A stretch of DNA of 64,000 bases, taken from the NCBI GenBank assembly GCA_047602425.1, contig JASGHG010000001.1, forward strand, positions 992,001 through 1,056,000, read 5' to 3'. This DNA comes from Nibricoccus sp. (lineage in GTDB: Bacteria; Verrucomicrobiota; Verrucomicrobiia; Opitutales; Opitutaceae). Both the position numbers and the translations under genes were made by a program. This document shows positions 1 through 64,000 of the stretch, in pieces. The notes below the pieces were generated by a model, which searched no databases, had not been told where the DNA came from, and was given only the letters and a program-made list of their open reading frames with translations. Each line of letters opens with the position of its first letter. The first letter of the stretch is position 1.

Positions 1-218
1 GTAGCGCGATTTCGCATTTCTACGGCCGCTTCCACCAAGCGATCTGTATTGTATCCTAGGCCCTCGACACGCAGGTCCACAACGTCCGCACAAGGGAACA
101 CTCGAAAGTAGTTCGGCTCTGTTTTTGCGCCCTCGCAAACTACGAGAACGCGAGTTCGCGGAGCTAGGCGAGCGCTACGTCGAAATGCCGACCCTGATTT
201 TTCCCATGGCTTAGACAT
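1..218 (-). CDS. rloB: RloB-family protein, N-terminal part (runs off the window edge)
   Basis: Manual translation from ATG at 218: MSKPWEKSGSAFRRSARLAPRTRVLVVCEGAKTEPNYFRVF... The VCEGxKTEPNYF segment is the RloB signature. The start overlaps the stop of the AAA ATPase. Not in the ORF track. Confidence 0.8.
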   Translation of the reverse strand, partial: MSKPWEKSGSAFRRSARLAPRTRVLVVCEGAKTEPNYFRVFPCADVVDLRVEGLGYNTDRLVEAAVEMRNRA

Positions 219-1483
219 CAGGCAAGAGATCGCGATCCGTTACCATGAATTCACCAATGAACGGCACTGCGCCAAACTTACCCAGGAGATAGTCTTTAGA
301 AAATGAAGCATCCTTCCGGATGCGTTCACCGTCAGAACGATAATCTGACAGCGAATAGAGATGCGTTGCTTCCGCACGGTCTTTTTCGGTGAACCAAATT
401 TGGTCGCGACGGAAAAATTTGTTCGAAAGGAGATTTACGTCGTGAGTCGCAAAGATCAGCTGAGCACCATTGGTGTTAGTTGGACCTTGGAAAAGGCTGA
501 CCAAAAAGCGTGTCATGAGCGGATGCATCCGGCTGTCGAGTTCGTCAGCAACAACGATTCTTCCACGGGACAATCCATCAATGAAAGGTGCCAACAGTCC
601 GACAAAACGGATTGTACCAGCTGATTCATCGTTCAGAAGATCAAACTCCACCTCACCGATGGGCTCCTGCTTTGCAGAATACTTGTAATGAATCGTCTTG
701 ATAGTGCCGTCCGTAGGGCGGATAGGTGCCCCTGTAGCGGACAGCAGATCTTTATCCCGCTCTGGCATCTCAACTCGCAATCTTTTGATTGTAAGATCAG
801 CAGCCCTGAGCATTTCCAAAGCACGAAGGTAAAACTCCTTTGTGCCCAAGCGTTGAGCCGTACGTCTTACGCTGTGGCGGTAAATCCGCGGCTCACGAGC
901 TACGGTGATTCCTGCTACTGCGTCCAACGCGCGCGAAGCAACCTCGCTGTTGAATTGCGCGCAAACAGAAAGGAAAGACGCGTTTGGACGAGTGCGTTCC
1001 GCCAGTTCCTTTCCCTCTCGGAATCGCTCTGGGTTACAGTTAATTTCATCGCCTTCGCGCGTAAACAGCATCGCCTCACGAGACGATGTCGCCTCAAAAA
1101 GCCACTCTGCATGCACCCGCTTGCTTGAGACTTCCAATCCGTAGCGATATCGGGTGCCATTTTGGGCTACCTCGACCTCAAAAAATGAAGGTTTGTTTTC
1201 AGTTTCGTCGCAGAGTCGAAACGGAGTAACTTCAATCTCTGATTCGTGTTGCGCGCCAATTGCAGAAAAATAGGCAAAATCTGAGACAAACCCGAGGCCG
1301 AGCAGCATATTCGACTTACCGCTCCCGTTTGCACCGTAAAGCGCGATCCGAACGCAGGACAGTGTCTTCGTTGGAACTAAACGTGTTTGTGTCGCGATGC
1401 TCACTGTCCCCAGAAGCGCGCAAATCAAGTACCATACGATCCTTGATCGAGCGAAAGTTACCTATTTCGAATCGGAGGAGCAT
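211..1483 (-). pseudogene. AAA_21/AbiEii-type (RloA-like) ATPase with a frameshift near 1349 (pseudogene or sequencing error)
   Basis: Walker A YGANGSGKSN, ESAGT signature, Walker B VVADELD, and FATHD. The typical N-terminus MLLRFEIGNFRSIKD starts at ATG 1483 in another frame and joins if one base is removed at about 1348-1349. Confidence 0.8.
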
Positions 1484-1702
1484 GATGCGAACTGTTACTC
1501 AATGTTTAGTAATTTAACAGCCGAAATTCATAAATTCGTGATTATTTCTCGTAAAAACAGGTTTAAATCCGTTTCAAGAAGCCGAAACATAAGCCAAGGA
1601 ATCAAGTTCCATATGCAGTCCAAAAGATCCCAGTCGGTGACGTCACGGTCGCCAAGGACGTCATATCTGGACTGGTCGACTACCCGCGTGAATTCGACGG
1701 CA

Positions 1703-1736
1703 CCAAAAGCCGAAGCAATTTAGCTCCGGCTTTTGG
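1703..1736. terminator. Intrinsic terminator, probably for the 126-aa gene
   Basis: CCAAAAGCCG-AAGCAATTTAGCTC-CGGCTTTTGG inverted repeat with T runs on both strands, about 20 nt after the stop at 1757. Confidence 0.65.
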
Positions 1737-1756
1737 TTTCTGAACTACGGACTGAC

Positions 1757-2137
1757 TCAGGCCGCTTTTACGAGGGCCGCGGGATCTTTGTCGGGCCGGA
1801 GGGACGGGCGCTTGCGCTCGGATTCGCGGGTGCCGCCCGCTTTTTCATACTCGTTGCTGTCGAGGCCGTACTGGGCGGCCACCGCCGCGAGCATGCGCTT
1901 CGAGAAAGCGCCGGCCTTGCGTTCGGCCACTTTCATCAGGTTGCGGGCCTCGTCGGCCTGCGAGAGCAGCGTGTTGTAGGCGTCCTGCCGGGCGCGGGCC
2001 TCCTCGATCGTCGTCTTGAAGGCCGCCAACGAGTTGCCGGCCCCGAGGTCGAGCGTGGGGTCGATCGACTCCATGCTAGCCGCGCGGGCCGCGGCGTTGA
2101 GGATCATCTTGGACGTGGTTTTTTCGATACGTGACAT
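1757..2137 (-). CDS. Conserved-looking small helical/coiled-coil hypothetical protein (126 aa)
   Basis: GC-rich coding-like ORF with its own terminator. Motifs IDPxLDLG and YGxDSxEYEKAGGxRxSERKR resemble, from memory, a widespread uncharacterised family. Confidence 0.75.
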   Translation of the reverse strand: MSRIEKTTSKMILNAAARAASMESIDPTLDLGAGNSLAAFKTTIEEARARQDAYNTLLSQADEARNLMKVAERKAGAFSKRMLAAVAAQYGLDSNEYEKAGGTRESERKRPSLRPDKDPAALVKAA

Positions 2138-2221
2138 GGTTTTATTTGGTTATTTTTCGATCCGCCGGCCGGCCGTGCTTGGCCAGTTCCCATCGAATCT
2201 TGTATGCGTCCATCTTAGCAG

Positions 2222-2252
2222 GGAGGGTGGGTCAAAAACTGTCCCACCCTCC
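2222..2252. promoter_or_regulatory. Palindromic operator-like site upstream of the 126-aa gene
   Basis: GGAGGGTGGGTCA-AAAAC-TGTCCCACCCTCC (12 of 13 positions paired). A TAAGAT -10-like hexamer lies on the minus strand at 2214-2219. Confidence 0.45.
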
Positions 2253-2360
2253 AAAAAAATCGCGTTTTCGTCCGAAAAACCGCCCTTTTCTCGCAAGTCG
2301 CGAGCGCTGCGAGGAGTTAGACCTGAAAATAGTTTCGGCGACGGGAAAGCTGCAGTTAAG

Positions 2361-2462
2361 CCACAGAGCGCACCGAGCTCCGACACAGAGATCACAGAGT
2401 AAAAATTTTCCGGATCTTCAAAACTCCGTGTACTCTCGTATTCACTCCGTGAACTCTGTGGC
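2361..2462. repeat. CACAGAG/CTCTGTG REP-like inverted repeat element
   Basis: Left arm ccacagagcgcaccgagctccgacacagagatcacagag; right arm ctccgtgtactctcg...ctccgtgaactctgtgg. Related copies at 48501 and 54148. Confidence 0.7.
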
Positions 2463-2517
2463 CCACTGCCGAATGCGGGCTCGGACTACGCCGTTCACTC
2501 TACCTAGAATCTTGAGG

Positions 2518-2832
2518 CACGATACCGAGAACCCACTTCACGGTGCCGCTAAGTCGCTTTTCAGAACCCTAAACCGACTTCACGATACCGGAAACTCACT
2601 TCGCAGTAGCGAGAAGTCGATGCGAGGTACCGAAAAGTCGATTCACGATACCCAAAAGTCACTTCACCGAACCCTGAACTCATTTTTCGGTACCGCAAAG
2701 TCACTTCATGGTACCAAAAACCTACTTCGAGGTACCGAGAAGTCGTTTCACCGCACCGCGAACTCACTTCAACGAACCTTGAACCGACTTCACGGTACCA
2801 AAAACTGGCTCTCAGGTTCTGAAAACCCGTTT
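2518..2832. repeat. Tandem array of about 15 degenerate 21-bp units, consensus CACGGTACCGAAAAGTCACTT
   Basis: Units fall in exact 21-nt register at 2518, 2539, 2560 ... 2812. The rotated consensus ACTT-nn-CGGTACCG-nn-AAGT is palindromic. Confidence 0.9.
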
Positions 2833-3033
2833 CGCCAGTCCACGCCGGAAGACATTTCGGTCCGCACGATCTTATCTTGTTACTCGTCTGGATCCGGGAG
2901 GCAGAGTCACCGCATCGTCACCGTGGCGACAAGAAGGGGCGTAAAAAACGCTTTCCTTAACGGGCCGGAATCCCAACCGTTCAGAGGCGTCGTGATTTCT
3001 CAATGAATTCCGCGAGGACACGGCTTCACCATC

Positions 3034-3975
3034 ATGGCCCGGAACATCCGCAACTATTCTCTCCTGCTTCGCAGCTTGTTTTTCGCCGGGAGCCTTGTGC
3101 TGGCCGGTTGTACCTCGGTGAAAAAGGCCGCGGTCAATCAGGTCGCCGACGCGCTGGCCAGTGGGGGCACGACGTTCGCCGCGGACGACGATCCGGAGCT
3201 CGTCAAACAGGCGGTGCCATTCAGCCTGAAATTGATGGAAAGCCTGCTGAGCGAAAATCCGCGCCATCAGAAACTGCTTTTGGCGACGTGCAGTGGTTTT
3301 ACCCAATACGCTTTTGCCTTCGTGCAGCAGGATGCCGACGAGCTCGAGGCCACCAACTATGCACAGGCCGAGGCGCTGCGGCGGCGCGCGAAAAAACTTT
3401 ATCGACGCGCCCGCGACTACGGTCTGCGCGGGCTCGAAGTGGCGCACGCCGGCTGGACCGCCCGACTCGCGGCCGATCCACGCACCACCTTGAAAGCCGC
3501 CACCAAGGCGGACGTGCCCCTGCTCTACTGGACGGCCGCGGCCTGGGGCTCGTACATCTCGGCTAGCAAAGACGAACCATCCGCCATCGGCGAAATGGTT
3601 CAAGTCGAGGCGTTGATCGATCGCGCGCTCGAACTCGACGAGGCCTGGGGCGACGGCACGTTGCACAGCATGCTCATCACCCTCGAAATGAGCCGCACGG
3701 GCGCGGCGGGCAAACCGGAGGATCGTGCGCGCGCACATTTCGACCGGGCGGTCGCGCTGGCCGGCGGTGCGCAGGCCGGACCTTGGGTGACGTTTGCCGA
3801 GTCGGTTTGCGTCGAAACGCACAACGCCGAGGAATTCCAGCGCTTGCTCGAACAAGCGCTCAAGGTCGATGTCGATCAAAAGCCTGAATACCGGTTGGCC
3901 AATCTCGTGCTGCAACGTCGCGCACGCTGGTTGCTAAATCGCAAAGACGATCTCTTTTTCTCACCTCAAAAATGA
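3034..3975 (+). CDS. TRAP transporter TatT (T) component, lipoprotein
   Basis: Lipobox LAGC; DDDPELVKQAVPFSLKLMESLL; helical TPR-like body; first gene before dctP and dctQM. Confidence 0.85.
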   Translation: MARNIRNYSLLLRSLFFAGSLVLAGCTSVKKAAVNQVADALASGGTTFAADDDPELVKQAVPFSLKLMESLLSENPRHQKLLLATCSGFTQYAFAFVQQDADELEATNYAQAEALRRRAKKLYRRARDYGLRGLEVAHAGWTARLAADPRTTLKAATKADVPLLYWTAAAWGSYISASKDEPSAIGEMVQVEALIDRALELDEAWGDGTLHSMLITLEMSRTGAAGKPEDRARAHFDRAVALAGGAQAGPWVTFAESVCVETHNAEEFQRLLEQALKVDVDQKPEYRLANLVLQRRARWLLNRKDDLFFSPQK

Positions 3976-5011
3976 ACGCTCCGCGCTCACTCTCTTTTCT
4001 GGTTCGCCCATTTCTCACACTCACGAGTGTCGTTCTTGCGCTGACTGCATTCTCGGCGCAGGCGGCACCGACCACGTTTAAACTCGGCACGCTCGTGCCG
4101 GTCGGGACGTCCTACCACAAAACGCTGATGGCGCTCGGCGAAACCTGGAGTCGCGAATCAAGCGGCGCCGTTTCCCTGCGCGTTTATGCGGGCGGAAAGT
4201 CCGGCGGCGAGGCGGAGATGGTCGCGCTAATGATGGCGAACAATCTTCAAGCGGCATTGCTCACCGCGGTCGGGCTGGCCGAGATCGATCGCAGTGTCAC
4301 GAGCCTGCAATATATCCCGATGGGGTTTCACAGTCTCGACGAACTCGACTACGTTTCTACACGCCTTCAGGGCGATCTCGAGGAACGGCTGCGCAAGAAA
4401 GGCTTTATCGTTTTGTTTTGGACCGACGCGGGCTGGATCCGAATTTTTTCGAAGAAGCCCGTCTCTTTTCCGGACGACCTGCGTAAGCAAAAAGTATTTT
4501 CCTGGTCGGGCGAACCCGAGCAAAGAGCTGTCGTGACGCTCGCGGGTTTTCAACCCGTGCCGCTGGAGACGGACTCGACATCGTGCCTGGACTTCAGACC
4601 GGCCTCATCGAAGCGGTTTCGCTGCCACCGTTTTTCGCACTGGCGAGCCAGGTCGACACCCGCGCGTCATATATGCTGGACTTGAACTGGACGCCGATTG
4701 TCGGTGCCTGTGTGGTGTGGAAGGACGCTTGGGAAAAACTGTCTCCCGAGCAGCAAAAGACTTTCATGGAATCCGCTCGCAAGGCCGGTCAGGAGATCAA
4801 AGCCGCGGCGCGGCGCGAGAGCATCGAATCAGTGGCGGCCATGCAAAAGCGAGGCCTCAAAGTCACACCCGTGACACCCGAAATCGAAAAAGAATGGCTG
4901 AAAATGTCTGAATCGGTCTATCCCCAAATCCGCGGCAAGGTGGTGCCGGCCGAAATCTTTGACCGCACGATGTCGTTGCTTGAGGAATATCGGAGTAAGA
5001 ACGCAAAGTGA
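3972..5011 (+). pseudogene. dctP: TRAP substrate-binding protein DctP split by a frameshift at about 4572-4577
   Basis: ORF 3972-4685 gives the N-terminal DctP part (KLGTLVPVGT...). The C-terminal part (DIVPGLQTGLIEAV...) continues in another frame to the stop at 5011. Confidence 0.8.
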
Positions 5012-5125
5012 GCGGAAACCGGCGCAGATAGTGGAACCACTTATTATCACTTAAGGGCACTGATGACGGAGAACTGGGACAATACAGCGTTTTGTTGTTT
5101 CACTTACGAAGTGAATAATCCGAGA

Positions 5126-5261
5126 AACCGCTAATTTTCGCTAATACACGCTAATTTCCAACCTTCCAAATACGAGCTGGTGGCGCCTTCGGCGCGACAA
5201 CTTACACTGCTTATTAAACTTCTTTCCCGATTTTAGCGAAAATTAGCGTTAATTAGCGGTT
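5126..5261. repeat. 10-bp-period inverted repeat element (CGCTAAT x3 ... ATTAGCG x3)
   Basis: aaccgctaattttcgctaatacacgctaat ... tttagcgaaaattagcgttaattagcggtt. Half-copies at 15349 and 46419. Confidence 0.75.
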
Positions 5262-5361
5262 CGCAAAATTCCGGATTTTAATCAACTACATGACTCTTGT
5301 ATTATCAGCGAACACAAGTGACTATCAGTGGTTCAACTGTTTCCTTCGGTTCTAGAACAGA

Positions 5362-7239
5362 ATGATCGAAACAGCGCCAGTAAACATGGAGACAGGGACT
5401 GGTTCGGCGTCGCCAATTGTGCGGAAACCGATCCACACGGTGGAAGACCGGATTCTGGTTTCGTTGCTGGCGGTGATGATGCTGCTGCCGGTCGTCGAGA
5501 TTCTGCTGCGGTCGGTTTTCCGCAGCGGACTGCCTGCCTCGATTCCGCTCGTGCAACATTTGGTGCTCGCGGTCGCCATGCTGGGCGGCGCAGTCGCCGC
5601 TCGCGAGAATCGATTGCTGGCCTTGTCCGCCGCGAGCCGGAGCTTTCGCGGCCGGATTGAAACTTCAGCGAGGATCGTGGCCTACGCCTTCGGCGCAGCG
5701 GCGAGCGCGGTCTTGTGTGATGCGAGTTGGGAATTCGTCAGCTCGCAGCGCAACCTTGGGAAAGTGCTTATTCCGGGCGTCCCGATCTGGACCGTGCAAT
5801 CTCTGCTGATTGTCGGTTTCGGGCTGATCGCCATCCGACTCGTCCTTCGCTCCGGTAACGTCATCTGGCAGAAAGCGGCGACGCTGATGCTGGCAATTGG
5901 TTTAGTGGTGGCAGCCTGGGGACTGCCAGTCGCGCCCGAACAGCTGCGTTGGCCCGCGATGACGATCCTTTTCCTCGCGGTGATTCTCGGTGCGCCGATC
6001 TTCACGGCCTTGGGCGGTGCGGCAATGATTCTACTCTGGACGGCCGGCGAACCCATCACACCCGTGCCGTTGAAGATCTACCAGCTCACGGTCAATCCCA
6101 CGCTGCCGAGCATCCCTTTGTTTACGCTTGCCGGGTTTTTCCTCGCCGAGAGCAAGGCGGCTCATCGACTGGTGGCGTTGTTCCATGCGCTGTTTGGCGG
6201 CATGCGCGGTGGACCCGCGATCGTGACCGCGGTTGCCTGCGCGTTCTTTACCTCGTTCACCGGCGCGTCGGGCGCGACGATTCTCGCCTTGGGCGGCGTG
6301 CTCATGCCGGTGTTGCTCGCCGAAGGTTACTCGAAGCGAGCTTCGCTTGGTTTGCTTACGGGAGCTGGTTCGCTCGGCATGCTGTTTCCGCCCTGCCTGC
6401 CGCCCATCCTCTACGCCATCATCGCAAGCAGCAGCGGACAGGTCAGCGTGAGCGTGGATCAGATTTTCAAAGCCGGTCTTCTGCCGGGACTGCTGTTGGT
6501 CATCATCACCGCCTGGTGGGGCGTGCGAATCGCGCCCAAACAATCCGAGGAGAAAAAGACTTTCCACATCGACTGGCAGGACGTGCGGCGCGCCACCTGG
6601 GCGGCCAAGTGGGAATTGCTCGTGCCCGTGGTGGCGATTGTGGCGTTGTTCAGCGGTTATGCGACGCCGGTCGAAGCCGCCGCCACCACCGCGCTTTACG
6701 CGTTCGTCGTAGCGGTGTTGATTCACCGCGATCTTGATTTCTCACGCGATTTGCCGCGGGTCATGACCGAGTGCGGCCTGCTCATGGGCGGCGTGCTGCT
6801 TATCTTGGGGGTAGCCCTTGGTTTTACCCACTATCTGGTCGATGCAGAAATCCCGGATCGCGCCGTCGCGTGGGCCACCACAACGATTCATTCGAAATGG
6901 ATTTTCCTGGCAGCCCTCAACGTCGTGCTTCTTGTCGTCGGCGGGCTGATTGAAATCTACGCCGCGATTGTGGTGGTCGTTCCCCTGATCGTGCCGCTCG
7001 GGATCGCCTTCGGCGTCGATCCCGTCCATCTGGGAATCATCTTTCTGGCCAACATGGAACTCGGTTTTCTCGCTCCGCCTGTCGGTTTGAATCTCCTGCT
7101 CGCGTCCTATCGTTTCCGCCGTCCCATGGGCGAAGTGATCTGGGCGTCGCTGCCGATGCTCGCAGTTATGACGGCGGGCGTGCTGCTGATCACTTACCTT
7201 CCCTGGCTGACCACTTGGCTGCCCAGTGTGTGGCCGTGA
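5362..7239 (+). CDS. TRAP transporter fused DctQ-DctM permease
   Basis: Very hydrophobic 625 aa; SIPLFTLAG, FTGASG, GSLGMLFPP and ELGFLAPPVGLNL are DctM motifs. Confidence 0.9.
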   Translation: MIETAPVNMETGTGSASPIVRKPIHTVEDRILVSLLAVMMLLPVVEILLRSVFRSGLPASIPLVQHLVLAVAMLGGAVAARENRLLALSAASRSFRGRIETSARIVAYAFGAAASAVLCDASWEFVSSQRNLGKVLIPGVPIWTVQSLLIVGFGLIAIRLVLRSGNVIWQKAATLMLAIGLVVAAWGLPVAPEQLRWPAMTILFLAVILGAPIFTALGGAAMILLWTAGEPITPVPLKIYQLTVNPTLPSIPLFTLAGFFLAESKAAHRLVALFHALFGGMRGGPAIVTAVACAFFTSFTGASGATILALGGVLMPVLLAEGYSKRASLGLLTGAGSLGMLFPPCLPPILYAIIASSSGQVSVSVDQIFKAGLLPGLLLVIITAWWGVRIAPKQSEEKKTFHIDWQDVRRATWAAKWELLVPVVAIVALFSGYATPVEAAATTALYAFVVAVLIHRDLDFSRDLPRVMTECGLLMGGVLLILGVALGFTHYLVDAEIPDRAVAWATTTIHSKWIFLAALNVVLLVVGGLIEIYAAIVVVVPLIVPLGIAFGVDPVHLGIIFLANMELGFLAPPVGLNLLLASYRFRRPMGEVIWASLPMLAVMTAGVLLITYLPWLTTWLPSVWP

Positions 7240-7248
7240 GATCGGCAT

Positions 7249-7274
7249 AAAAAACCGGAGCACGTTGGCTCCGG
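7249..7274 (-). terminator. Intrinsic terminator
   Basis: ACCGGAGC-ACGTTG-GCTCCGGT stem preceded by an A6 run on + (U-tail on minus), between convergent genes. Confidence 0.7.
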
Positions 7275-7300
7275 TCGATGGTTATAAATGGCGAGCCTAT

Positions 7301-8167
7301 TCAGGCAGCTTTGCTCAACCAGACCGGCGCGATTTCCCGCGCGAAATGTTCCAGGCGACGCGGAGCGTGACCGAGTAACTTCGTCAATTTCTCAACCTCG
7401 CCGGTGTCGGCGACAAGGCCGTGCGTTTGAAACCAGCCATACATCATCCGTAGATCGTAGGCCAGCCAGTCGGGCAGCCAGGCGCGCGCACCCGTTTCCC
7501 AAGCGTCAAGATCATCGCCGCCGTAAACGACTTTGCGTCCAAGCGCACGCGTCCAGATTTCCGCGCATTTCTCACCGGTCAAAACTTCCGGCCCGGTGAG
7601 TTCGTAGATTTTTCGCTCATGCCCGGATTCAGTCAAAGCCTTGGCCGCGACTTCCGCGATGTCGCGGACATCGACGCGCGACAGACCTGCCGAACCGATA
7701 GGTTGAGGATAAACGCCCTGCAGGATCGCATCCTTGAACCAATGGTCGTTCTGAAAGAAGTTATTCGGCCGCACGATCGTATATTCGACGTCCGACGCCT
7801 GCAGGGCCGATTCGACCGGCCGCTTCGAGCCAAAATGAGGGAAGTGCGGTGCACGATCAAGATGATGAACCGTCATGTAGGCAAACCTCCGCACCCCGGC
7901 CTGTTGAGCGCCCATGACACCCATGAGGCCTTCGTGCGTTTCGCTTGTACCTAGCGCATTGAGCATAAAAACGCCGTCCATGCCGCGAAAGACACTGCGC
8001 ACGGTTTGGGGATCGAGCAAGTTTCCCTGTATGGCGGCGACGCCGGCGGGCAGTCGGGCTTTTCCCGGATCGCGGGTCAACACGCGCACCGTCGCGCCAC
8101 GATTGACGAGTTCGCTGACGACGCAGGAGCCCACGGTTCCGGTTCCTCCAATAACGAGTATATTCAT
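7301..8167 (-). CDS. NmrA-like/atypical SDR NAD(P)H-binding protein
   Basis: Starts MNILVIGGTGTVG (Rossmann motif); YTIVRPNNFFQN and VDVRDIA are typical of this family. Confidence 0.9.
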   Translation of the reverse strand: MNILVIGGTGTVGSCVVSELVNRGATVRVLTRDPGKARLPAGVAAIQGNLLDPQTVRSVFRGMDGVFMLNALGTSETHEGLMGVMGAQQAGVRRFAYMTVHHLDRAPHFPHFGSKRPVESALQASDVEYTIVRPNNFFQNDHWFKDAILQGVYPQPIGSAGLSRVDVRDIAEVAAKALTESGHERKIYELTGPEVLTGEKCAEIWTRALGRKVVYGGDDLDAWETGARAWLPDWLAYDLRMMYGWFQTHGLVADTGEVEKLTKLLGHAPRRLEHFAREIAPVWLSKAA

Positions 8168-8208
8168 AACGTTTTTTATTTTGGTTCTTATATTTGGTTT
8201 TATAAAAA

Positions 8209-8673
8209 TCAGTTGGCTTGCACGACCAGTGAATGCAGGTAGGCCGTCACGGCCTCGGCATCCTGCTGGTTCATGCGGTAAGGCGGCATGGGCGGAAGCG
8301 GCGGTGGCAGGTTGTTGGGACGTTCGCCCGTCATGAGAAAGTGAATCATTTGACTCTCGGAATATCCGGCGGGAAGACCAGCGATGCGTGGCGTCACCGT
8401 GGCCCATGGCATCGGCACCGTCGGCCCGAATGCCAGCGGCGCGCCCGTCAATTGCCGGGCTTCGATCAGTTCGCCTTTTTCGGTGCGGGGCGAGTGACAG
8501 TCTATACAGAGACCCACGCCGTGCACAATATAGCGGCCGCGTTCGATCTTGGCCGACGTGTCGGCGAGAGTTTGTGATTTTGCAGAGGAAGAGCTGCTCA
8601 GTGAAGAAAGGAGCCCGACGATCAAGGCGACGACAACGCCGCCGGTGAGGAACGTAACTAGAATCTTTTTCAT
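8209..8673 (-). CDS. Monoheme c-type cytochrome
   Basis: Signal/anchor MKKILVTF; ERGRYIV...CIDCH heme motif; PPMPPY distal Met. Confidence 0.85.
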   Translation of the reverse strand: MKKILVTFLTGGVVVALIVGLLSSLSSSSSAKSQTLADTSAKIERGRYIVHGVGLCIDCHSPRTEKGELIEARQLTGAPLAFGPTVPMPWATVTPRIAGLPAGYSESQMIHFLMTGERPNNLPPPLPPMPPYRMNQQDAEAVTAYLHSLVVQAN

Positions 8674-8716
8674 AGTGATGCGCCGCCATCCTACCGCCGT
8701 GTTATCCAACCGGCTA

Positions 8717-8731
8717 ATACCTACTTTTTAT
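8717..8731. promoter_or_regulatory. LysR recognition site (T-N11-A)
   Basis: ATAC-N7-TTAT, one mismatch to the CatR/BenM-type ATAC-N7-GTAT, between the divergent LysR and cytochrome genes. Confidence 0.5.
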
Positions 8732-8750
8732 GCTCGTATAACTTAAAGTT

Positions 8751-9716
8751 ATGGCGATTTTCACCGGCGTGGAATTGAGACATCTGCGCTATTTCAGCAT
8801 GCTCGCGGAAACTCTGAACTTTTCGCGCGCGGCCGAACGTCTGCATGTCACCCAACCCGCGCTCAGCCGACAGATCCGCGATTTGGAGGAGGAACTGGGC
8901 GTCACGCTTATCGAGCGCGGCGCCGGAGAAAACAAACTCACTCCTACCGGCAAAAAATTTCTGGCCGGCGCCCGCCAGCTTCTGACCGCGGCCGAGACAC
9001 TGGTGTCCGGCGTGCATCAAAAAGCCGGGAAGGAATGCCCTCCCCTGCGCCTCGCCGTTTTCGGTTCGCTCATGGCCGACCGCATCGCTCCCTTCGTACG
9101 CGCAATGGTTCGCCGCCATCCGGGACTCCATTTCGCGATCGAAGAGGCTGTGCCCGTGGAAGCGTTGCGGGATCTCCGGTTAAAAAAACTGGATGCAGTT
9201 TTCAGCGGCGAACCCGAACCAGCGCGCCTGCGCGGTCTCGAATCGCGCGTCGTATGGATCACCCAGCACGACATCCTTCTGCCCGCCAACCATCGGCTGG
9301 CCAAGCGACGGTCCGTCGCACTGTCCGAACTGCGCGACGAACGTTGGTGCATTTGGGACGACCGCGTTTTCCCCGGATTCGGTCGATATACGATCAAAGC
9401 CTTCAGAGCTGCCGGATTTCGCCCCGAGATAGCTGGTTATACAGACAGCCTAACCAGCACCTTGATGCACGTGGCGGCAGGCGATTATATAAGCAACGTG
9501 CCACCCATAGCCCGCAAGCTGCCTCACCCCGGAGTGGTTTTTGTCCCCACCGATCCGCCAGAGGCCATGGAAATTCCCGTGCTACTGGTATGGCGGCCGG
9601 ATTCGCCTCACGCGGAACCGCTGCGCTGGCTCGCCAAAGCCATCGAAGCCGCCCTGGCCGTTGCTCCGGTGTCAGACCTTTGCAGCGCATCGCAAAAAAA
9701 AGCCAGAGTACTTTGA
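8751..9716 (+). CDS. LysR-family transcriptional regulator
   Basis: ELRHLRYF...LNFSRAAERLHVTQPALSRQIRDLEEELG helix-turn-helix. The start may be GTG 8769. Confidence 0.95.
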   Translation: MAIFTGVELRHLRYFSMLAETLNFSRAAERLHVTQPALSRQIRDLEEELGVTLIERGAGENKLTPTGKKFLAGARQLLTAAETLVSGVHQKAGKECPPLRLAVFGSLMADRIAPFVRAMVRRHPGLHFAIEEAVPVEALRDLRLKKLDAVFSGEPEPARLRGLESRVVWITQHDILLPANHRLAKRRSVALSELRDERWCIWDDRVFPGFGRYTIKAFRAAGFRPEIAGYTDSLTSTLMHVAAGDYISNVPPIARKLPHPGVVFVPTDPPEAMEIPVLLVWRPDSPHAEPLRWLAKAIEAALAVAPVSDLCSASQKKARVL

Positions 9717-9817
9717 CTCTGGCTGGTGGCCTAAGAACCGCAGGTCTCTTTGGGCTCCCCTGGCGATTTCATCTGGTTTTATATTTTCCTGTTCCGGATG
9801 AAGCAAAGGCGAAGTAT

Positions 9818-10423
9818 TCAGCCGAGCTGGCGAAGGATTTCCTGCTGGCGGGCATAGTCGGGCAGCACGTTCACGTGGTAGTGGCGCTTGAGCACGGCAC
9901 CGACAATGCCGAAGAAACCGACAATCATGCCCACACGGAGCGAGACGGCGGAAAAGCTGCCACCATGGAAAGGCGTGTTGGCCGCGACAGAAAGCAGCGC
10001 CAGTCCAACCCCAAGTCCAAGAACCAAGGGTACCCAGCGATAATCGCGCTTCTCCTCCTCCAGGCTGGCGAGAGAAATTTCCGCCTGCTGGCGGAGACTC
10101 GAAATGACCGCGCGGGCAAGGCCACGCTGGCGTTTCACACGGCGATAAGCCAAAACCGCGCACACCACCAAAAACATCAAATGCAAAACAGCATTCGTCC
10201 AATATAGCGGAGTGCCGGCGCTGGGTCGGTAGAGGAAATTCACGACCGAGAGCAGCGGGGTGAAGATCAGGCCAAAAACGAGACCGAAGGCTTCGTAGGC
10301 CAGGAAGCGCTGGCGGCGTTTGAAGGCGTTTACGAGGGGGCGCTGGTTTTCGGCGAGCGCACGGGTGCGGGCATCGGCCGGTTCCTGGCCGGCCCAGAGG
10401 GATTGGATTTCGTCAAAGTTCAT
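9818..10423 (-). CDS. Multi-TM membrane protein, probable anti-sigma factor
   Basis: MNFDEIQSLW N-terminus, about four hydrophobic segments, overlaps the stop of the ECF sigma. Confidence 0.7.
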   Translation of the reverse strand: MNFDEIQSLWAGQEPADARTRALAENQRPLVNAFKRRQRFLAYEAFGLVFGLIFTPLLSVVNFLYRPSAGTPLYWTNAVLHLMFLVVCAVLAYRRVKRQRGLARAVISSLRQQAEISLASLEEEKRDYRWVPLVLGLGVGLALLSVAANTPFHGGSFSAVSLRVGMIVGFFGIVGAVLKRHYHVNVLPDYARQQEILRQLG

Positions 10424-10919
10424 GTTTCAAATTTTCGGTTAGAGCGGTGAGTTGGTTTTTGATGCGGTGGAGTCGGACGCCGACATTGGCTTCGGACAAA
10501 CCGGTGACTTCAGCGATTTCGGCGTAGCTGAGCCGGTCGAGGAACAGGAGCATCACGCTTCGGTCGACGGGCGGGAGCTCCTGGATGCGCGCGTAGAGCC
10601 AGGCGAGGCGGTCCCCACCCTCGGCGCGCGCGGCCGGCGCGTCGGGCTCTTCGAGCGCGTAGTGATCGATTTTTCGCGTGTAGCGCTGGCGGGAACGTTT
10701 CCAATTGAGCGCGCAACTGTGAGCGACGCGATAGATGTAGGTGGACAATTTCGAGCGGCCCTGAAATTGCGGCAACGCCTGCCACAACGAAAACAGAATC
10801 TCCTGGCGCAGGTCGTCGCAATCGGCGGCGTTTTGCGTGAAAGCGCGGGCAGTCTTGGCGATCATGCCCGCGTGTTCACGGTGGACTTCCTGAAACAGTT
10901 GTTCGAGCGAAGCGGACAC
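10413..10919 (-). CDS. ECF RNA polymerase sigma factor
   Basis: DDLRQEILFSLW, FQGRSKLSTYIYRVA (region 2); LSYAEIAEVTGLSEANVGVRLHRIK (region 4). Start GTG 10919 is estimated. Confidence 0.9.
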   Translation of the reverse strand: MSASLEQLFQEVHREHAGMIAKTARAFTQNAADCDDLRQEILFSLWQALPQFQGRSKLSTYIYRVAHSCALNWKRSRQRYTRKIDHYALEEPDAPAARAEGGDRLAWLYARIQELPPVDRSVMLLFLDRLSYAEIAEVTGLSEANVGVRLHRIKNQLTALTENLKHEL

Positions 10920-10924
10920 GGAGG

Positions 10925-11080
10925 TTAGCGCGTTGGGGTGGACGGACTGGATTCGGACGCAACGACGCGGCGGGCGGCTAACATGATCATCAAGGCGATG
11001 CCGGGACATACGACCCACAACCAAGTGTAGGTGCGGTGGCTGATGTGCTGACCAAACAAGATATATTCGATATTTTTCAT
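10925..11080 (-). CDS. Small single-TM protein (51 aa), first gene of the ECF operon
   Basis: MKNIEYILFGQHISHRTYTWLWVVCPGIALMIMLAARR...; lies between the ECF promoter motif (11102-11131) and the sigma gene. Confidence 0.5.
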   Translation of the reverse strand: MKNIEYILFGQHISHRTYTWLWVVCPGIALMIMLAARRVVASESSPSTPTR

Positions 11081-11101
11081 ATTATAGAGGTGTTCGTTAA
11101 G

Positions 11102-11131
11102 ATTAGGCACCGGTGCCGGCGAAACCTTACA
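11102..11131 (-). promoter_or_regulatory. ECF promoter TGTAAG-N14-GGTGCCTAAT (autoregulatory copy)
   Basis: Identical boxes and spacing recur at 13733-13762. Confidence 0.75.
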
Positions 11132-11225
11132 AACTTCTCTCAAAATCTTTCCATGAAATGTAAGCCCTTGGTAACAAGTAAATAAATCCACCAGAGCTAA
11201 ATCGTGCTACTGCGGCTCTTTCACT

Positions 11226-11594
11226 TCACTGAAGGAAAGCGCGGCAAGAAATCTGGATGGGGTTTTTCGCCGGATCGCGCGCATTCGCGAATTCGTAACC
11301 CTCGCCTTTGTGGCTCATACCAAAGATCAAACCTTCCTTCCTGGCCTGGGCCTTGAAGCCCTCGATATCCTCAACGTCAAACACGAGCTTGATGCAGGAC
11401 TGGCCGGTACGATGACCTTTGCTCGCCTGAATAAGGAGAAGCGAAAAACCGCCAGTCGACGACGCGAGCTCAAGCAGGTCGGCTTCCTTCCGTGGCTTTG
11501 ACTGGAAACCAAAGTGCTTGGCATAAAATGCAGCCACTTTGGGGATATCCTTCACATACAAAATCACACGTGAGATGGGCGGGGTAAGTTTCAT
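11226..11594 (-). CDS. VOC/glyoxalase-family protein
   Basis: VILYVKDIPKVAAFYAKHFGF ... LVFDVEDI ... ARDPAKNPIQI. Confidence 0.85.
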   Translation of the reverse strand: MKLTPPISRVILYVKDIPKVAAFYAKHFGFQSKPRKEADLLELASSTGGFSLLLIQASKGHRTGQSCIKLVFDVEDIEGFKAQARKEGLIFGMSHKGEGYEFANARDPAKNPIQISCRAFLQ

Positions 11595-11645
11595 CTTTGC
11601 GCAATGTTGAGGCGCATGAGTGTCTGTCAATTGGTTCAACACAAA

Positions 11646-11676
11646 AAATAACCCCGCGTGATCCGCGGGGTTATTT
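11646..11676 (-). terminator. Intrinsic terminator after the S9 peptidase
   Basis: AAATAACCCCGCG-TGATC-CGCGGGGTTATTT with a U-tail on the minus strand. Confidence 0.8.
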
Positions 11677-11727
11677 GAAGAATGCGTGTGTCGAAGGTAT
11701 TTCCAGGTCGGAAAGCGCACCTGATTT

Positions 11728-13716
11728 TTACCGCGTATTGGCGGGCGCGCGAGGTTCGGATTTGTCCTGCGTCGTCGGCTTGTCCTCAAGGATCCGACCG
11801 CCGAGATGCCTGGCGAGGAACTTTTCCGCGCGGCGATAGAATTCCATTCGATTTTCCTCCAAATGGAAGCTGTGGCCTTCGTTCGCTTTGAAAAGAGTTT
11901 CCACTTCGATACCGCGAACCGTGAGCGTAGCGGCGATCTTCTCGGCGTGCGATTGCTTCACCCGAGGATCGCTACCGCCGTGGGCGATCAGGAGCGGAGC
12001 GCGGATAAGGTCCGCGTGTTGCAACGGCGAGACGGCCGTCAGCGCTTCGCGGTCCGCATTCGGATCGCCCACCATGACGTGAAACATCGCCCGCCCGGGA
12101 TGGGACGGCGGCACGGCCGATAGCCAGTCGCAAATGTCCGACACGCCGCTATCATCGATGCCGCAGCGGAAGAGTTCCGGCGTGAACGCCAGACCGGCGA
12201 GCGTGGCGTAGCCGCCGTAGGAGATGCCGTAGATGCCGATGCGGTCAGGTTCGGCAAACTTTTGTTCCACCAGCCAGCGCACGCCGTCGGTGATGTCGTC
12301 CTGCATCGCGCGGCCCCATTGCTTGAAACCCGCTTCCCAAAAGGCTCGGCCATAACCGGTCGAACCGCGATAATTGATCTGAAGGACCGTGTAGCCTCGG
12401 TTGGCAAAAAACTGCACTTCAGGATCCGCACGCCATTGATCCCGCGCCCACGGCCCGCCGTGAATCATGAGCAACGTGGGCGTGGGACCTGTGGCGCCGC
12501 GCGGCCGCGTCAAATAACCGTGGATCGTCAGCCCGTCCCGGGCACGATAGCTGACCGGCGTGATGGTCGACAGTTGGCTGGCGTCGATCCAGGGAGTCAC
12601 CACTCCGATCTGGGTGAGCTCCTTGGTGGATTCACGATAACGGTAGAACGCACCGGGGTCGCCGTCACTCCACGCCTTGACGACGAAGTCGGTGCCCGTG
12701 CGATTGTGCCCGGTAAACTCCAAGGCTTTTCCCGGCAGCAGTTGCGCCAGCTCGAGTTCGCGATTACGCGCGCGCTCGTCGAAATACACGCGCTGCGTTT
12801 TTTCCCCGACGTAATAGGCACCGACAATCTTTTCCTCCCGCTCGTCTCTCAGCAAACCAGCCGCGTCGTAATCGGGATTGGCATAGATCACTTCGAATTC
12901 GTTACCATCGCGCGGATCCATCAGCACGACCGCGGCTTTATCGCGACCACGATTTGAAAGGGCATACACATAACGATTGTCGCGGGTGAAAAAGAGCGGT
13001 CCGACGGTGGAGCGAAAATCGGTCGTCAACACCTTCTCGAATGGCGCGTCGTTGGTCACGCGATGAAAGAGCGCAAAATTCACACCGTCCGTGGCAATCG
13101 CGAGCCGGACGACGCCGGCGTGGTCGACGATGTAGTTGACGTAGTTGCGGTCGTTTTTCACGACGAGTTCAGTCGCCCCGGTATTCACGTCGAGTTTGTG
13201 CACATCCGCAACGCGAGGATCGCGCTGGTTGAGTTTGATGAGCAAATGGGTGTCGTCGAGCTGCGACAAAATTGCCGCACGCACTCCGGTTTCGGGCGTG
13301 AGCGCCCGCATACCCGTGCCGTCGCGGCCGATGACATTGATGTGCCAGTTTTGCCGTTCGCCCTCATCGGTCGCATAGGCCAGCCGGTCATTGCCGACCC
13401 AAAAGAATCCGCCAATGTCGTGCACGGTGGAATTGGTCAACCGGATCCCTTCCGTATCGCCAACGCGCTTCACAAACAGGTTCTGGCGGCGCTCGTAAGG
13501 CGCGAGATACGCCACATAATCGCTGTCTGGAGAGATTTTGACCTGGGCGATCGCCGGCAGGCGAAAGAGCGTCTCAATCGGAATCAACGGCGCTGTTTCC
13601 GAGGCGCAAATTCTGGCGACCGCGGCAAGCAGCACGGCAATTAACAGGAACGATTGAAGGGATAAACTGCGGCCAAAGAGGAGGCCGAGGCGGGTGGTGA
13701 TGACGGTGGATTTCAT
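11728..13716 (-). CDS. Secreted S9 (prolyl oligopeptidase family) peptidase
   Basis: IHGGPW, NYRGSTGYG, nucleophile GISYGG, DPRV and EGH triad motifs; signal peptide; start ATG 13716 lies just downstream of the ECF promoter. Confidence 0.92.
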   Translation of the reverse strand: MKSTVITTRLGLLFGRSLSLQSFLLIAVLLAAVARICASETAPLIPIETLFRLPAIAQVKISPDSDYVAYLAPYERRQNLFVKRVGDTEGIRLTNSTVHDIGGFFWVGNDRLAYATDEGERQNWHINVIGRDGTGMRALTPETGVRAAILSQLDDTHLLIKLNQRDPRVADVHKLDVNTGATELVVKNDRNYVNYIVDHAGVVRLAIATDGVNFALFHRVTNDAPFEKVLTTDFRSTVGPLFFTRDNRYVYALSNRGRDKAAVVLMDPRDGNEFEVIYANPDYDAAGLLRDEREEKIVGAYYVGEKTQRVYFDERARNRELELAQLLPGKALEFTGHNRTGTDFVVKAWSDGDPGAFYRYRESTKELTQIGVVTPWIDASQLSTITPVSYRARDGLTIHGYLTRPRGATGPTPTLLMIHGGPWARDQWRADPEVQFFANRGYTVLQINYRGSTGYGRAFWEAGFKQWGRAMQDDITDGVRWLVEQKFAEPDRIGIYGISYGGYATLAGLAFTPELFRCGIDDSGVSDICDWLSAVPPSHPGRAMFHVMVGDPNADREALTAVSPLQHADLIRAPLLIAHGGSDPRVKQSHAEKIAATLTVRGIEVETLFKANEGHSFHLEENRMEFYRRAEKFLARHLGGRILEDKPTTQDKSEPRAPANTR

Positions 13717-13732
13717 AGGTTGTCGTATTGGC

Positions 13733-13762
13733 ATTAGGCACCGCTCCCCGAAAAAACTTACA
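13733..13762 (-). promoter_or_regulatory. ECF promoter TGTAAG-N14-GGTGCCTAAT upstream of the S9 peptidase
   Basis: Exact match of both boxes and spacing to 11102-11131. Confidence 0.75.
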
Positions 13763-13863
13763 AAACCCCGCACTTTTCCTCGCGCCTTGCGCGGAAGCAG
13801 ATCGATCGGAGCGCGAATTACCCGCTTGCTCCGCGCCCGGCCTCGTGGGAGACATCGCTTTCC

Positions 13864-14247
13864 ATGCAATCGAAACCTCAAGTCCTCGTCTGGATCACGT
13901 GCGATGGCGTCCACATCGACCCGTCCTCGGGCAAGCACACCATTCTCGGCGTTTTCTCCAACATTCGCGCCCGTCAATTCCCCGTCGTGCATCCGTTCAT
14001 GATCTGGTTCATGACCTTGAGCGATGTTCCCCAAGGCGAACATCACATCAAAATTTCCCTTGGCCTCGATCCCGCCAACGCCGCGCCGATCATCGACCGC
14101 AAGTTCGAATCCCAAAGCCCTCTTCAGCGCATCAATCTCATCAACGAAATCCGCAACCTGAGTTTCGACAAACCTGGAGACTACTCGCTCATCATCGAGG
14201 TCGATGACGAACCACTTCTCGCCACCAATATCACGGTGAGTAACTAA
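13864..14247 (+). CDS. DUF6941-like hypothetical protein
   Basis: CDGVHIDPSSGKHTILGVFSNI ... FDKPGDYSLIIEVDDE pattern. Confidence 0.65.
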   Translation: MQSKPQVLVWITCDGVHIDPSSGKHTILGVFSNIRARQFPVVHPFMIWFMTLSDVPQGEHHIKISLGLDPANAAPIIDRKFESQSPLQRINLINEIRNLSFDKPGDYSLIIEVDDEPLLATNITVSN

Positions 14248-14265
14248 GCTCGTTCCCTCTTACCC

Positions 14266-15300
14266 ATGGCCGCAACTTCGTCCTCAACTTCAACCACCTT
14301 CGACTTGATCGGTGTCGGCGCGCCCATCATGGACCTCGTCGCGAACGTGCCCGACAGTTTCCTGCCTCACGCCAAGGGCGAAAAAGGTGGCATGGTGATG
14401 GTCAACGCCGACGAGATCGCGCGTCTCGTCGCCCTGCTTCCCGCATTGCCCAAAATCACGCCCGGCGGCTCCGCGGCCAACACCGCTTTCAATGCCAACC
14501 GCCTCGGGCTGCGCACGGCCTTCGTCGGCAAGCTCGGCGGCGACGAACTCGCCGATATCTACAAAGAGCGCTTCGCCAGCGCGGGTGTCGATACCTCGCG
14601 TTTCAAGCAAAGCGACCTGCCCAATGCCCGCTGCCTCATTCTCACGACGCCCGACGCCCAACGCACGATGCGCACCTGCCTCGGCGCGGTGCTGACGCTC
14701 TCGCCCGACGAAATTTCTCCCGCCGATTTCGCCGGCGCCCGCATGGTTCACATCGAAGGCTACGTTTTGTTCAACCAGGCCCTTGCGGAAAAAATTCTCA
14801 CCGCCGCCCGATCCGCCGGGTGCGCGATCAGTCTGTCGTTTGCCTCCTTCGAAGTCGTCGCCGCGACCCGCGACTGGTTGCTCGGCCAATTGAAACAAGG
14901 CCTGCCGCTCGTCTTTGCCAACGAGGATGAAGCGCGCACGATGTTCCCGGAACTTCCCGCCAAAACGCCCGAAGACTACGCCGCGCACGCGAAGAAGTTC
15001 GCCTCGTTCGGCGGCACCGCCGCGATCACCCTCGGTAAGGATGGCGCCTGGATCGCCCGCGGCAAAGAACTCCACCGCGTCGCTCCGGTCGTGGTCAACG
15101 ATGCGATCGATACAAATGGCGCCGGCGATGCCTGGGCCGCCGGTTTCCTCGCTGGTTATTTGCGCAACCATTCTCTACCGGTCTGCGGTAAAATCGCTTC
15201 GCTGCTCGGCGCCGAAACTGTCCGTCACAGCGGCCCGATCATTCCTGATTCGACGTGGCCCGCCATCGCCGAAAAGGCGAATGCACTGGCCAGCACCTAA
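14266..15300 (+). CDS. PfkB-family (adenosine kinase-like) kinase
   Basis: PGGSAAN, FANEDE and DTNGAGDAWAAG PfkB signatures. Confidence 0.9.
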   Translation: MAATSSSTSTTFDLIGVGAPIMDLVANVPDSFLPHAKGEKGGMVMVNADEIARLVALLPALPKITPGGSAANTAFNANRLGLRTAFVGKLGGDELADIYKERFASAGVDTSRFKQSDLPNARCLILTTPDAQRTMRTCLGAVLTLSPDEISPADFAGARMVHIEGYVLFNQALAEKILTAARSAGCAISLSFASFEVVAATRDWLLGQLKQGLPLVFANEDEARTMFPELPAKTPEDYAAHAKKFASFGGTAAITLGKDGAWIARGKELHRVAPVVVNDAIDTNGAGDAWAAGFLAGYLRNHSLPVCGKIASLLGAETVRHSGPIIPDSTWPAIAEKANALAST

Positions 15301-15310
15301 GTTTTCCGAC

Positions 15311-15378
15311 GGTAGGACACCTTTCCGAGACGTCCCTACCTCGACCCTATTCGCGTCAATTCGCGTTCATTCGCGGTT
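15311..15378. repeat. GTAG-type REP hairpin plus ATTCGCG x3 half-element overlapping the czcA stop
   Basis: ggtaggac...gtccctacc, then attcgcgtcaattcgcgttcattcgcggttt. Confidence 0.6.
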
Positions 15379-18300
15379 TCTTTTCCTGCCCGAGCAGCGT
15401 GTACAACGCAGGCAGCACAAGCAGCGTCAACAGGGTGTTCGTGAAAATGCCGCCGATCACCACGGTCGCGAGCGGACGCTGAACTTCGCCGCCCACGCCA
15501 ACATTGACCGCCATCGGGATAAAACCCACCGCGGCCACCAGCGCCGTCATGAGCACTGGGCGCAGCCGCACAAGACAACCCTCGCGGACCGCACGCTCGA
15601 GCGACACGCCGGCTTCTCGGCGCTGTTTGATGAACGTCACCAACACCAAACCATTCAAAATCGCCACACCACTCAACGCGATGAAGCCAATCGCCGAACT
15701 CACCGTGAAGGGCAGCCCGCGCAGCCACAAAGCCAGCACACCACCCACCAAGCCGAGTGGAATGCCCGAAGCCACGACCAGCACCTCGCTCACTTTTTTC
15801 AGACTGAAGAACAGCAAAACAAAAATCATCGCCAGCGCCATCGGCACCACAAACATCAGTTTGCGGTTGGCGCGCTCCATGTTTTCAAACTGGCCGCCCC
15901 ACTCCAACGTGTAGCCCTCGGGCAACTTCACCTGGGCAGCGATCTTTTCCTTCGCCTCGGCCACGAAGTTCGCAACGTCACGACCGCGCACGTTGCACTG
16001 CACGGTGATCCGGCGATCGCCCCACTCGCGGTTGATCGTCGAGGGCCCTTCGAATTCGGAGATTTTCGCCAGTTGGCTCAAGGGCAAGGTTTGACCCGAG
16101 GCCGTCGGGATCAGTGTCGCTGCCAGCGCCGCCGGATCGGTGCGTTGCCTGTCGGGCAAGCGTACCACCAGCGGAAACCGCCGCTGTCCTTCGCGCACAT
16201 CGCCCACACGCCGCGAGCCCACCGCTTCGACTACGTTGAGCACATTGCGCGTCGGGATGCCGTGTCGCGCGATTGCCTGCGGGTCGACGCGCACCTGAAG
16301 AAATGTCTGCCCTGTCAACTGCTCAACCGACGCCTCGCTGGCGCCCTGCACATCGCCCAACAAAGCCTGCACTTCATCGCCCAGCCGCCGCAATTCCTCA
16401 AGGTCTGGGCCGTAGATTTTGATCGCGATGTCGCCGCGCGCTCCGGCGATCATTTCGTTCAGCCGCATTTCGATTGGCTGGCTAAACGAGGGTTTTAGCC
16501 CAGGTACCTGGTTTAGGACGGCGCGCATCTTCTGCGTCAATTCATCCTGCGTGCGGGCCTTTTTCCACTGTTCGCGCGGCTTCAACGCGAGGAAGAAATC
16601 CGCGAGTTCCACGCCCATCGGATCGGTCGCCACCTCAGCCGTGCCGAGCCGCGTCCAGATGTGCTCAATTTCGTCGGGAAAGGTCGCCATGAGGACGCGC
16701 TCGATCTGATCGTTTTGCGCCACGGCCTCGTCCACCGATATCCCGGCGAGTCGCACCGTGGTTCCCACAATCGCGCCTTCGCCCAGCTTCGGCAAAAATT
16801 CGCCGCCCATCCGGGCTGCCACCAAAGCCGTCCCGACAAACAATACCACGGCACCAACGAGGGTGAATTTACGATGACGCAGAACCAACGCCAGCATTGG
16901 TTCGTATGCCCGGTGAGCCAGTCGCACCAGCCAGGGCTCTGTCTCTTTCACCTGTTTCGGTAAAAACATCGCAGCCATCACCGGGGTTAAGGTGAGCGCA
17001 AGGACCAGCGAACCCAGAAGCGCAAAAATCAGTGTCAGCGCCATGGGCTTGAACATCTTCCCTTCAATCCCTTCCAAACCCAGGATAGGCAGGAAAACGA
17101 TCATGATGATGCCCACGCCAAAGGCGACCGGCCGCGCCACCTCCAGCGGAGCGCTGCGCAATACTTCATCGCGCTCGTTTTTCGTGAGCACGCGTCCCAG
17201 TTGATGCTGACGTTCCGCCAGTCGTCGCATGGCATTCTCGACCATAACCACAGCGCCATCGACAATCAGCCCGAAGTCCAAAGCCCCAAGACTCAAAAGA
17301 CTCGCCGCAATTCCCGCCTGCAGCATGAAGTTCGCCGCAAACAGCATCGAAAGCGGTATCGCAACGGCGACGATCAAACCCGCGCGGAGGTTGCCAAGAA
17401 ATGCGAACAGGATCGCGATGACCAGCAGCGCCCCGGCAAAGAGATTGTGTTTTACGGTACGGATGACGTTGTCGACCAGTTCCGTCCGGTCATAGAGGAC
17501 TTCCAATTTCACGTCAGGCGGCAGGAATTTTTGCACCTCAGCCAGCTTCGCCTTAAGCGCATGCGTGACGACCGCGCTGTTTTCGCCCATGAGCATGAAG
17601 CCTAGACCGAGCACCGCTTCGCCGCGTCCGTCCGCTGTCACCGCGCCGCGGCGGATTTCGTGATCCTCCTTCACCGTCGCCACATCGCGCACATGAACCG
17701 GGGCACCGTCATGCGCCGCGATGACAATGGCGCCGATCTCGGCGATATTCGTGGTCAAACCAACACCGTGAACCAACAACGATTCGCCACCGCGCTCAAT
17801 CTGGCCTCCGCCGACGTTTTGGTTGTTCGCTTCGAGCGCCTCAACCAGATCTTCGAACGTGAGGCGGTATTTGATCAGTCGGTCAGTTTCCACCACGACA
17901 TGAAATTGTTTCTCGAAACCGCCCCAGGTATTTACCTCGGCGACGCCGGGCACTTTCCGCAATTGCGGCTTCACCACCCAGTCCTGCAATACGCGCAACT
18001 CCGTCGGCGTGCGCTTAGGATCGCTCGAACGAACGACATAGTGAAAAATTTCTCCGAGTCCTGTGGCGATGGGGCCTAGTTGTGGACGCGCCATGCCTTC
18101 GGGCAATTCCACGCTTTGCAAACGCTCGGTGATGAGCTGGCGCGCGCGATAAATGTCGATCCGGTCGTCAAAGGTCGCGACGACTTGCGAAAAGCCGAAT
18201 TTCGAGAGCGAGCGAACGTTTTGCAGACCCGGCAGGCCGGAAATCGCGAGTTCCACCGGCACCGTGATTTGTGCCTCGGTTTCCTGCGGATTAAGCGCCG

Positions 18301-18460
18301 CGGCCGTGGTGTTGATTTGCACCTGCACGGGCGTGGTGTCGGGAAACGCGTCGATGGGCAAGATACTTAACGTACGCGCACCGACAAAAAGCAGAACCAT
18401 CGCCAGGATGCAGACGAGCAAGCGATTCTTCAGCGAAGTGTTGATGATCCAGTTTAGCAT
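15356..18460 (-). CDS. czcA: Heavy-metal efflux RND permease, CzcA/CusA family
   Basis: 1034 aa; LPIDAFPDTT, SLGALDFGLIVDGAVVMVEN, RLRPVLMTA and GEVQRPLATVVIGG motifs. Confidence 0.93.
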   Translation of the reverse strand: MLNWIINTSLKNRLLVCILAMVLLFVGARTLSILPIDAFPDTTPVQVQINTTAAALNPQETEAQITVPVELAISGLPGLQNVRSLSKFGFSQVVATFDDRIDIYRARQLITERLQSVELPEGMARPQLGPIATGLGEIFHYVVRSSDPKRTPTELRVLQDWVVKPQLRKVPGVAEVNTWGGFEKQFHVVVETDRLIKYRLTFEDLVEALEANNQNVGGGQIERGGESLLVHGVGLTTNIAEIGAIVIAAHDGAPVHVRDVATVKEDHEIRRGAVTADGRGEAVLGLGFMLMGENSAVVTHALKAKLAEVQKFLPPDVKLEVLYDRTELVDNVIRTVKHNLFAGALLVIAILFAFLGNLRAGLIVAVAIPLSMLFAANFMLQAGIAASLLSLGALDFGLIVDGAVVMVENAMRRLAERQHQLGRVLTKNERDEVLRSAPLEVARPVAFGVGIIMIVFLPILGLEGIEGKMFKPMALTLIFALLGSLVLALTLTPVMAAMFLPKQVKETEPWLVRLAHRAYEPMLALVLRHRKFTLVGAVVLFVGTALVAARMGGEFLPKLGEGAIVGTTVRLAGISVDEAVAQNDQIERVLMATFPDEIEHIWTRLGTAEVATDPMGVELADFFLALKPREQWKKARTQDELTQKMRAVLNQVPGLKPSFSQPIEMRLNEMIAGARGDIAIKIYGPDLEELRRLGDEVQALLGDVQGASEASVEQLTGQTFLQVRVDPQAIARHGIPTRNVLNVVEAVGSRRVGDVREGQRRFPLVVRLPDRQRTDPAALAATLIPTASGQTLPLSQLAKISEFEGPSTINREWGDRRITVQCNVRGRDVANFVAEAKEKIAAQVKLPEGYTLEWGGQFENMERANRKLMFVVPMALAMIFVLLFFSLKKVSEVLVVASGIPLGLVGGVLALWLRGLPFTVSSAIGFIALSGVAILNGLVLVTFIKQRREAGVSLERAVREGCLVRLRPVLMTALVAAVGFIPMAVNVGVGGEVQRPLATVVIGGIFTNTLLTLLVLPALYTLLGQEKKPRMNAN

Positions 18461-18485
18461 GGAAAATTTCTCCTCGGTTATCTGA

Positions 18486-20021
18486 TCAGTCGTGCGCGCA
18501 ACCGGCGCCGAGTTTCGACATCAACATGGCGGACTTGAGCGCATAAGCATGGGTGACGACAACCTGCTCATGGGACTCCACGCCCCCCAACAATTCCTGA
18601 TAGCCGGCCAAACGTGCGCCGAGTTCCACGGCGCGCACCTCGTATAGATCGGCTTCGCGCTTCAAAAAGACGAACGGTTTGCCATCGACATGTTGCACCG
18701 ATGCGGCGGGCACAAGCAGGGCTTTCTCGTTTTTCCGCGAAAGTATCCGCGCGGTGGCAAACATCCGGTCGCGCAGCAAACCGTCGGGATTTTCAAACTC
18801 CGCGCGCGCGCGGCCCAGTCGCGAGTGTTCATCCACCGCCGGACTCACCCACGTGAGTTTCCCGGTGAAAACCTTTCCCGGCAGCGAATCGACCCGCAAT
18901 TCCACGACTTGATTCGCCTCGACATGAGAGAGCGCCCCCTCCGGCACCTGCAACATCGCCCACATCATCGAGCGGTCGGCCAATGTGAAGAGCGGACGGC
19001 CGGCCTCGACCTGCGCGCCGCGCACGGCGTTTCGCTCGACGATTTCGCCGGCAAAGGGCGCACGCACTTCGACGTAGATTGGTTCGTTTTGCTGGTTTCC
19101 GAGCGCATCGATTTGTTCCTCGCTGAAACCAAACGTACGCGCCTGCTGGCAGGCTGCGCGATGGGCGGCCTCGGCTTCCTGCAGCGCTTGCGCCGAAGTC
19201 ACACGATCGGCGCGGAGCTTGCGTTCGCGCTCCAGCGTTTGGTGCGTGAGTACCGCCTTCGCCACGGTCTCGGTGATCGTAGCGGACCAGATTTTTGCCA
19301 CGCTTTGTTGTTCCGCGACCTTATCGCCCAAATCCACGTCCACGCTGTGAACCAGGCCGCTTACTGGCACGGCGATCTGCGCGAACTTGTTCTGGTTAAA
19401 ACTCACCTCCGCGACGCATTCGATGCCATCGGCGGCCAAGCCGGTTTCGGGCGCGGCGGTTTGCACGCCAATCATGCCCGCAGAATTGGCGGAAGGCAGA
19501 CGAACTTGCACGCTTTCGCCGGGCTTAAGCGCCGCCGCCAGTTGCGGCTGACAGATTGCACATTGCGCTTCGGGCACGCCATGCTCGCTGCACATCAAAA
19601 CCGGACCGGTCTGAGCCGTTGGTTTGTTTTTCCGCGCGAGTTCCGGATGACAAAGCATGCATTCGTCTTCGTAGAGCGAATGTTCCTGGCACCAGGCGCG
19701 CTTTTTATCCTGGAGTTCGGGGTGACATTCCCAGCAACGGTCCTCATACCGCGCGTGCTCCTGACACCAAAGGCGGTCCGCTTCACGCAGGCTCGCATCG
19801 CAAATAAAACAAAGTTCCTTCGGCGCGCCATGAGCGGCACACTTCGCCCCGGTCAATGCCACTGGCGCGGGCTGCGCGGCTTGAGTGCTTTTGGCGTGTC
19901 CGTGCCCAGAGTGATCATGGCCGGCATGATCGTCGTGGCCGTCCTGTTTTTTGCAGCCAGCCAGCAAGGCCAGCGCCACAAGCGGAACCGTGATGAAGTG
20001 GAGGGTAAATTTCGTTTTCAT
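18486..20021 (-). CDS. czcB: RND periplasmic adaptor (CzcB-like) lipoprotein with His-rich and 4x Cys/His N-terminal repeats
   Basis: Lipobox LAGC; His tract; VRAPFAGEIVERN and ARAEFENPDGLLR membrane-fusion-protein motifs. Confidence 0.88.
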   Translation of the reverse strand: MKTKFTLHFITVPLVALALLAGCKKQDGHDDHAGHDHSGHGHAKSTQAAQPAPVALTGAKCAAHGAPKELCFICDASLREADRLWCQEHARYEDRCWECHPELQDKKRAWCQEHSLYEDECMLCHPELARKNKPTAQTGPVLMCSEHGVPEAQCAICQPQLAAALKPGESVQVRLPSANSAGMIGVQTAAPETGLAADGIECVAEVSFNQNKFAQIAVPVSGLVHSVDVDLGDKVAEQQSVAKIWSATITETVAKAVLTHQTLERERKLRADRVTSAQALQEAEAAHRAACQQARTFGFSEEQIDALGNQQNEPIYVEVRAPFAGEIVERNAVRGAQVEAGRPLFTLADRSMMWAMLQVPEGALSHVEANQVVELRVDSLPGKVFTGKLTWVSPAVDEHSRLGRARAEFENPDGLLRDRMFATARILSRKNEKALLVPAASVQHVDGKPFVFLKREADLYEVRAVELGARLAGYQELLGGVESHEQVVVTHAYALKSAMLMSKLGAGCAHD

Positions 20022-20042
20022 AAATTGGTGGGTTTTAAAAGT

Positions 20043-21305
20043 TCAAGATTTTGGGGCCGTCGTGATGAGCAATGCTTCGAGTTCGGCGTGCGCCGCATTC
20101 ATTTCTAAAAGTCTAGACTGATAGGTCATCTGCACTTCGGCCGTGGTGCGCTGTGTATCCACGAGATCGGCGAAGCCAAATTTGCCCTCCTCGTAACCGG
20201 CCTGCACCAGACGCAGCGCCTCAACGGCCTTCGGCAAGATCCGTTCGCGGTAACCTTTTACCTGCTGGCATGCGGTTCGGTAACGGCCGGCAGCGTCGGC
20301 CAGGTCGCGCTGAAGTTGGAGTCGCATGGCGTGCAGTTCGGCTTTCGCCACGTTGACATTGGCGCGTGCTTCCTGACGCAGACCCTTGCCGCGATCCAGC
20401 AGCGGAAGCGGCAGGGAAAGGCTGACCTGCCCGATCGACTGGCCCGTTTCGCCCGCTTCACCGGCGGCGACACCGACTTTCACATCGGGATAAGCTTCGA
20501 GTCGCGCGCGGCGACTTTCCAATTCTGCTCGCTCCAGATTGGCTTGCGCCGCACGTATCGCCGGGTGCGTTTCCAGCGCATCGCCATCCGCTCGCGCAAG
20601 CAGGTCGGCGGTGGGCTGCTCGGCCAGTTCGCCGGCCAGCTTCGCATCGACCAAGTCCGGACGCCCCAGCTCCGCTGCCAGCGCCTGCCTCGCCGCAGCG
20701 AGTTCGCGTTGCAAATCTCCCGCTTCGGCCTTCGCCTGTTCGGCCTGCACTTCGGCGCGCAACTGTTCCTGCAAAGGAGCCGCACCGGCTTCCACGCGCT
20801 TGCCCGCCGTCAATGACGAATCGTTCGCCACCGCCAGGAGTTTGGCCGACAGCGCCACCTGACGTTCCAGCGTCAGCACGCGGCAAAATGCGATTTTCAC
20901 GTCGCGCACCAATTCCAAGCGTCGCATGGCGCGTTCGGCCTCGCTGACCTTCACGCCGGCCCCGCCCGCCTGTTTGCCCAGCGAACGCTTGCCTGGGAAT
21001 GGGATTGTCTGGCTCAGGCCAATGGTTCGTTTTGAATCTTTATAGCCGCGACTGCGCAACGGCCAGTCCTCGGCCGCGAGTTCCAGTTCGGGATTGCTCC
21101 ACGCACGCGCCTGAATGGCGCGTCCCGTCGCGGCGTCGATCCGGCCAGAGGCGGCCTGAAGCGTGGGGTTATTTTCCAGGGCGATTTGCAGAGCCGTCTC
21201 CAGAGAAAGTGGCTCCGTCGCCGCTGCGCGGCCAGACAGGGCTGGCACTAGAAGTGCAACGGCGAGCAACAGGGATTTTCGAGAGAAAAGTGAAACGACA
21301 GTCAT
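20043..21305 (-). CDS. czcC: TolC-family outer membrane channel (CzcC-like)
   Basis: LSLETALQIALENNPTL, SNPELEL, LSLPLPLLDRG and GYEEGKFGFADLVD. Start ATG 21305 or TTG 21332. Confidence 0.9.
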   Translation of the reverse strand: MTVVSLFSRKSLLLAVALLVPALSGRAAATEPLSLETALQIALENNPTLQAASGRIDAATGRAIQARAWSNPELELAAEDWPLRSRGYKDSKRTIGLSQTIPFPGKRSLGKQAGGAGVKVSEAERAMRRLELVRDVKIAFCRVLTLERQVALSAKLLAVANDSSLTAGKRVEAGAAPLQEQLRAEVQAEQAKAEAGDLQRELAAARQALAAELGRPDLVDAKLAGELAEQPTADLLARADGDALETHPAIRAAQANLERAELESRRARLEAYPDVKVGVAAGEAGETGQSIGQVSLSLPLPLLDRGKGLRQEARANVNVAKAELHAMRLQLQRDLADAAGRYRTACQQVKGYRERILPKAVEALRLVQAGYEEGKFGFADLVDTQRTTAEVQMTYQSRLLEMNAAHAELEALLITTAPKS

Positions 21306-21414
21306 GATGATTGAAAACAAAGGGTTGTTCAAAGGGAGGGCACAGCGGCGCCCGGCTCGGCTCGCCTATGGCGAACCGCTCAACAGATTCATATGCCCGC
21401 GTTCTTCCGGAACG

Positions 21415-21816
21415 TCAGGCCACCGTCAGCGACGGCGCACGCGGCGGCTGGGCCGCCCGGTGCACAAACTGCCATGTAGGACTAAAATCGGGTGGTCGGT
21501 CGAACGACGCTTTACGTGGCATCGATTTCACCGCCATGGTCTCCTGTGCCGCGCTTTGCTCGATCAAATGGGCCAAAACCGTTAAAACCGGCATCGGCGC
21601 CACGATTTCCGACGAGGTCGGTTGGTAAGTACCGCTCTCGATCGGATTGCAGGCTTCAATGTCGCAGGCGCCACTTGCGCTTTCGCAGCAGCTTTGATGC
21701 GCCGCATGTTCCTCCTGCGCCGCCAGCAATCCCGCCGCCTCGAGCATGCAATGCTGGGCCGTCGGCAGCCAGAGAACCGCCAGCACGAGCGCGAGGATTT
21801 TGCGGAGGGGCAACAC
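21415..21816 (-). CDS. CzcI/DUF2946-like Cys/His leader protein ending in PRAPS
   Basis: N-terminal hydrophobic helix; QHC, HAAHQSCC and two further Cys; C-terminal HRAAQPPRAPSLTVA directly upstream of czcC. Confidence 0.7.
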   Translation of the reverse strand: MLPLRKILALVLAVLWLPTAQHCMLEAAGLLAAQEEHAAHQSCCESASGACDIEACNPIESGTYQPTSSEIVAPMPVLTVLAHLIEQSAAQETMAVKSMPRKASFDRPPDFSPTWQFVHRAAQPPRAPSLTVA

Positions 21817-21937
21817 GGTGGCCAAGAAAACAGCAACCCGCACCAAGTCAACTGGCCTTCCCGAGGGGATTGTTCAAACTGTCAGTATTCGGCCTCGTAA
21901 CTCCCAGATCGACCGCACGTCTCATCCCCATCTTACC

Positions 21938-23212
21938 ATGAACATCTTCCCCCGCCTCCTTTTGCTTCTGGTCGGTTCACTTTTGGCCAGCGTACTCCAC
22001 GCCGAAACAGAGCCGCCGAAGGAGTGGATCGATCCCGACACCGGTCATCGCGTCATCCGCCTGACCGACGAGCCCAATTCCGCCAGCCTTTATTTCAACG
22101 AAAACGGCTACACTCCCGACGGCCGGCAGATGATCTACACCACGCCCGATGGCATTTCCGTCATCGATCTCACCACGTTCAAAACGCGCTCGGTGGTGCA
22201 AGGCCGCGTCCGCGCTATCATCGTTGGACATAAAACTCCGACCGTCTTTTACACAAAAGCCGTCGCGCCCGATCGCCCACGCGAGCGCTCCCTTTTTTCC
22301 ACCAACATCGACACCGGCGAAACACGGAGGCTCGCCGACCTGCCCCCGCGCGGCGGCATCGCCGCCATCAATGCCGACGAAACCCTTGCCGCCGGAACCT
22401 ACATTGTGGGCGACGGCGAGGACTACAACCAACGTCGTGAGGAAATCCCCGCCACACAGGGCCACTCCCTCGAACAGCCCATGAACAAGGGCCAGATGAT
22501 GGAAGCTCGCCTCGCGGCCCGGTTGCCCCTGGTCCTTTTCACCGTCGATCTGCGTACCGGAAAAACGAATACAATCCTTGAGAGTACCGACTGGGTGAAT
22601 CATCTCCTCTTCTCCCCCACCGACCCGACGCTTCTCATGTACTGCCACGAAGGTCCGTGGCAAAAGGTCGACCGCATCTGGACCATTCGCACCGATGGCA
22701 CGCAAAAGACTCTGGTTCACAAACGCACCATGGGCCGAGAAATCGCCGGTCATGAATTTTGGAGCCACGACGGAAAAACTGTCTGGTACGATCTGCAAAC
22801 GCCGCGGGGCGAGGTCTTCTGGGTGGCCGGGCTCAACTTGGAAACCGGCGAACGAACCTGGTACAATCTCCAACGCAACGAATGGTCCATCCATTTCAAC
22901 GTCTCGCCCGACAGCAGCCTCTTCTGTGGCGATGGTGGCGATTCGGGCCAGGTGGCGAAGGCCCCGGATGGCCGGTGGATCTATCTCTTTCGGCCCGAAC
23001 TCATCAACGACACGGGAACTCTCGGCGAAAAACTCATTCATCCCGGTGTCTTCCGTTCCGAGCGCCTCGTCACCATGTCGAAGCACAACTACAAGCTGGA
23101 GCCAAATGTCAGTTTCACGCCCAACCAGAAATTCGTGATTTTCCGCTCCAACATGTTCGGGCCCACCTACGTTTTCGCGGTCGAAGTGGTCCGCGCAGGC
23201 TCGAACAAGTAG
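21938..23212 (+). CDS. Oligogalacturonate lyase-family beta-propeller protein, secreted
   Basis: WIDPDTGHRVIRLT, YCHEGPW, GHEFW and WSIHFN motifs; N-terminal signal peptide. Confidence 0.85.
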   Translation: MNIFPRLLLLLVGSLLASVLHAETEPPKEWIDPDTGHRVIRLTDEPNSASLYFNENGYTPDGRQMIYTTPDGISVIDLTTFKTRSVVQGRVRAIIVGHKTPTVFYTKAVAPDRPRERSLFSTNIDTGETRRLADLPPRGGIAAINADETLAAGTYIVGDGEDYNQRREEIPATQGHSLEQPMNKGQMMEARLAARLPLVLFTVDLRTGKTNTILESTDWVNHLLFSPTDPTLLMYCHEGPWQKVDRIWTIRTDGTQKTLVHKRTMGREIAGHEFWSHDGKTVWYDLQTPRGEVFWVAGLNLETGERTWYNLQRNEWSIHFNVSPDSSLFCGDGGDSGQVAKAPDGRWIYLFRPELINDTGTLGEKLIHPGVFRSERLVTMSKHNYKLEPNVSFTPNQKFVIFRSNMFGPTYVFAVEVVRAGSNK

Positions 23213-23373
23213 CCGTTTCATCCCAGTTATTGTTCGGCCTGGCTGTTATCGCAGGGGCGTAATCTTGTTGCACCCTTCCGGTCGCAAGGCTCACCCCGGC
23301 GCGGCAAGATCGTCCCCGACAAGGAAAACCCGCGCGGGTTTCCGGTCTGTTTTCAGAGGGAAAGAAACGGGAG

Positions 23374-23399
23374 TGTAACGTTTTTGTCTCCGGTGCATC
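23374..23399 (+). promoter_or_regulatory. ECF promoter TGTAAC-N15-GCATC (copy 1)
   Basis: Same boxes and spacing at 24908 and 25635. Confidence 0.75.
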
Positions 23400-23445
23400 T
23401 AATCGTCGCCGTGCTTCATCGTCAAAAACCCTCACCTCATTCCTC

Positions 23446-24789
23446 ATGAAGCACGCAACTCATATTTTCGCCGCCATCGCTGGCGTAGTCGCTTTCGCCG
23501 TATCCGTCCTGCTCTTAGCCGCACCCATCGCTCGCGCGGACAACTTGCACGATGACGCCAATGACTTTGATCGCAGCATTGCTCGCTACAGCGCCCATCT
23601 CTTGCAGAGTGGCCGCGAAATTTTCCGTTACGATACCTTCGGCGACGAAGTTTTCTGGGGCGACGCCCTGAAATTGCACCAGGCAATCGCCGGTGCGGCC
23701 AATGGCGGAGTCGGACCCGGCGTTAGTCCGCAGACCGCTCTCGCTGTAGGTCTTAAGGTCGACCGCGACGCCCTGCCCTATGCGCTGCGCGTGCAGTTGC
23801 AAAAAGGCAAAGTCGATCTGACCGATCCCGCGACAACCCTGGCCTTGCTCAAGCTCGACGCCATTGTCGGTGTGAAAGGGTTTTTTGAGCGCGGCCGGCT
23901 TCGTTCGGTGGGAATTCAATGCGCGCTCTGCCATTCGACGGTGGACAATTCTTTCGCGCCCGGCATCGGTTCGCGCCTCGACGGCTGGCCGAATCGAGAT
24001 CTCAACGTCGGAGCAATCATTGCGCTCGCGCCCGACCTCACGCCGTTCACGCAGGCCCTCGGCGTCGACGATGCGACGGTGCGCACGGTCCTGAACAGCT
24101 GGGGCCGGGGGAAATTCGACGCCGCCTTGATGCTCGACGGAAAAGCGTTTCGTCCTGATGGAAAACCGGCGGCGACGCTTTTGCCGGCAGCATTTGGTTT
24201 GGCTGGCGTGAACCTTCATACCTACACGGGCTGGGGTTCCGTCACGCATTGGAACGCGCTCGTCGCCAATCTTGAGATGGGCGGCCAGGGCACGTTCTAT
24301 GACCCGCGTCTCGCCGATGCGGAAAAATTTCCCATCGCCGCCAAGCTCGGCTCGTTCGACGTGCGTCACGAGCCCGATCGCGTCACTTCGAAACTGCCCG
24401 CGCTGCATGCGTATCAACTTTCGCTGCCAGCGCCCACGCCGCGACGCGATTCCTACAACGGCGCTGCCGCCAATCGCGGCCGGGGTGTTTTCAATGGCAA
24501 AGCCCAATGCGCCACCTGCCATGTGCCGCCCCTTTTCACCGATGCGGGCTGGAATATGCACACGCCAGAGGAAATCGGCATCGACGATTTCCAAGCCAAA
24601 CGTTCGCCCGACGAGCACTACCGCACGACACCGTTGAAGGGCCTGTTTACCCGTGCAGAAGGCGGCTTCTATCATGACGGGCGTTTCGCCGATTATCTCG
24701 CGGTCATTAATCACTACAACGATCACATGAATCTCCAGCTCAACGAGGGTGAAAAGAACGATCTCGTTGAATATCTGAAATCGCTCTGA
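23446..24789 (+). CDS. Secreted di-heme c-type cytochrome with a bCcP/MauG-like C-terminal domain
   Basis: Signal peptide; CALCH and CATCH; RGRGVFNGKAQC, YRTTPLKGL, FYHDGRF and LVEYLKSL. Confidence 0.8.
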   Translation: MKHATHIFAAIAGVVAFAVSVLLLAAPIARADNLHDDANDFDRSIARYSAHLLQSGREIFRYDTFGDEVFWGDALKLHQAIAGAANGGVGPGVSPQTALAVGLKVDRDALPYALRVQLQKGKVDLTDPATTLALLKLDAIVGVKGFFERGRLRSVGIQCALCHSTVDNSFAPGIGSRLDGWPNRDLNVGAIIALAPDLTPFTQALGVDDATVRTVLNSWGRGKFDAALMLDGKAFRPDGKPAATLLPAAFGLAGVNLHTYTGWGSVTHWNALVANLEMGGQGTFYDPRLADAEKFPIAAKLGSFDVRHEPDRVTSKLPALHAYQLSLPAPTPRRDSYNGAAANRGRGVFNGKAQCATCHVPPLFTDAGWNMHTPEEIGIDDFQAKRSPDEHYRTTPLKGLFTRAEGGFYHDGRFADYLAVINHYNDHMNLQLNEGEKNDLVEYLKSL

Positions 24790-24907
24790 GGTTCACCGCC
24801 CAATCGTCGCCGCTAAAATTCGCGCTTCTCAACCCTGACATGGCCACGTCGCCCGGTTTCATGGAGCCCGGGACGACGTGCCGCCGTTTGCAAACGTTGT
24901 CGCCGGA

Positions 24908-24933
24908 TGTAACCTTTTGCGCCGGCCAGCATC
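24908..24933 (+). promoter_or_regulatory. ECF promoter TGTAAC-N15-GCATC (autoregulatory copy)
   Basis: Ends about 10 nt upstream of the sigma ATG at 24944. Confidence 0.75.
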
Positions 24934-24943
24934 CAAGTTCGAA

Positions 24944-25639
24944 ATGTCTTCCGTCGTTCCCCTCTCTTTTTCAAACGTGCCCCGGCCCCAAGCCGACGTT
25001 TCAGACTCGGACGCCGTTAAGAGTGTCATCAGCGGCGATTGCGCGATGTTCGAAATCATTGTGCGCCGCTACAACCTTCGGCTTTACCGCGTGGGCATGG
25101 CTTATCTGCGCAATCATATGCAAACCGAGGATGCGATGCAGAACACTTACCTCAAAGCATTCGTTAAACTGCGCAACTTCGATGGCACGGCTGCGTTTTC
25201 CACTTGGCTGACCCGGATCATGATCAACGAATGCCTGATGCTGCTCCGCGGCCAAAAAAAGTTTCTCTCTGAAAAGATCGAGCCGGATGAACTCGCCTTG
25301 GAACAGGACTCGTCTACTTCTCCCACTCGCGACTCCTCCGACAAGGAGGAAATCAAACACCTCCTCGAACAAGGAATCAACACCCTGTCCCAAACGCATC
25401 GCGCCGTTTATATTCTGCGCGACGTCCAACAACTCAGCACCGCCGACACCGCTTCCTCTCTGGGCATTTCGGAATCGAACGTCAAAGTCTCGCTACATCG
25501 CGCCCGCGAAGAACTGAAAACCCACCTCTTGCAATCAGCGTCGGGGCTGGAACTTTTTGAGTACGCCGCTCCCTACTGCAACGCTATGACAGCTCGTGTC
25601 ATGGGCCAGATCCGCAGCATTGGCCGCCCGGACCTGTAA
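24944..25639 (+). CDS. ECF sigma factor with a short Cys-containing C-terminal extension
   Basis: EDAMQNTYLKAF, FSTWLTRIMINE, SESNVKVSLHRAR; tail ELFEYAAPYCNAMTARVM. Confidence 0.9.
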   Translation: MSSVVPLSFSNVPRPQADVSDSDAVKSVISGDCAMFEIIVRRYNLRLYRVGMAYLRNHMQTEDAMQNTYLKAFVKLRNFDGTAAFSTWLTRIMINECLMLLRGQKKFLSEKIEPDELALEQDSSTSPTRDSSDKEEIKHLLEQGINTLSQTHRAVYILRDVQQLSTADTASSLGISESNVKVSLHRAREELKTHLLQSASGLELFEYAAPYCNAMTARVMGQIRSIGRPDL

Positions 25640-25660
25640 CCTTACATCCGCTCCCGCATC
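25635..25660 (+). promoter_or_regulatory. ECF promoter TGTAAC-N15-GCATC (copy 3, overlapping the sigma stop codon)
   Basis: The TAA stop of the sigma gene lies inside the -35 box. Confidence 0.7.
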
Positions 25661-25692
25661 AAATGAAATGAACAATCATCTCATTTCATCCG

Positions 25693-26031
25693 ATGCTCGT
25701 ACCTGCACTCATTCTCTTCGTCGTCGCCGCAATTCTCGGCCTCACCGTCGCAGTCCAAATCTTTAAGAAAAAGCCGACCGCCAAAGGCGTCGCCCTCGCC
25801 CATGGCGCTTTCGCCGCCGCCGGTCTGATCACACTTGTCCTGTATGCGGCGAAAAATCCGAACCATCTGCTATGGGTAGCAGTTGTCATTCTGGTCGTCG
25901 CGGCTCTCGGTGGCCTGATCCTCTTCATCAACGATATTCGCGGCAAAACAGGCCCGGCGGGACTTGTTGTCGTTCATGCCCTGGCAGCGGTTGCCGCGGT
26001 CGTCATCGTTTTGGTGGTTGCGATCAGATAG
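25693..26031 (+). CDS. Small four-TM membrane protein with two intramembrane His
   Basis: Hydrophobic 112 aa with an internal two-fold repeat (ALAHGAFAAAG / VVVHALAAVAA). Confidence 0.75.
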   Translation: MLVPALILFVVAAILGLTVAVQIFKKKPTAKGVALAHGAFAAAGLITLVLYAAKNPNHLLWVAVVILVVAALGGLILFINDIRGKTGPAGLVVVHALAAVAAVVIVLVVAIR

Positions 26032-26037
26032 GCAATT

Positions 26038-26460
26038 ATGCGCCTGTTGGGACACCCGGTTCATGTGATGCTGATTCACTTTCCCGTCGCGCTGTGGCCG
26101 GCGCACGCGGGCCTGCATATTTTTGCTTCAAAACTCCCGTCGGGCATGGCGGCCGTTACGGGTTTTTGGCTCTTGATCGCGGGTACCGCTCTCGGCTGGC
26201 TGGCTGCGCTCGCGGGCGTGTCGGACCTTCTCGGCATCTTGAAGGAGAATTCGCCGCCGAAAACTTCCCGTGGATTTATCCACGCATCCGTCAACGGCAG
26301 CGTCCTCGTGGCATTCACCACAATCGCCATCATGGAATATGCCCACTTTCCCACGATTTCTCACGGAGCCGCGTTTCTCATCGCCGAAGGGGCGTTGTTG
26401 GCAGCCATGGGCATTGGGAACTTTTTCGGTGGTTCGTTGATCTGGCAGCAGCGAGGGTGA
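26038..26460 (+). CDS. DUF2231-like membrane protein
   Basis: GHPVHVMLIHFPVAL N-terminus, FIHASVN, and GNFFGGSLI C-terminus. Confidence 0.8.
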   Translation: MRLLGHPVHVMLIHFPVALWPAHAGLHIFASKLPSGMAAVTGFWLLIAGTALGWLAALAGVSDLLGILKENSPPKTSRGFIHASVNGSVLVAFTTIAIMEYAHFPTISHGAAFLIAEGALLAAMGIGNFFGGSLIWQQRG

Positions 26461-26614
26461 CTCATTTTCAGTATGCCGCCCAAAACCAGTTTACTGACAA
26501 CAATCTATTACCGATGCCGATTAGTTTGTAACATTTTCGTCCGTTGCGTGTAATAGCTAGGTAGCTTTCAAATGCTCCCGGCTGACGGAAGTTGAACGCA
26601 CCCCTACCGCAACC

Positions 26615-27967
26615 ATGCAATCGGCCAAGTTTTTCCGTCTTCCTTTTACTGCCTCTATTTTTCTCGCTGCTTTGGCTTTCTTTTCGGGCTGCCAGTCATC
26701 CCCCAAGCCCTTCGCCATGCCGGTTGGCTTGTTTCGGGAGATCGGTTATGAAGATGCGGTGAAGCTCTCCCAAACCGAGAACAAACCGCTGTTCCTGCTC
26801 TTCGATGGCGACTGGGCTCACGACCGCGAAAAATTGATCGTCAACACCCTCGCCAATCCGTCCATCTCGCCCCTGCTGCGTGATCGAACCGTCGCGCTGC
26901 GCATCGAAGTTGTCGATCTTCCCGATATCGCCAAAAAACATCATGTCTCCAAGGTCCCGCTCCTTGTGCTGCTTGCTCCCGGTGGCCGCGAAATCAATCG
27001 TTGGTCTGGCGTGCCAAAGCCTCGGGCTTTCGCGAAGGAGTTCGATGCCCTGCTCGCCGGCGCGTCAGCTTCACAGTACAAACGTACGCTAACCAAAGAC
27101 ACAGACCTAGTTGCCCGCCACCAACTCGCCGGCCGGCTTGTCGTCGATGGCGAATATGCTGAAGCGCTGCAGGAACTGCTCTGGCTTTACAACACCGGTA
27201 TCGGCGAAAACAAGCTCATCGAAAAGGATCTACATGTAAGCAGTGTCATCAGAAGCTTGGGCCGACTGAAGGCCAAATTTCCCCCGGCCGCCGACGCGCT
27301 TGTAGCGCTGTGCGACCGGGAGAAACAACACGCACTGCGTTCGCCTAATAATACGACGACGGGCAGAAAGCTGGCCGAAATCCTCCGGGCTCTCGCCGAC
27401 AACGATATCTCACGCGTTCTCGATGGCAAAGTCCTCCCCGATAAAATTGCGGGCGCTATCGTTGAAAACGACAGTTCCCTCGCGGTCTACCGCGAGCTCC
27501 ATCCAGGGAAAGCGCGCGAGCTCGTGAAGAATATGGTCATTATCCCGTGGTTCGTTTCTCGGCATGACTATAAAAGCGCTGCCGACGAATTGCCCCTCAA
27601 CCAAGCCCTCAGCGCAATCGAAGAGATCAAAGAAATGAATATGTTCGGCCGCGGGATGGTGCGCTCAATTCTCTTCCCCGTCGCGGGTACAAAAGTGCCA
27701 GGCCTGATGATCGCAGACCAGCAGCGCCACATTCTGCAAAAACGCGCCATTTATTTCGAGATCTACGCGGGCGCGAACCGCATCGAAGAGGCGCGCGAGG
27801 TCGCCCGCGCCATTCTCAAGAGCGACCGGCTCAAACAAGCCCCCGCCGTGCTGCGCGAGTCCGCCCAAAAAGTCTGCGGTGACCGAACCATAACATTTCT
27901 CCAAGCACTCGCCCTACCGGAGCTTCCGCCGACGGTCACACCGCAAAGCCAACCCGCTCAACCCTGA
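26615..27967 (+). CDS. Lipoprotein with Cys-less thioredoxin-like domain and helical C-terminal region
   Basis: Lipobox FSGC; ENKPLFLLFDGDWAHDREKL replaces WCxxC; cis-Pro motif KVPL retained. Confidence 0.7.
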   Translation: MQSAKFFRLPFTASIFLAALAFFSGCQSSPKPFAMPVGLFREIGYEDAVKLSQTENKPLFLLFDGDWAHDREKLIVNTLANPSISPLLRDRTVALRIEVVDLPDIAKKHHVSKVPLLVLLAPGGREINRWSGVPKPRAFAKEFDALLAGASASQYKRTLTKDTDLVARHQLAGRLVVDGEYAEALQELLWLYNTGIGENKLIEKDLHVSSVIRSLGRLKAKFPPAADALVALCDREKQHALRSPNNTTTGRKLAEILRALADNDISRVLDGKVLPDKIAGAIVENDSSLAVYRELHPGKARELVKNMVIIPWFVSRHDYKSAADELPLNQALSAIEEIKEMNMFGRGMVRSILFPVAGTKVPGLMIADQQRHILQKRAIYFEIYAGANRIEEAREVARAILKSDRLKQAPAVLRESAQKVCGDRTITFLQALALPELPPTVTPQSQPAQP

Positions 27968-27994
27968 AACATCACCGACCAGCGACGTCCAGCC

Positions 27995-29647
27995 ATGCGC
28001 CATTTTCTTACGCTTACCGCCACAATCTTTGCGCTTACCATCCCGTTAATTTCGCTCCGGGCAGCGGACGAGCCCGCGGTCCCTTCCGAACCGACTTTTG
28101 ATCAGGCCAAAGATTCGGCGTCCAAGGAGAACAAATTAGTGCTTCTCGTTTTCACCGGTGCGTGGGATGCCAATTGCGCCCGCCTTGACCAGTCGACCTT
28201 CGCCGATCGCCACGTCGCGTCGTTGCTCCGCGAACGCGCCGTTTTGGTACACATTGATGTTCTAACCAACCCAGAGCTCACCGCCAAATATCACGTGCGG
28301 GACGTTCCGCTCATGGTGTTGATCAAACCTGACGGCACCGAGACGGACCGCTGGTTTGGGTATCAGCCACCGGAAAAATTTCTCCAAGAATTTGGCAATA
28401 CTCTGGCAGGCCATCCCACGCTCGAACGATTGCGCGCGGAGGTAAAGCCCGCCGAGTCCCAAACCCGCGTTCAACTGTGTTCGACCCTCATCAATCGTGG
28501 CAGTTACGCCGATGGAGTAATTGAGCTGCGGCGGCTTTACGAACAACTCGAATTCAGCACTGACAAAGCTCGCCATAACCAATCGACCCACACCCAAGTG
28601 ATCCGGCAATTCGGTTCCATCCGCGAAGCCTATCCACCCGCTGATGAATTCCTCCGTGCCAAACGCGCCGCGCATGTCGCCGAAGTTTCGGCGAATCCCG
28701 CAGACTCCATTCATGCACAACGCGTGGCCACGATCGATTGGGGCCTCGGCCAACCCGATGAAACCCTCACGTTCTTTCACTCACTTCCTAACGGAAGCGC
28801 CGCGTACATCAGTCTCAAGAAACCCGTCTTCAAGATCCTGGTAAAAAACCGCACCTATGCGGAGGCGGTCACGCTTTTCCCGGCGACCGAGCATGCGCGT
28901 GAAATCGAGATTGAAACGGCCTTTCTGGGCATGCCAATTATGCAAGTGCTCTATGGAGCCATTCACGCTTCGATGCCTCTCAACGGCGGTGAGTTTATCA
29001 AGTCCCTGCATAAAACGATCACGCAAAGCTGGACGAGAAAGTTCGAACCCTTCGCAGGAATTCAGGACGTAACAGGCGCGCGCCTGATCGCCGAAAAAAT
29101 TCTAAAAGGCGATAAAAGCGAGGAGGTCGTGGACCTTATCGCAGCTTCCGCTCGACGCGCCCTCGGCGAGGAAGCCGGCGCGTTTCTCCGCTCACTCAAC
29201 CTGCCCGGACTGCCTCCGCCAGAAAAGTCTCTCCCTGTCGCTTCCGACGATGAGCCCGACTCAACCACCGCACCGTACGAAGAACAGAGTGAAATCATTC
29301 GCCTCGAACCTTTCGTCGTCACCACCCGAACGACTGGCCGCATCCCGCTCACGCTCGGCCTGCCCGCGAGGAACCTCAAACAAAAGATCAATTCGCACGT
29401 ATTCGTGAGCGCACCGTCCAATACCTCTGAAAATCTGATGCCGTACCGCAACGGCGTTTTGCTTGTCGCCATCAATGGCAAAAGCATCAAAGGCCAGACG
29501 TGGAAACAGCTCGGCGATTTCTGGCTCGAAGGCGGTGAAGCAGGCGACCAGGTCACTCTCATTCTCAAAGGAAAAGGCCGCGACGACTGCATTTATCACC
29601 AGATCACAGTCAAACGCGTCCGCCCTTCGACACAGACCAGCAAATAG
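27995..29647 (+). CDS. Secreted thioredoxin-like (DxxC) + helical + PDZ-like protein
   Basis: ENKLVLLVFTGAWDANCARL; IIRLEPFVVT; VLLVAINGKSI...GDQVTLIL PDZ-like end. Confidence 0.7.
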   Translation: MRHFLTLTATIFALTIPLISLRAADEPAVPSEPTFDQAKDSASKENKLVLLVFTGAWDANCARLDQSTFADRHVASLLRERAVLVHIDVLTNPELTAKYHVRDVPLMVLIKPDGTETDRWFGYQPPEKFLQEFGNTLAGHPTLERLRAEVKPAESQTRVQLCSTLINRGSYADGVIELRRLYEQLEFSTDKARHNQSTHTQVIRQFGSIREAYPPADEFLRAKRAAHVAEVSANPADSIHAQRVATIDWGLGQPDETLTFFHSLPNGSAAYISLKKPVFKILVKNRTYAEAVTLFPATEHAREIEIETAFLGMPIMQVLYGAIHASMPLNGGEFIKSLHKTITQSWTRKFEPFAGIQDVTGARLIAEKILKGDKSEEVVDLIAASARRALGEEAGAFLRSLNLPGLPPPEKSLPVASDDEPDSTTAPYEEQSEIIRLEPFVVTTRTTGRIPLTLGLPARNLKQKINSHVFVSAPSNTSENLMPYRNGVLLVAINGKSIKGQTWKQLGDFWLEGGEAGDQVTLILKGKGRDDCIYHQITVKRVRPSTQTSK

Positions 29648-29743
29648 AAATCTCCCCGCCAAACTCCCCGCCTCCGCCTTTTTCCACGCTTGGCATTGGG
29701 CTTGGAACCTCTAGGCATTGTTTCGGGTCCAATTTCACAATTC

Positions 29744-30247
29744 ATGCCGTCAACACCGCGCATTGTCTTGCTTGCCGTCCTGCTCGGCGTCGGAGGAGTG
29801 CTTTCGCTGCTCCAAGGTTGCAGCACGCACGTAAGGGAACCTTACGGCAATCCCAACGAGCTTTTCCGCGAAATCGGCTACGAGGATGCGGTCCAACTTT
29901 CTGCCAGCCAAAAGAAGCCCATGTTTCTGTTTTTCTCGGAAAGCTGGGTCAAAGACCGCGAGAAATTGCTTTCGCGCACCCTCACGAGCACGGAAACCCG
30001 CCAGTTGCTTCACGATCGCACGATCGGCCTCCAGATCGAACTAACCGATCTTCCCGATATCGCCAAAAAACACAGGGTCACCTCCGCCCCGCTCCTCGTT
30101 CTCGTCGCTCCCGACGGGAAGGAAATTCGTCGCTGGAAAGGCCTGCCCCGCGCCGAGTCTTTCGTCAAGGAACTCACCCTGGCGCTCGATCCGGCTTTCA
30201 AAGGCAAGCAATTCGCCGAAGCCGATTCCTCGATCGCAGAGCCTTGA
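29744..30247 (+). CDS. Lipoprotein, stand-alone Cys-less thioredoxin-like domain
   Basis: LQGC lipobox; LFREIGYEDAV...SESWVKDREKL...DLPDIAKKH closely matches 26615. Confidence 0.75.
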   Translation: MPSTPRIVLLAVLLGVGGVLSLLQGCSTHVREPYGNPNELFREIGYEDAVQLSASQKKPMFLFFSESWVKDREKLLSRTLTSTETRQLLHDRTIGLQIELTDLPDIAKKHRVTSAPLLVLVAPDGKEIRRWKGLPRAESFVKELTLALDPAFKGKQFAEADSSIAEP

Positions 30248-30364
30248 TCGTGTTTTCCTGATCTTGCGTCGTGCGGTTCGCGCTTCGCGTCAATCTCGGG
30301 CATGCAGGACAAACCAGCTTCCAGAATTTTGAACTTTGCGTGTGCCAAAACCCGTGCGCAGGTC

Positions 30365-30534
30365 TAGAGCACATACGATAAAACTGTAGCCGTAAATCGG
30401 TGTTACAAACCGAGCTGTCTTCGTAGGGGCACAGTCTTGCTGCGCCCTTTCTGTGGCAAAGCCAAACCAGGCGCAGCAAGACTGCGCCCCTACAGCCGGA
30501 GTCGTGCGGTTATGACATTTTTAAAAATGCTCTA
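30365..30534. mobile_element. MITE-like element (TAGAGCA...TGCTCTA ends) enclosing a GTAG REP doublet
   Basis: 7-bp terminal inverted repeat; internal gtaggggcacagtcttgctgcgcc ... ggcgcagcaagactgcgcccctac at 30423-30493. Confidence 0.5.
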
Positions 30535-30578
30535 AGCGATTTTCCATCGCAGCGCAGCCAAAACTGTTCGCTATGGAC

Positions 30579-30611
30579 AAAAAAACCCGCCGGCGTTGAG
30601 CGGGCGGGTTT
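30579..30611 (-). terminator. Intrinsic terminator of the arabinose operon
   Basis: AAACCCGCC...GGCGGGTTT stem with an A7 run on + (U-tail on minus). Confidence 0.75.
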
Positions 30612-30633
30612 GAAAAGATCGAGTCCGAAACGA

Positions 30634-32436
30634 TCAGCCAGTGAAGTACAGGTAGGCGCCGACGATGAACACCATGACCACGCAGGAGTAGAGCACGTCT
30701 TTTGCGGTCCAGCTGGCGGCCGTGCGGGCTTTGTCTTCCGCGGTCGCCGTGGCGAACGTCAGGCCCTTGATGTGGGCGTCGTCCGGCGAAGGCGTCGCGT
30801 AGCTGACCAACACCATCACCGCGGCCGAGATGAGCGTGATGAGGATGCTGAAATACTGGAAATTGATGTTGTTGACGATCCAGAGGAACGAACCTTCAGC
30901 GTAGTGGAAGGAACCGCGGCCCAGCGTGACGGGCGTGTCCACCAGCATGCGGAAAAGACCGACAATAAAACCAATCACCATCGCCCAGAAGCAACCCTGA
31001 GCGTTGAGGCGTTTCCAGAAAACGCCGAAGAAGAAGACCACGAACACCGGTGGAGCAAGGTAACCCTGCACCGACTGGAGATAATCGTAGAGGCCATGCG
31101 CGCCCTTGACCACGGGGATCCAGATCAAGGCGATGACCACCATCACCACGGTGGCCGTGCGGCCAACTTTCACGAGCTGTTCCTGAGAAGCGTTCGGATT
31201 GCGCTTCTGGTAGATATCGACGGTGAACAAGGTCGAGCAGGCATTGAAAACGCCGGCCAACGAACCCATCAATGCCGACAAAAGTCCGGCCACCACGATG
31301 CCGCGCAGACCGGCGGGCAGGAGGTATTTGACGAGCAGCGGGAAGGCACCTTGCGAATCGGAGCCGGGAGGCACCTCCGGCAACTTGCCGGTTTTGACCA
31401 GCGCGAAGAAGATTAGTCCGGGAATGATGAAGAGATAAACCGGGAAGAGCTTGAGGAAGGCGGCGAAGATCGAGCCTTGGCGGGCAACGGTTTCGTTCGG
31501 AGCGCCGAGCGCGCGTTGAACGATGTATTGGTCGGTGCACCAGTACCAAAGACCGATGACCGGAGCGCAAATCGCCATGCCGAGCCAGGGGAAGTTGCCG
31601 TTGAAATACCAAGCCTGCTTCACGATGGCGCCCGCTTCGTTCTTTACGATGACGGGAGCCCAGGTGGCTTCCTGGCCGGCGGGCACGAGGGGCTTCCAAA
31701 GATTGAACATGTCGGAACCGCAAGCGGCCTTGAGTTCGCCCCAGCCACCGAGTTTATGCAGACCGTAGAAGGTCAGCAAAGCCGAGCCGCCGATGAGCAC
31801 GATCACCTGCACGGCGTCGTTGTAGGCCACGGCGCGCATACCGCCGAGCGTGGTGTAAAGACCGGTCAGGAGCACCACTGCGACCGAGCCGATCCAGAAG
31901 GAGTCGATATGAATGCTGCCAAGCGTGATGTTAACTTCGGGAAGCAACGTGGCGAACACGATGCCACCGGCAAAAATGCCGACCGCGATCTTCGAGACAA
32001 CGAAGGTCACAAGCGAAACCCACGACAGCACCGTGCGGGAGGGAGCCGAGAAGCGGCGCTCGAGGAATTCAGGCATCGTGAACACGCGTGAACGCGCGTA
32101 GAAGGGCACAAAGACCCAGGCCAGTACGAGCAGACACCAAGCGTGCAGTTCGTAATGCGCGAGAGCAACGCCGTCCTTGGCGCCGGAACCGGCGAGGCCG
32201 ACAATGTGTTCGGAGCCAATGTTGGAAGCGAAGATCGACGCACCGATCACCCACCAGCCGAGATTGCGGCCAGCGAGGAAGTAGTCGTCCGCGGTGTTTT
32301 TGCTCTTCTTGACCACCCACCAGCCCACGCTGGCGAGGATCGCAAAGTAGCCCACGATGGCGAGCCAGTCGAGGCCGCCAAGGGTTGCGCTGGACGACGC
32401 AGTCGCCGCCAGCAAGGGTTGTGATGCTATTGTCAT
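30634..32436 (-). CDS. Sodium:solute symporter (SSS/SGLT-like sugar transporter)
   Basis: DYFLAGRNL, SIFASNIGSEH and WYWCTDQYIVQRAL motifs. Confidence 0.92.
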   Translation of the reverse strand: MTIASQPLLAATASSSATLGGLDWLAIVGYFAILASVGWWVVKKSKNTADDYFLAGRNLGWWVIGASIFASNIGSEHIVGLAGSGAKDGVALAHYELHAWCLLVLAWVFVPFYARSRVFTMPEFLERRFSAPSRTVLSWVSLVTFVVSKIAVGIFAGGIVFATLLPEVNITLGSIHIDSFWIGSVAVVLLTGLYTTLGGMRAVAYNDAVQVIVLIGGSALLTFYGLHKLGGWGELKAACGSDMFNLWKPLVPAGQEATWAPVIVKNEAGAIVKQAWYFNGNFPWLGMAICAPVIGLWYWCTDQYIVQRALGAPNETVARQGSIFAAFLKLFPVYLFIIPGLIFFALVKTGKLPEVPPGSDSQGAFPLLVKYLLPAGLRGIVVAGLLSALMGSLAGVFNACSTLFTVDIYQKRNPNASQEQLVKVGRTATVVMVVIALIWIPVVKGAHGLYDYLQSVQGYLAPPVFVVFFFGVFWKRLNAQGCFWAMVIGFIVGLFRMLVDTPVTLGRGSFHYAEGSFLWIVNNINFQYFSILITLISAAVMVLVSYATPSPDDAHIKGLTFATATAEDKARTAASWTAKDVLYSCVVMVFIVGAYLYFTG

Positions 32437-32481
32437 TTGGGGAGGAGTTAACCTAACGATGGAGCTGAAAAATCGTCCGGC

Positions 32482-33612
32482 TTACTTGGCCGAAAATTTG
32501 TAGATGATGGTGTTGGAATAGTTCTCGCCGGGCTTGAGAATCGTGTTGGGGAAGTTCGGATGGTTCGGCGAATCCGGGTAATGCTGCGGTTCGAGGCAGA
32601 AGCCCGAGCGCTTTTGATAAACCTGGCCGTATTTGCCGTGGATGGTGCCGTCGAGGAAATTGCCGGCGTAGAATTGCACGGCTGGTTCGGTCGAGAGGAC
32701 TTCGAGCACGATGCCGGTCTTGGGCGATTCAACGCGGGCTTGGAAGCCGAGTTCGCCGGCCTTCTTTTGGTTGACGACCCAGTTGTGGTCGTAACCGGGA
32801 CCGTATTGGAGAACGGTATCGGGATCGTCGATACGAGCGCCGATGGCGGTCGGCTTGCGGAAGTCGAACGGCGTGCCTTCAACCGACTTGATTTCGCCAG
32901 TGGGAATCAGGCCTTTGTCGACGGGCGTGGTCTTATCGGCGTTGATCGTGAGAAGGTGATCGAGGATCGTGCCTTCGCCGCTGAGGTTGAAATACGAATG
33001 GTGCGTCAGGTTAACCGGAGTGGCCTTGTCGGTCTTGGCCTTGAAGTCGACGCGGAGGGCGTTGTCGTTGGTCAGCGTGTAGGTCGCAATGACGTCGAGG
33101 TTGCCGGGGTATCCTTCGTCGCCGTCCTTCGAGAGGTAGTTGAGTTCGAGCGCGGCGCCGAGGTTGCTTTCGACCGGTTTGGCTTTCCAGATGACTTTAT
33201 CGAAACCTTTTTTTCCGCCGTGGAGAGCATTACCGTTGTCGTTGCCAGCGAGTTTGTAGGTTTTACCTTCGAGGGTGAATTCGCCCTTGGCGATGCGATT
33301 GCCGTAGCGGCCGATCAGCGCGCCGAAGTACGGAGTGACCTTCACATAGTCGTCGACCTTTTCGTAGCCTTGAACGACGTCGATCATCTTGCCGTTGCGA
33401 TCCGGCATCATGAGCGAAACGACGATGCCGCCGTAATTCGTGATGGTGGCTTCGGCGCCTTTGTCGTTGCGCAGCGTATAGAGTTCGACGGGTTGGCCAT
33501 CGACTTTGCCGAAAGGTTTGGAGGTGACGGAAGGTTTAGCAGAGAGCGAAGGCATAAATGAAGCAAACAGGGCCGCGACGGAAAGGGCGGCGAATTTCAG
33601 CGATGGGGTCAT
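32482..33612 (-). CDS. galM: Aldose 1-epimerase (mutarotase) with a signal peptide
   Basis: GRYGNRI, LHGG, NLTHHSYFNL, GYDHN and CLEPQHYPDSPN. Confidence 0.92.
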   Translation of the reverse strand: MTPSLKFAALSVAALFASFMPSLSAKPSVTSKPFGKVDGQPVELYTLRNDKGAEATITNYGGIVVSLMMPDRNGKMIDVVQGYEKVDDYVKVTPYFGALIGRYGNRIAKGEFTLEGKTYKLAGNDNGNALHGGKKGFDKVIWKAKPVESNLGAALELNYLSKDGDEGYPGNLDVIATYTLTNDNALRVDFKAKTDKATPVNLTHHSYFNLSGEGTILDHLLTINADKTTPVDKGLIPTGEIKSVEGTPFDFRKPTAIGARIDDPDTVLQYGPGYDHNWVVNQKKAGELGFQARVESPKTGIVLEVLSTEPAVQFYAGNFLDGTIHGKYGQVYQKRSGFCLEPQHYPDSPNHPNFPNTILKPGENYSNTIIYKFSAK

Positions 33613-33648
33613 GGTTTCAGGGATTTTGGGTTTACGACAGGGAATTTT

Positions 33649-34350
33649 TCAATGCGCCTGACCGGCTTGGCCATAATAAGCGCCAGGCCCGTGCTTGCGT
33701 TTGAAATGCTTATTCAACAGCTCCGGCTCAATGGTCGGAAGCTTGGGTTCGAGCTGGAGAGACATGAGCGCCATGTGCGCGATGCATTCGACGGCGACGG
33801 CCACTTCGACCGCACCGGCCACTGTCGGGCGCCAAGTGAAGGGCGCGTGACGATTCACCAGCACCGCGGGAAAATCGAGCGGATCGAGGCCCTTGAAACG
33901 CTCAAGAATCACGTTGCCCGTTTCCCATTCGTACGCGCTAGCGATTTCCTGCGCGGTCATCTTACGGGTGACGGGAATGTCGCCGTTAAAATAATCCGCG
34001 TGTGTCGTGCCAAAAATCGGGATCGAACGGCCCGCTTGAGCAAACGCGGTCGCGTGCGACGAGTGCGTGTGAACCACGCCACCAATCGACTCGAAGGCTA
34101 GAAACAGTCGGCGATGCGTCGGCGTGTCGGAAGAGGGGTTGAGTTTGCCTTCGACTTTTTTGCCCTCGAGGTCAACGAGCACCATGTCCTCGGGTTTAAG
34201 AACGGCGTAATCGACGCCACTCGGCTTGATCGCGAAAATGCCTTTCGAACGGTCAATCGCGCTGGCATTGCCAAACGTGAGGTTGATCAAGCCGTGCTTC
34301 GGCAGCGCGATGTTCGCTTCGTAGGCTTCGCGTTTCAGTTCTTCGAGCAT
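33649..34350 (-). CDS. araD: L-ribulose-5-phosphate 4-epimerase
   Basis: TFGNAS, IKPSGVDY, PSSDTPTH, HTHS, GTTHAD and KHGPGAYYGQ. Confidence 0.95.
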   Translation of the reverse strand: MLEELKREAYEANIALPKHGLINLTFGNASAIDRSKGIFAIKPSGVDYAVLKPEDMVLVDLEGKKVEGKLNPSSDTPTHRRLFLAFESIGGVVHTHSSHATAFAQAGRSIPIFGTTHADYFNGDIPVTRKMTAQEIASAYEWETGNVILERFKGLDPLDFPAVLVNRHAPFTWRPTVAGAVEVAVAVECIAHMALMSLQLEPKLPTIEPELLNKHFKRKHGPGAYYGQAGQAH

Positions 34351-34468
34351 GGGAAACGCCGAGCTGCGCTCGGGCGAGTTTAAGGATGAAGTTTAGGTTT
34401 AAGAAAGAGAATGAGTCTGGAAGCAAAACTTAAACTTTCACTTCCAGACTTAAACGAATGCGCAGCGT

Positions 34469-35971
34469 TTAGACCCGGACACCTTGTGCAAGGTGGTAGT
34501 AGATCTCATTGTTGCGCAGTGTCTGTTTGAAGTCGCTGATCTTGGTGTCTTCACCAATGAGAACCATTTCGATGCCAGCGATGGTCGCGAAGTCTTCGAG
34601 CATTTCGCTCGTGACGACCGTGCTGTAACCGGTGTGGTGCGCACCGCCGGCGTAGATCCAAGCCGCGCAAGCGGTCTTGAAGTCGGGCTTGCACTCCCAA
34701 ACGGCGCGGGCCACGGGGAGCTTTGGCATCTTGGGGGTTTTGACGGCGTTGACTTCGTTGACGATCAGGCGGAAACGGTTGCCCATGTCCACGAGCGAAG
34801 CGTTGAGAGCCGGGCCGGTGGTGGCATCGAAGACGAGGCGGACTGGGTCGGCTTTGCCGCCGATACCGAGAGCATGGATTTCGACGTTCGGCTTCGCGCC
34901 GGCAATACTCGGGCAGATTTCCAGCATGTGCGCACCAAGGACCTGATGGCCTTTCGGCGACAGATGATAGGTGTAGTCTTCCATGAAGGAAGTGCCCACG
35001 CCGTCAGCCATGACCTTCATGGCGCGGAGGAGAGCAGATGTTTTCCAATCGCCTTCACCGGCGAAACCATAACCAGCCGCCATCAACCGCTGTGGGGCCA
35101 TGCCGGGCAGTTGTTCCAGGCCGTGCAGATCTTCGAAGGTGGTGGTGAAGCCCTTGAATTCGCCTTCTTCGAGGAAGGCGCTCAGGCCAGCCTCGATGCG
35201 GGCCGAGTAGCGGAGCGCGTCGTGACGGGCGCCTCCCTTGCGGAGCTCTTTGGCGATATTGTACTGTTCGGAATATTCAGCGATGAGCGAGTCGATCTTC
35301 TTGTCGGAGACCTGCTTCATCTTGGCAACGAGGTCGCCCACGCCGTAGCCGTTGGTGGAGAAACCGAATTTCATTTCAGTCGCAACCTTGTCGCCTTCGG
35401 TGACGGCCACCTGGCGCATGTTGTCGCCGAAACGGCAGAAACGACCACCCTGCCAATCCTGCCAGGCGCGAGCGGCGCGCATCCAAGCGCTAATGCGGTC
35501 CTGGACTTCGGTGTCGGACCAGTGGCCGACGACGACCTTGCGGCCGAGGCGCATGCGCGTGTGGATGAAGCCCGCTTCGCGGTCGCCGTGGGCGGCCTGA
35601 TTGAGGTTCATGAAGTCCATATCGATCGTGCCCCAGGGCAGATCGCGGTTGAACTGCGTATGCAGGTGGAGGAAGGGCTTTTTAAGGATGTTCAGGCCAC
35701 GGATCCACATCTTCGACGGCGAGAACGTGTGCATCCAGAGGATCAAGCCGGCGCAGTTGGCGTTCGAGTTGGCCTCGATCGCGAGTTTGGCGATTTCGTC
35801 TGGTGTGGTCAGCAGGGCCTTGAAGACGATCGGGTACGGAATGCGCTTCGAGCTGCTGAGGGAATCAGCGACTTGCTTGGCATTGTCGGCGACCTGCTTG
35901 AGCGGGCCAGGGCCGTAGAGATGCTGCGAACCGCAGACGAACCAGATTTCGGAAGTGGGGAGGTTTTTCAT
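34469..35971 (-). CDS. araA: L-arabinose isomerase
   Basis: [45 protein letters not shown] and GGAHHT. Confidence 0.97.
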
Positions 35972-36004
35972 GAAGAGTTGGTGTGAGGGGGTTGTAGGAA
36001 AAAA

Positions 36005-36093
36005 TCTTTATTCTTTCTCTTTATCTTTCGTCTTTCTCCTCTCCGAACCAGAAGGCCGAGATAAAGAGAAAGAGTAAGATAAAGAAGAAAGAT
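36005..36093. repeat. Pyrimidine/purine-tract inverted repeat in the araB-araA spacer
   Basis: atctttattctttctctttatctttc ... gagataaagagaaagagtaagataaagaagaaagat. Confidence 0.65.
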
Positions 36094-36114
36094 TCGGAGG
36101 CGGATGAGTGGTTA

Positions 36115-37773
36115 CTAGGCCTGGGCTTCCTTGAGCGCGAGGAGGTCTTTCATGACGCGCGAGAGGTCGGCGTTTTTATTGAGGCCGCCGAACGCGTCGT
36201 GAACTTGGCGGTACAGACGATAGATTTCGTTGTAGACCTTCTGGTTCGCGGGGTTCGGCTTGTATTGCTTCTTTTCAAGCTTGGTCATCTTGGCCTGGGC
36301 CGTCGGGAAGTCCTTGTGGGCTCCCGCGAGCACGGCGGCGGAGACGGCCGAACCGAGCGCGCAAGCTTGGTTCGAGGTCGTGACCAACATCGTGCAACCG
36401 GTAACGTCGGCGTAGATTTGCATGAGCATCGCGTCCTTGCGGGCGATGCCGCCGGCGCAGACGATGCGGTCAATCGGCACGCCGTATTCCTTGATGCGTT
36501 CGATGATTGCGCGGGCGCCGAAGGCCGTGGCCTCGATGAGCGCGCGGTAAATTTCGCCCTTGGTGGTGTGCAGCGTCTGGCCGAGGAGAAGGCCGGAAAG
36601 CATTGGATCAACGAGGATGGTTCGGTTACCGTTGTTCCAGTCGAGCGCAAGCAGGCCAGCTTGGCCGGGCTTCTGCTTGACGACTTCAGCCTGGAGCGCC
36701 TTGTGCATCGCGCCGTCGCCTTCGCACACGCCTTCGACCCACCATTTGAAAATGTCACCGACGGCGGACTGGCCCGCCTCGATGCCGTAGAAACCGGGAA
36801 GGATAGCGCCTTTGACGATGCCGCAGATGCCCGGGATGTCGGGTACGGTTTTCTCCGCGGAAACCACACCGCAGTCGCAGGTGGAGGTGCCGATGACTTT
36901 GACCAGCGTGCCTTCTTTCACACCGCAGCCGATGGCGCCGTAGTGAACGTCGAATTCGCCGATCGCGATCGGAATGCCCGCGGGCAGACCAAGCTTCTTG
37001 GCCCAATCGTCGCAAAGCGTGCCGGCAGCCTCAGTGGCGTCGTAGGCTTTTTCGAAAAGGCGGTCGCGAAGGTCGGCCATCTTTGGATCGAGCAGAGCGA
37101 GGAATTCCTTGTCGGGCAGGCCGCCCCAGTCTTCGGCATAAAAGGCCTTGTGACCCGCCGCGCACACGCCGCGTTTCACCAGCTTCGGATCGGTCACGCC
37201 CGCAAGGACGGACGGAACCCAGTCGGAAAGTTCGACCCACGAATAGGCGGCATCGAATACCTGCGGCGAAACCTTGAGACAGCGCCAAAGCTTCGACCAG
37301 AACCATTCGGATGAATATGTGTTGCCGCACTTCGCGATGTATTGCGGGCGGTTTTGCGTGGCGAGTTCGGTGATCTTTGCAGCCTCGCGCCAGCTGGTGT
37401 GGTCTTTCCAGAGCCAGCACTGCGCGGCGAGATTCTTTGCGTACTTTTTCGAGAGCGCGAGCGGGACGTTTTTCGCGTCGACCGGGATTGGGCTGGAACC
37501 CGTAGTGTCCACGCCAATACCGACGACTTTTTTCGCGTCGAAGCCTTTCACCTTCTTGGCAGCGGCCAGCGCGACCTTCACGCTCTTCTCCAAACCGAAG
37601 AGATAATCGCCAGGATGCTGGCGAGCGAGGTTGTGATCCTTGGGGTCAAGCAGGATGCCCTGCTTGCCGCTGGGATAATCAACGACAGCACTGCTGATCT
37701 CTGCGCCATCGGCGCAGCGAACAATTAAACAACGCACCGAGTTGGTGCCGTAATCAAGGCCTAGGGTATACAC
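36115..37773 (-). CDS. araB: Ribulokinase
   Basis: LGLDYGTNSVR, GVDTTGS, WKDH, YSSEWFWSK, EAGQSAVGD and LDWNNGNR. Confidence 0.95.
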   Translation of the reverse strand: MYTLGLDYGTNSVRCLIVRCADGAEISSAVVDYPSGKQGILLDPKDHNLARQHPGDYLFGLEKSVKVALAAAKKVKGFDAKKVVGIGVDTTGSSPIPVDAKNVPLALSKKYAKNLAAQCWLWKDHTSWREAAKITELATQNRPQYIAKCGNTYSSEWFWSKLWRCLKVSPQVFDAAYSWVELSDWVPSVLAGVTDPKLVKRGVCAAGHKAFYAEDWGGLPDKEFLALLDPKMADLRDRLFEKAYDATEAAGTLCDDWAKKLGLPAGIPIAIGEFDVHYGAIGCGVKEGTLVKVIGTSTCDCGVVSAEKTVPDIPGICGIVKGAILPGFYGIEAGQSAVGDIFKWWVEGVCEGDGAMHKALQAEVVKQKPGQAGLLALDWNNGNRTILVDPMLSGLLLGQTLHTTKGEIYRALIEATAFGARAIIERIKEYGVPIDRIVCAGGIARKDAMLMQIYADVTGCTMLVTTSNQACALGSAVSAAVLAGAHKDFPTAQAKMTKLEKKQYKPNPANQKVYNEIYRLYRQVHDAFGGLNKNADLSRVMKDLLALKEAQA

Positions 37774-37890
37774 GCGGAAAATCTTAGAATGGCATTTTCG
37801 CCCGTAAACGCCACCGTCACTTGACAGTCACGCCGGCAGCCGTTTTTAGTCGTCTCTCCAGACCGAAATCCGCCACTCCTCCACCCACCC

Positions 37891-38943
37891 ATGCCTGAAC
37901 CACGTGTCACGATGGGCAGTATTGCCGAACGCGCCGGTGTTTCGAAAAACACGGTCTCACTCGCGCTGCGCCATGATCCGCAGATCCCGTTGGACACTCG
38001 TAAACGGATCGAGCGCATCGCTAAGTCACTCGGTTACACGAAGAACCCCGTCGTTGCCCAACTCATGACGGAGTTGCGCAAGGCCCATCCCGCCGGTTAC
38101 CGCCGCACGCTCGCCCTGCTCAACGCGAATCAAGATCCCAAAGCTTTCAAAGATCATCCGACCGTCCCGGTCTACGTTGAAGGCTGTCGCCGCCGCGCCG
38201 CTTTTCACGGGTATAAGTTGGACGACTTTTGGCTGCACGACCCGAAACTCAATGGCGACCGCCTCGCCCGCGTGCTTCGCGCCCGGGGCATTCGTGGCGC
38301 GCTCATTGTCGGCTTGATGAAAGAAAACCGGCTGCCCGAACGCTTCGCTTCGCTTTGGTCGCAACAGGCCTGCGTGGTCACCGGTGTGCGCACGCACCAC
38401 CCGACCCTGCCGTTTTGCTGTGTCGACCACCATGCACTCGTGCTCGAAGCCGTCGAACAGGCCGTCGCCCTCGGCTACAAACGCCCCGCGCTCGTCGTCG
38501 ACGAACACATCGACCAACTCGTCGATGGACGCTTTAGCTCTGGTATGTGGATCGGCCAGCAGGCCCTGCCCCCCGAACAGCGCCTGCCCGGCTTCTATGC
38601 GGTCGAAACCTCGCGCCAGGACCAAACCGCCTTCGCCGCCTGGATGCGCGAGCACAAGCCCGATGTCATTTTCACGCTCTACAATTTCGTCCGCCACTGG
38701 GTGGAAGCGCTCGGCCTCCAAGTTCCGCGCGACGTGGGCATGATCCAGCTTGAGCTGCGCAAAGGCAATGAAGGCTGGGCCGGAATGGAACAGCACAACG
38801 ACCTCACCGGCGAAGCCGCGATCGACATGCTCGTCGGCATGCTGCACAATAATGAAATCGGCCCGCCCGCCTTCCCCCGCGCCACTCTGATCAGCGGCAG
38901 CTGGGTTCCTGGGAAAACCGTCAGAGCCAAAACGGATTCTTAA
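37891..38943 (+). CDS. LacI-family transcriptional regulator, probable arabinose regulator
   Basis: TMGSIAERAGVSKNTVSLALR helix-turn-helix; divergent from araB. Confidence 0.9.
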   Translation: MPEPRVTMGSIAERAGVSKNTVSLALRHDPQIPLDTRKRIERIAKSLGYTKNPVVAQLMTELRKAHPAGYRRTLALLNANQDPKAFKDHPTVPVYVEGCRRRAAFHGYKLDDFWLHDPKLNGDRLARVLRARGIRGALIVGLMKENRLPERFASLWSQQACVVTGVRTHHPTLPFCCVDHHALVLEAVEQAVALGYKRPALVVDEHIDQLVDGRFSSGMWIGQQALPPEQRLPGFYAVETSRQDQTAFAAWMREHKPDVIFTLYNFVRHWVEALGLQVPRDVGMIQLELRKGNEGWAGMEQHNDLTGEAAIDMLVGMLHNNEIGPPAFPRATLISGSWVPGKTVRAKTDS

Positions 38944-38950
38944 CCGCCCA

Positions 38951-40924
38951 TCATTTCAAAATGATCGAGCACCGGTCGGCCCGGGCGACGTCGTTCAGAA
39001 ACTGCCGGATTTTTGCATAGTCTTCGACCGGAAGGTCCATCCGGGAAAGCGTCAACCGCCGGTTTAAGACGACGGTGTCGTCCACCGCTTTCAAGGTCAG
39101 GCTGTAGCTTCCGAAGGCGCTTTCGATCGTCGCCTTTTCCGGAAGATCCTCAACCTTCAGCCCAGGAGGAATTTTCAGGTGGATTTCGTCATCCAGGGAC
39201 AGGGCGTAAAGCGTGATGGGCAGCTGTCGTTCCGCCTTCGAAAAAGAGGGCAGATTGTCGCGGGAAAATATCTCCATTTTGACCACCACCATGTTGCCCT
39301 GCAGGCGCTGCGCGAATCGTTTGTTTTCGCAGGACAGAATCTTGAGGAAACGGCCGCTGACGGCGTCGTCCTCGACATTTTGCGACAAAAGTTTTGCGCT
39401 GCGGAAACCATCGCTCAGCCCCATTCGAAAGAATTTTTCCCGACCGGCCGGGGTCGCGGCGTCTTCCCAACTGGCGCGGGCCACAGCGCCGTAATAGCCG
39501 TGACTTTCGATGCGGGCGTCGACCTTAACATTTCCATCCGCACCAAGCTCCATGGACGCTTTCCTGCAAATTCTGAAGCCTGCTTCAGGCGAAATTTCAG
39601 GCACACTGACCAGCGTTTCGACGGATTTGGAGTCGAGCGCGATTTTGGAGCCCTGCAAGTTTCTCGGAATATCGCCGAGCGTCGTATATTTGTCGGTTGG
39701 ATCAAAAATCAACAGCTTGCCCAAGGGCGCCACCTGCACGGTCGCTTGCGCAGGAGCGTCCGGCGGAGCCGCGATGCACAGGATCGCATGATTGAACTGC
39801 AGCGGCGTCGGAATTTCCTCGTGGACCTTGCGGTAGCCATGGGTTTGGGCGGAAGCCGTATAAGATTTGATGCCCGCGACCTGCAGCATAGACTTGAGCA
39901 AATTCGCCTTGTCTTTGCAGTCACCGTAGCCACGAGACAGAACCAAAGAGGCCTTGCGCGCAACATAACCCGCGCCTTTGCCCAAATCCTGGTTGCTCGC
40001 GACATAACGGAGTGATTGCACGAAGCGGCTGAGAACCCGTATCCTGGCCAGGTCATCGGGACAACCAGCGGTGAGTTCTAAAACTTTGGCGGTAATAGCC
40101 GGATTGGTGTCACAGGACTCGACATTTAGTTTTTCAACCCATTCCGCCACGTCCGCCCAGGATTTGAACGATTTGGCAGTGAAATTTGGCGCCAGCGCCG
40201 GTGGCACGATCTGGACATAAAGGTCGGCGTCAATCAGCGCCGTTTCCGAGGCAAAGGGTTCGTCGGGTCGATACTTTGTGGGTCCAAGGGTCCAAGTCCG
40301 GGTTCTGCCATCGGCCGAAATAGTGCTCTCCGGAAGATTTTTGCCCAGAAGGCGCGGCTCCATTGAGAATCCCGCCGGAACCGTGACGCTTACGCGGGTC
40401 GTCTGCGTCGGCAAATCGGACATGAATCGCCAGGCCTGCAACGCGATTAGCAAGGAACGACGAACGCAAATTTCGTAAGCGCATAAATCGCCGGCTACCG
40501 CCGCATCCACCACGCTTATTTGCCTCTTCCGGGTCTCCTCCACCGTGGTGCTTCCCGTGCCGGTAGAGACGTCGACCCAGTCGCGCTTGGTTTTTTCCTT
40601 AATGGATGAACCATTTCTTATGAGCCAAATTTTGGCGTCGATGACTTTGTCGGTTTTTTCGTTGTAGAAGACCGAGGCTTCGGCCCAGCGTGCTCCGGCG
40701 TTTTTCAGCAGACGAATGACCACCCGATGGGTTTCGGTCGTTGCCCCGTCGGAGGACACATTCACGGAGGTATCGTCCGACAAGACCACGGCGGGCGGGT
40801 CCAATTCGAAATTTTGAGCGGGGATTTTGGCCACGGATTTTATCCAATCGGGAAGCTCCGCGCGAAGATTCGGAGCCGCGACCAAAAGCATCGTCGCCCA
40901 CAACAATCGTGAAAATTTTTCCAT
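38951..40924 (-). CDS. DUF3857 + transglutaminase-like protein with intact Cys-His-Asp triad
   Basis: YGDCKDKANL, FNHAI and FDPT motifs; signal peptide. Confidence 0.88.
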   Translation of the reverse strand: MEKFSRLLWATMLLVAAPNLRAELPDWIKSVAKIPAQNFELDPPAVVLSDDTSVNVSSDGATTETHRVVIRLLKNAGARWAEASVFYNEKTDKVIDAKIWLIRNGSSIKEKTKRDWVDVSTGTGSTTVEETRKRQISVVDAAVAGDLCAYEICVRRSLLIALQAWRFMSDLPTQTTRVSVTVPAGFSMEPRLLGKNLPESTISADGRTRTWTLGPTKYRPDEPFASETALIDADLYVQIVPPALAPNFTAKSFKSWADVAEWVEKLNVESCDTNPAITAKVLELTAGCPDDLARIRVLSRFVQSLRYVASNQDLGKGAGYVARKASLVLSRGYGDCKDKANLLKSMLQVAGIKSYTASAQTHGYRKVHEEIPTPLQFNHAILCIAAPPDAPAQATVQVAPLGKLLIFDPTDKYTTLGDIPRNLQGSKIALDSKSVETLVSVPEISPEAGFRICRKASMELGADGNVKVDARIESHGYYGAVARASWEDAATPAGREKFFRMGLSDGFRSAKLLSQNVEDDAVSGRFLKILSCENKRFAQRLQGNMVVVKMEIFSRDNLPSFSKAERQLPITLYALSLDDEIHLKIPPGLKVEDLPEKATIESAFGSYSLTLKAVDDTVVLNRRLTLSRMDLPVEDYAKIRQFLNDVARADRCSIILK

Positions 40925-40934
40925 GGACGAAGAT

Positions 40935-42992
40935 TTATTTGGACGGCGCGGGCGCCTCGGCCGCAGGCGCCGGCGTTGCGGGCTGTTTCGCTTTGGGTTT
41001 TAGGACCAGACTGTGTTCGTCCGAGCGATTTACCCGCTCAAAAATACCTTTTAGAACCGGATAGCTCGCCGCCTGAAACGCCACGCATCCCTCGGCTCCC
41101 AACACGAAATTTCGCTCGTAGACCAGGGTTCGGGACTTTCCTTTGTAGCCGATCTTGTAATCAGCCTTAACGACGGCGGCATTTTGATCGACGTTCGACG
41201 GGGCGGACGGCGCGTCCAGCGCGTAACCTTCGGGCAAGATTATGTCGATTTTGTCATGTTCGGTTCGCGCGTAATCGAAAAAGATTGGAAGCTTCCGAAT
41301 TTCCGCGGTGAAGAGCGCCGGTTTGCCGTGTTCGAAATAGTTCGGCGGCAGCACAATTCTCGTGCCCGCGACTTCGGCGTAGCCGGGCACTTTGACTTTA
41401 TAGCGAAGGGTAAGCGGCATCACGATGGTGCGGGCGTTCTCCACAACGATGTCGGTGATCTCCGCGGCGGGCAGCCGGTCGGTGAGGCTGGAGCGGATGT
41501 CGGTCTCGATTTCAGCCGTGGTTTTGGTGTTCCAAGCGGACTTTTTGGACGCAGCGGCGTGTCCCTCCATCCGAATTTCGACATTCCCTTCCAGTGTGCC
41601 TTCGGCATCGAGCGTGAAATGCCCTTCGCGGATGGAAGGCGATTTGGCCGCAGGCGACACGGGGTTATCCACGTAAACGACTTTGTCTTCGTCACAATAT
41701 AGACCGGCGGCCATCTCGTTTTTGAACGGAATCATGCCGGCCGGCATGAAATAATTTCCCGGGGCGTAAAGTTTCCATTCGTTGCCCATTTTCACCGCAA
41801 CCAACATGTCATCGATAAAGATCCATCCGTGCATGTTGCGGATATCCAAAACCGTGTCCCGACTCGAGCAACGCACGAGTTTCACTTCGAAGCCGGCTCC
41901 CCGTGCCAGCATGGCAAACAGTTCGTTAACGTGGTTCGACGAACCCGTTTTTAGAGCCAAGGTGTCATCGGCGTATTGCTTCCAATCGTTCTTCTCCAGT
42001 TTTTCCTTGGCGGCCTGGAGCTTCGGCGAATCGAAATAGTCGAAATTGTCTATGTTCTGGCGGCAATAGTCGTAAAGCAGTCGGAGTTTCTCTTCGTCAG
42101 AGGCGGCCCCCTGCACAAGGCTCGTCGCCAGGTTGCGCATTTTCACTCCTGGCTTCGTGCGAAGTTTAAATTCCTCCGCCAGATAACTGCTGATTTCGGA
42201 CCAGAGTTTTTCCGGTTTATTGAAATACCGCAAATACGGGTGCGTGAACAATATCATGTACCATCCGCGCACGTCCTTCATCGGCGGCATCAGCGGCTCG
42301 CTTTCGAACGCAGGGAGATCCCGCATCTCCAGCGTATCGCCATTCTTCAACTCAGCCTTGACCATGTTGAACCAAAAGAAATGAAAGTCTCGCGTGCTGT
42401 TTGCCACCTTGAAGGTAGCCGCCCGGACCGGGACATTCTCCTGACCGTACCAAATGAAGTAGGAATTATACTGGTCGTCCGTCGCCTGCGACCATTGAAA
42501 CTCCAGGATATCGCCTGGCGCCAGGTTCGGCAGGGCAAGGCTCTTCCGTTTGAATTTTTGATAACCGATTTTTTCCACTACAGTTTCGCTAAAGCTGTCC
42601 TTGTCGAAATCAGTCGTCGTGCCATCGGTCTTGGTGAGGCGGGCGGCAAGATTCCAGAGGTTGCGCCGGGAAGAATAATCGATGTGCAGGATGCCGGTTT
42701 CCTCGCTCCCCTTCGGGCTGTAGATTTTAATACGGCGATAAGTTTCGATGTAGTTTTCGTTGGTGTCGTAGTCGAGAACGCGATTGGACAAAAGGATCTC
42801 CGCGCTCGCACCGGGCGAGGACTTGCACTCGGTCATCGCAAGATCGTCCTTCGGAATGAGAAGCCATTTGGGTTTTGCCATCGCCGAGGGGGCGGCGGAA
42901 AAACCCAGGATGAGAGCAAGGATGCAAGTTGTGACGGTGGCAACGCGAGGAACCGTTGCGCGCACACGGGAGTGAAAACACCGGATAAACAT
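40935..42992 (-). CDS. DUF3857 + transglutaminase-like protein lacking the catalytic Cys
   Basis: YRRIKIY and LPNLAPGDILE; TGSSNHVNELF occupies the GDCKD position. Confidence 0.8.
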   Translation of the reverse strand: MFIRCFHSRVRATVPRVATVTTCILALILGFSAAPSAMAKPKWLLIPKDDLAMTECKSSPGASAEILLSNRVLDYDTNENYIETYRRIKIYSPKGSEETGILHIDYSSRRNLWNLAARLTKTDGTTTDFDKDSFSETVVEKIGYQKFKRKSLALPNLAPGDILEFQWSQATDDQYNSYFIWYGQENVPVRAATFKVANSTRDFHFFWFNMVKAELKNGDTLEMRDLPAFESEPLMPPMKDVRGWYMILFTHPYLRYFNKPEKLWSEISSYLAEEFKLRTKPGVKMRNLATSLVQGAASDEEKLRLLYDYCRQNIDNFDYFDSPKLQAAKEKLEKNDWKQYADDTLALKTGSSNHVNELFAMLARGAGFEVKLVRCSSRDTVLDIRNMHGWIFIDDMLVAVKMGNEWKLYAPGNYFMPAGMIPFKNEMAAGLYCDEDKVVYVDNPVSPAAKSPSIREGHFTLDAEGTLEGNVEIRMEGHAAASKKSAWNTKTTAEIETDIRSSLTDRLPAAEITDIVVENARTIVMPLTLRYKVKVPGYAEVAGTRIVLPPNYFEHGKPALFTAEIRKLPIFFDYARTEHDKIDIILPEGYALDAPSAPSNVDQNAAVVKADYKIGYKGKSRTLVYERNFVLGAEGCVAFQAASYPVLKGIFERVNRSDEHSLVLKPKAKQPATPAPAAEAPAPSK

Positions 42993-43193
42993 GGCAGGAG
43001 AGGTTGTGATTGGGGGAAGCCTGGACGCAAAAATCGGACCGTTGCCGCCGATCCCGACAACAATGGTTTGTCTCAAAACCAAGGGATAGGCGCAAGATCT
43101 TAGTGCTTTCGCGCGGATGGAGATTCTTTGCCGCTTCTTTAAGAATCAGCTGTAACCATTAGACAGCGCTTCGGGTATTGGTACTTTAATACC

Positions 43194-44111
43194 ATGCTAT
43201 CCCTTCGCTCCGTCACCAAACGTTACGGCAACCTCACGGCGCTCGACGGAGTTTCACTCGACATCGCGTCTGGCGAATTATTCGGCCTCCTCGGCCCCAA
43301 TGGCGCGGGAAAATCCACCCTAATGTCGCTCGCGGCCGGCTTGCGCACCCCGGATATCGGCGAAGTCTCGCTCGACGGCATACCGCTCGCCAAATCCGAC
43401 CTCGCTGCGCGGTCGGCGCTCGGGCTCGTGCCACAAACCATCGCGCTCTACACCGATCTGACTGCCGAACAAAACCTGCGCATCTTTGGCCAGCTCTACG
43501 GTCTCCGCGGACGCGATTTGCAAACTCGCATCGACGAAGCGCTCGAATCCGTCCAACTCGCCGACCGGCGGCATTCGGCGGTGAAAACCTTTTCCGGAGG
43601 CATGCAACGACGCCTTAACATCGTCGCATCGATCCTTCACCAGCCCAAGATCCTTCTCTGTGACGAACCCACCGTCGGTATCGATCCACAATCGCGCAAC
43701 GCCATCTTCGACTACCTTGAGAAACTAAATCGCGAGGGGTTAACCATCATCTATTCCACTCACTACATGGAGGAGGCCGAACGGCTCTGCTCGCGCATCG
43801 GCATCATCGACCACGGCAAGATCCTCGCGCTCGGCACCCTCGACGAACTTCTCACCCGGCTGCCTTTCGAAGACGAAATTGTTTTTCCCGAAACCTCCGC
43901 CACTGCGCCTTTCGCCGCCCGGCTCACCGCCCACGGACAACTTGACACCGCCGATGGTAAGCATCGCTTCCGCCCCCGGCCCGGCCATCCACTCTCGGCG
44001 TTCTTCGCCGATGCCGAGCAAGCCGCTATCGCCACACGCATGTTCGAAATTCGCCGCCCCACCCTCGAAGCCGTCTTCCTCCACCTCACTGGCCGCAAAC
44101 TCCGCGACTGA
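43194..44111 (+). CDS. ABC-2 exporter ATP-binding protein
   Basis: GPNGAGKS, FSGGMQRR, LCDEPT and STHYMEE. Confidence 0.95.
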   Translation: MLSLRSVTKRYGNLTALDGVSLDIASGELFGLLGPNGAGKSTLMSLAAGLRTPDIGEVSLDGIPLAKSDLAARSALGLVPQTIALYTDLTAEQNLRIFGQLYGLRGRDLQTRIDEALESVQLADRRHSAVKTFSGGMQRRLNIVASILHQPKILLCDEPTVGIDPQSRNAIFDYLEKLNREGLTIIYSTHYMEEAERLCSRIGIIDHGKILALGTLDELLTRLPFEDEIVFPETSATAPFAARLTAHGQLDTADGKHRFRPRPGHPLSAFFADAEQAAIATRMFEIRRPTLEAVFLHLTGRKLRD

Positions 44112-44120
44112 TCATATTCC

Positions 44121-45494
44121 ATGCACCCGATTTTCGTCCTCTTTGGGAAAAGTCTCCGGCTTTTCATGCGCAACAAAGCCGCGGTCCTCATCACCTTTCT
44201 CGTGCCGGTCGTACTGATCGCGTTGTTCGGCTTTGTCTTCGGTCTCTACAAAAACATCGAGGCCGGCCCAAGCGGCATCAAGCTCGCGGTCGTCAATCTC
44301 AGTCCCGAACCAGCCGCCATCGAGCTGATCGATGCGCTCAAGCTCGAAAAAACCTTCCGGATCGTCACCGAAACAAAAAATGCCGACGGCTCCAAGCGCC
44401 CGCTTACCGAAGCCGACGCCCGCGCCGAGATGCATGACAATAAATACCGTTTCGCGCTCATCATACCCGCCGACATGATTCCCGAGAATGGCTTCGGCAT
44501 TCACCTGAAATTTCTCTCCGATCCGCGCAACGAAATCGAGACCCAAACCGTCAACGGCATGCTGCAAAAAACGATTTTCTCGCGCGTGCCCCAACTGCTC
44601 GGCCAATCGTTGCAGAATCAATCCAAAAAATTTCTCGGCAGCGAAAAGTTCGAATCCTTCAACCACACCGTCGCCAACACCGTCGCAGCGACCTACGGCG
44701 GCGATGCCAATGAAATCTACCAGCGCATGATCGCCGGCGATTTCGGCGTCGGCAAACTCCTCCAATCGCCCACCGACAAATCGACGCCCGCGACGGCGGC
44801 GGAAAAGCCATCTTCCGCCGGCCCCGCGGACATCTTTTCGAAAATTGCCCGCATCGAAACCGAACAGGTCACCGGAAAAAAGGTGGCAAATCCCGCCGCG
44901 TCGCGTCTGGTCGGTGGCTACGCCATCATGTTTTTGCTCTTCGCCCTGACGGGTTCCGCCACCTCGCTCTTCGAGGAGAAACGCTCGGGCATCTTCCAAC
45001 GGATTCTCTCCGCTCCCGTTCACTTGTCACATATCCTTTGGTCTCGGTTTCTTTTCGGCATCGCCCTAGGCACGGTGCAACTGATTTTCCTGTTTCTAGC
45101 CGGTAAGTTTTTGTTCGGCATGGAGCTTTTCTCGCATATGCCAGCCTTGCTGCCGTTGATTCTGGCCGCCGCCGCGGCCTGCACTTCCTTTGGCATGCTG
45201 CTCGCCGCGATTTCCTCGACGCAGGAAATGGCCATGGGGCTCGCCAATCTCGTCGTGCTTGTGATGTGCGCTGTCGGTGGCGCCTGGTTTCCGGTGAGCA
45301 TGATGCCCGCGTTCATCCAAAATTTCAGCAAACTCACGATCGTTTATTGGTCGGTCGAGGGTTTCGCCGCGGTGCTTTGGGCGGGCCAATCTCTCGTGGA
45401 AATTTTGCCGATTCTCGGCATCCTTCTCGGCACCGCGGTTGTCATCATGACCTTGGCCACCTGGTGCTTCAAGCGGAGCTCGATGTTCGATTAA
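44121..45494 (+). CDS. ABC-2 exporter permease with a large extracytoplasmic loop
   Basis: N-terminal TM, EEKRSGIFQRILSAP, GGAWFP and a C-terminal TM bundle. Confidence 0.9.
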   Translation: MHPIFVLFGKSLRLFMRNKAAVLITFLVPVVLIALFGFVFGLYKNIEAGPSGIKLAVVNLSPEPAAIELIDALKLEKTFRIVTETKNADGSKRPLTEADARAEMHDNKYRFALIIPADMIPENGFGIHLKFLSDPRNEIETQTVNGMLQKTIFSRVPQLLGQSLQNQSKKFLGSEKFESFNHTVANTVAATYGGDANEIYQRMIAGDFGVGKLLQSPTDKSTPATAAEKPSSAGPADIFSKIARIETEQVTGKKVANPAASRLVGGYAIMFLLFALTGSATSLFEEKRSGIFQRILSAPVHLSHILWSRFLFGIALGTVQLIFLFLAGKFLFGMELFSHMPALLPLILAAAAACTSFGMLLAAISSTQEMAMGLANLVVLVMCAVGGAWFPVSMMPAFIQNFSKLTIVYWSVEGFAAVLWAGQSLVEILPILGILLGTAVVIMTLATWCFKRSSMFD

Positions 45495-45547
45495 TTGGTT
45501 TGGCCGTCGCGCAAACCGCGCCGCCCCATGCCGTCTCCGGACGGCCA

Positions 45548-45575
45548 GTAACATTTCCGCCCGTCCCTGCGTATG
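45548..45575 (+). promoter_or_regulatory. ECF promoter GTAACATTT-N13-CGTATG (copy 1)
   Basis: Same boxes and spacing at 46472-46499. Confidence 0.72.
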
Positions 45576-45599
45576 AGCCGGTGTAACTCCGAATACACC

Positions 45600-46301
45600 A
45601 TGAAAACACCGGTCTCCTCCACTCTCGCCGCCGCCTTTGTCGCCGCGGCTTTTCTCCTCTCGGCCAACTCCTCTTTCGCCGACGCCCGTATCAAGAAAAC
45701 CCATACGCGCACCCGCTCCGGCACCTATCAGGGGAGCAACGGCCACTCCGGCACCTTCAGCAAATCCACCACGCGCGAAAAGGGCAGAACCGAACGCAGC
45801 GCCACCGCCACCAACCAAGATGGCAAGACCGCCACGCATGAAGCCACCCGCACGTGGGACAAGGAAACCGGCACTGGCACAGTCAGCAGCTCGACCACGG
45901 GTTTCAACGGCAAGACTTCCTCCCGCGAGGGCACGGTCACGAAAACTGGCGAGGGCACCATTCAGTCGCAGGGCACTGTTACCGGCCCCAATGGCAAAAC
46001 CAGTACCTACGATCTTACCACCACCAAGACCGATGATGGCCGCTCCACCGCCGGCACCGTCACCGGGCCAAATGGCAGACAGACCGTCGTCACCTCCATA
46101 ACCGAGCGCTCCGCCGGCGAAAAGGAACGCACCACCACCCTCACTGGCCCGAATGGCAAAACCCTCGAACGCGAAATCGCCACGACGCGTAACGGCGATG
46201 GCACTGGCACCCGCACCGTCGAAGTCACGAAACCCGATGGCACCACCGAGACCCGCACGCAGACTTTCACGCTCGATCCCAAACCCACCCCGGCACCGTA
46301 A
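45600..46301 (+). CDS. Secreted Thr/Gly-rich repeat protein (TxTGPNG repeats)
   Basis: Signal peptide ending SFA; turn repeats YQGSNGH, TNQDGK, TTGFNGK, TVTGPNGK, TVTGPNGR, TLTGPNGK and TKPDG. Confidence 0.8.
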   Translation: MKTPVSSTLAAAFVAAAFLLSANSSFADARIKKTHTRTRSGTYQGSNGHSGTFSKSTTREKGRTERSATATNQDGKTATHEATRTWDKETGTGTVSSSTTGFNGKTSSREGTVTKTGEGTIQSQGTVTGPNGKTSTYDLTTTKTDDGRSTAGTVTGPNGRQTVVTSITERSAGEKERTTTLTGPNGKTLEREIATTRNGDGTGTRTVEVTKPDGTTETRTQTFTLDPKPTPAP

Positions 46302-46332
46302 TTTCTGTTAGCATAGCAATTGGGTAACTTGC

Positions 46333-46375
46333 CCGGCGTCCGCGATCCCCGCCCGGACGCCGGTTCTATTTTTTT
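46333..46375 (+). terminator. Intrinsic terminator
   Basis: CCGGCGTCCG...CGGACGCCGG followed by TTCTATTTTTTT. Confidence 0.7.
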
Positions 46376-46378
46376 CTT

Positions 46379-46450
46379 GTAGGGCTCGACTTTGCTCGAC
46401 GCCCCTCCGCCCCTTCCGAAATTAGCGTTAATTAGCGTCCATTAGCGGTT
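46379..46450. repeat. GTAG REP-like half plus ATTAGCG x3 half-element
   Basis: gtagggctcgactttgctcgacgccc; attagcgttaattagcgtccattagcggtt. Confidence 0.6.
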
Positions 46451-46471
46451 CAAAAACTCCGTTATCCGCCC

Positions 46472-46499
46472 GTAACATTTTCCCTCCGCGCTTCGTATG
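46472..46499 (+). promoter_or_regulatory. ECF promoter GTAACATTT-N13-CGTATG (spy-sigma operon)
   Basis: Ends 10 nt before the ATG at 46510. Confidence 0.72.
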
Positions 46500-46509
46500 T
46501 GAGTTCACC

Positions 46510-46944
46510 ATGAAAAAATCCATCTTCGCTCTCCTCGCCCTCTTCATCATCGCCCTCGCCGGTACCGCCGCCATCGCCGCCCGCCCCGACTCCGACAGCC
46601 CCGGCTCCCACCACCGCCAAAAAGCCTTCAGGCCCGGCCAGATCAAACACGCGCTCAATCTCTCCGACGATCAGGTCGCCAAAATCAAAACCGAGTTCTC
46701 CGCCCAAAAAGACGCCATGAAGGCGCAGGCGCTCAAAGTCCGCAGCGCTCGCGCCAATCTCCGCACCGCTATCCAGTCCGGCGCGCCCGAAAACGACATC
46801 CGCGCCGCCGCCGCTTCCGTGGGTGCCGCCGAAGGCGATCTCGCCATGGTTCGCGCGAACCTCGTCGCTCACATCAAACCCATCCTCACGCCCGAACAGT
46901 TTGAAAAGCTCCAGGCCCTCCAAGCCAAACGCGCCCGTCTCTGA
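46510..46944 (+). CDS. Spy/CpxP-family periplasmic protein
   Basis: Signal peptide; LNLSDDQ and ILTPEQ (LTxxQ) motifs. Confidence 0.85.
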   Translation: MKKSIFALLALFIIALAGTAAIAARPDSDSPGSHHRQKAFRPGQIKHALNLSDDQVAKIKTEFSAQKDAMKAQALKVRSARANLRTAIQSGAPENDIRAAAASVGAAEGDLAMVRANLVAHIKPILTPEQFEKLQALQAKRARL

Positions 46945-47004
46945 GTTGACCCATCCTCTCCACTTCGGTTGCAATTGCCTCCTCCCCCAACAATTTCCTC
47001 CCCT

Positions 47005-47574
47005 GTGGTGAACGATGCAGACCTCGTGGCTCGCGTAAAGGCCGGCTCAACCGACGCCTTTGCCGAACTTATCCGAAACAACCAACAACAAGTTTTCAAC
47101 ATCCTCCGCCACTATGAACGCGACCTGCATCTCGTCGAGGATCTCGCCCAGGAAACCTTCACCAAGGCCTGGCGCGCGCTCGACCAGTTCGACAGTCGCG
47201 CTCCTTTTCAACACTGGCTTTCCCGCATCGCCGTCCATGTCGCGCTCGACCACGTCCGTCGCCGCAAACGCCTCTCCGGCACCGTCGCCCTTCCCGAAAT
47301 CGGCGAGGACTGCGTTTCCTGGCTGCGCGACGAGCTTCCGCCGCGCGAACTCCAGGCCCGCCAGGCCCGCGAAATCCTGGATCTCGCCATGCAATCCCTC
47401 TCGCCTGCCGAACAACTCGTAATCACCATGCTCGAAATCGAAAACCGCAGCGTTAAGGAAATCTGCTCGCTCACCGGCGATTCCAGTGTCGCCGTCCGCG
47501 TGCGCGCCCTGCGGGCCCGGGCCAAACTGCGCAAAGCCATCGAAAAACTTCAGGAGAACGAAAATGAAAGATAA
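47005..47574 (+). CDS. ECF sigma factor
   Basis: DADLVARVKAG, EDLAQETFTKAW, FQHWLSRIA and VRVRALRARAKL. Confidence 0.9.
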   Translation: MVNDADLVARVKAGSTDAFAELIRNNQQQVFNILRHYERDLHLVEDLAQETFTKAWRALDQFDSRAPFQHWLSRIAVHVALDHVRRRKRLSGTVALPEIGEDCVSWLRDELPPRELQARQAREILDLAMQSLSPAEQLVITMLEIENRSVKEICSLTGDSSVAVRVRALRARAKLRKAIEKLQENENER

Positions 47575-47857
47575 GAAACTCAACGAAATCTTTGCCGCCG
47601 CCCGCCGCGAAACCCCGCCGCCCGTGCCTGCCGGCTTCGCCGAACGCGTCCTGAACTGCCTCCCCGCCGACGTCCGTTCGCAGCCGGTCGTCATCAGCTT
47701 CTTCGACCAGCTCAACCGCCATTTCACCCGCTACGCCGTCTCCGCCGCCGCCGCCATCGCCCTCTGCGCCGCCGTCGAGATCAGCCAGTCTTTCGCCCAG
47801 GACTCCAATATCGACGACGACGTGGAGCAAATCTGCTCCGATTGGATGCTGCGCTGA
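47564..47857 (+). CDS. Putative single-TM anti-sigma factor
   Basis: Overlaps the sigma stop; VPAGFAERVL motif followed by one hydrophobic helix. Confidence 0.7.
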   Translation: MKDKKLNEIFAAARRETPPPVPAGFAERVLNCLPADVRSQPVVISFFDQLNRHFTRYAVSAAAAIALCAAVEISQSFAQDSNIDDDVEQICSDWMLR

Positions 47858-47868
47858 TCCGCCCAACC

Positions 47869-48390
47869 ATGAAATCCCTCAAGGTCATCATCGTTCTCCT
47901 CCTCGTTTTTGCCGCCGGCATTTCCATCGGCGTGGTTGGCACCCGCTACGTTATCAAGCGCGACATTCGCCGGGCCATTCTTCAACCCGAACTCGTCCGC
48001 CTTCGCGTCGAACGCGAACTTACCCGCGAACTTTCGCTAACCCCCGCCCAGCAAAACCAGCTCGACGCCATTCTCATCAAGCTTCAACAGGACATCGCCA
48101 AAGCCCGCAAGGAACGCATGCCGCGCATCCGCCCGATCTTCACCGCCGCCCAGCGCAGCATCAACGACATGCTCACGCCCGAGCAGCTTGAAAAGTTCGA
48201 ACGCTACCAAGCCGAAAACGGCGTCTTCTCCTTCGGCGCCGCCCAAGGCCAGGGCCAAAACTTTCCCCGGCTCCAAAAGCTGAAAAAGCTCCGCGAGAAC
48301 ATGCAACAAAACCAGTCGAAACCGCCAGCTTCGACTCCGACGCCAGCCCAGCCACAAGCCGAACCACCACCTGCACCTAGTTCAGAATAG
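47869..48390 (+). CDS. Membrane-anchored LTxxQ (Spy/heavy-metal-sensor-like) protein
   Basis: LLVFAAGISIG TM; LSLTPAQ and MLTPEQ motifs. Confidence 0.7.
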   Translation: MKSLKVIIVLLLVFAAGISIGVVGTRYVIKRDIRRAILQPELVRLRVERELTRELSLTPAQQNQLDAILIKLQQDIAKARKERMPRIRPIFTAAQRSINDMLTPEQLEKFERYQAENGVFSFGAAQGQGQNFPRLQKLKKLRENMQQNQSKPPASTPTPAQPQAEPPPAPSSE

Positions 48391-48540
48391 GTAGGGACGG
48401 GCCGCCGGGCCGTCCGTCAACATCGCCAACCCAAAATCGCCGCACCAACGGCCCCGGCCACTGCCTTGTCCCTTTCCCTAAAATTCACGGTCCCTTCCGT
48501 CCTCTGTGACCTCTGTGTCCGCGCTCCGTGCACTCTGTGA
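48391..48540. repeat. GTAG REP-like hairpin and CTCTGTG half-element
   Basis: gtagggacgggccgccgggccgtccg; cctctgtgacctctgtgtccgcgctccgtgcactctgtga. Confidence 0.6.
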
Positions 48541-48586
48541 CCCACGTCTTTCCTCATTCTTTTAGCCTAAACCATCCTTCACCTCC

Positions 48587-49366
48587 ATGAAAACGAACCT
48601 CCTCCTCTCCGTCCTTGCCCTCGGCTTCGCCACTGCGACCGCCGCTCGCGCCGACTTCGCCGTCTCCACCGGCTACGACTACACGACCGGCAAATATGGC
48701 TACACCGAACCAACCCAAATCTCCACCTGGAATGCCACCGCCGAGTATGCCTATGAAGCCTGGTCCGCCCGCATCTACGTGCCGCACGAACGTGTCACCA
48801 GTCCTGTCGGGACCGTGATTATCGCTGGCCGTCCTCGCCTGACTGCGCTCCTCAACGCCCGCAACCAAAGCAAAACAGAAACCGTTTCCGGCGTCGGCGA
48901 CGTTGAAACTTCGATTTCCTTCGATGCCACCCATGGCTCCGAAAAAGGATGGAGCGCCGTCTTCACCGGCACCGTGAAATTCGCCACCGCCGACGAGGAA
49001 AAAGGACTTGGCACCGGCAAACGGGATTTCGGCCTCGGCGTTACTCTCGCGCGCAACTTCGATCGTTTAACTCCGTCGATTGGTTTCGGTTACCGCTTTG
49101 TCGGAAAACCCGAAGGCTCCGATCTCAAAAACTACGCCTATGGCAGCGTCGGTCTTGGCTGGTGGGCGACCGATACCACCAATCTCAGCCTCTCTTTCGA
49201 CACCTATCAGGCCTCCAGCAAAAGCAGCGGCGTCGACAATGAAGTTTCCCTCGGCCTCAATCAGAACCTCGGCAAACACTGGGACTTCGAAATCCACGCC
49301 CTCGCCGGCCTCAGCACCAACGCCCCCGACTACGGCACCGGCGCCTCGCTGCGATTTTCGTTCTAG
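48587..49366 (+). CDS. Outer membrane beta-barrel (COG4313/MetA-pathway-like)
   Basis: Signal peptide; SGVGDV, VKFATAD..KGLGTG..D motifs; alternating beta pattern; terminal Phe. Confidence 0.75.
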   Translation: MKTNLLLSVLALGFATATAARADFAVSTGYDYTTGKYGYTEPTQISTWNATAEYAYEAWSARIYVPHERVTSPVGTVIIAGRPRLTALLNARNQSKTETVSGVGDVETSISFDATHGSEKGWSAVFTGTVKFATADEEKGLGTGKRDFGLGVTLARNFDRLTPSIGFGYRFVGKPEGSDLKNYAYGSVGLGWWATDTTNLSLSFDTYQASSKSSGVDNEVSLGLNQNLGKHWDFEIHALAGLSTNAPDYGTGASLRFSF

Positions 49367-49387
49367 ACGCTGGAACCATTCCAAATC

Positions 49388-50089
49388 TTACAGCGCGGTA
49401 GGCGAGCTGTCCGACACTTCTTTGATTTTTTCTGGTGGGAAAATCTCCTCCCCCGGAACTTTGACCTCACGAACGGGTGTCGGCAAAAACCAAATAAACG
49501 AGCTTGTCCTACGATTGTAGTCCGACTGTGACATGCGAGTGACAGCAGCATAATAGCCGGGGATGTTCTCTTTGGCCGATAATACCTGGTTGTAATTGAT
49601 GCGCCTCTTCTCGGGAACTAAACCATTTATCATAGTAAAGAGCGGCTCGAGCTCTTTGAGATAAACCTGGTGTGCAGAAATTTCGTCATGCCGATAGCCG
49701 CCATCGGGAGTAAAAGCCACATCAAGATAAAGCCCATCGGCCACACCTCGATGTTCAGTAACTGTCCCGCGAAGATTCGCCGGAATTTTTTCAACGGCCG
49801 AACGAAGCCGCTCTATTTGTTGCGCACTCAGATAAACTACTTCTTCCAATTCGGAAAACCTTCCACTTTGCGAGCAAACAATACCCCGGTCACAAACATA
49901 CCACATATCTCTTCCGCCGCCCGGGGCGTAAAAAACACTTATTGTCACAATTCTATCCCCAACTCCCGTTGTTGTATCTCGCCGATCAAATCCATACCCA
50001 ACCCTTAGGAGAAATCCTCCCAGCAGAAGGCACGTTACAATGAGATAAATCCCCAGCCAACGATGACGTCTTGGTGAACGGGCAATCAT
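49388..50089 (-). CDS. Hypothetical membrane-anchored protein (lower GC than flanks)
   Basis: Long ORF with an N-terminal TM; no family recognised. Confidence 0.55.
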   Translation of the reverse strand: MIARSPRRHRWLGIYLIVTCLLLGGFLLRVGYGFDRRDTTTGVGDRIVTISVFYAPGGGRDMWYVCDRGIVCSQSGRFSELEEVVYLSAQQIERLRSAVEKIPANLRGTVTEHRGVADGLYLDVAFTPDGGYRHDEISAHQVYLKELEPLFTMINGLVPEKRRINYNQVLSAKENIPGYYAAVTRMSQSDYNRRTSSFIWFLPTPVREVKVPGEEIFPPEKIKEVSDSSPTAL

Positions 50090-50170
50090 GGAACTCGATC
50101 CAGACAACAGAAACAAGACATACGGTCAAATTCTAGTTTCGCGCCACGGACAGCCTTCCTCGATCCAAAT

Positions 50171-50208
50171 AAAAAAACGGCGCCCGATCCGCAGATCGGT
50201 GCGCCGTT
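50171..50208 (-). terminator. Intrinsic terminator after the ferredoxin
   Basis: AACGGCGC-CCGATC...GATCGG-T-GCGCCGTT with an A run on + (U-tail on minus). Confidence 0.7.
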
Positions 50209-50229
50209 GAGAAAAAGAAGGGGAGCGGA

Positions 50230-50412
50230 TTAGGCTCCGGCGGAAATCGCGCCGCTCGGGCAGCCGCTTTCGCAGACCGCGCAATCAACGCACTTTTCGG
50301 CGTCGATGATGTAGTGACCGCCGCCTTCAGCGGCAGAAATGGCGCCCGAGGGGCAGGTGTCGACGCAAGCCGCGCAAGCGGTGCATTTTTCAGCTTCAAT
50401 AACGTAGGCCAT
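50230..50412 (-). CDS. 2[4Fe-4S] ferredoxin
   Basis: Two CxxCxxCxxxCP motifs in 60 aa. Confidence 0.95.
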   Translation of the reverse strand: MAYVIEAEKCTACAACVDTCPSGAISAAEGGGHYIIDAEKCVDCAVCESGCPSGAISAGA

Positions 50413-50829
50413 GGTAGGATGTGTTGGAGGTTAAGATGGTCGCCGCAAACGGGTGGGATCCGAACACGGCAGAGTTCGCATCAATAACATCCCTATTCGG
50501 CACGCGATAAAAATTCCCGAGGCCCTAAATGCTTACCCACGCGCTACAGGACAGCTGGACCATTTTTCTGATTTACCACGCTCCGTCCAATCGCCTGCGG
50601 CGAAAAACCCGTTCCGCCGCAGCCAAAATCATCCCGCGTGCTTCTAGTTTTTTTCAAACGAGTTACGACATATTCAGTTCGCCGTTTTGCCGGCGCCATC
50701 GCCTCGTGGAATCACGTCCGCGCCAACAGCGGCGGCCTATTGCTTCTTCTTATGGGGTCGATTTACAAAGCAACTATTCGATTCACGTATCCTCGGTCCA
50801 CTCATTGGCTACCGCTTTCTCAACCCGCG

Positions 50830-53022
50830 TTACGCTGAAGCGTACTCCGCAGTGGTCGACGCGTTGCGCGCGGAGGCGAGTTTGAAAAACTCCATGGTCT
50901 GGCGCAGGCGTTCGGCTTCGGCGGAAAGTGAATTTGCGGCGGACGCCATTTCTTCCGAGGAAGCCGCGTTTTGCTGGATGACTTTGTCGAGTTGTTGCAC
51001 GGCCTGGCTCACCTGGGCGGAGCTGTGGCTCTGTTCGTCGCTGGCCGCGGCGATTTCCTGCACGAGTTTGGCGGTTTGTTGAATGGACGGCACCAGTTCG
51101 CCGATGCGTTGGCGGGTGTTCTGCGCGAGAACGACGTTGCCGGTGGACAACTCCCCGATTTCCGCGGCGGCGGTCCGGCAGCGCTCGGCGAGTTTGCGCA
51201 CTTCCCTGGCCACGACGGCGAATCCTTTTCCATGCTCGCCCGCGCGGGCGGCTTCGATCGCGGCATTGAGCGCGAGCAGATCCGTCTGGCGCGCGATTTC
51301 CTCGATGATCGTGATGCGCCGGGCGATGTCTTCCATCGCATGCGTCGTCTTCTCGACCGTGGCGCCGGCTTCGATCGCTTCAACCGCCGAACCATTCGCT
51401 ATCTTTTCGGTTTGTTTGGCATTATTGCTGTTCGTCTGAATGCTGGCGGAAGATTCCTCGATGCTGGCGGAGATTTCCTCGATCGCGGCCGCCTGGGTCG
51501 CGGTCCCTTGCGCAAGTCCGTTCGCGCTCGTGGTGATGCCCGCGCTGCCGTGGGCAACCTGATCCGCGGCCAAGCCGACATCGGCGACGATACGGCGAAG
51601 ATTGGCGACCATCTTTTGCAGCGCCTTGCCGAGTGTGTCGTGCGCAGAGGCCTGTGGCACGTCGCGCTGGAGGTCGCCTTCTCCGATCGCGAGCGCCAGC
51701 CGCGCCTTGGCATCGAGCGTCTCGGCCATGCGGTTGGCGACTTGGGCAAGCTGAGCCGTTTCGTCGGATGAAGTGACGCGCACCCGGACGGCGAGGTCTC
51801 CCTCAGCGATTCGTTCAAGTCCCTCGACGAGTTGCCGAACCGGCCGGGCGATACCCTGCGCAACCCGGAGGCTGACCACGAGTCCCAGCAGGATCGTAAC
51901 GACGCCCGTGCCGACGATCCACCAGCACATGCGAACAAGAGCGGCGGTCGAGGTCGTCTGCGCAGTGCGATAATCCTCGCGGCAGGCGAGTCCGACAATG
52001 GCCCAATCCCACGCGGGGAAATAAGTGGCCGCGACAATCGTGTCGATAGGAGGCTGATCGGCTTCGGACAGATTGAAACGCGCATGCGTGATCTCGCCGG
52101 GTTTGGCGGTGGCGATTGTTTTAAGCAAATTTTCGATCGCCGGCTGCGAAGCCGAATCGTGCCAGGCCAGCAGGTTTTCGCCCGCTTTCTGGTCGGCCCG
52201 GCCGATGACGAGTTTGCCGCGCTGATTTCCTTTCAAAGAAGTGATGAGCACGTAGCCGTTTCGACCGATGCGATTGCGCTGAATGAGTTCCTCCAAGCCC
52301 GCATTGACTTCGGACCAGGGCACGCCGACGTAGAGCATGCCGATGACGCGGTTGTGCTCAGGGTTCCAGATCGGCTCGTACACCGTGGTGTGCCAATCGT
52401 TGACGACAAAAGCCCGCCCGTGAAACGGTTTTCCCGCGAGCACGCTGGCGATGACGGGATTTTCCGCGCCCGTCGCGTCGTGGCTCGGGATGAAGGTTCC
52501 CACCGCGCGTTTGCCATCGAGAGTCCGTACGCTCGTGCAAACCCGGATCATGTCGCCCTCTTCGTTCATGCGTTGAAAAACCGTGCAGAAGTCGCGCGTG
52601 AAACGAGTGATCTCATCCACAACTGGCGCGGGTGTCGTAAACTCGTTGGCTTGCCCCAGCCAACGTTCCCCCACCCGCATCTCGGGTAGTTTCATGGGCA
52701 CCGATTTCTTGGTGAGCTGGTTGACCGCCTGCCATTCGACGAGGCGTTGGCCGGTGTTCAGGTCGCCAGCACCGTCGATCAAGCTACGCGTGAGCCCCAA
52801 GTTGTATTCGAGCCGTTTTTGGGTCCGGTCTTCCGAAAGTTGGCAAAGCTGATTGACGGTCAAAACCAGTTTTTCGGCGTCGCGCGGCGCCTCTTGGTCG
52901 AAAAGGACGCCGAGCGTTCTTTCCAATTTGACCCTCTGCACCCACGTCACCGCAAACATCGTCAGCGACGCCGCCGCGACCATGCCTATGCCCAACAAAC
53001 AGATTTTAGTTCGGATTTTCAT
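50830..53022 (-). CDS. Methyl-accepting chemotaxis protein with Cache sensor and HAMP domains
   Basis: [47 protein letters not shown]...RAVGT Cache_3-Cache_2-like region; two TMs. Confidence 0.95.
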
Positions 53023-53099
53023 GACGCCTGGGGTACCCGCGCTGGAGAGGATAATGATATAAGTTCCTCCCGGAGTGCACCGACGGAGGATAAGATCCA

Positions 53100-53126
53100 A
53101 TATCGGACGCCCCTGCGCGCGCTTGA
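53100..53126 (-). promoter_or_regulatory. Sigma-28 (FliA)-like promoter of the MCP gene
   Basis: TCAAG-N14-TCCGATAT versus the TCAAG-N14-GCCGATAA consensus. Confidence 0.55.
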
Positions 53127-53232
53127 ATACCCACAACCAGAAATATCGACAAACATCGAAACTCGCCAAAAGACGCATCCTGCCTCCCCAGCCCGCAAAT
53201 CACACAAGCCATTTAAAAGTCTCAACTTATAA

Positions 53233-53309
53233 TGGTGGACGGTACTGGACTCGAACCAGTGACCCCGTGCGTGTGAAGCACGTGCTCTAACCAACTGAGC
53301 TAACCGTCC
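53233..53309 (-). tRNA. tRNA-Val (anticodon CAC)
   Basis: GGACGGTTAGCTCAGTTGGTTAGAGCACGTGCTTCACACGCACGGGGTCACTGGTTCGAGTCCAGTACCGTCCACCA: cloverleaf, TTCGA T-loop, encoded CCA. Confidence 0.97.
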
Positions 53310-53348
53310 GTCGTGGAGGGCTAAACGTGGGGGGCCGCCGCGCGCAAA

Positions 53349-54074
53349 TCAACTCTGTTTTGCGGACCCGCCCATCTTGGTTTTTCCACCCACCGCCTGA
53401 CCGCCGGTCGGCGCATGCACGCTGGCCGCGTTTACCCGGACGGCCCGCCGTTTGCCGTCGTTCAGCGTGCGGCAAATTTCGCAATGCTTCCCGTCGCAAC
53501 CGCGCGCCGTGCAATGTTCCCGCCCGTAGTAAATAATGCGCAGGTGCAACTGGTTCCAACGCTCCGTCGCGAAAAGTTTTTTCAAATCCCGCTCGGTTTG
53601 CACCACGCTGCTCCCGTCGCTTAGCCGCCAACGTTCCGCAAGCCGGTGGATGTGCGTGTCGACGGGAAACGCCGGCACGCCGAAAGCCTGCGACATCACC
53701 ACCGAGGCGGTCTTGTGGCCCACGCCCGGAAGTTCTTCCAGCTCCTCGAAACTCCGTGGCACCTCCCCGCCGTGTTTCTCGATGATGATTTTCGACAGCC
53801 CCGCAATGGCCCGCGCTTTCATTGGCGAAAGCCCGCAAGGCCGCACAATGGCGTCGATTTTTTCAACCGGCATGTGCGCCATCGCCCGGGGATTGTCGGC
53901 GAGCGCAAAGAGCAAGGGCGTGATTTCGTTCACCCGTTTGTCTGTGCACTGCGCCGAGAGCACCACCGCCACGAGCAGCGTGTAAGCGTCGCGATGCGCC
54001 AGCGGAATCGGCGTCTCCGGATACAGCTCCTCCAAACGTCGATCGACGAAGGCGGCTCGCTCGACTTTGGTCAT
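53349..54074 (-). CDS. nth: Endonuclease III
   Basis: LSAQCTDKRVN, HhH LPGVGHKTA, VDTHIHR and a C-terminal four-Cys cluster. Confidence 0.93.
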   Translation of the reverse strand: MTKVERAAFVDRRLEELYPETPIPLAHRDAYTLLVAVVLSAQCTDKRVNEITPLLFALADNPRAMAHMPVEKIDAIVRPCGLSPMKARAIAGLSKIIIEKHGGEVPRSFEELEELPGVGHKTASVVMSQAFGVPAFPVDTHIHRLAERWRLSDGSSVVQTERDLKKLFATERWNQLHLRIIYYGREHCTARGCDGKHCEICRTLNDGKRRAVRVNAASVHAPTGGQAVGGKTKMGGSAKQS

Positions 54075-54147
54075 GCTCGGCATGCGCGCGAACGAAGCCG
54101 CCCGCCCGCCAAAGGCAACGCCGTTTTCGCAAAAAACCAGTAGTTGT

Positions 54148-54308
54148 TACACAGAGGACACCAGAGGATGCGCGGAGGTCACAAAGGGATCTGCAATTTC
54201 TCCGTCCTCAAAATCCTTCACCGCCTGGTGCGGGAAGGCCGACAAAATTCTAACCTATCTGAAGGCCTCCCGCCGCCTCTGTGTCTAAGCTCTGTGCACT
54301 CTGTGACA
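54148..54308. repeat. CACAGAG/CTCTGTG REP-like inverted repeat element
   Basis: acacagaggacaccagaggatgcgcggaggtcacaaag ... ctctgtgtctaagctctgtgcactctgtgac. Confidence 0.7.
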
Positions 54309-54378
54309 CCTTCCGAGTTCCGTCTTTCGTGGCCAAATTTCCCTTTGCTTCCGCGGGCGCGGTTTCTAGGTTCCGCAA

Positions 54379-57315
54379 ATGCCTTTGTCTTCTCCCGCGA
54401 ACGCCACCCAGCCCTCCGCTTCGTCCAGCGGCGACCTCCTCGCCCCGCTCGACACTTTCGCCCGCCGCCACAGCGGCTCTGGCGCGGCCGACGCCGCCGC
54501 CATGCTGGCCACGCTGGGCCACAGCTCGCTGGAATCGCTCGTCGACGCCGCCGTTCCCGCGCAAATCCGCCTCCCCAAACCGCTCAATCTCCCCGCCCCG
54601 CTCAGCGAAAGCGCCGCCCTCGCCGAACTTCGCGCCATCTCCAAGCAAAACGAGGTCTTCCGCAGCTTCATCGGCCAGGGCTACTATGGCACCCACACGC
54701 CCGGCGTCATTCAGCGCACCATCCTCGAAAACCCCGCCTGGTATACCGCCTACACGCCTTATCAGGCTGAAATCTCCCAAGGCCGTCTCGAAGCGCTTCT
54801 TAATTTCCAAACCCTCGTCACCGACCTGACCGGACTCGATATCGCCAACGCTTCGCTCCTCGACGAAGCCACCGCCGCCGCCGAGGCCATGGGCCTTTGC
54901 CATCGCATGGTCGCCGATCCGTCGCGCAACCAATTTTTCGTCTCCGACGCCTGCCACCCGCAAACCATCGACGTCGTCCGCACGCGCGCCAAACCGCTCG
55001 GCATCGCCATCGTCACCGGCGACCACCGCACCTTCGCTCCCGACGCCACGTTCTGCGGCGTGCTCGTGCAATACCCGGACACGACCGGCAGCATCCACGA
55101 TTTTTCATCGTTCTTCGAAAAAGCCCACGCCGCTGGCGCTCTCTGCGTCGCCGCCACCGACCTGCTCGCCCTCACGCTCCTGCGGGCACCCGGCGAATTC
55201 GGCGCCGACGTCGTCGTTGGCTCAGCCCAACGGTTCGGCGTTCCCATGGGCTTCGGCGGCCCGCATGCCGGCTTCATGGCCACAAAAGATGGCCACAAAC
55301 GCCAGATGCCCGGCCGCCTCGTCGGTGTTTCCAAGGATGCCCAAGGCAATCCCGCCCTCCGCCTCGCCCTCGGCACGCGCGAACAACACATCCGTCGCGA
55401 CAAGGCGACGTCCAACATCTGCACCGCGCAGGTATTGCTCTCCGTTCTCGCCTCGATGTACGCCGTCTATCACGGCCCCGACGGTCTGCACCGCATCGCA
55501 ACCCGAACCACCGCCCTTACCCAACTTCTCAAATCCGCCGCCTCCGCCGCCGGCCTCACGGTTAACGCCGAGCCCGTCTTCGACACCGTGCGCATCAGCG
55601 GTCTCGACGCCTCTGCCGTCCACGCCCGCGCCAAAGCCAAGCGCCTCAACCTCCGCCCCATCGACGCCAAGACCGTCAGCCTCTCCCTCGACGAAACGAC
55701 CACGGAGTCCGACCTCCGCGACCTCGCCGAAGTCCTAGGCCTGAAACTTCCTCTTCAGCTACCAATTACCAACTACCAACTACCAACTGCTTTCGCCCGC
55801 ACCTCCGCTTTCCTCAAGCACCCCGTTTTCACCTCCTACCACACCGAGCACGAGATGCTGCGCTACATCAAGCGCCTCGAGACCCGCGACCTTTCGCTCG
55901 TCCACTCGATGATTTCGCTCGGCTCGTGCACGATGAAGCTCAACGCCACGAGCGAGATGTTTCCGGTGACGTGGCCCGAGTTCGGACAACTCCATCCCTT
56001 CGCTCCTGCCGAACAAACCCGCGGATACAAAAAGCTCACCACCGACCTCGAAACCTGGCTCGCCGAGATCACCGGCTTCGCCGCCGTCTCGCTCCAGCCC
56101 AACGCCGGCTCCAACGGCGAATACGCCGGCATGCTCGCCATTCGCGACTGGCATGCCTCGCGCGGCGAAGGTCATCGCAACATCTGCCTCATTCCGACCA
56201 GCGCCCACGGCACCAATCCTGCCACCGCCGCCATGGCCGGCATGACCGTCATCGCCGTCGCTTGCGACACCCAGGGCAACATCGACGTCGCCGACCTCCG
56301 CACCAAGGCCAGCCAGCACGCTAAAAATCTCTGCGCGCTGATGATCACCTATCCCTCGACGCATGGTGTATTCGAGGCTTCGATACGCGACATCTGCGCG
56401 ATCATCCACGAGCACGGCGGCCAAGTCTACATGGACGGCGCCAACATGAATGCCCAAGTCGGCCTGACTTCGCCCGGCTTCATCGGTGCTGACGTCTGCC
56501 ATCTCAATCTCCACAAAACCTTCGCCATCCCCCACGGCGGTGGCGATCCCGGCGTCGGCCCAATTGGCGTCGCCAAACATCTCGTCCCTTTCCTCCCCGG
56601 ACACGTGGTTTGGAGCCAAGCAAACGCCTCCTCCCCCACTGCCCATCACCCATCACCCATGACCCCGGGTCGCGCCGTCAGCGCGGCCCCCTACGGCTCC
56701 GCCAGCGTGCTCCCGATTTCCTGGATGTACATCCGCATGCTCGGTGCAACCGGCGCAACCGAAGCCACCCGGATCGCCATCCTCAACGCCAACTACGTCG
56801 CCCGCCGTCTCGATGCGCACTACCCCGTGCTCTACAAAGGCGCCAGCGGCCTCGTAGCCCACGAATGCATCATCGATTGCCGTGGCTTCAAAAAGCACGG
56901 CATCGAAGTCGAGGACATCGCGAAGCGCCTGCAGGACTATAACTATCACGCCCCGACCATGAGCTGGCCCGTCGCCGGCACGCTCATGATCGAGCCGACC
57001 GAAAGCGAAGCCAAAGTTGAACTCGACCGCTTCTGCGACACGCTCATTTCGATCGCAGGGGAAATAGCCGCCATCGCCAAAGGCGAAGCCGACAAGACCA
57101 ACAACGTCCTGAAAAATTCCCCGCACACCGCCAAGGTCGTGTGTTCCGACAAGTGGGACCGCCCCTACTCCCGCGAGTTGGCCGCCTTCCCGACTGAGTT
57201 CGTGCGCGAGCACAAATTCTGGCCGGCCGTGGGCCGTGTCGACAACGTCTATGGCGACCGCAACCTCGTCTGCTCCTGCGTCGGCATGGAAGCCTTCGCC
57301 GAACAGAAGAGCTGA
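54379..57315 (+). CDS. gcvP: Glycine dehydrogenase (decarboxylating), P protein
   Basis: [42 protein letters not shown] and PLP-lysine HLNLHKTF. Confidence 0.97.
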
Positions 57316-57376
57316 CCAATTCCTCCACGAACCATTCGCCATCCGCCCCTAAAACGATCTCATCGGGGGTTGCCCC

Positions 57377-58195
57377 ATGACATCATTTCCTCCCCGACTT
57401 CACTGCATCCTCGCTCGCGAGGCTCGGTTAGGGATTGTCATCCGGCGCGGACCCAGCAAATCCGTCTGCACGCTGAAGTGGGACCTAGATAAAGACACGT
57501 TCAAGCTCGGCCAATGGATGCGCGGGCGCATCTACGAACGCCGCTGCGATCTCTCGCCCGATGGGAAACACTTCCTCTATTTCGCGATGAACGGGCGCTG
57601 GCAGTCCGAGTCGACCGGCGCGTGGACAGCCATTTCGAAAACACCCTACCTCAAAGCCACGATTATGCTAACCAAGGGCGACTGCTGGCATGGTGGTGGC
57701 CTGTTTACTTCTAACCATCGATACTGGCTCAACGATGGCTATGGACACCAAGTCCTAAGAGACAATCGCCAGTTGATTCGCGATTCATCTTTTCAGCCTA
57801 AAGAACACTTCGGCGGCGAATGCCTACATGTATACTACAACCGCCTGATGCGGTATGGTTGGACTTTGCTCGACGAGAAATCCGGCAGCGCCCACGCAAT
57901 TTTCGAAAAGCCACTGGGATTAAACCTCGTGCTTCGCAAATACTGTTTTGCGGAAATCAATCAACCGCCCGGTAATGGCTGTTACTATGATCGTCACGCG
58001 ATCATCACGAAAACCGGCGAACTTGTGCAGGATTTCCCGCATTGGCAGTGGGCCGAGCTCGACAAACGACGACTCATCTGGGCAGAGGACGGACGCCTGT
58101 TCTCCGGCTACGTCCACAAATCCGGCGTTCGCAATCCCAAGTTGCTGCACAATTTCTCCGCGATGCGCTTCGAAGCTCGCCCCGCGCCATACTGA
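57377..58195 (+). CDS. Hypothetical protein (Trp/Cys/His-rich)
   Basis: 272-aa ORF; IRRGPSK, GRIYERRCDLSPDG and CWHGGGLF look like conserved blocks; function unknown. Confidence 0.7.
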   Translation: MTSFPPRLHCILAREARLGIVIRRGPSKSVCTLKWDLDKDTFKLGQWMRGRIYERRCDLSPDGKHFLYFAMNGRWQSESTGAWTAISKTPYLKATIMLTKGDCWHGGGLFTSNHRYWLNDGYGHQVLRDNRQLIRDSSFQPKEHFGGECLHVYYNRLMRYGWTLLDEKSGSAHAIFEKPLGLNLVLRKYCFAEINQPPGNGCYYDRHAIITKTGELVQDFPHWQWAELDKRRLIWAEDGRLFSGYVHKSGVRNPKLLHNFSAMRFEARPAPY

Positions 58196-58371
58196 CGAAA
58201 GATTTGCGTACGCGATCGATCCATGTGGCGATGCAAAATCGCCCCCAGAACCGCCTTGAATTCCCTATCCTATCCCATAGAACCAAGGTATCTCCGTGGA
58301 GGTCCAGCTCCAGCCCGGTGCGAGAGCGCTTCCCAAAGTTCACAACCCCATTTCCGGAATCAATACTCTCT

Positions 58372-58953
58372 ATGGGCTATGCTATATCTTGGTTCGCCGT
58401 TCCGCAGCAACAGACCGAAACATTTCTGAACCGATTTCAACTCGTGCCAACGGGCGCCACCAACGATTTCCCGGATTCGTTGATCTCGTTCGGAAAATTC
58501 GACACAGGCTGGACCGTTCTCTGGTACGGTCGTTACGGCTGCCCGTTTCTTCGCGAGAAAGAACTTACAACCATTTCCAAAGACTATGACATCCTTTGCT
58601 GCAAAGTTGAAGAGCACGTGATGGCAAGTTCGTCCGAGCTCTGGTCAGGTGGGGCGCGTAAATGGTTGATTTCACACGAGGGCGAAAACGGCCCAAAGGG
58701 TCTCGACATCGAGGGCACGCCTCCGGAATCGCTCTCGGCAATTCGCCAGGAAATGGAAGCGACGCAGCTGGCCGAAGGTGGAGATGATGCAGAGGTTGAT
58801 TACATCTTCGAAATCCCGCTGGCCGTCGCGGAAAAGATCGTCGGTTTCAAACATGACTCCGATTCGCCGCACCTGATCGGAAAACAATTTCTGTCCCTAA
58901 AGCAGACCACCTCCGCTTCAGGTTTCTTCGGTCGCTTCTTCGGCAAAGGCTGA
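58372..58953 (+). CDS. Hypothetical protein
   Basis: MGYAISWFAV... VEEHVMASS... DYIFEIP; coding-like ORF with an estimated start. Confidence 0.7.
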   Translation: MGYAISWFAVPQQQTETFLNRFQLVPTGATNDFPDSLISFGKFDTGWTVLWYGRYGCPFLREKELTTISKDYDILCCKVEEHVMASSSELWSGGARKWLISHEGENGPKGLDIEGTPPESLSAIRQEMEATQLAEGGDDAEVDYIFEIPLAVAEKIVGFKHDSDSPHLIGKQFLSLKQTTSASGFFGRFFGKG

Positions 58954-58981
58954 GCCTGTCCATCCCCGATCACAAAACGAG

Positions 58982-59749
58982 ATGAAAGTTTTCACCAAAA
59001 GTTTGCTCATTCTCCTAACCACCATGAGTTTTCTTGCGCGACTATTCGGAGCGACGCCAACCGACCCAAAAGCGGCAAAGCTGTTCGATAACATTTCCCC
59101 CATGAGCGCCGAAGCGTTTGAACGCAAACAACGGTCGATAAAATTTCTGAAAGAAAAGGGCGTACCGATCATGGGCGAACTTCCCGCCATTGAAGACAGC
59201 AAGAACTCCAAGATTCGGGCTCCAAAACAAATTTCCGAACGCATCATCGGATGCATGATCTGCGCGGTCGGAGGAGAGACCGGTGACAGGCAACTGACCG
59301 CAAAACTCATAGACGAATACTCTGCGGAAAAATTCCTGACGACAGCCGAGAAAAACTTTCTATTGAACGGTATAGATGACCGGCAGCAACGGGTCCAGTT
59401 TTCTTGGCGATATGAGCGTGTTTGGGTGCTTCTTTGGGCTCTCGGGTATATTGATCGTCTCGACTATCCACCCTCGATTTGCGACATGCCCAAGCTGGTA
59501 GGCTTGATTAAAAACAAATCAGTCGAACAGCTGCTCAAAGACGCGAAGCCGAGGAGCCAAAAAGAACTCTTGGATGAGGCAGATCTCATCTATCGATTAA
59601 ATTGGGCCGTGGTCGATGAACGGGTGAATAAGAAAGTTTCTGTTCCCAAGGAGGTCGAAACAGGAGTGGTCGAAGAACGCCATGCAGCCCTCAATTGGTT
59701 GATCGGATATCTGAACCAAGAGTGGGACGAAATCACCACCGATACTTAA
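58982..59749 (+). CDS. DUF4272-like protein
   Basis: WRYERVWVLLWALG, LDEADLIYRLNWA, ERHAALNWL and WDEITTDT. Confidence 0.8.
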   Translation: MKVFTKSLLILLTTMSFLARLFGATPTDPKAAKLFDNISPMSAEAFERKQRSIKFLKEKGVPIMGELPAIEDSKNSKIRAPKQISERIIGCMICAVGGETGDRQLTAKLIDEYSAEKFLTTAEKNFLLNGIDDRQQRVQFSWRYERVWVLLWALGYIDRLDYPPSICDMPKLVGLIKNKSVEQLLKDAKPRSQKELLDEADLIYRLNWAVVDERVNKKVSVPKEVETGVVEERHAALNWLIGYLNQEWDEITTDT

Positions 59750-59927
59750 ACTTCTCTCCCCTGACAAAAAACGCCTATGCCCTGTTCTCGATAGAATTTC
59801 CGTCCTAGAAAAACCGTTTTTCAATCAGCCAGACCGCGTCATGTCCTGACTCTTGACCGTTTGGATACGTCTCCCGGTTATGGCCGGTGACAATTTGCAA
59901 CACGGCATCATTTGGTTATGATTGCAG

Positions 59928-59954
59928 TGTCCGGAAAGAGGCTGGTTGTTCGTC
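59928..59954 (+). promoter_or_regulatory. Possible ECF41/42-type promoter TGTCCG-N17-CGTC
   Basis: Single copy upstream of the DUF1428 gene; resembles TGTCGA...CGTC. Confidence 0.35.
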
Positions 59955-60008
59955 GTATTATTCAAAGCGAGCCTGCGCCCGCGTCATTCAAACCAAGGAG
60001 TTGTTACC

Positions 60009-60371
60009 ATGAGCCTGTACACTGATGGATTCGTTGTTCCCGTACCCAAGCGCAAGCTGAAGGCGTATCTCAAGATGGCCCGCCAGGCCGCCAAGATCTG
60101 GCGCGAGTACGGAGCGGTGGACTACAAGGAATGCGTGGGCGACGATCTCAAACCTTCGTTCGGCCTGCCCTTCCCCAAGGGAATCCGCCTCAAATCTGGC
60201 GAGACCGTGGTGTTCTCGTGGATCGTCTACAAGTCGAAGGCGCATCGCGACAGCGTGAACAAGAAGATCATGGCGGACCCGCGCATGGCGGCGATGTGCG
60301 ACCCCAAGAATCCGCCGTTCGATTTCAAACGCATGCTCTACGGTGGCTTCAAGGTTGCTGTGTCCGGCTGA
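60009..60371 (+). CDS. DUF1428 (YbaA-like) protein
   Basis: YTDGFVVPVP, ECVGDD, ETVVFSWI, PFDFKRMLYGGF; GGAG RBS. Confidence 0.9.
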   Translation: MSLYTDGFVVPVPKRKLKAYLKMARQAAKIWREYGAVDYKECVGDDLKPSFGLPFPKGIRLKSGETVVFSWIVYKSKAHRDSVNKKIMADPRMAAMCDPKNPPFDFKRMLYGGFKVAVSG

Positions 60372-60516
60372 CGAATCTGAAGGGGTGGAGAAACTTCGCA
60401 GTTTTCACTCAGCCGGAATCGACCCGGCAGCGACATCCGTTCGGCAGCTCAGGGTCGGGTCCAAGCAAGGTTCAGCCACTTGACGACTTTGCTATAACGT
60501 ACGCATTTACGCCGTA

Positions 60517-60837
60517 ATGCATCGCAACGTCCACTCCCTGCTAACCAAAGAGCTGTTCAAGCAGGCTCTTGCTTCAGTGGCCGTTGCGCTCGTGCTGCTG
60601 TTGACGTTTCTCTCAGCCAGCCCCCAGGCGCACGAATGGTTGCATGTCGATGCCGGGCAAACCGAGCACGAGTGCGCGATCACCTTGTTTTCCCACGCGA
60701 CCGAGGCCCCTTTGGTGGCCGTTCTTCTCGCCGTAGTGATCTGGCGCCGGGAATCGTTCGTCTGCAAAGCATCTGTTGTTTTTGTTTCGCTGCCGGACTT
60801 CCGGCTTCTGCCGGGACGGGCTCCTCCTGTGCGTTGA
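60517..60837 (+). CDS. His/Cys leader protein ending in GRAPP (DUF2946/CruR-like upstream ORF)
   Basis: N-terminal hydrophobic helix; HEWLH and HEC...FSH; C-terminal LLPGRAPPVR directly before a TonB-dependent receptor. Confidence 0.75.
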   Translation: MHRNVHSLLTKELFKQALASVAVALVLLLTFLSASPQAHEWLHVDAGQTEHECAITLFSHATEAPLVAVLLAVVIWRRESFVCKASVVFVSLPDFRLLPGRAPPVR

Positions 60838-60962
60838 CACAGGACCAGAGGATAAAAACCCGATAATGCGGGCGAAGTGCGCCCGCGTTTAGCTCATGCG
60901 TATGGTTTTGGCTAAAGCCAGTCCGCGCGTGGGCACGTTCAATAATCGCAGCATTCATCAAC

Positions 60963-63080
60963 ATGAAGAATTCATTTCTATTTAGAACCAGAACAGCCGG
61001 CACAGCCCTACTCTGCGCCGCCACAATGCAGGCAAACGACAACCTGTCGCCGCCTCCAAAAGATCCACCGGCCACGGCCTACGCATCCTCTCCGCGCGAT
61101 TCCGAATACGTCGAGAAATTAGACACCGTCATCGTCACCGGCACAGTCGACCGCAAAACCACCTTCGATCTCGCGCAAGGCGCATCCCTGCTGTCGGGTC
61201 GCGCGTTGAAACTGCAAGTCCAGCCTTCTCTGGGCGAAACCCTCGCGAATACGCCGGGTGTCAATTCCACTTATTACGGTCCGGGGTCGAGCCGTCCGAT
61301 CATCCGAGGCCTGGGCGGAGACCGCGTTCGCATGCTGCAAGACAGCGTGGGCTCACTCGATCTTTCGAACATCAGTCCTGATCACAACGTCAGCATCGAG
61401 CCCTTGCTCGTCGATCGGATAGAGGTGCTGCGGGGACCGGCAACCTTGCTCTACGGCAGCTCGGCGGTAGGCGGAGTGGTCAATGTCATCGACAACCGCA
61501 TCCCCACTGAGGTGCGGACAAAAACCATCGGCGGTCGCGCGGAAGCCCGTCTCGACACGGCGGCCAAGGAACGCACGGGCATCGTCGCGCTTTCTGGCGG
61601 TAGTTCGACGTTCGGTTTTCAAATCGATGGCCAGCGCACCGTCACCGACGAGGTGAGAATTCCCGGCTTCGCCCAAAAAGGACCCGATGCGCCTGAGAAC
61701 CAGCCAGAAGGCCGGCTGCCAAGCAGCGCGGTTTCCACAAAAACGGCTTCGGTTGGCGGCACCGCTTTCGTCAAAACCGGCTTCCTCGGACTGGCCGCCA
61801 GCGAGTACGATACGACGTATGGCGTTCCGACCGGCGACGACCCGCCCACCAGCATCGATATGCGCCAGCAACGCCTCGACCTGCGGGGCGTCCTGACGCG
61901 CGGCTTTGGGCCTTTCAAGGAACTCCGTGTTCGGGGCGGTTACGGCAACTATACACACCGCGAACTCAGTGGTGGCGAAACGGTGAATACCACTTTCCGC
62001 AACAAAGCCACAGAAGGAAGAATCGAACTGGTTCAGGAAACAAAAGACAGACTGGCGGGCACAATCGGGCTCCAGGCTTCGCGCGCGGATTTCTCGGCTA
62101 GTGGCGAGGAAGTGGTCACACCCGCGACCCTGACCAATGCCGCCGCGCTCTTCGCGCTCGAAGAATATAAACTTGAGCGTGTCACCTTCCAGGTAGGCAG
62201 CCGCTACGAATGGCAAAAAATCAAGCTCGGCGAAGTCCACGAGGATTTACCGGAGTTTACTGGTTATAACGCGCAATCCGGCGAACAGCGTACCGTCCGC
62301 GGCTTCAGTCTCTCAACCGGCGCCGTTTTTTATCCGCTGAAAGACTACTCGGTCGGCCTCTCTGTCGCCTCATCCCAACGGCTGCCCGTGGCCCAGGAGC
62401 TCTACTCGAACGGTCCGCATGGCGGCACTGCTGCGTACGAGGTAGGCAACTCCACGCTCGGAAAGGAAAAATCCCTCGGGTTCGATCTCACACTGCGTCG
62501 CCGCGCGAGTCGCGTGACAGGGTCAGTGGGACTCTTCATGAATAAATTCACCCACTACATCTTCGAACAGGAGCTACCCGAGGATTTGAAACCCGCGACA
62601 AATAATCCCGACGATTTGACGCCCTACCAGTTTGTTTCCACCAATGCCTTGTTCTACGGCGGCGAAGCCGAATTGGAGTTTCACTTGATTGACGAAAACG
62701 AGCGCAGCCTCCACCTCGAGCTAAGCAGCGATTATGTACATGCCGAACAAACAGCCACCAACCAACCGCTACCTCGCATCCCGCCCATGCGCACAGGCGC
62801 GGAATTGCGCTTTGAACAACACGGCTGGGCATTCGGAGCGAGCTGCAAATATGTGTTTCGTCAAAATCGCTGCTCAAAGTACGAAACAGCAACGGCAGGA
62901 TATTGTCTATTGGGCCTCGATGCCGGTTATGAATTCGAGCTCGACGGTTTCAAATACGACATATTCCTCCGCGGCTCCAATCTCACCAACCGTGAGGCAC
63001 GCGTGCATACCTCTTTCCTGAAAGACTACGCTCCCCTGCCTGCCCGAAATTTAACATTGGGGATTCGAGCGAGTTTTTGA
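60963..63080 (+). CDS. TonB-dependent receptor, ZnuD-like metal uptake
   Basis: DTVIVTG TonB box; SLGETL...GPGSSRPIIRGLGGDRV...SPDH, IEVLRGPATLLYGS, ELYSNGPH; terminal Phe. Confidence 0.9.
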   Translation: MKNSFLFRTRTAGTALLCAATMQANDNLSPPPKDPPATAYASSPRDSEYVEKLDTVIVTGTVDRKTTFDLAQGASLLSGRALKLQVQPSLGETLANTPGVNSTYYGPGSSRPIIRGLGGDRVRMLQDSVGSLDLSNISPDHNVSIEPLLVDRIEVLRGPATLLYGSSAVGGVVNVIDNRIPTEVRTKTIGGRAEARLDTAAKERTGIVALSGGSSTFGFQIDGQRTVTDEVRIPGFAQKGPDAPENQPEGRLPSSAVSTKTASVGGTAFVKTGFLGLAASEYDTTYGVPTGDDPPTSIDMRQQRLDLRGVLTRGFGPFKELRVRGGYGNYTHRELSGGETVNTTFRNKATEGRIELVQETKDRLAGTIGLQASRADFSASGEEVVTPATLTNAAALFALEEYKLERVTFQVGSRYEWQKIKLGEVHEDLPEFTGYNAQSGEQRTVRGFSLSTGAVFYPLKDYSVGLSVASSQRLPVAQELYSNGPHGGTAAYEVGNSTLGKEKSLGFDLTLRRRASRVTGSVGLFMNKFTHYIFEQELPEDLKPATNNPDDLTPYQFVSTNALFYGGEAELEFHLIDENERSLHLELSSDYVHAEQTATNQPLPRIPPMRTGAELRFEQHGWAFGASCKYVFRQNRCSKYETATAGYCLLGLDAGYEFELDGFKYDIFLRGSNLTNREARVHTSFLKDYAPLPARNLTLGIRASF

Positions 63081-63258
63081 TCATCCTCATAGGCCGAACC
63101 AATGACCTCGGATGGCGATGGGCTTTGCATCGACTTATGACCATACCGCGTCGGCTCCTGCTGTCGTCGTGAAGCCCAAAACCAAGCGACCACCGATTTG
63201 CCGTTGGCCAGGGGATATCGGTGGTCGCGAGGAGCAAATTGCTGATCAAAGTGGAAAG

Positions 63259-63730
63259 GCCGACACTTCGAGTGCGAACGCCGACGCTTTGAGTGTCGAC
63301 GTCCACGCTTTTAGTGTCGGCGTCGAAGGTTTGAGTGACAACGTCGGCACTCTGATCGCCCTCTCTGGCCGTTGGAGCACCGGCGTCGGCACTTCAAGGG
63401 TCAACGACGTCACTTGGAGTAGCGACCTCGCTGCTCCAATCAGCAATCGTTCCACTACAAGCGCCGTGTTTCCTGTTCAAAGCGTCGACGCCGACACTTT
63501 AAACGAGAAATTTCTCGCTCAGAGTTGCGACGTCCGCATTCCAAGTGGATCCTCGGCAGAGAGACTGTCGGGTTCGGGAGAAAAAGTACCGAAATCGCCA
63601 CCCTAAACATCGAGTTCAACGGAAAAAGTGTCGGTGGCGCGATTTTCAGCGTCGGACTCCGCAATCGACAGGTCGATTTCACGGAGTAAAGAGCCATCGC
63701 CGCCGTTGGAAGTGTCGGCGTCGATGGAAA
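63259..63730. repeat. Degenerate 21-bp tandem array, consensus GTCGACACTTTGAGTGTCGAC
   Basis: About 14 units in register from 63259 to 63552 (e.g. gccgacacttcgagtgcgaac, gccgacgctttgagtgtcgac). Weaker units at 63626-63730 are shifted by 1 nt. Confidence 0.75.
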
Positions 63731-63800
63731 GCGCCGCAAGCCAAGCCTCCATCTTTCTGAGGCGTTTGGTTCGGCAAGTCCGGGGAGCTGGGCGTCGCTC

Positions 63801-64000
63801 CTATGCGGACGGCCTGTTATTTTTCGCCGTCAGCTTCTTCAACTGCGCATACAGCGCTTCCAGCTTCGGCACGGCGGCGCCGGCGGCTTTGGCGCGGCGC
63901 AATGGTTCGCCCCAGATCGACTCCACTTCGACTTCGCGGCCGTCGAGATAATCGATCAGGCTCGACGGACGGTATGGCCCCATCGGGCGCGTGGCGGAGA
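63801..64000 (-). CDS. 2-dehydropantoate 2-reductase (ApbA/PanE family), C-terminal end
   Basis: MGPYRPSSLIDYLDGREVEVESIWGEP...VPKLEALY; truncated by the window edge. Confidence 0.8.
   Translation of the reverse strand, partial: SATRPMGPYRPSSLIDYLDGREVEVESIWGEPLRRAKAAGAAVPKLEALYAQLKKLTAKNNRPSA

Follow-up and report, generated by a model that had tools for sequence, protein, structure and literature searches.

A 21-bp periodic DNA array is coupled to the gene of a small helical protein in several bacterial phyla

Several described systems pair a centromere with a protein that binds it, parC and ParR being one such pair. Others are tubC with TubR (PMC6009700) and sopC with SopB (PMC2910045). 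The module that we report here, found in a 64,000-nucleotide stretch of a Nibricoccus sp. genome (the window), resembles these plasmid and prophage centromeres in that a tandem array lies by a small protein gene and a promoter, with cooperative coating and self-regulation predicted. Unlike the centromere systems, it has no NTPase partner, is hardly ever found on plasmids or phages, and gave no HTH or RHH match in fold searches, which returned generic helical hairpins, while it does have a long coiled-coil helix and a period of 21 bp that is fixed across phyla although the sequence is free. No ParA, ParM, or TubZ NTPase was a conserved neighbor in the 80 loci that we compared (the best of at least 571), and the local neighbors are RloA and a TRAP transporter. 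The module also differs from an iteron origin: it has no Rep gene, its protein (P0001) matched no Rep initiator family in Pfam, NCBIfam, or PHROGs, and the P0001 gene was found in 1 of 72,556 plasmid records (1.2 Mb), in 0 of 50,697 phage records, and in no viral contigs.

Other described systems resemble the module in how they are distributed. As in REPIN-RAYT (PMC3116915), a single gene lies by its own palindromic repeat, several gene-repeat types occur per genome, and there are gene-less intergenic copies. The module here differs in matching no tyrosine-transposase family or fold (neither P0001 nor 36 family members matched the HUH/Y1 family), in forming a phased tandem lattice of 200 to 400 bp rather than a hairpin doublet, and in having few gene-less copies, 0 to 2 per array tested. 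It is like SsnA-NTS (PMC11893778) in that each member of a small protein family has its own nearby repeat, but SsnA is described there as a GIY-YIG nuclease, whereas the P0001 model is all-helical and has no nuclease match. The BrickBuilt MITE of Porphyromonas gingivalis is a dispersed intergenic minisatellite that likewise has short units (23 nt) without spacers, and PMC4596501 gives it IS5-like terminal inverted repeats, no cognate gene, and a genus-limited range. In contrast, no such ends were seen by eye in the arrays here, which are coupled to a gene family across phyla.

CRISPR, TIGR, and VIPR arrays, with periods of 60 to 79, 18, and 5 nt in the accessible text of bioRxiv 10.64898/2026.10.21.760802, are also periodic arrays coupled to a cognate protein gene. 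Unlike these, the module here has no repeat-spacer alternation, RNA signature, or effector fold, and neither P0001 nor its immediate neighbors matched a Cas or Nop-domain effector family. A period of 21 nt is not among the bands given in the available part of that preprint, which filtered some multiples of 3. Our analysis suggests that in its mode of action the module would come closest to a centromere and the protein bound to it, and it is distributed like REPIN-RAYT or SsnA-NTS, without the defining genes of these systems. It is not described in the literature that we searched, which included analogs in the available text of PMC4679880 and PMC4596501 and lay mostly outside subscription journals. 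Passages of two 2026 genome-language-model preprints contain no "21-nt" array, although the supplements could list such clusters. We conclude that the module is real and that it is undescribed in the searched literature.

The array occupies positions 2515 to 2829 (no strand assigned) and consists of 15 quasi-palindromic units of 21 bp arranged head to tail, as identified by lag identity, a profile derived from its own units, and a dyad test; an array of the same type is present at L167, a homolog locus. Between positions 2500 and 2840, identity at lags of 21, 42, and 63 was 0.57, 0.56, and 0.62, versus 0.15 to 0.35 at all other lags from 1 to 63, and the array forms the lag-21 peak of the whole window (0.65, with a window mean of 0.29 and a standard deviation of 0.046). 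The profile gave 15 consecutive units scoring +13.8 to +26.2 bits with flanks at or below -7, and the ends are sharp. A sequence-only reading of this DNA had proposed about 15 units in exact 21-nt register, and these lag identities and unit scores bear it out. That reading had also proposed a quasi-palindrome centered on GGTACC; the symmetry holds (dyad z of 5.1 against column shuffles, with five exact copies of GGTACC), but the consensus is specific to the local subfamily. One dyad axis lies in GGTACC and the other in GAA-N5-TTT. Variation among the units is scattered over many columns, and a higher-order repeat of 105 nt (5 units) is present inside the array. Elsewhere in the family, the L082 array is an exception to strict register, its steps changing from 21 to 20 nt part-way.

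P0001, a helical protein of 126 amino acids according to its ORF, a structure model, and family sequence statistics, is encoded on the minus strand at positions 1757 to 2137. A conserved 5' leader (2138 to 2211, minus strand) is common to two paralogs and two metagenome relatives. Next to it lies a predicted extended -10 element, TGnTAnnnT (2212 to 2220, minus strand), whose T, G, T, A, and T are invariant in 5 of 5 leaders, and immediately upstream of this element sits a conserved inverted repeat (GGTGG...CCCACCCT; 2222 to 2252, no strand assigned), a candidate operator that all 5 aligned leaders retain. A canonical -35/-10 scan called no promoter at the predicted element; it lies between array and gene and is likely an extended -10 promoter, and on that reading the array would sit upstream of the transcript in the local subfamily. 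The cassette ends in a terminator-like hairpin (1702 to 1737, minus strand), and a similar hairpin with a T run lies 3' of the gene at L167 and at one paralog. The gene had earlier been credited with its own palindrome and terminator, and gene, palindrome, and hairpin are all present, although a terminator scanner did not call the hairpin.

The L167 locus, whose protein is 74% identical to P0001 and whose neighbors are different, shares its GGTACC array, leader, and terminator with the window, and the two stretches resemble each other from the array to just beyond the terminator. Array, leader, gene, and terminator recur in this way as a unit, or cassette, in differing neighborhoods. Missing from the L167 cassette is an unrelated inverted CACAGAG multicopy element (2360 to 2462, no strand assigned), present at 34 places in the genome, which lies between array and gene in the window, was overlooked by the sequence-only reading, and is a later insertion that does not belong to the module. 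The window holds two further copies of this miniature element, near 48500 and 54280, and a simple pattern search found no GxxExxY-like ORF within 700 bp of any CACAGAG element. Tracts with a 7-nt period (G000:4192526, 4669886, 2844509, and 1589222) form a separate repeat class.

Relatives of P0001 were found in at least 571 genomic stretches, the best 80 of which were used as loci, and 74 of these had sufficient upstream DNA. We scored a locus as coupled when a span of 126 nt in the 1 kb upstream of the homolog had a lag-21 identity of at least 0.5. On this measure 48 of the 74 loci were coupled, or 47 without one 3-nt microsatellite, with enrichment at lags of 21 and 42 only; coupling is not universal, since 27 of the 74 fell below the cutoff. 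Control windows farther upstream or downstream gave 0 of 67, 2 of 65, 0 of 78, 0 of 75, and 0 of 72, and in the same-genome background 55 of 3238 other ORFs passed the lag-21 test. Among metagenome loci, of which 16 of 23 were used (7 were left out as partial or near-duplicate), 15 of 16 passed at lag 21 or 42, or 14 without one 7-nt microsatellite, compared to 0 of 15 downstream. Coincidental adjacency, which the sequence-only reading had allowed for, is therefore not borne out (47 of 74 versus 0 to 2 of 65 to 78), and the pairing of array and gene is not coincidental. The coupling also rules out an ordinary VNTR, and the array is, as first suggested, not a CRISPR either.

Within the same taxonomic family, 8 full-length, correctly oriented homologs gave 1 clear array, 3 weak signals, and 4 without signal (L084 and L091 were left out of this count), and a clear array was present at 3 of 6 divergent homologs. 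Arrays were found at all four close paralogs in the genome, one of them degenerate and one displaced by an insertion sequence. The displaced array lies 2.6 kb from its gene; the insertion that separates them (G000:3987200-3989590) has an 8-bp duplication and sits at the gene-proximal array end, and from its ends and ORFs we take it to be IS66-like. In the paralog at G000:3647136-3647466 the reading frame shifts near codon 92, and all that its strongly degenerate array retains in register is a GTA(C) core. Across the family, arrays were alike in 13 of 14 pairs at 80% protein identity or above, in 3 of 5 at 70 to 80%, in 2 of 22 at 60 to 70%, and in at most 5% of the 1087 pairs below 60%. Common descent alone would also yield array likeness that tracks protein identity.

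The P0001 model (pLDDT 86) has helices at residues 10 to 25, 37 to 90, and 95 to 99, and the hydrophobicity of the long helix, which spans 54 residues, peaks at the coiled-coil periodicity of 3.5. Both ends of the protein are basic, with an N-terminal arm and a C-terminal GGxRxSERKR motif; among 89 family sequences, 76% had an N-arm charge of +3 or more, 96% had the C-terminal motif, and 98% had an acidic middle. Residues Y54, Y97, R18, D62, and S94 are almost invariant in the family. P0001 had no significant match in Pfam, NCBIfam (36 members scanned), PHROGs, PADLOC, or PDB sequences, no profile match to PF19775 (DUF6261), and only clusters without names as Atlas neighbors. Family scans and fold searches gave no nuclease, transposase, or recombinase. 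The fold searches returned generic helical hairpins only (best Z 7.4, rmsd 2.0, 65 aligned) and no known DNA-binding fold, and such generic matches do not prove a new fold. Fused or longer forms of P0001 numbered 0 among 7999 candidates, which is weak evidence.

Relatives of P0001 among the best 80 of at least 571 occur in Cyanobacteria, Chloroflexota, Bacteroidota, Acidobacteriota, Desulfobulbales, and others. The gene is nonetheless patchy, being present in 15 of 150 genomes of the same taxonomic family, and the genome studied here contains 4 close and 2 distant further copies. The cassette is flanked by RloA and RloB on its left and by a TRAP transporter operon on its right. RloA (window 211 to 1428; AAA_21, E of 2e-29; best PADLOC match AbiLi, E of 5e-79) and RloB (1 to 218; E of 3e-5, partial) are possibly an abortive-infection pair unlinked to the module. 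That array and gene adjoin an RloAB pair had been noted at the outset, and both genes were indeed identified, but they are not part of the module. We rejected RloAB or any other partner gene as a member, given that the P0001 gene has no conserved neighbor and the largest common neighbor cluster covers 4 of the 80 loci. On the right-hand side, a DctP-like gene is divided between ORFs 3972-4685 and 4583-5011, in what resembles a frameshift at window positions 4583 to 4685.

Family-wide, the 21-nt period is kept and the unit sequence is not: across 35 nonredundant arrays, unit consensuses from different loci were unrelated (9.35 versus 9.22 of 21 matches). Dyad symmetry was significant (p<0.05) in 19 of the 35, and the other 16 were not significantly palindromic. 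Over 39 arrays we found a shared AA-N5-TT-like core, with A/T pairs at +/-3 and +/-4 of an on-base dyad axis (A/T z of 5.3 and 5.3, conservation z of 2.9 and 4.1). This core first came to notice among members of this set that had been chosen for their dyad symmetry; in 13 independent arrays it replicated modestly (A/T z of 3.1 and 1.8, conservation z of about 1), and it was absent in 19 other arrays of the same genome, 4 of which are tied to relatives of the P0001 gene. Some arrays have almost uniform units and others contain block duplications of 42 or 105 nt, and among paralogs the leader changes more slowly than the arrays do.

About 30 period-21 arrays are present in the genome. About nine precede genes of small helical proteins, from either the P0001 family or families of 170 to 260 amino acids without a Pfam match, and the rest are gene-less. 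One gene-less array of a different sequence type lies in the window itself, at 63176 to 63527 (no strand assigned) between convergent genes; its type also occurs at G000:405957-406310 and at L124 and L126 and is shared with the congener G056, and no cognate gene was found for it. A further gene-less type, nonpalindromic and up to 38 units long, occurs four times (G000:2084733, 3866512, 4543329, and 4822997), and two of these arrays are 95% alike over 184 nt, which suggests recent copying. Small helical genes without a Pfam match but with their own 21-bp array upstream lie at G000:917954, 1770269, 3344097, 5057255, and 134593 (L114 to L118). The model of one array-linked protein, of 223 amino acids, has long helices and some resemblance to DUF6261 (TM 0.51), and its C terminus aligns weakly to the P0001 family (probability 14%); these families and DUF6261 may possibly form one superfamily.

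Among the gene-less arrays there are copies of gene-linked ones, with profile correlations of 0.86 to 0.95 (null 99.9% point, 0.54). In the 223-amino-acid family, the gene-less copies are colinear with the gene-linked array unit by unit (0.74 to 0.77 in register versus 0.46 to 0.62 off register), and gene-less copies stop at nearly the same points as gene-linked arrays. Such copies were found for 2 of the 9 P0001-family arrays tested, and in a Chitinophagaceae genome the gene-linked array has two gene-less copies; the array at 2515 to 2829 had none in its genome, the L063 array had none, and for the L001 array only the paralog was found. One gene-less array of another type occupies a gap between two conserved genes, and two congeners have gaps of 81 and 195 bp at this place; three further gene-less arrays and the locus at 2515 to 2829 had no synteny for such a comparison of filled and empty sites. 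By eye, we saw no terminal inverted repeats or target duplications at 15 array loci, at the cassette ends, or in the one filled/empty comparison. The module and some arrays appear to be mobile.

We propose, at a probability of roughly 0.5, that a P0001 dimer coats its own lattice of two helical turns within a mobile accessory cassette, binding being a prediction. A protein-loading array, as the sequence-only reading had put forward, is thus still the interpretation that we favor. The array would work as double-stranded DNA, with one P0001 dimer for every two helical turns, and the distance between units would be set by an antiparallel coiled coil of the 54-residue helix. At 1.5 Å per residue such a helix measures about 80 Å, and 21 bp of DNA measures about 71 Å. 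The two basic parts of the protein, its arm and its GGxRxSERKR tail, may grip A/T steps, and the variable flanks would give every protein its own array; arrays made protein-specific in this way would drift together with their proteins. Upstream of the promoter, a coated lattice of about 300 bp could regulate its own gene, and it may also supply a nucleoprotein handle to the cassette and to arrays copied away. The cassette would spread as one unit.

We weighed this binding model against four other explanations, of which one takes the copying of arrays to be the purpose of the system. P0001, alone or with a host enzyme, would copy or mobilize the array as RAYT does for REPINs, with gene-bearing cassettes autonomous and gene-less arrays their dependents, and DNA binding would be compatible with this. 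Colinear gene-less copies with near-identical ends, the occurrence of gene-less copies for 2 of 9 family arrays, the congener gap filled by a gene-less array, the five near-invariant residues of P0001, and a gene that is patchy, multicopy, and without a conserved neighbor all fit a selfish element of this kind. We nevertheless consider it unlikely: the searches turned up no family or fold of a nuclease, transposase, or recombinase, inspection by eye revealed neither terminal inverted repeats nor target duplications, 7 of 9 arrays, that at 2515 to 2829 included, lack a gene-less copy, and gene-less arrays would also be expected from gene loss after cassette insertion. Alternatively, a process with a 21-nt step, such as slippage or repair around a bound protein, could amplify local sequence into functionless units. 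Units unrelated between loci, near-homogeneous arrays, block duplications of 42 or 105 nt, and arrays that outpace the leader in turnover among paralogs are what such a by-product might look like, but amplification of arbitrary DNA would not be expected to produce dyad symmetry and a common A/T core. The degenerate paralog array that keeps only its GTA(C) core in register and the preserved unit order between copies about 75% alike also count against it, and we regard this explanation as quite improbable.

The sequence-only reading had itself raised a structured RNA and a heptad-repeat peptide as alternatives, and neither fared well. If the array transcript formed a long imperfect hairpin that binds protein or yields short RNAs, the local array would be a suggestive case, with a stronger fold on the gene strand (z of -8.6 versus -4.8 on the other strand) and an excess of G.T over A.C (30 versus 8), and at some loci the array ends just 30 to 70 nt before the start codon and so could be transcribed. 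Folding on both strands is, however, expected of any dyad-symmetric repeat, and the promoter predicted in the local subfamily lies downstream of the array. Over 39 arrays we saw none of the marks of a structured ncRNA, type III antitoxin arrays included: dyad-related positions showed no compensatory change (Stouffer z of -0.37), G.T was not in excess (762 versus 790 A.C), and folding had no strand preference (gene strand better in 22 of 39), so the symmetry looks like a property of duplex DNA. Rfam gave no match near threshold, and we regard an RNA role as very improbable. A peptide that pairs with the long helix of the protein is harder still to credit and has almost no claim on our belief. 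It would draw on a period equal to seven codons and on the stop-free frames over the array that had been pointed out earlier and that we confirmed, a plus frame open across it (2131 to 3006) and a minus frame of 68 codons (2561 to 2767). Family-wide, by contrast, open frames occurred in 19 of 35 arrays versus 21.8 expected from column shuffles, 16 of 35 had stops in all six frames, there was no period-3 pattern (power of 0.064 versus 0.100), and 20 homologous array pairs showed no consistent codon-phase bias.

A wider and doubtful extension of the binding model is that these loci represent a new class of minimal two-part element in many phyla, in which a coiled-coil ruler protein would assemble on a programmable two-turn lattice and drive its copying to new sites without known transposase chemistry, and several helical families that look unrelated would share the 21-bp geometry as many orthogonal pairs per genome. 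A noncoding period that stays exact in Cyanobacteria, Chloroflexota, Bacteroidota, Acidobacteriota, and Desulfobulbales, although the sequence itself varies freely, is indicative of a physical ruler. The candidate for that ruler is the adjacent protein of 120 residues, which has relatives in at least 571 stretches, none of which bears a name in Pfam, NCBIfam, PHROGs, or PADLOC. If the predicted binding is true, it would mean a new DNA-binding fold together with a natural library of orthogonal protein-array pairs, and it would account for a common and so far unexplained class of 21- and 42-bp intergenic arrays, many of which have been miscalled as heptad-repeat ORFs.
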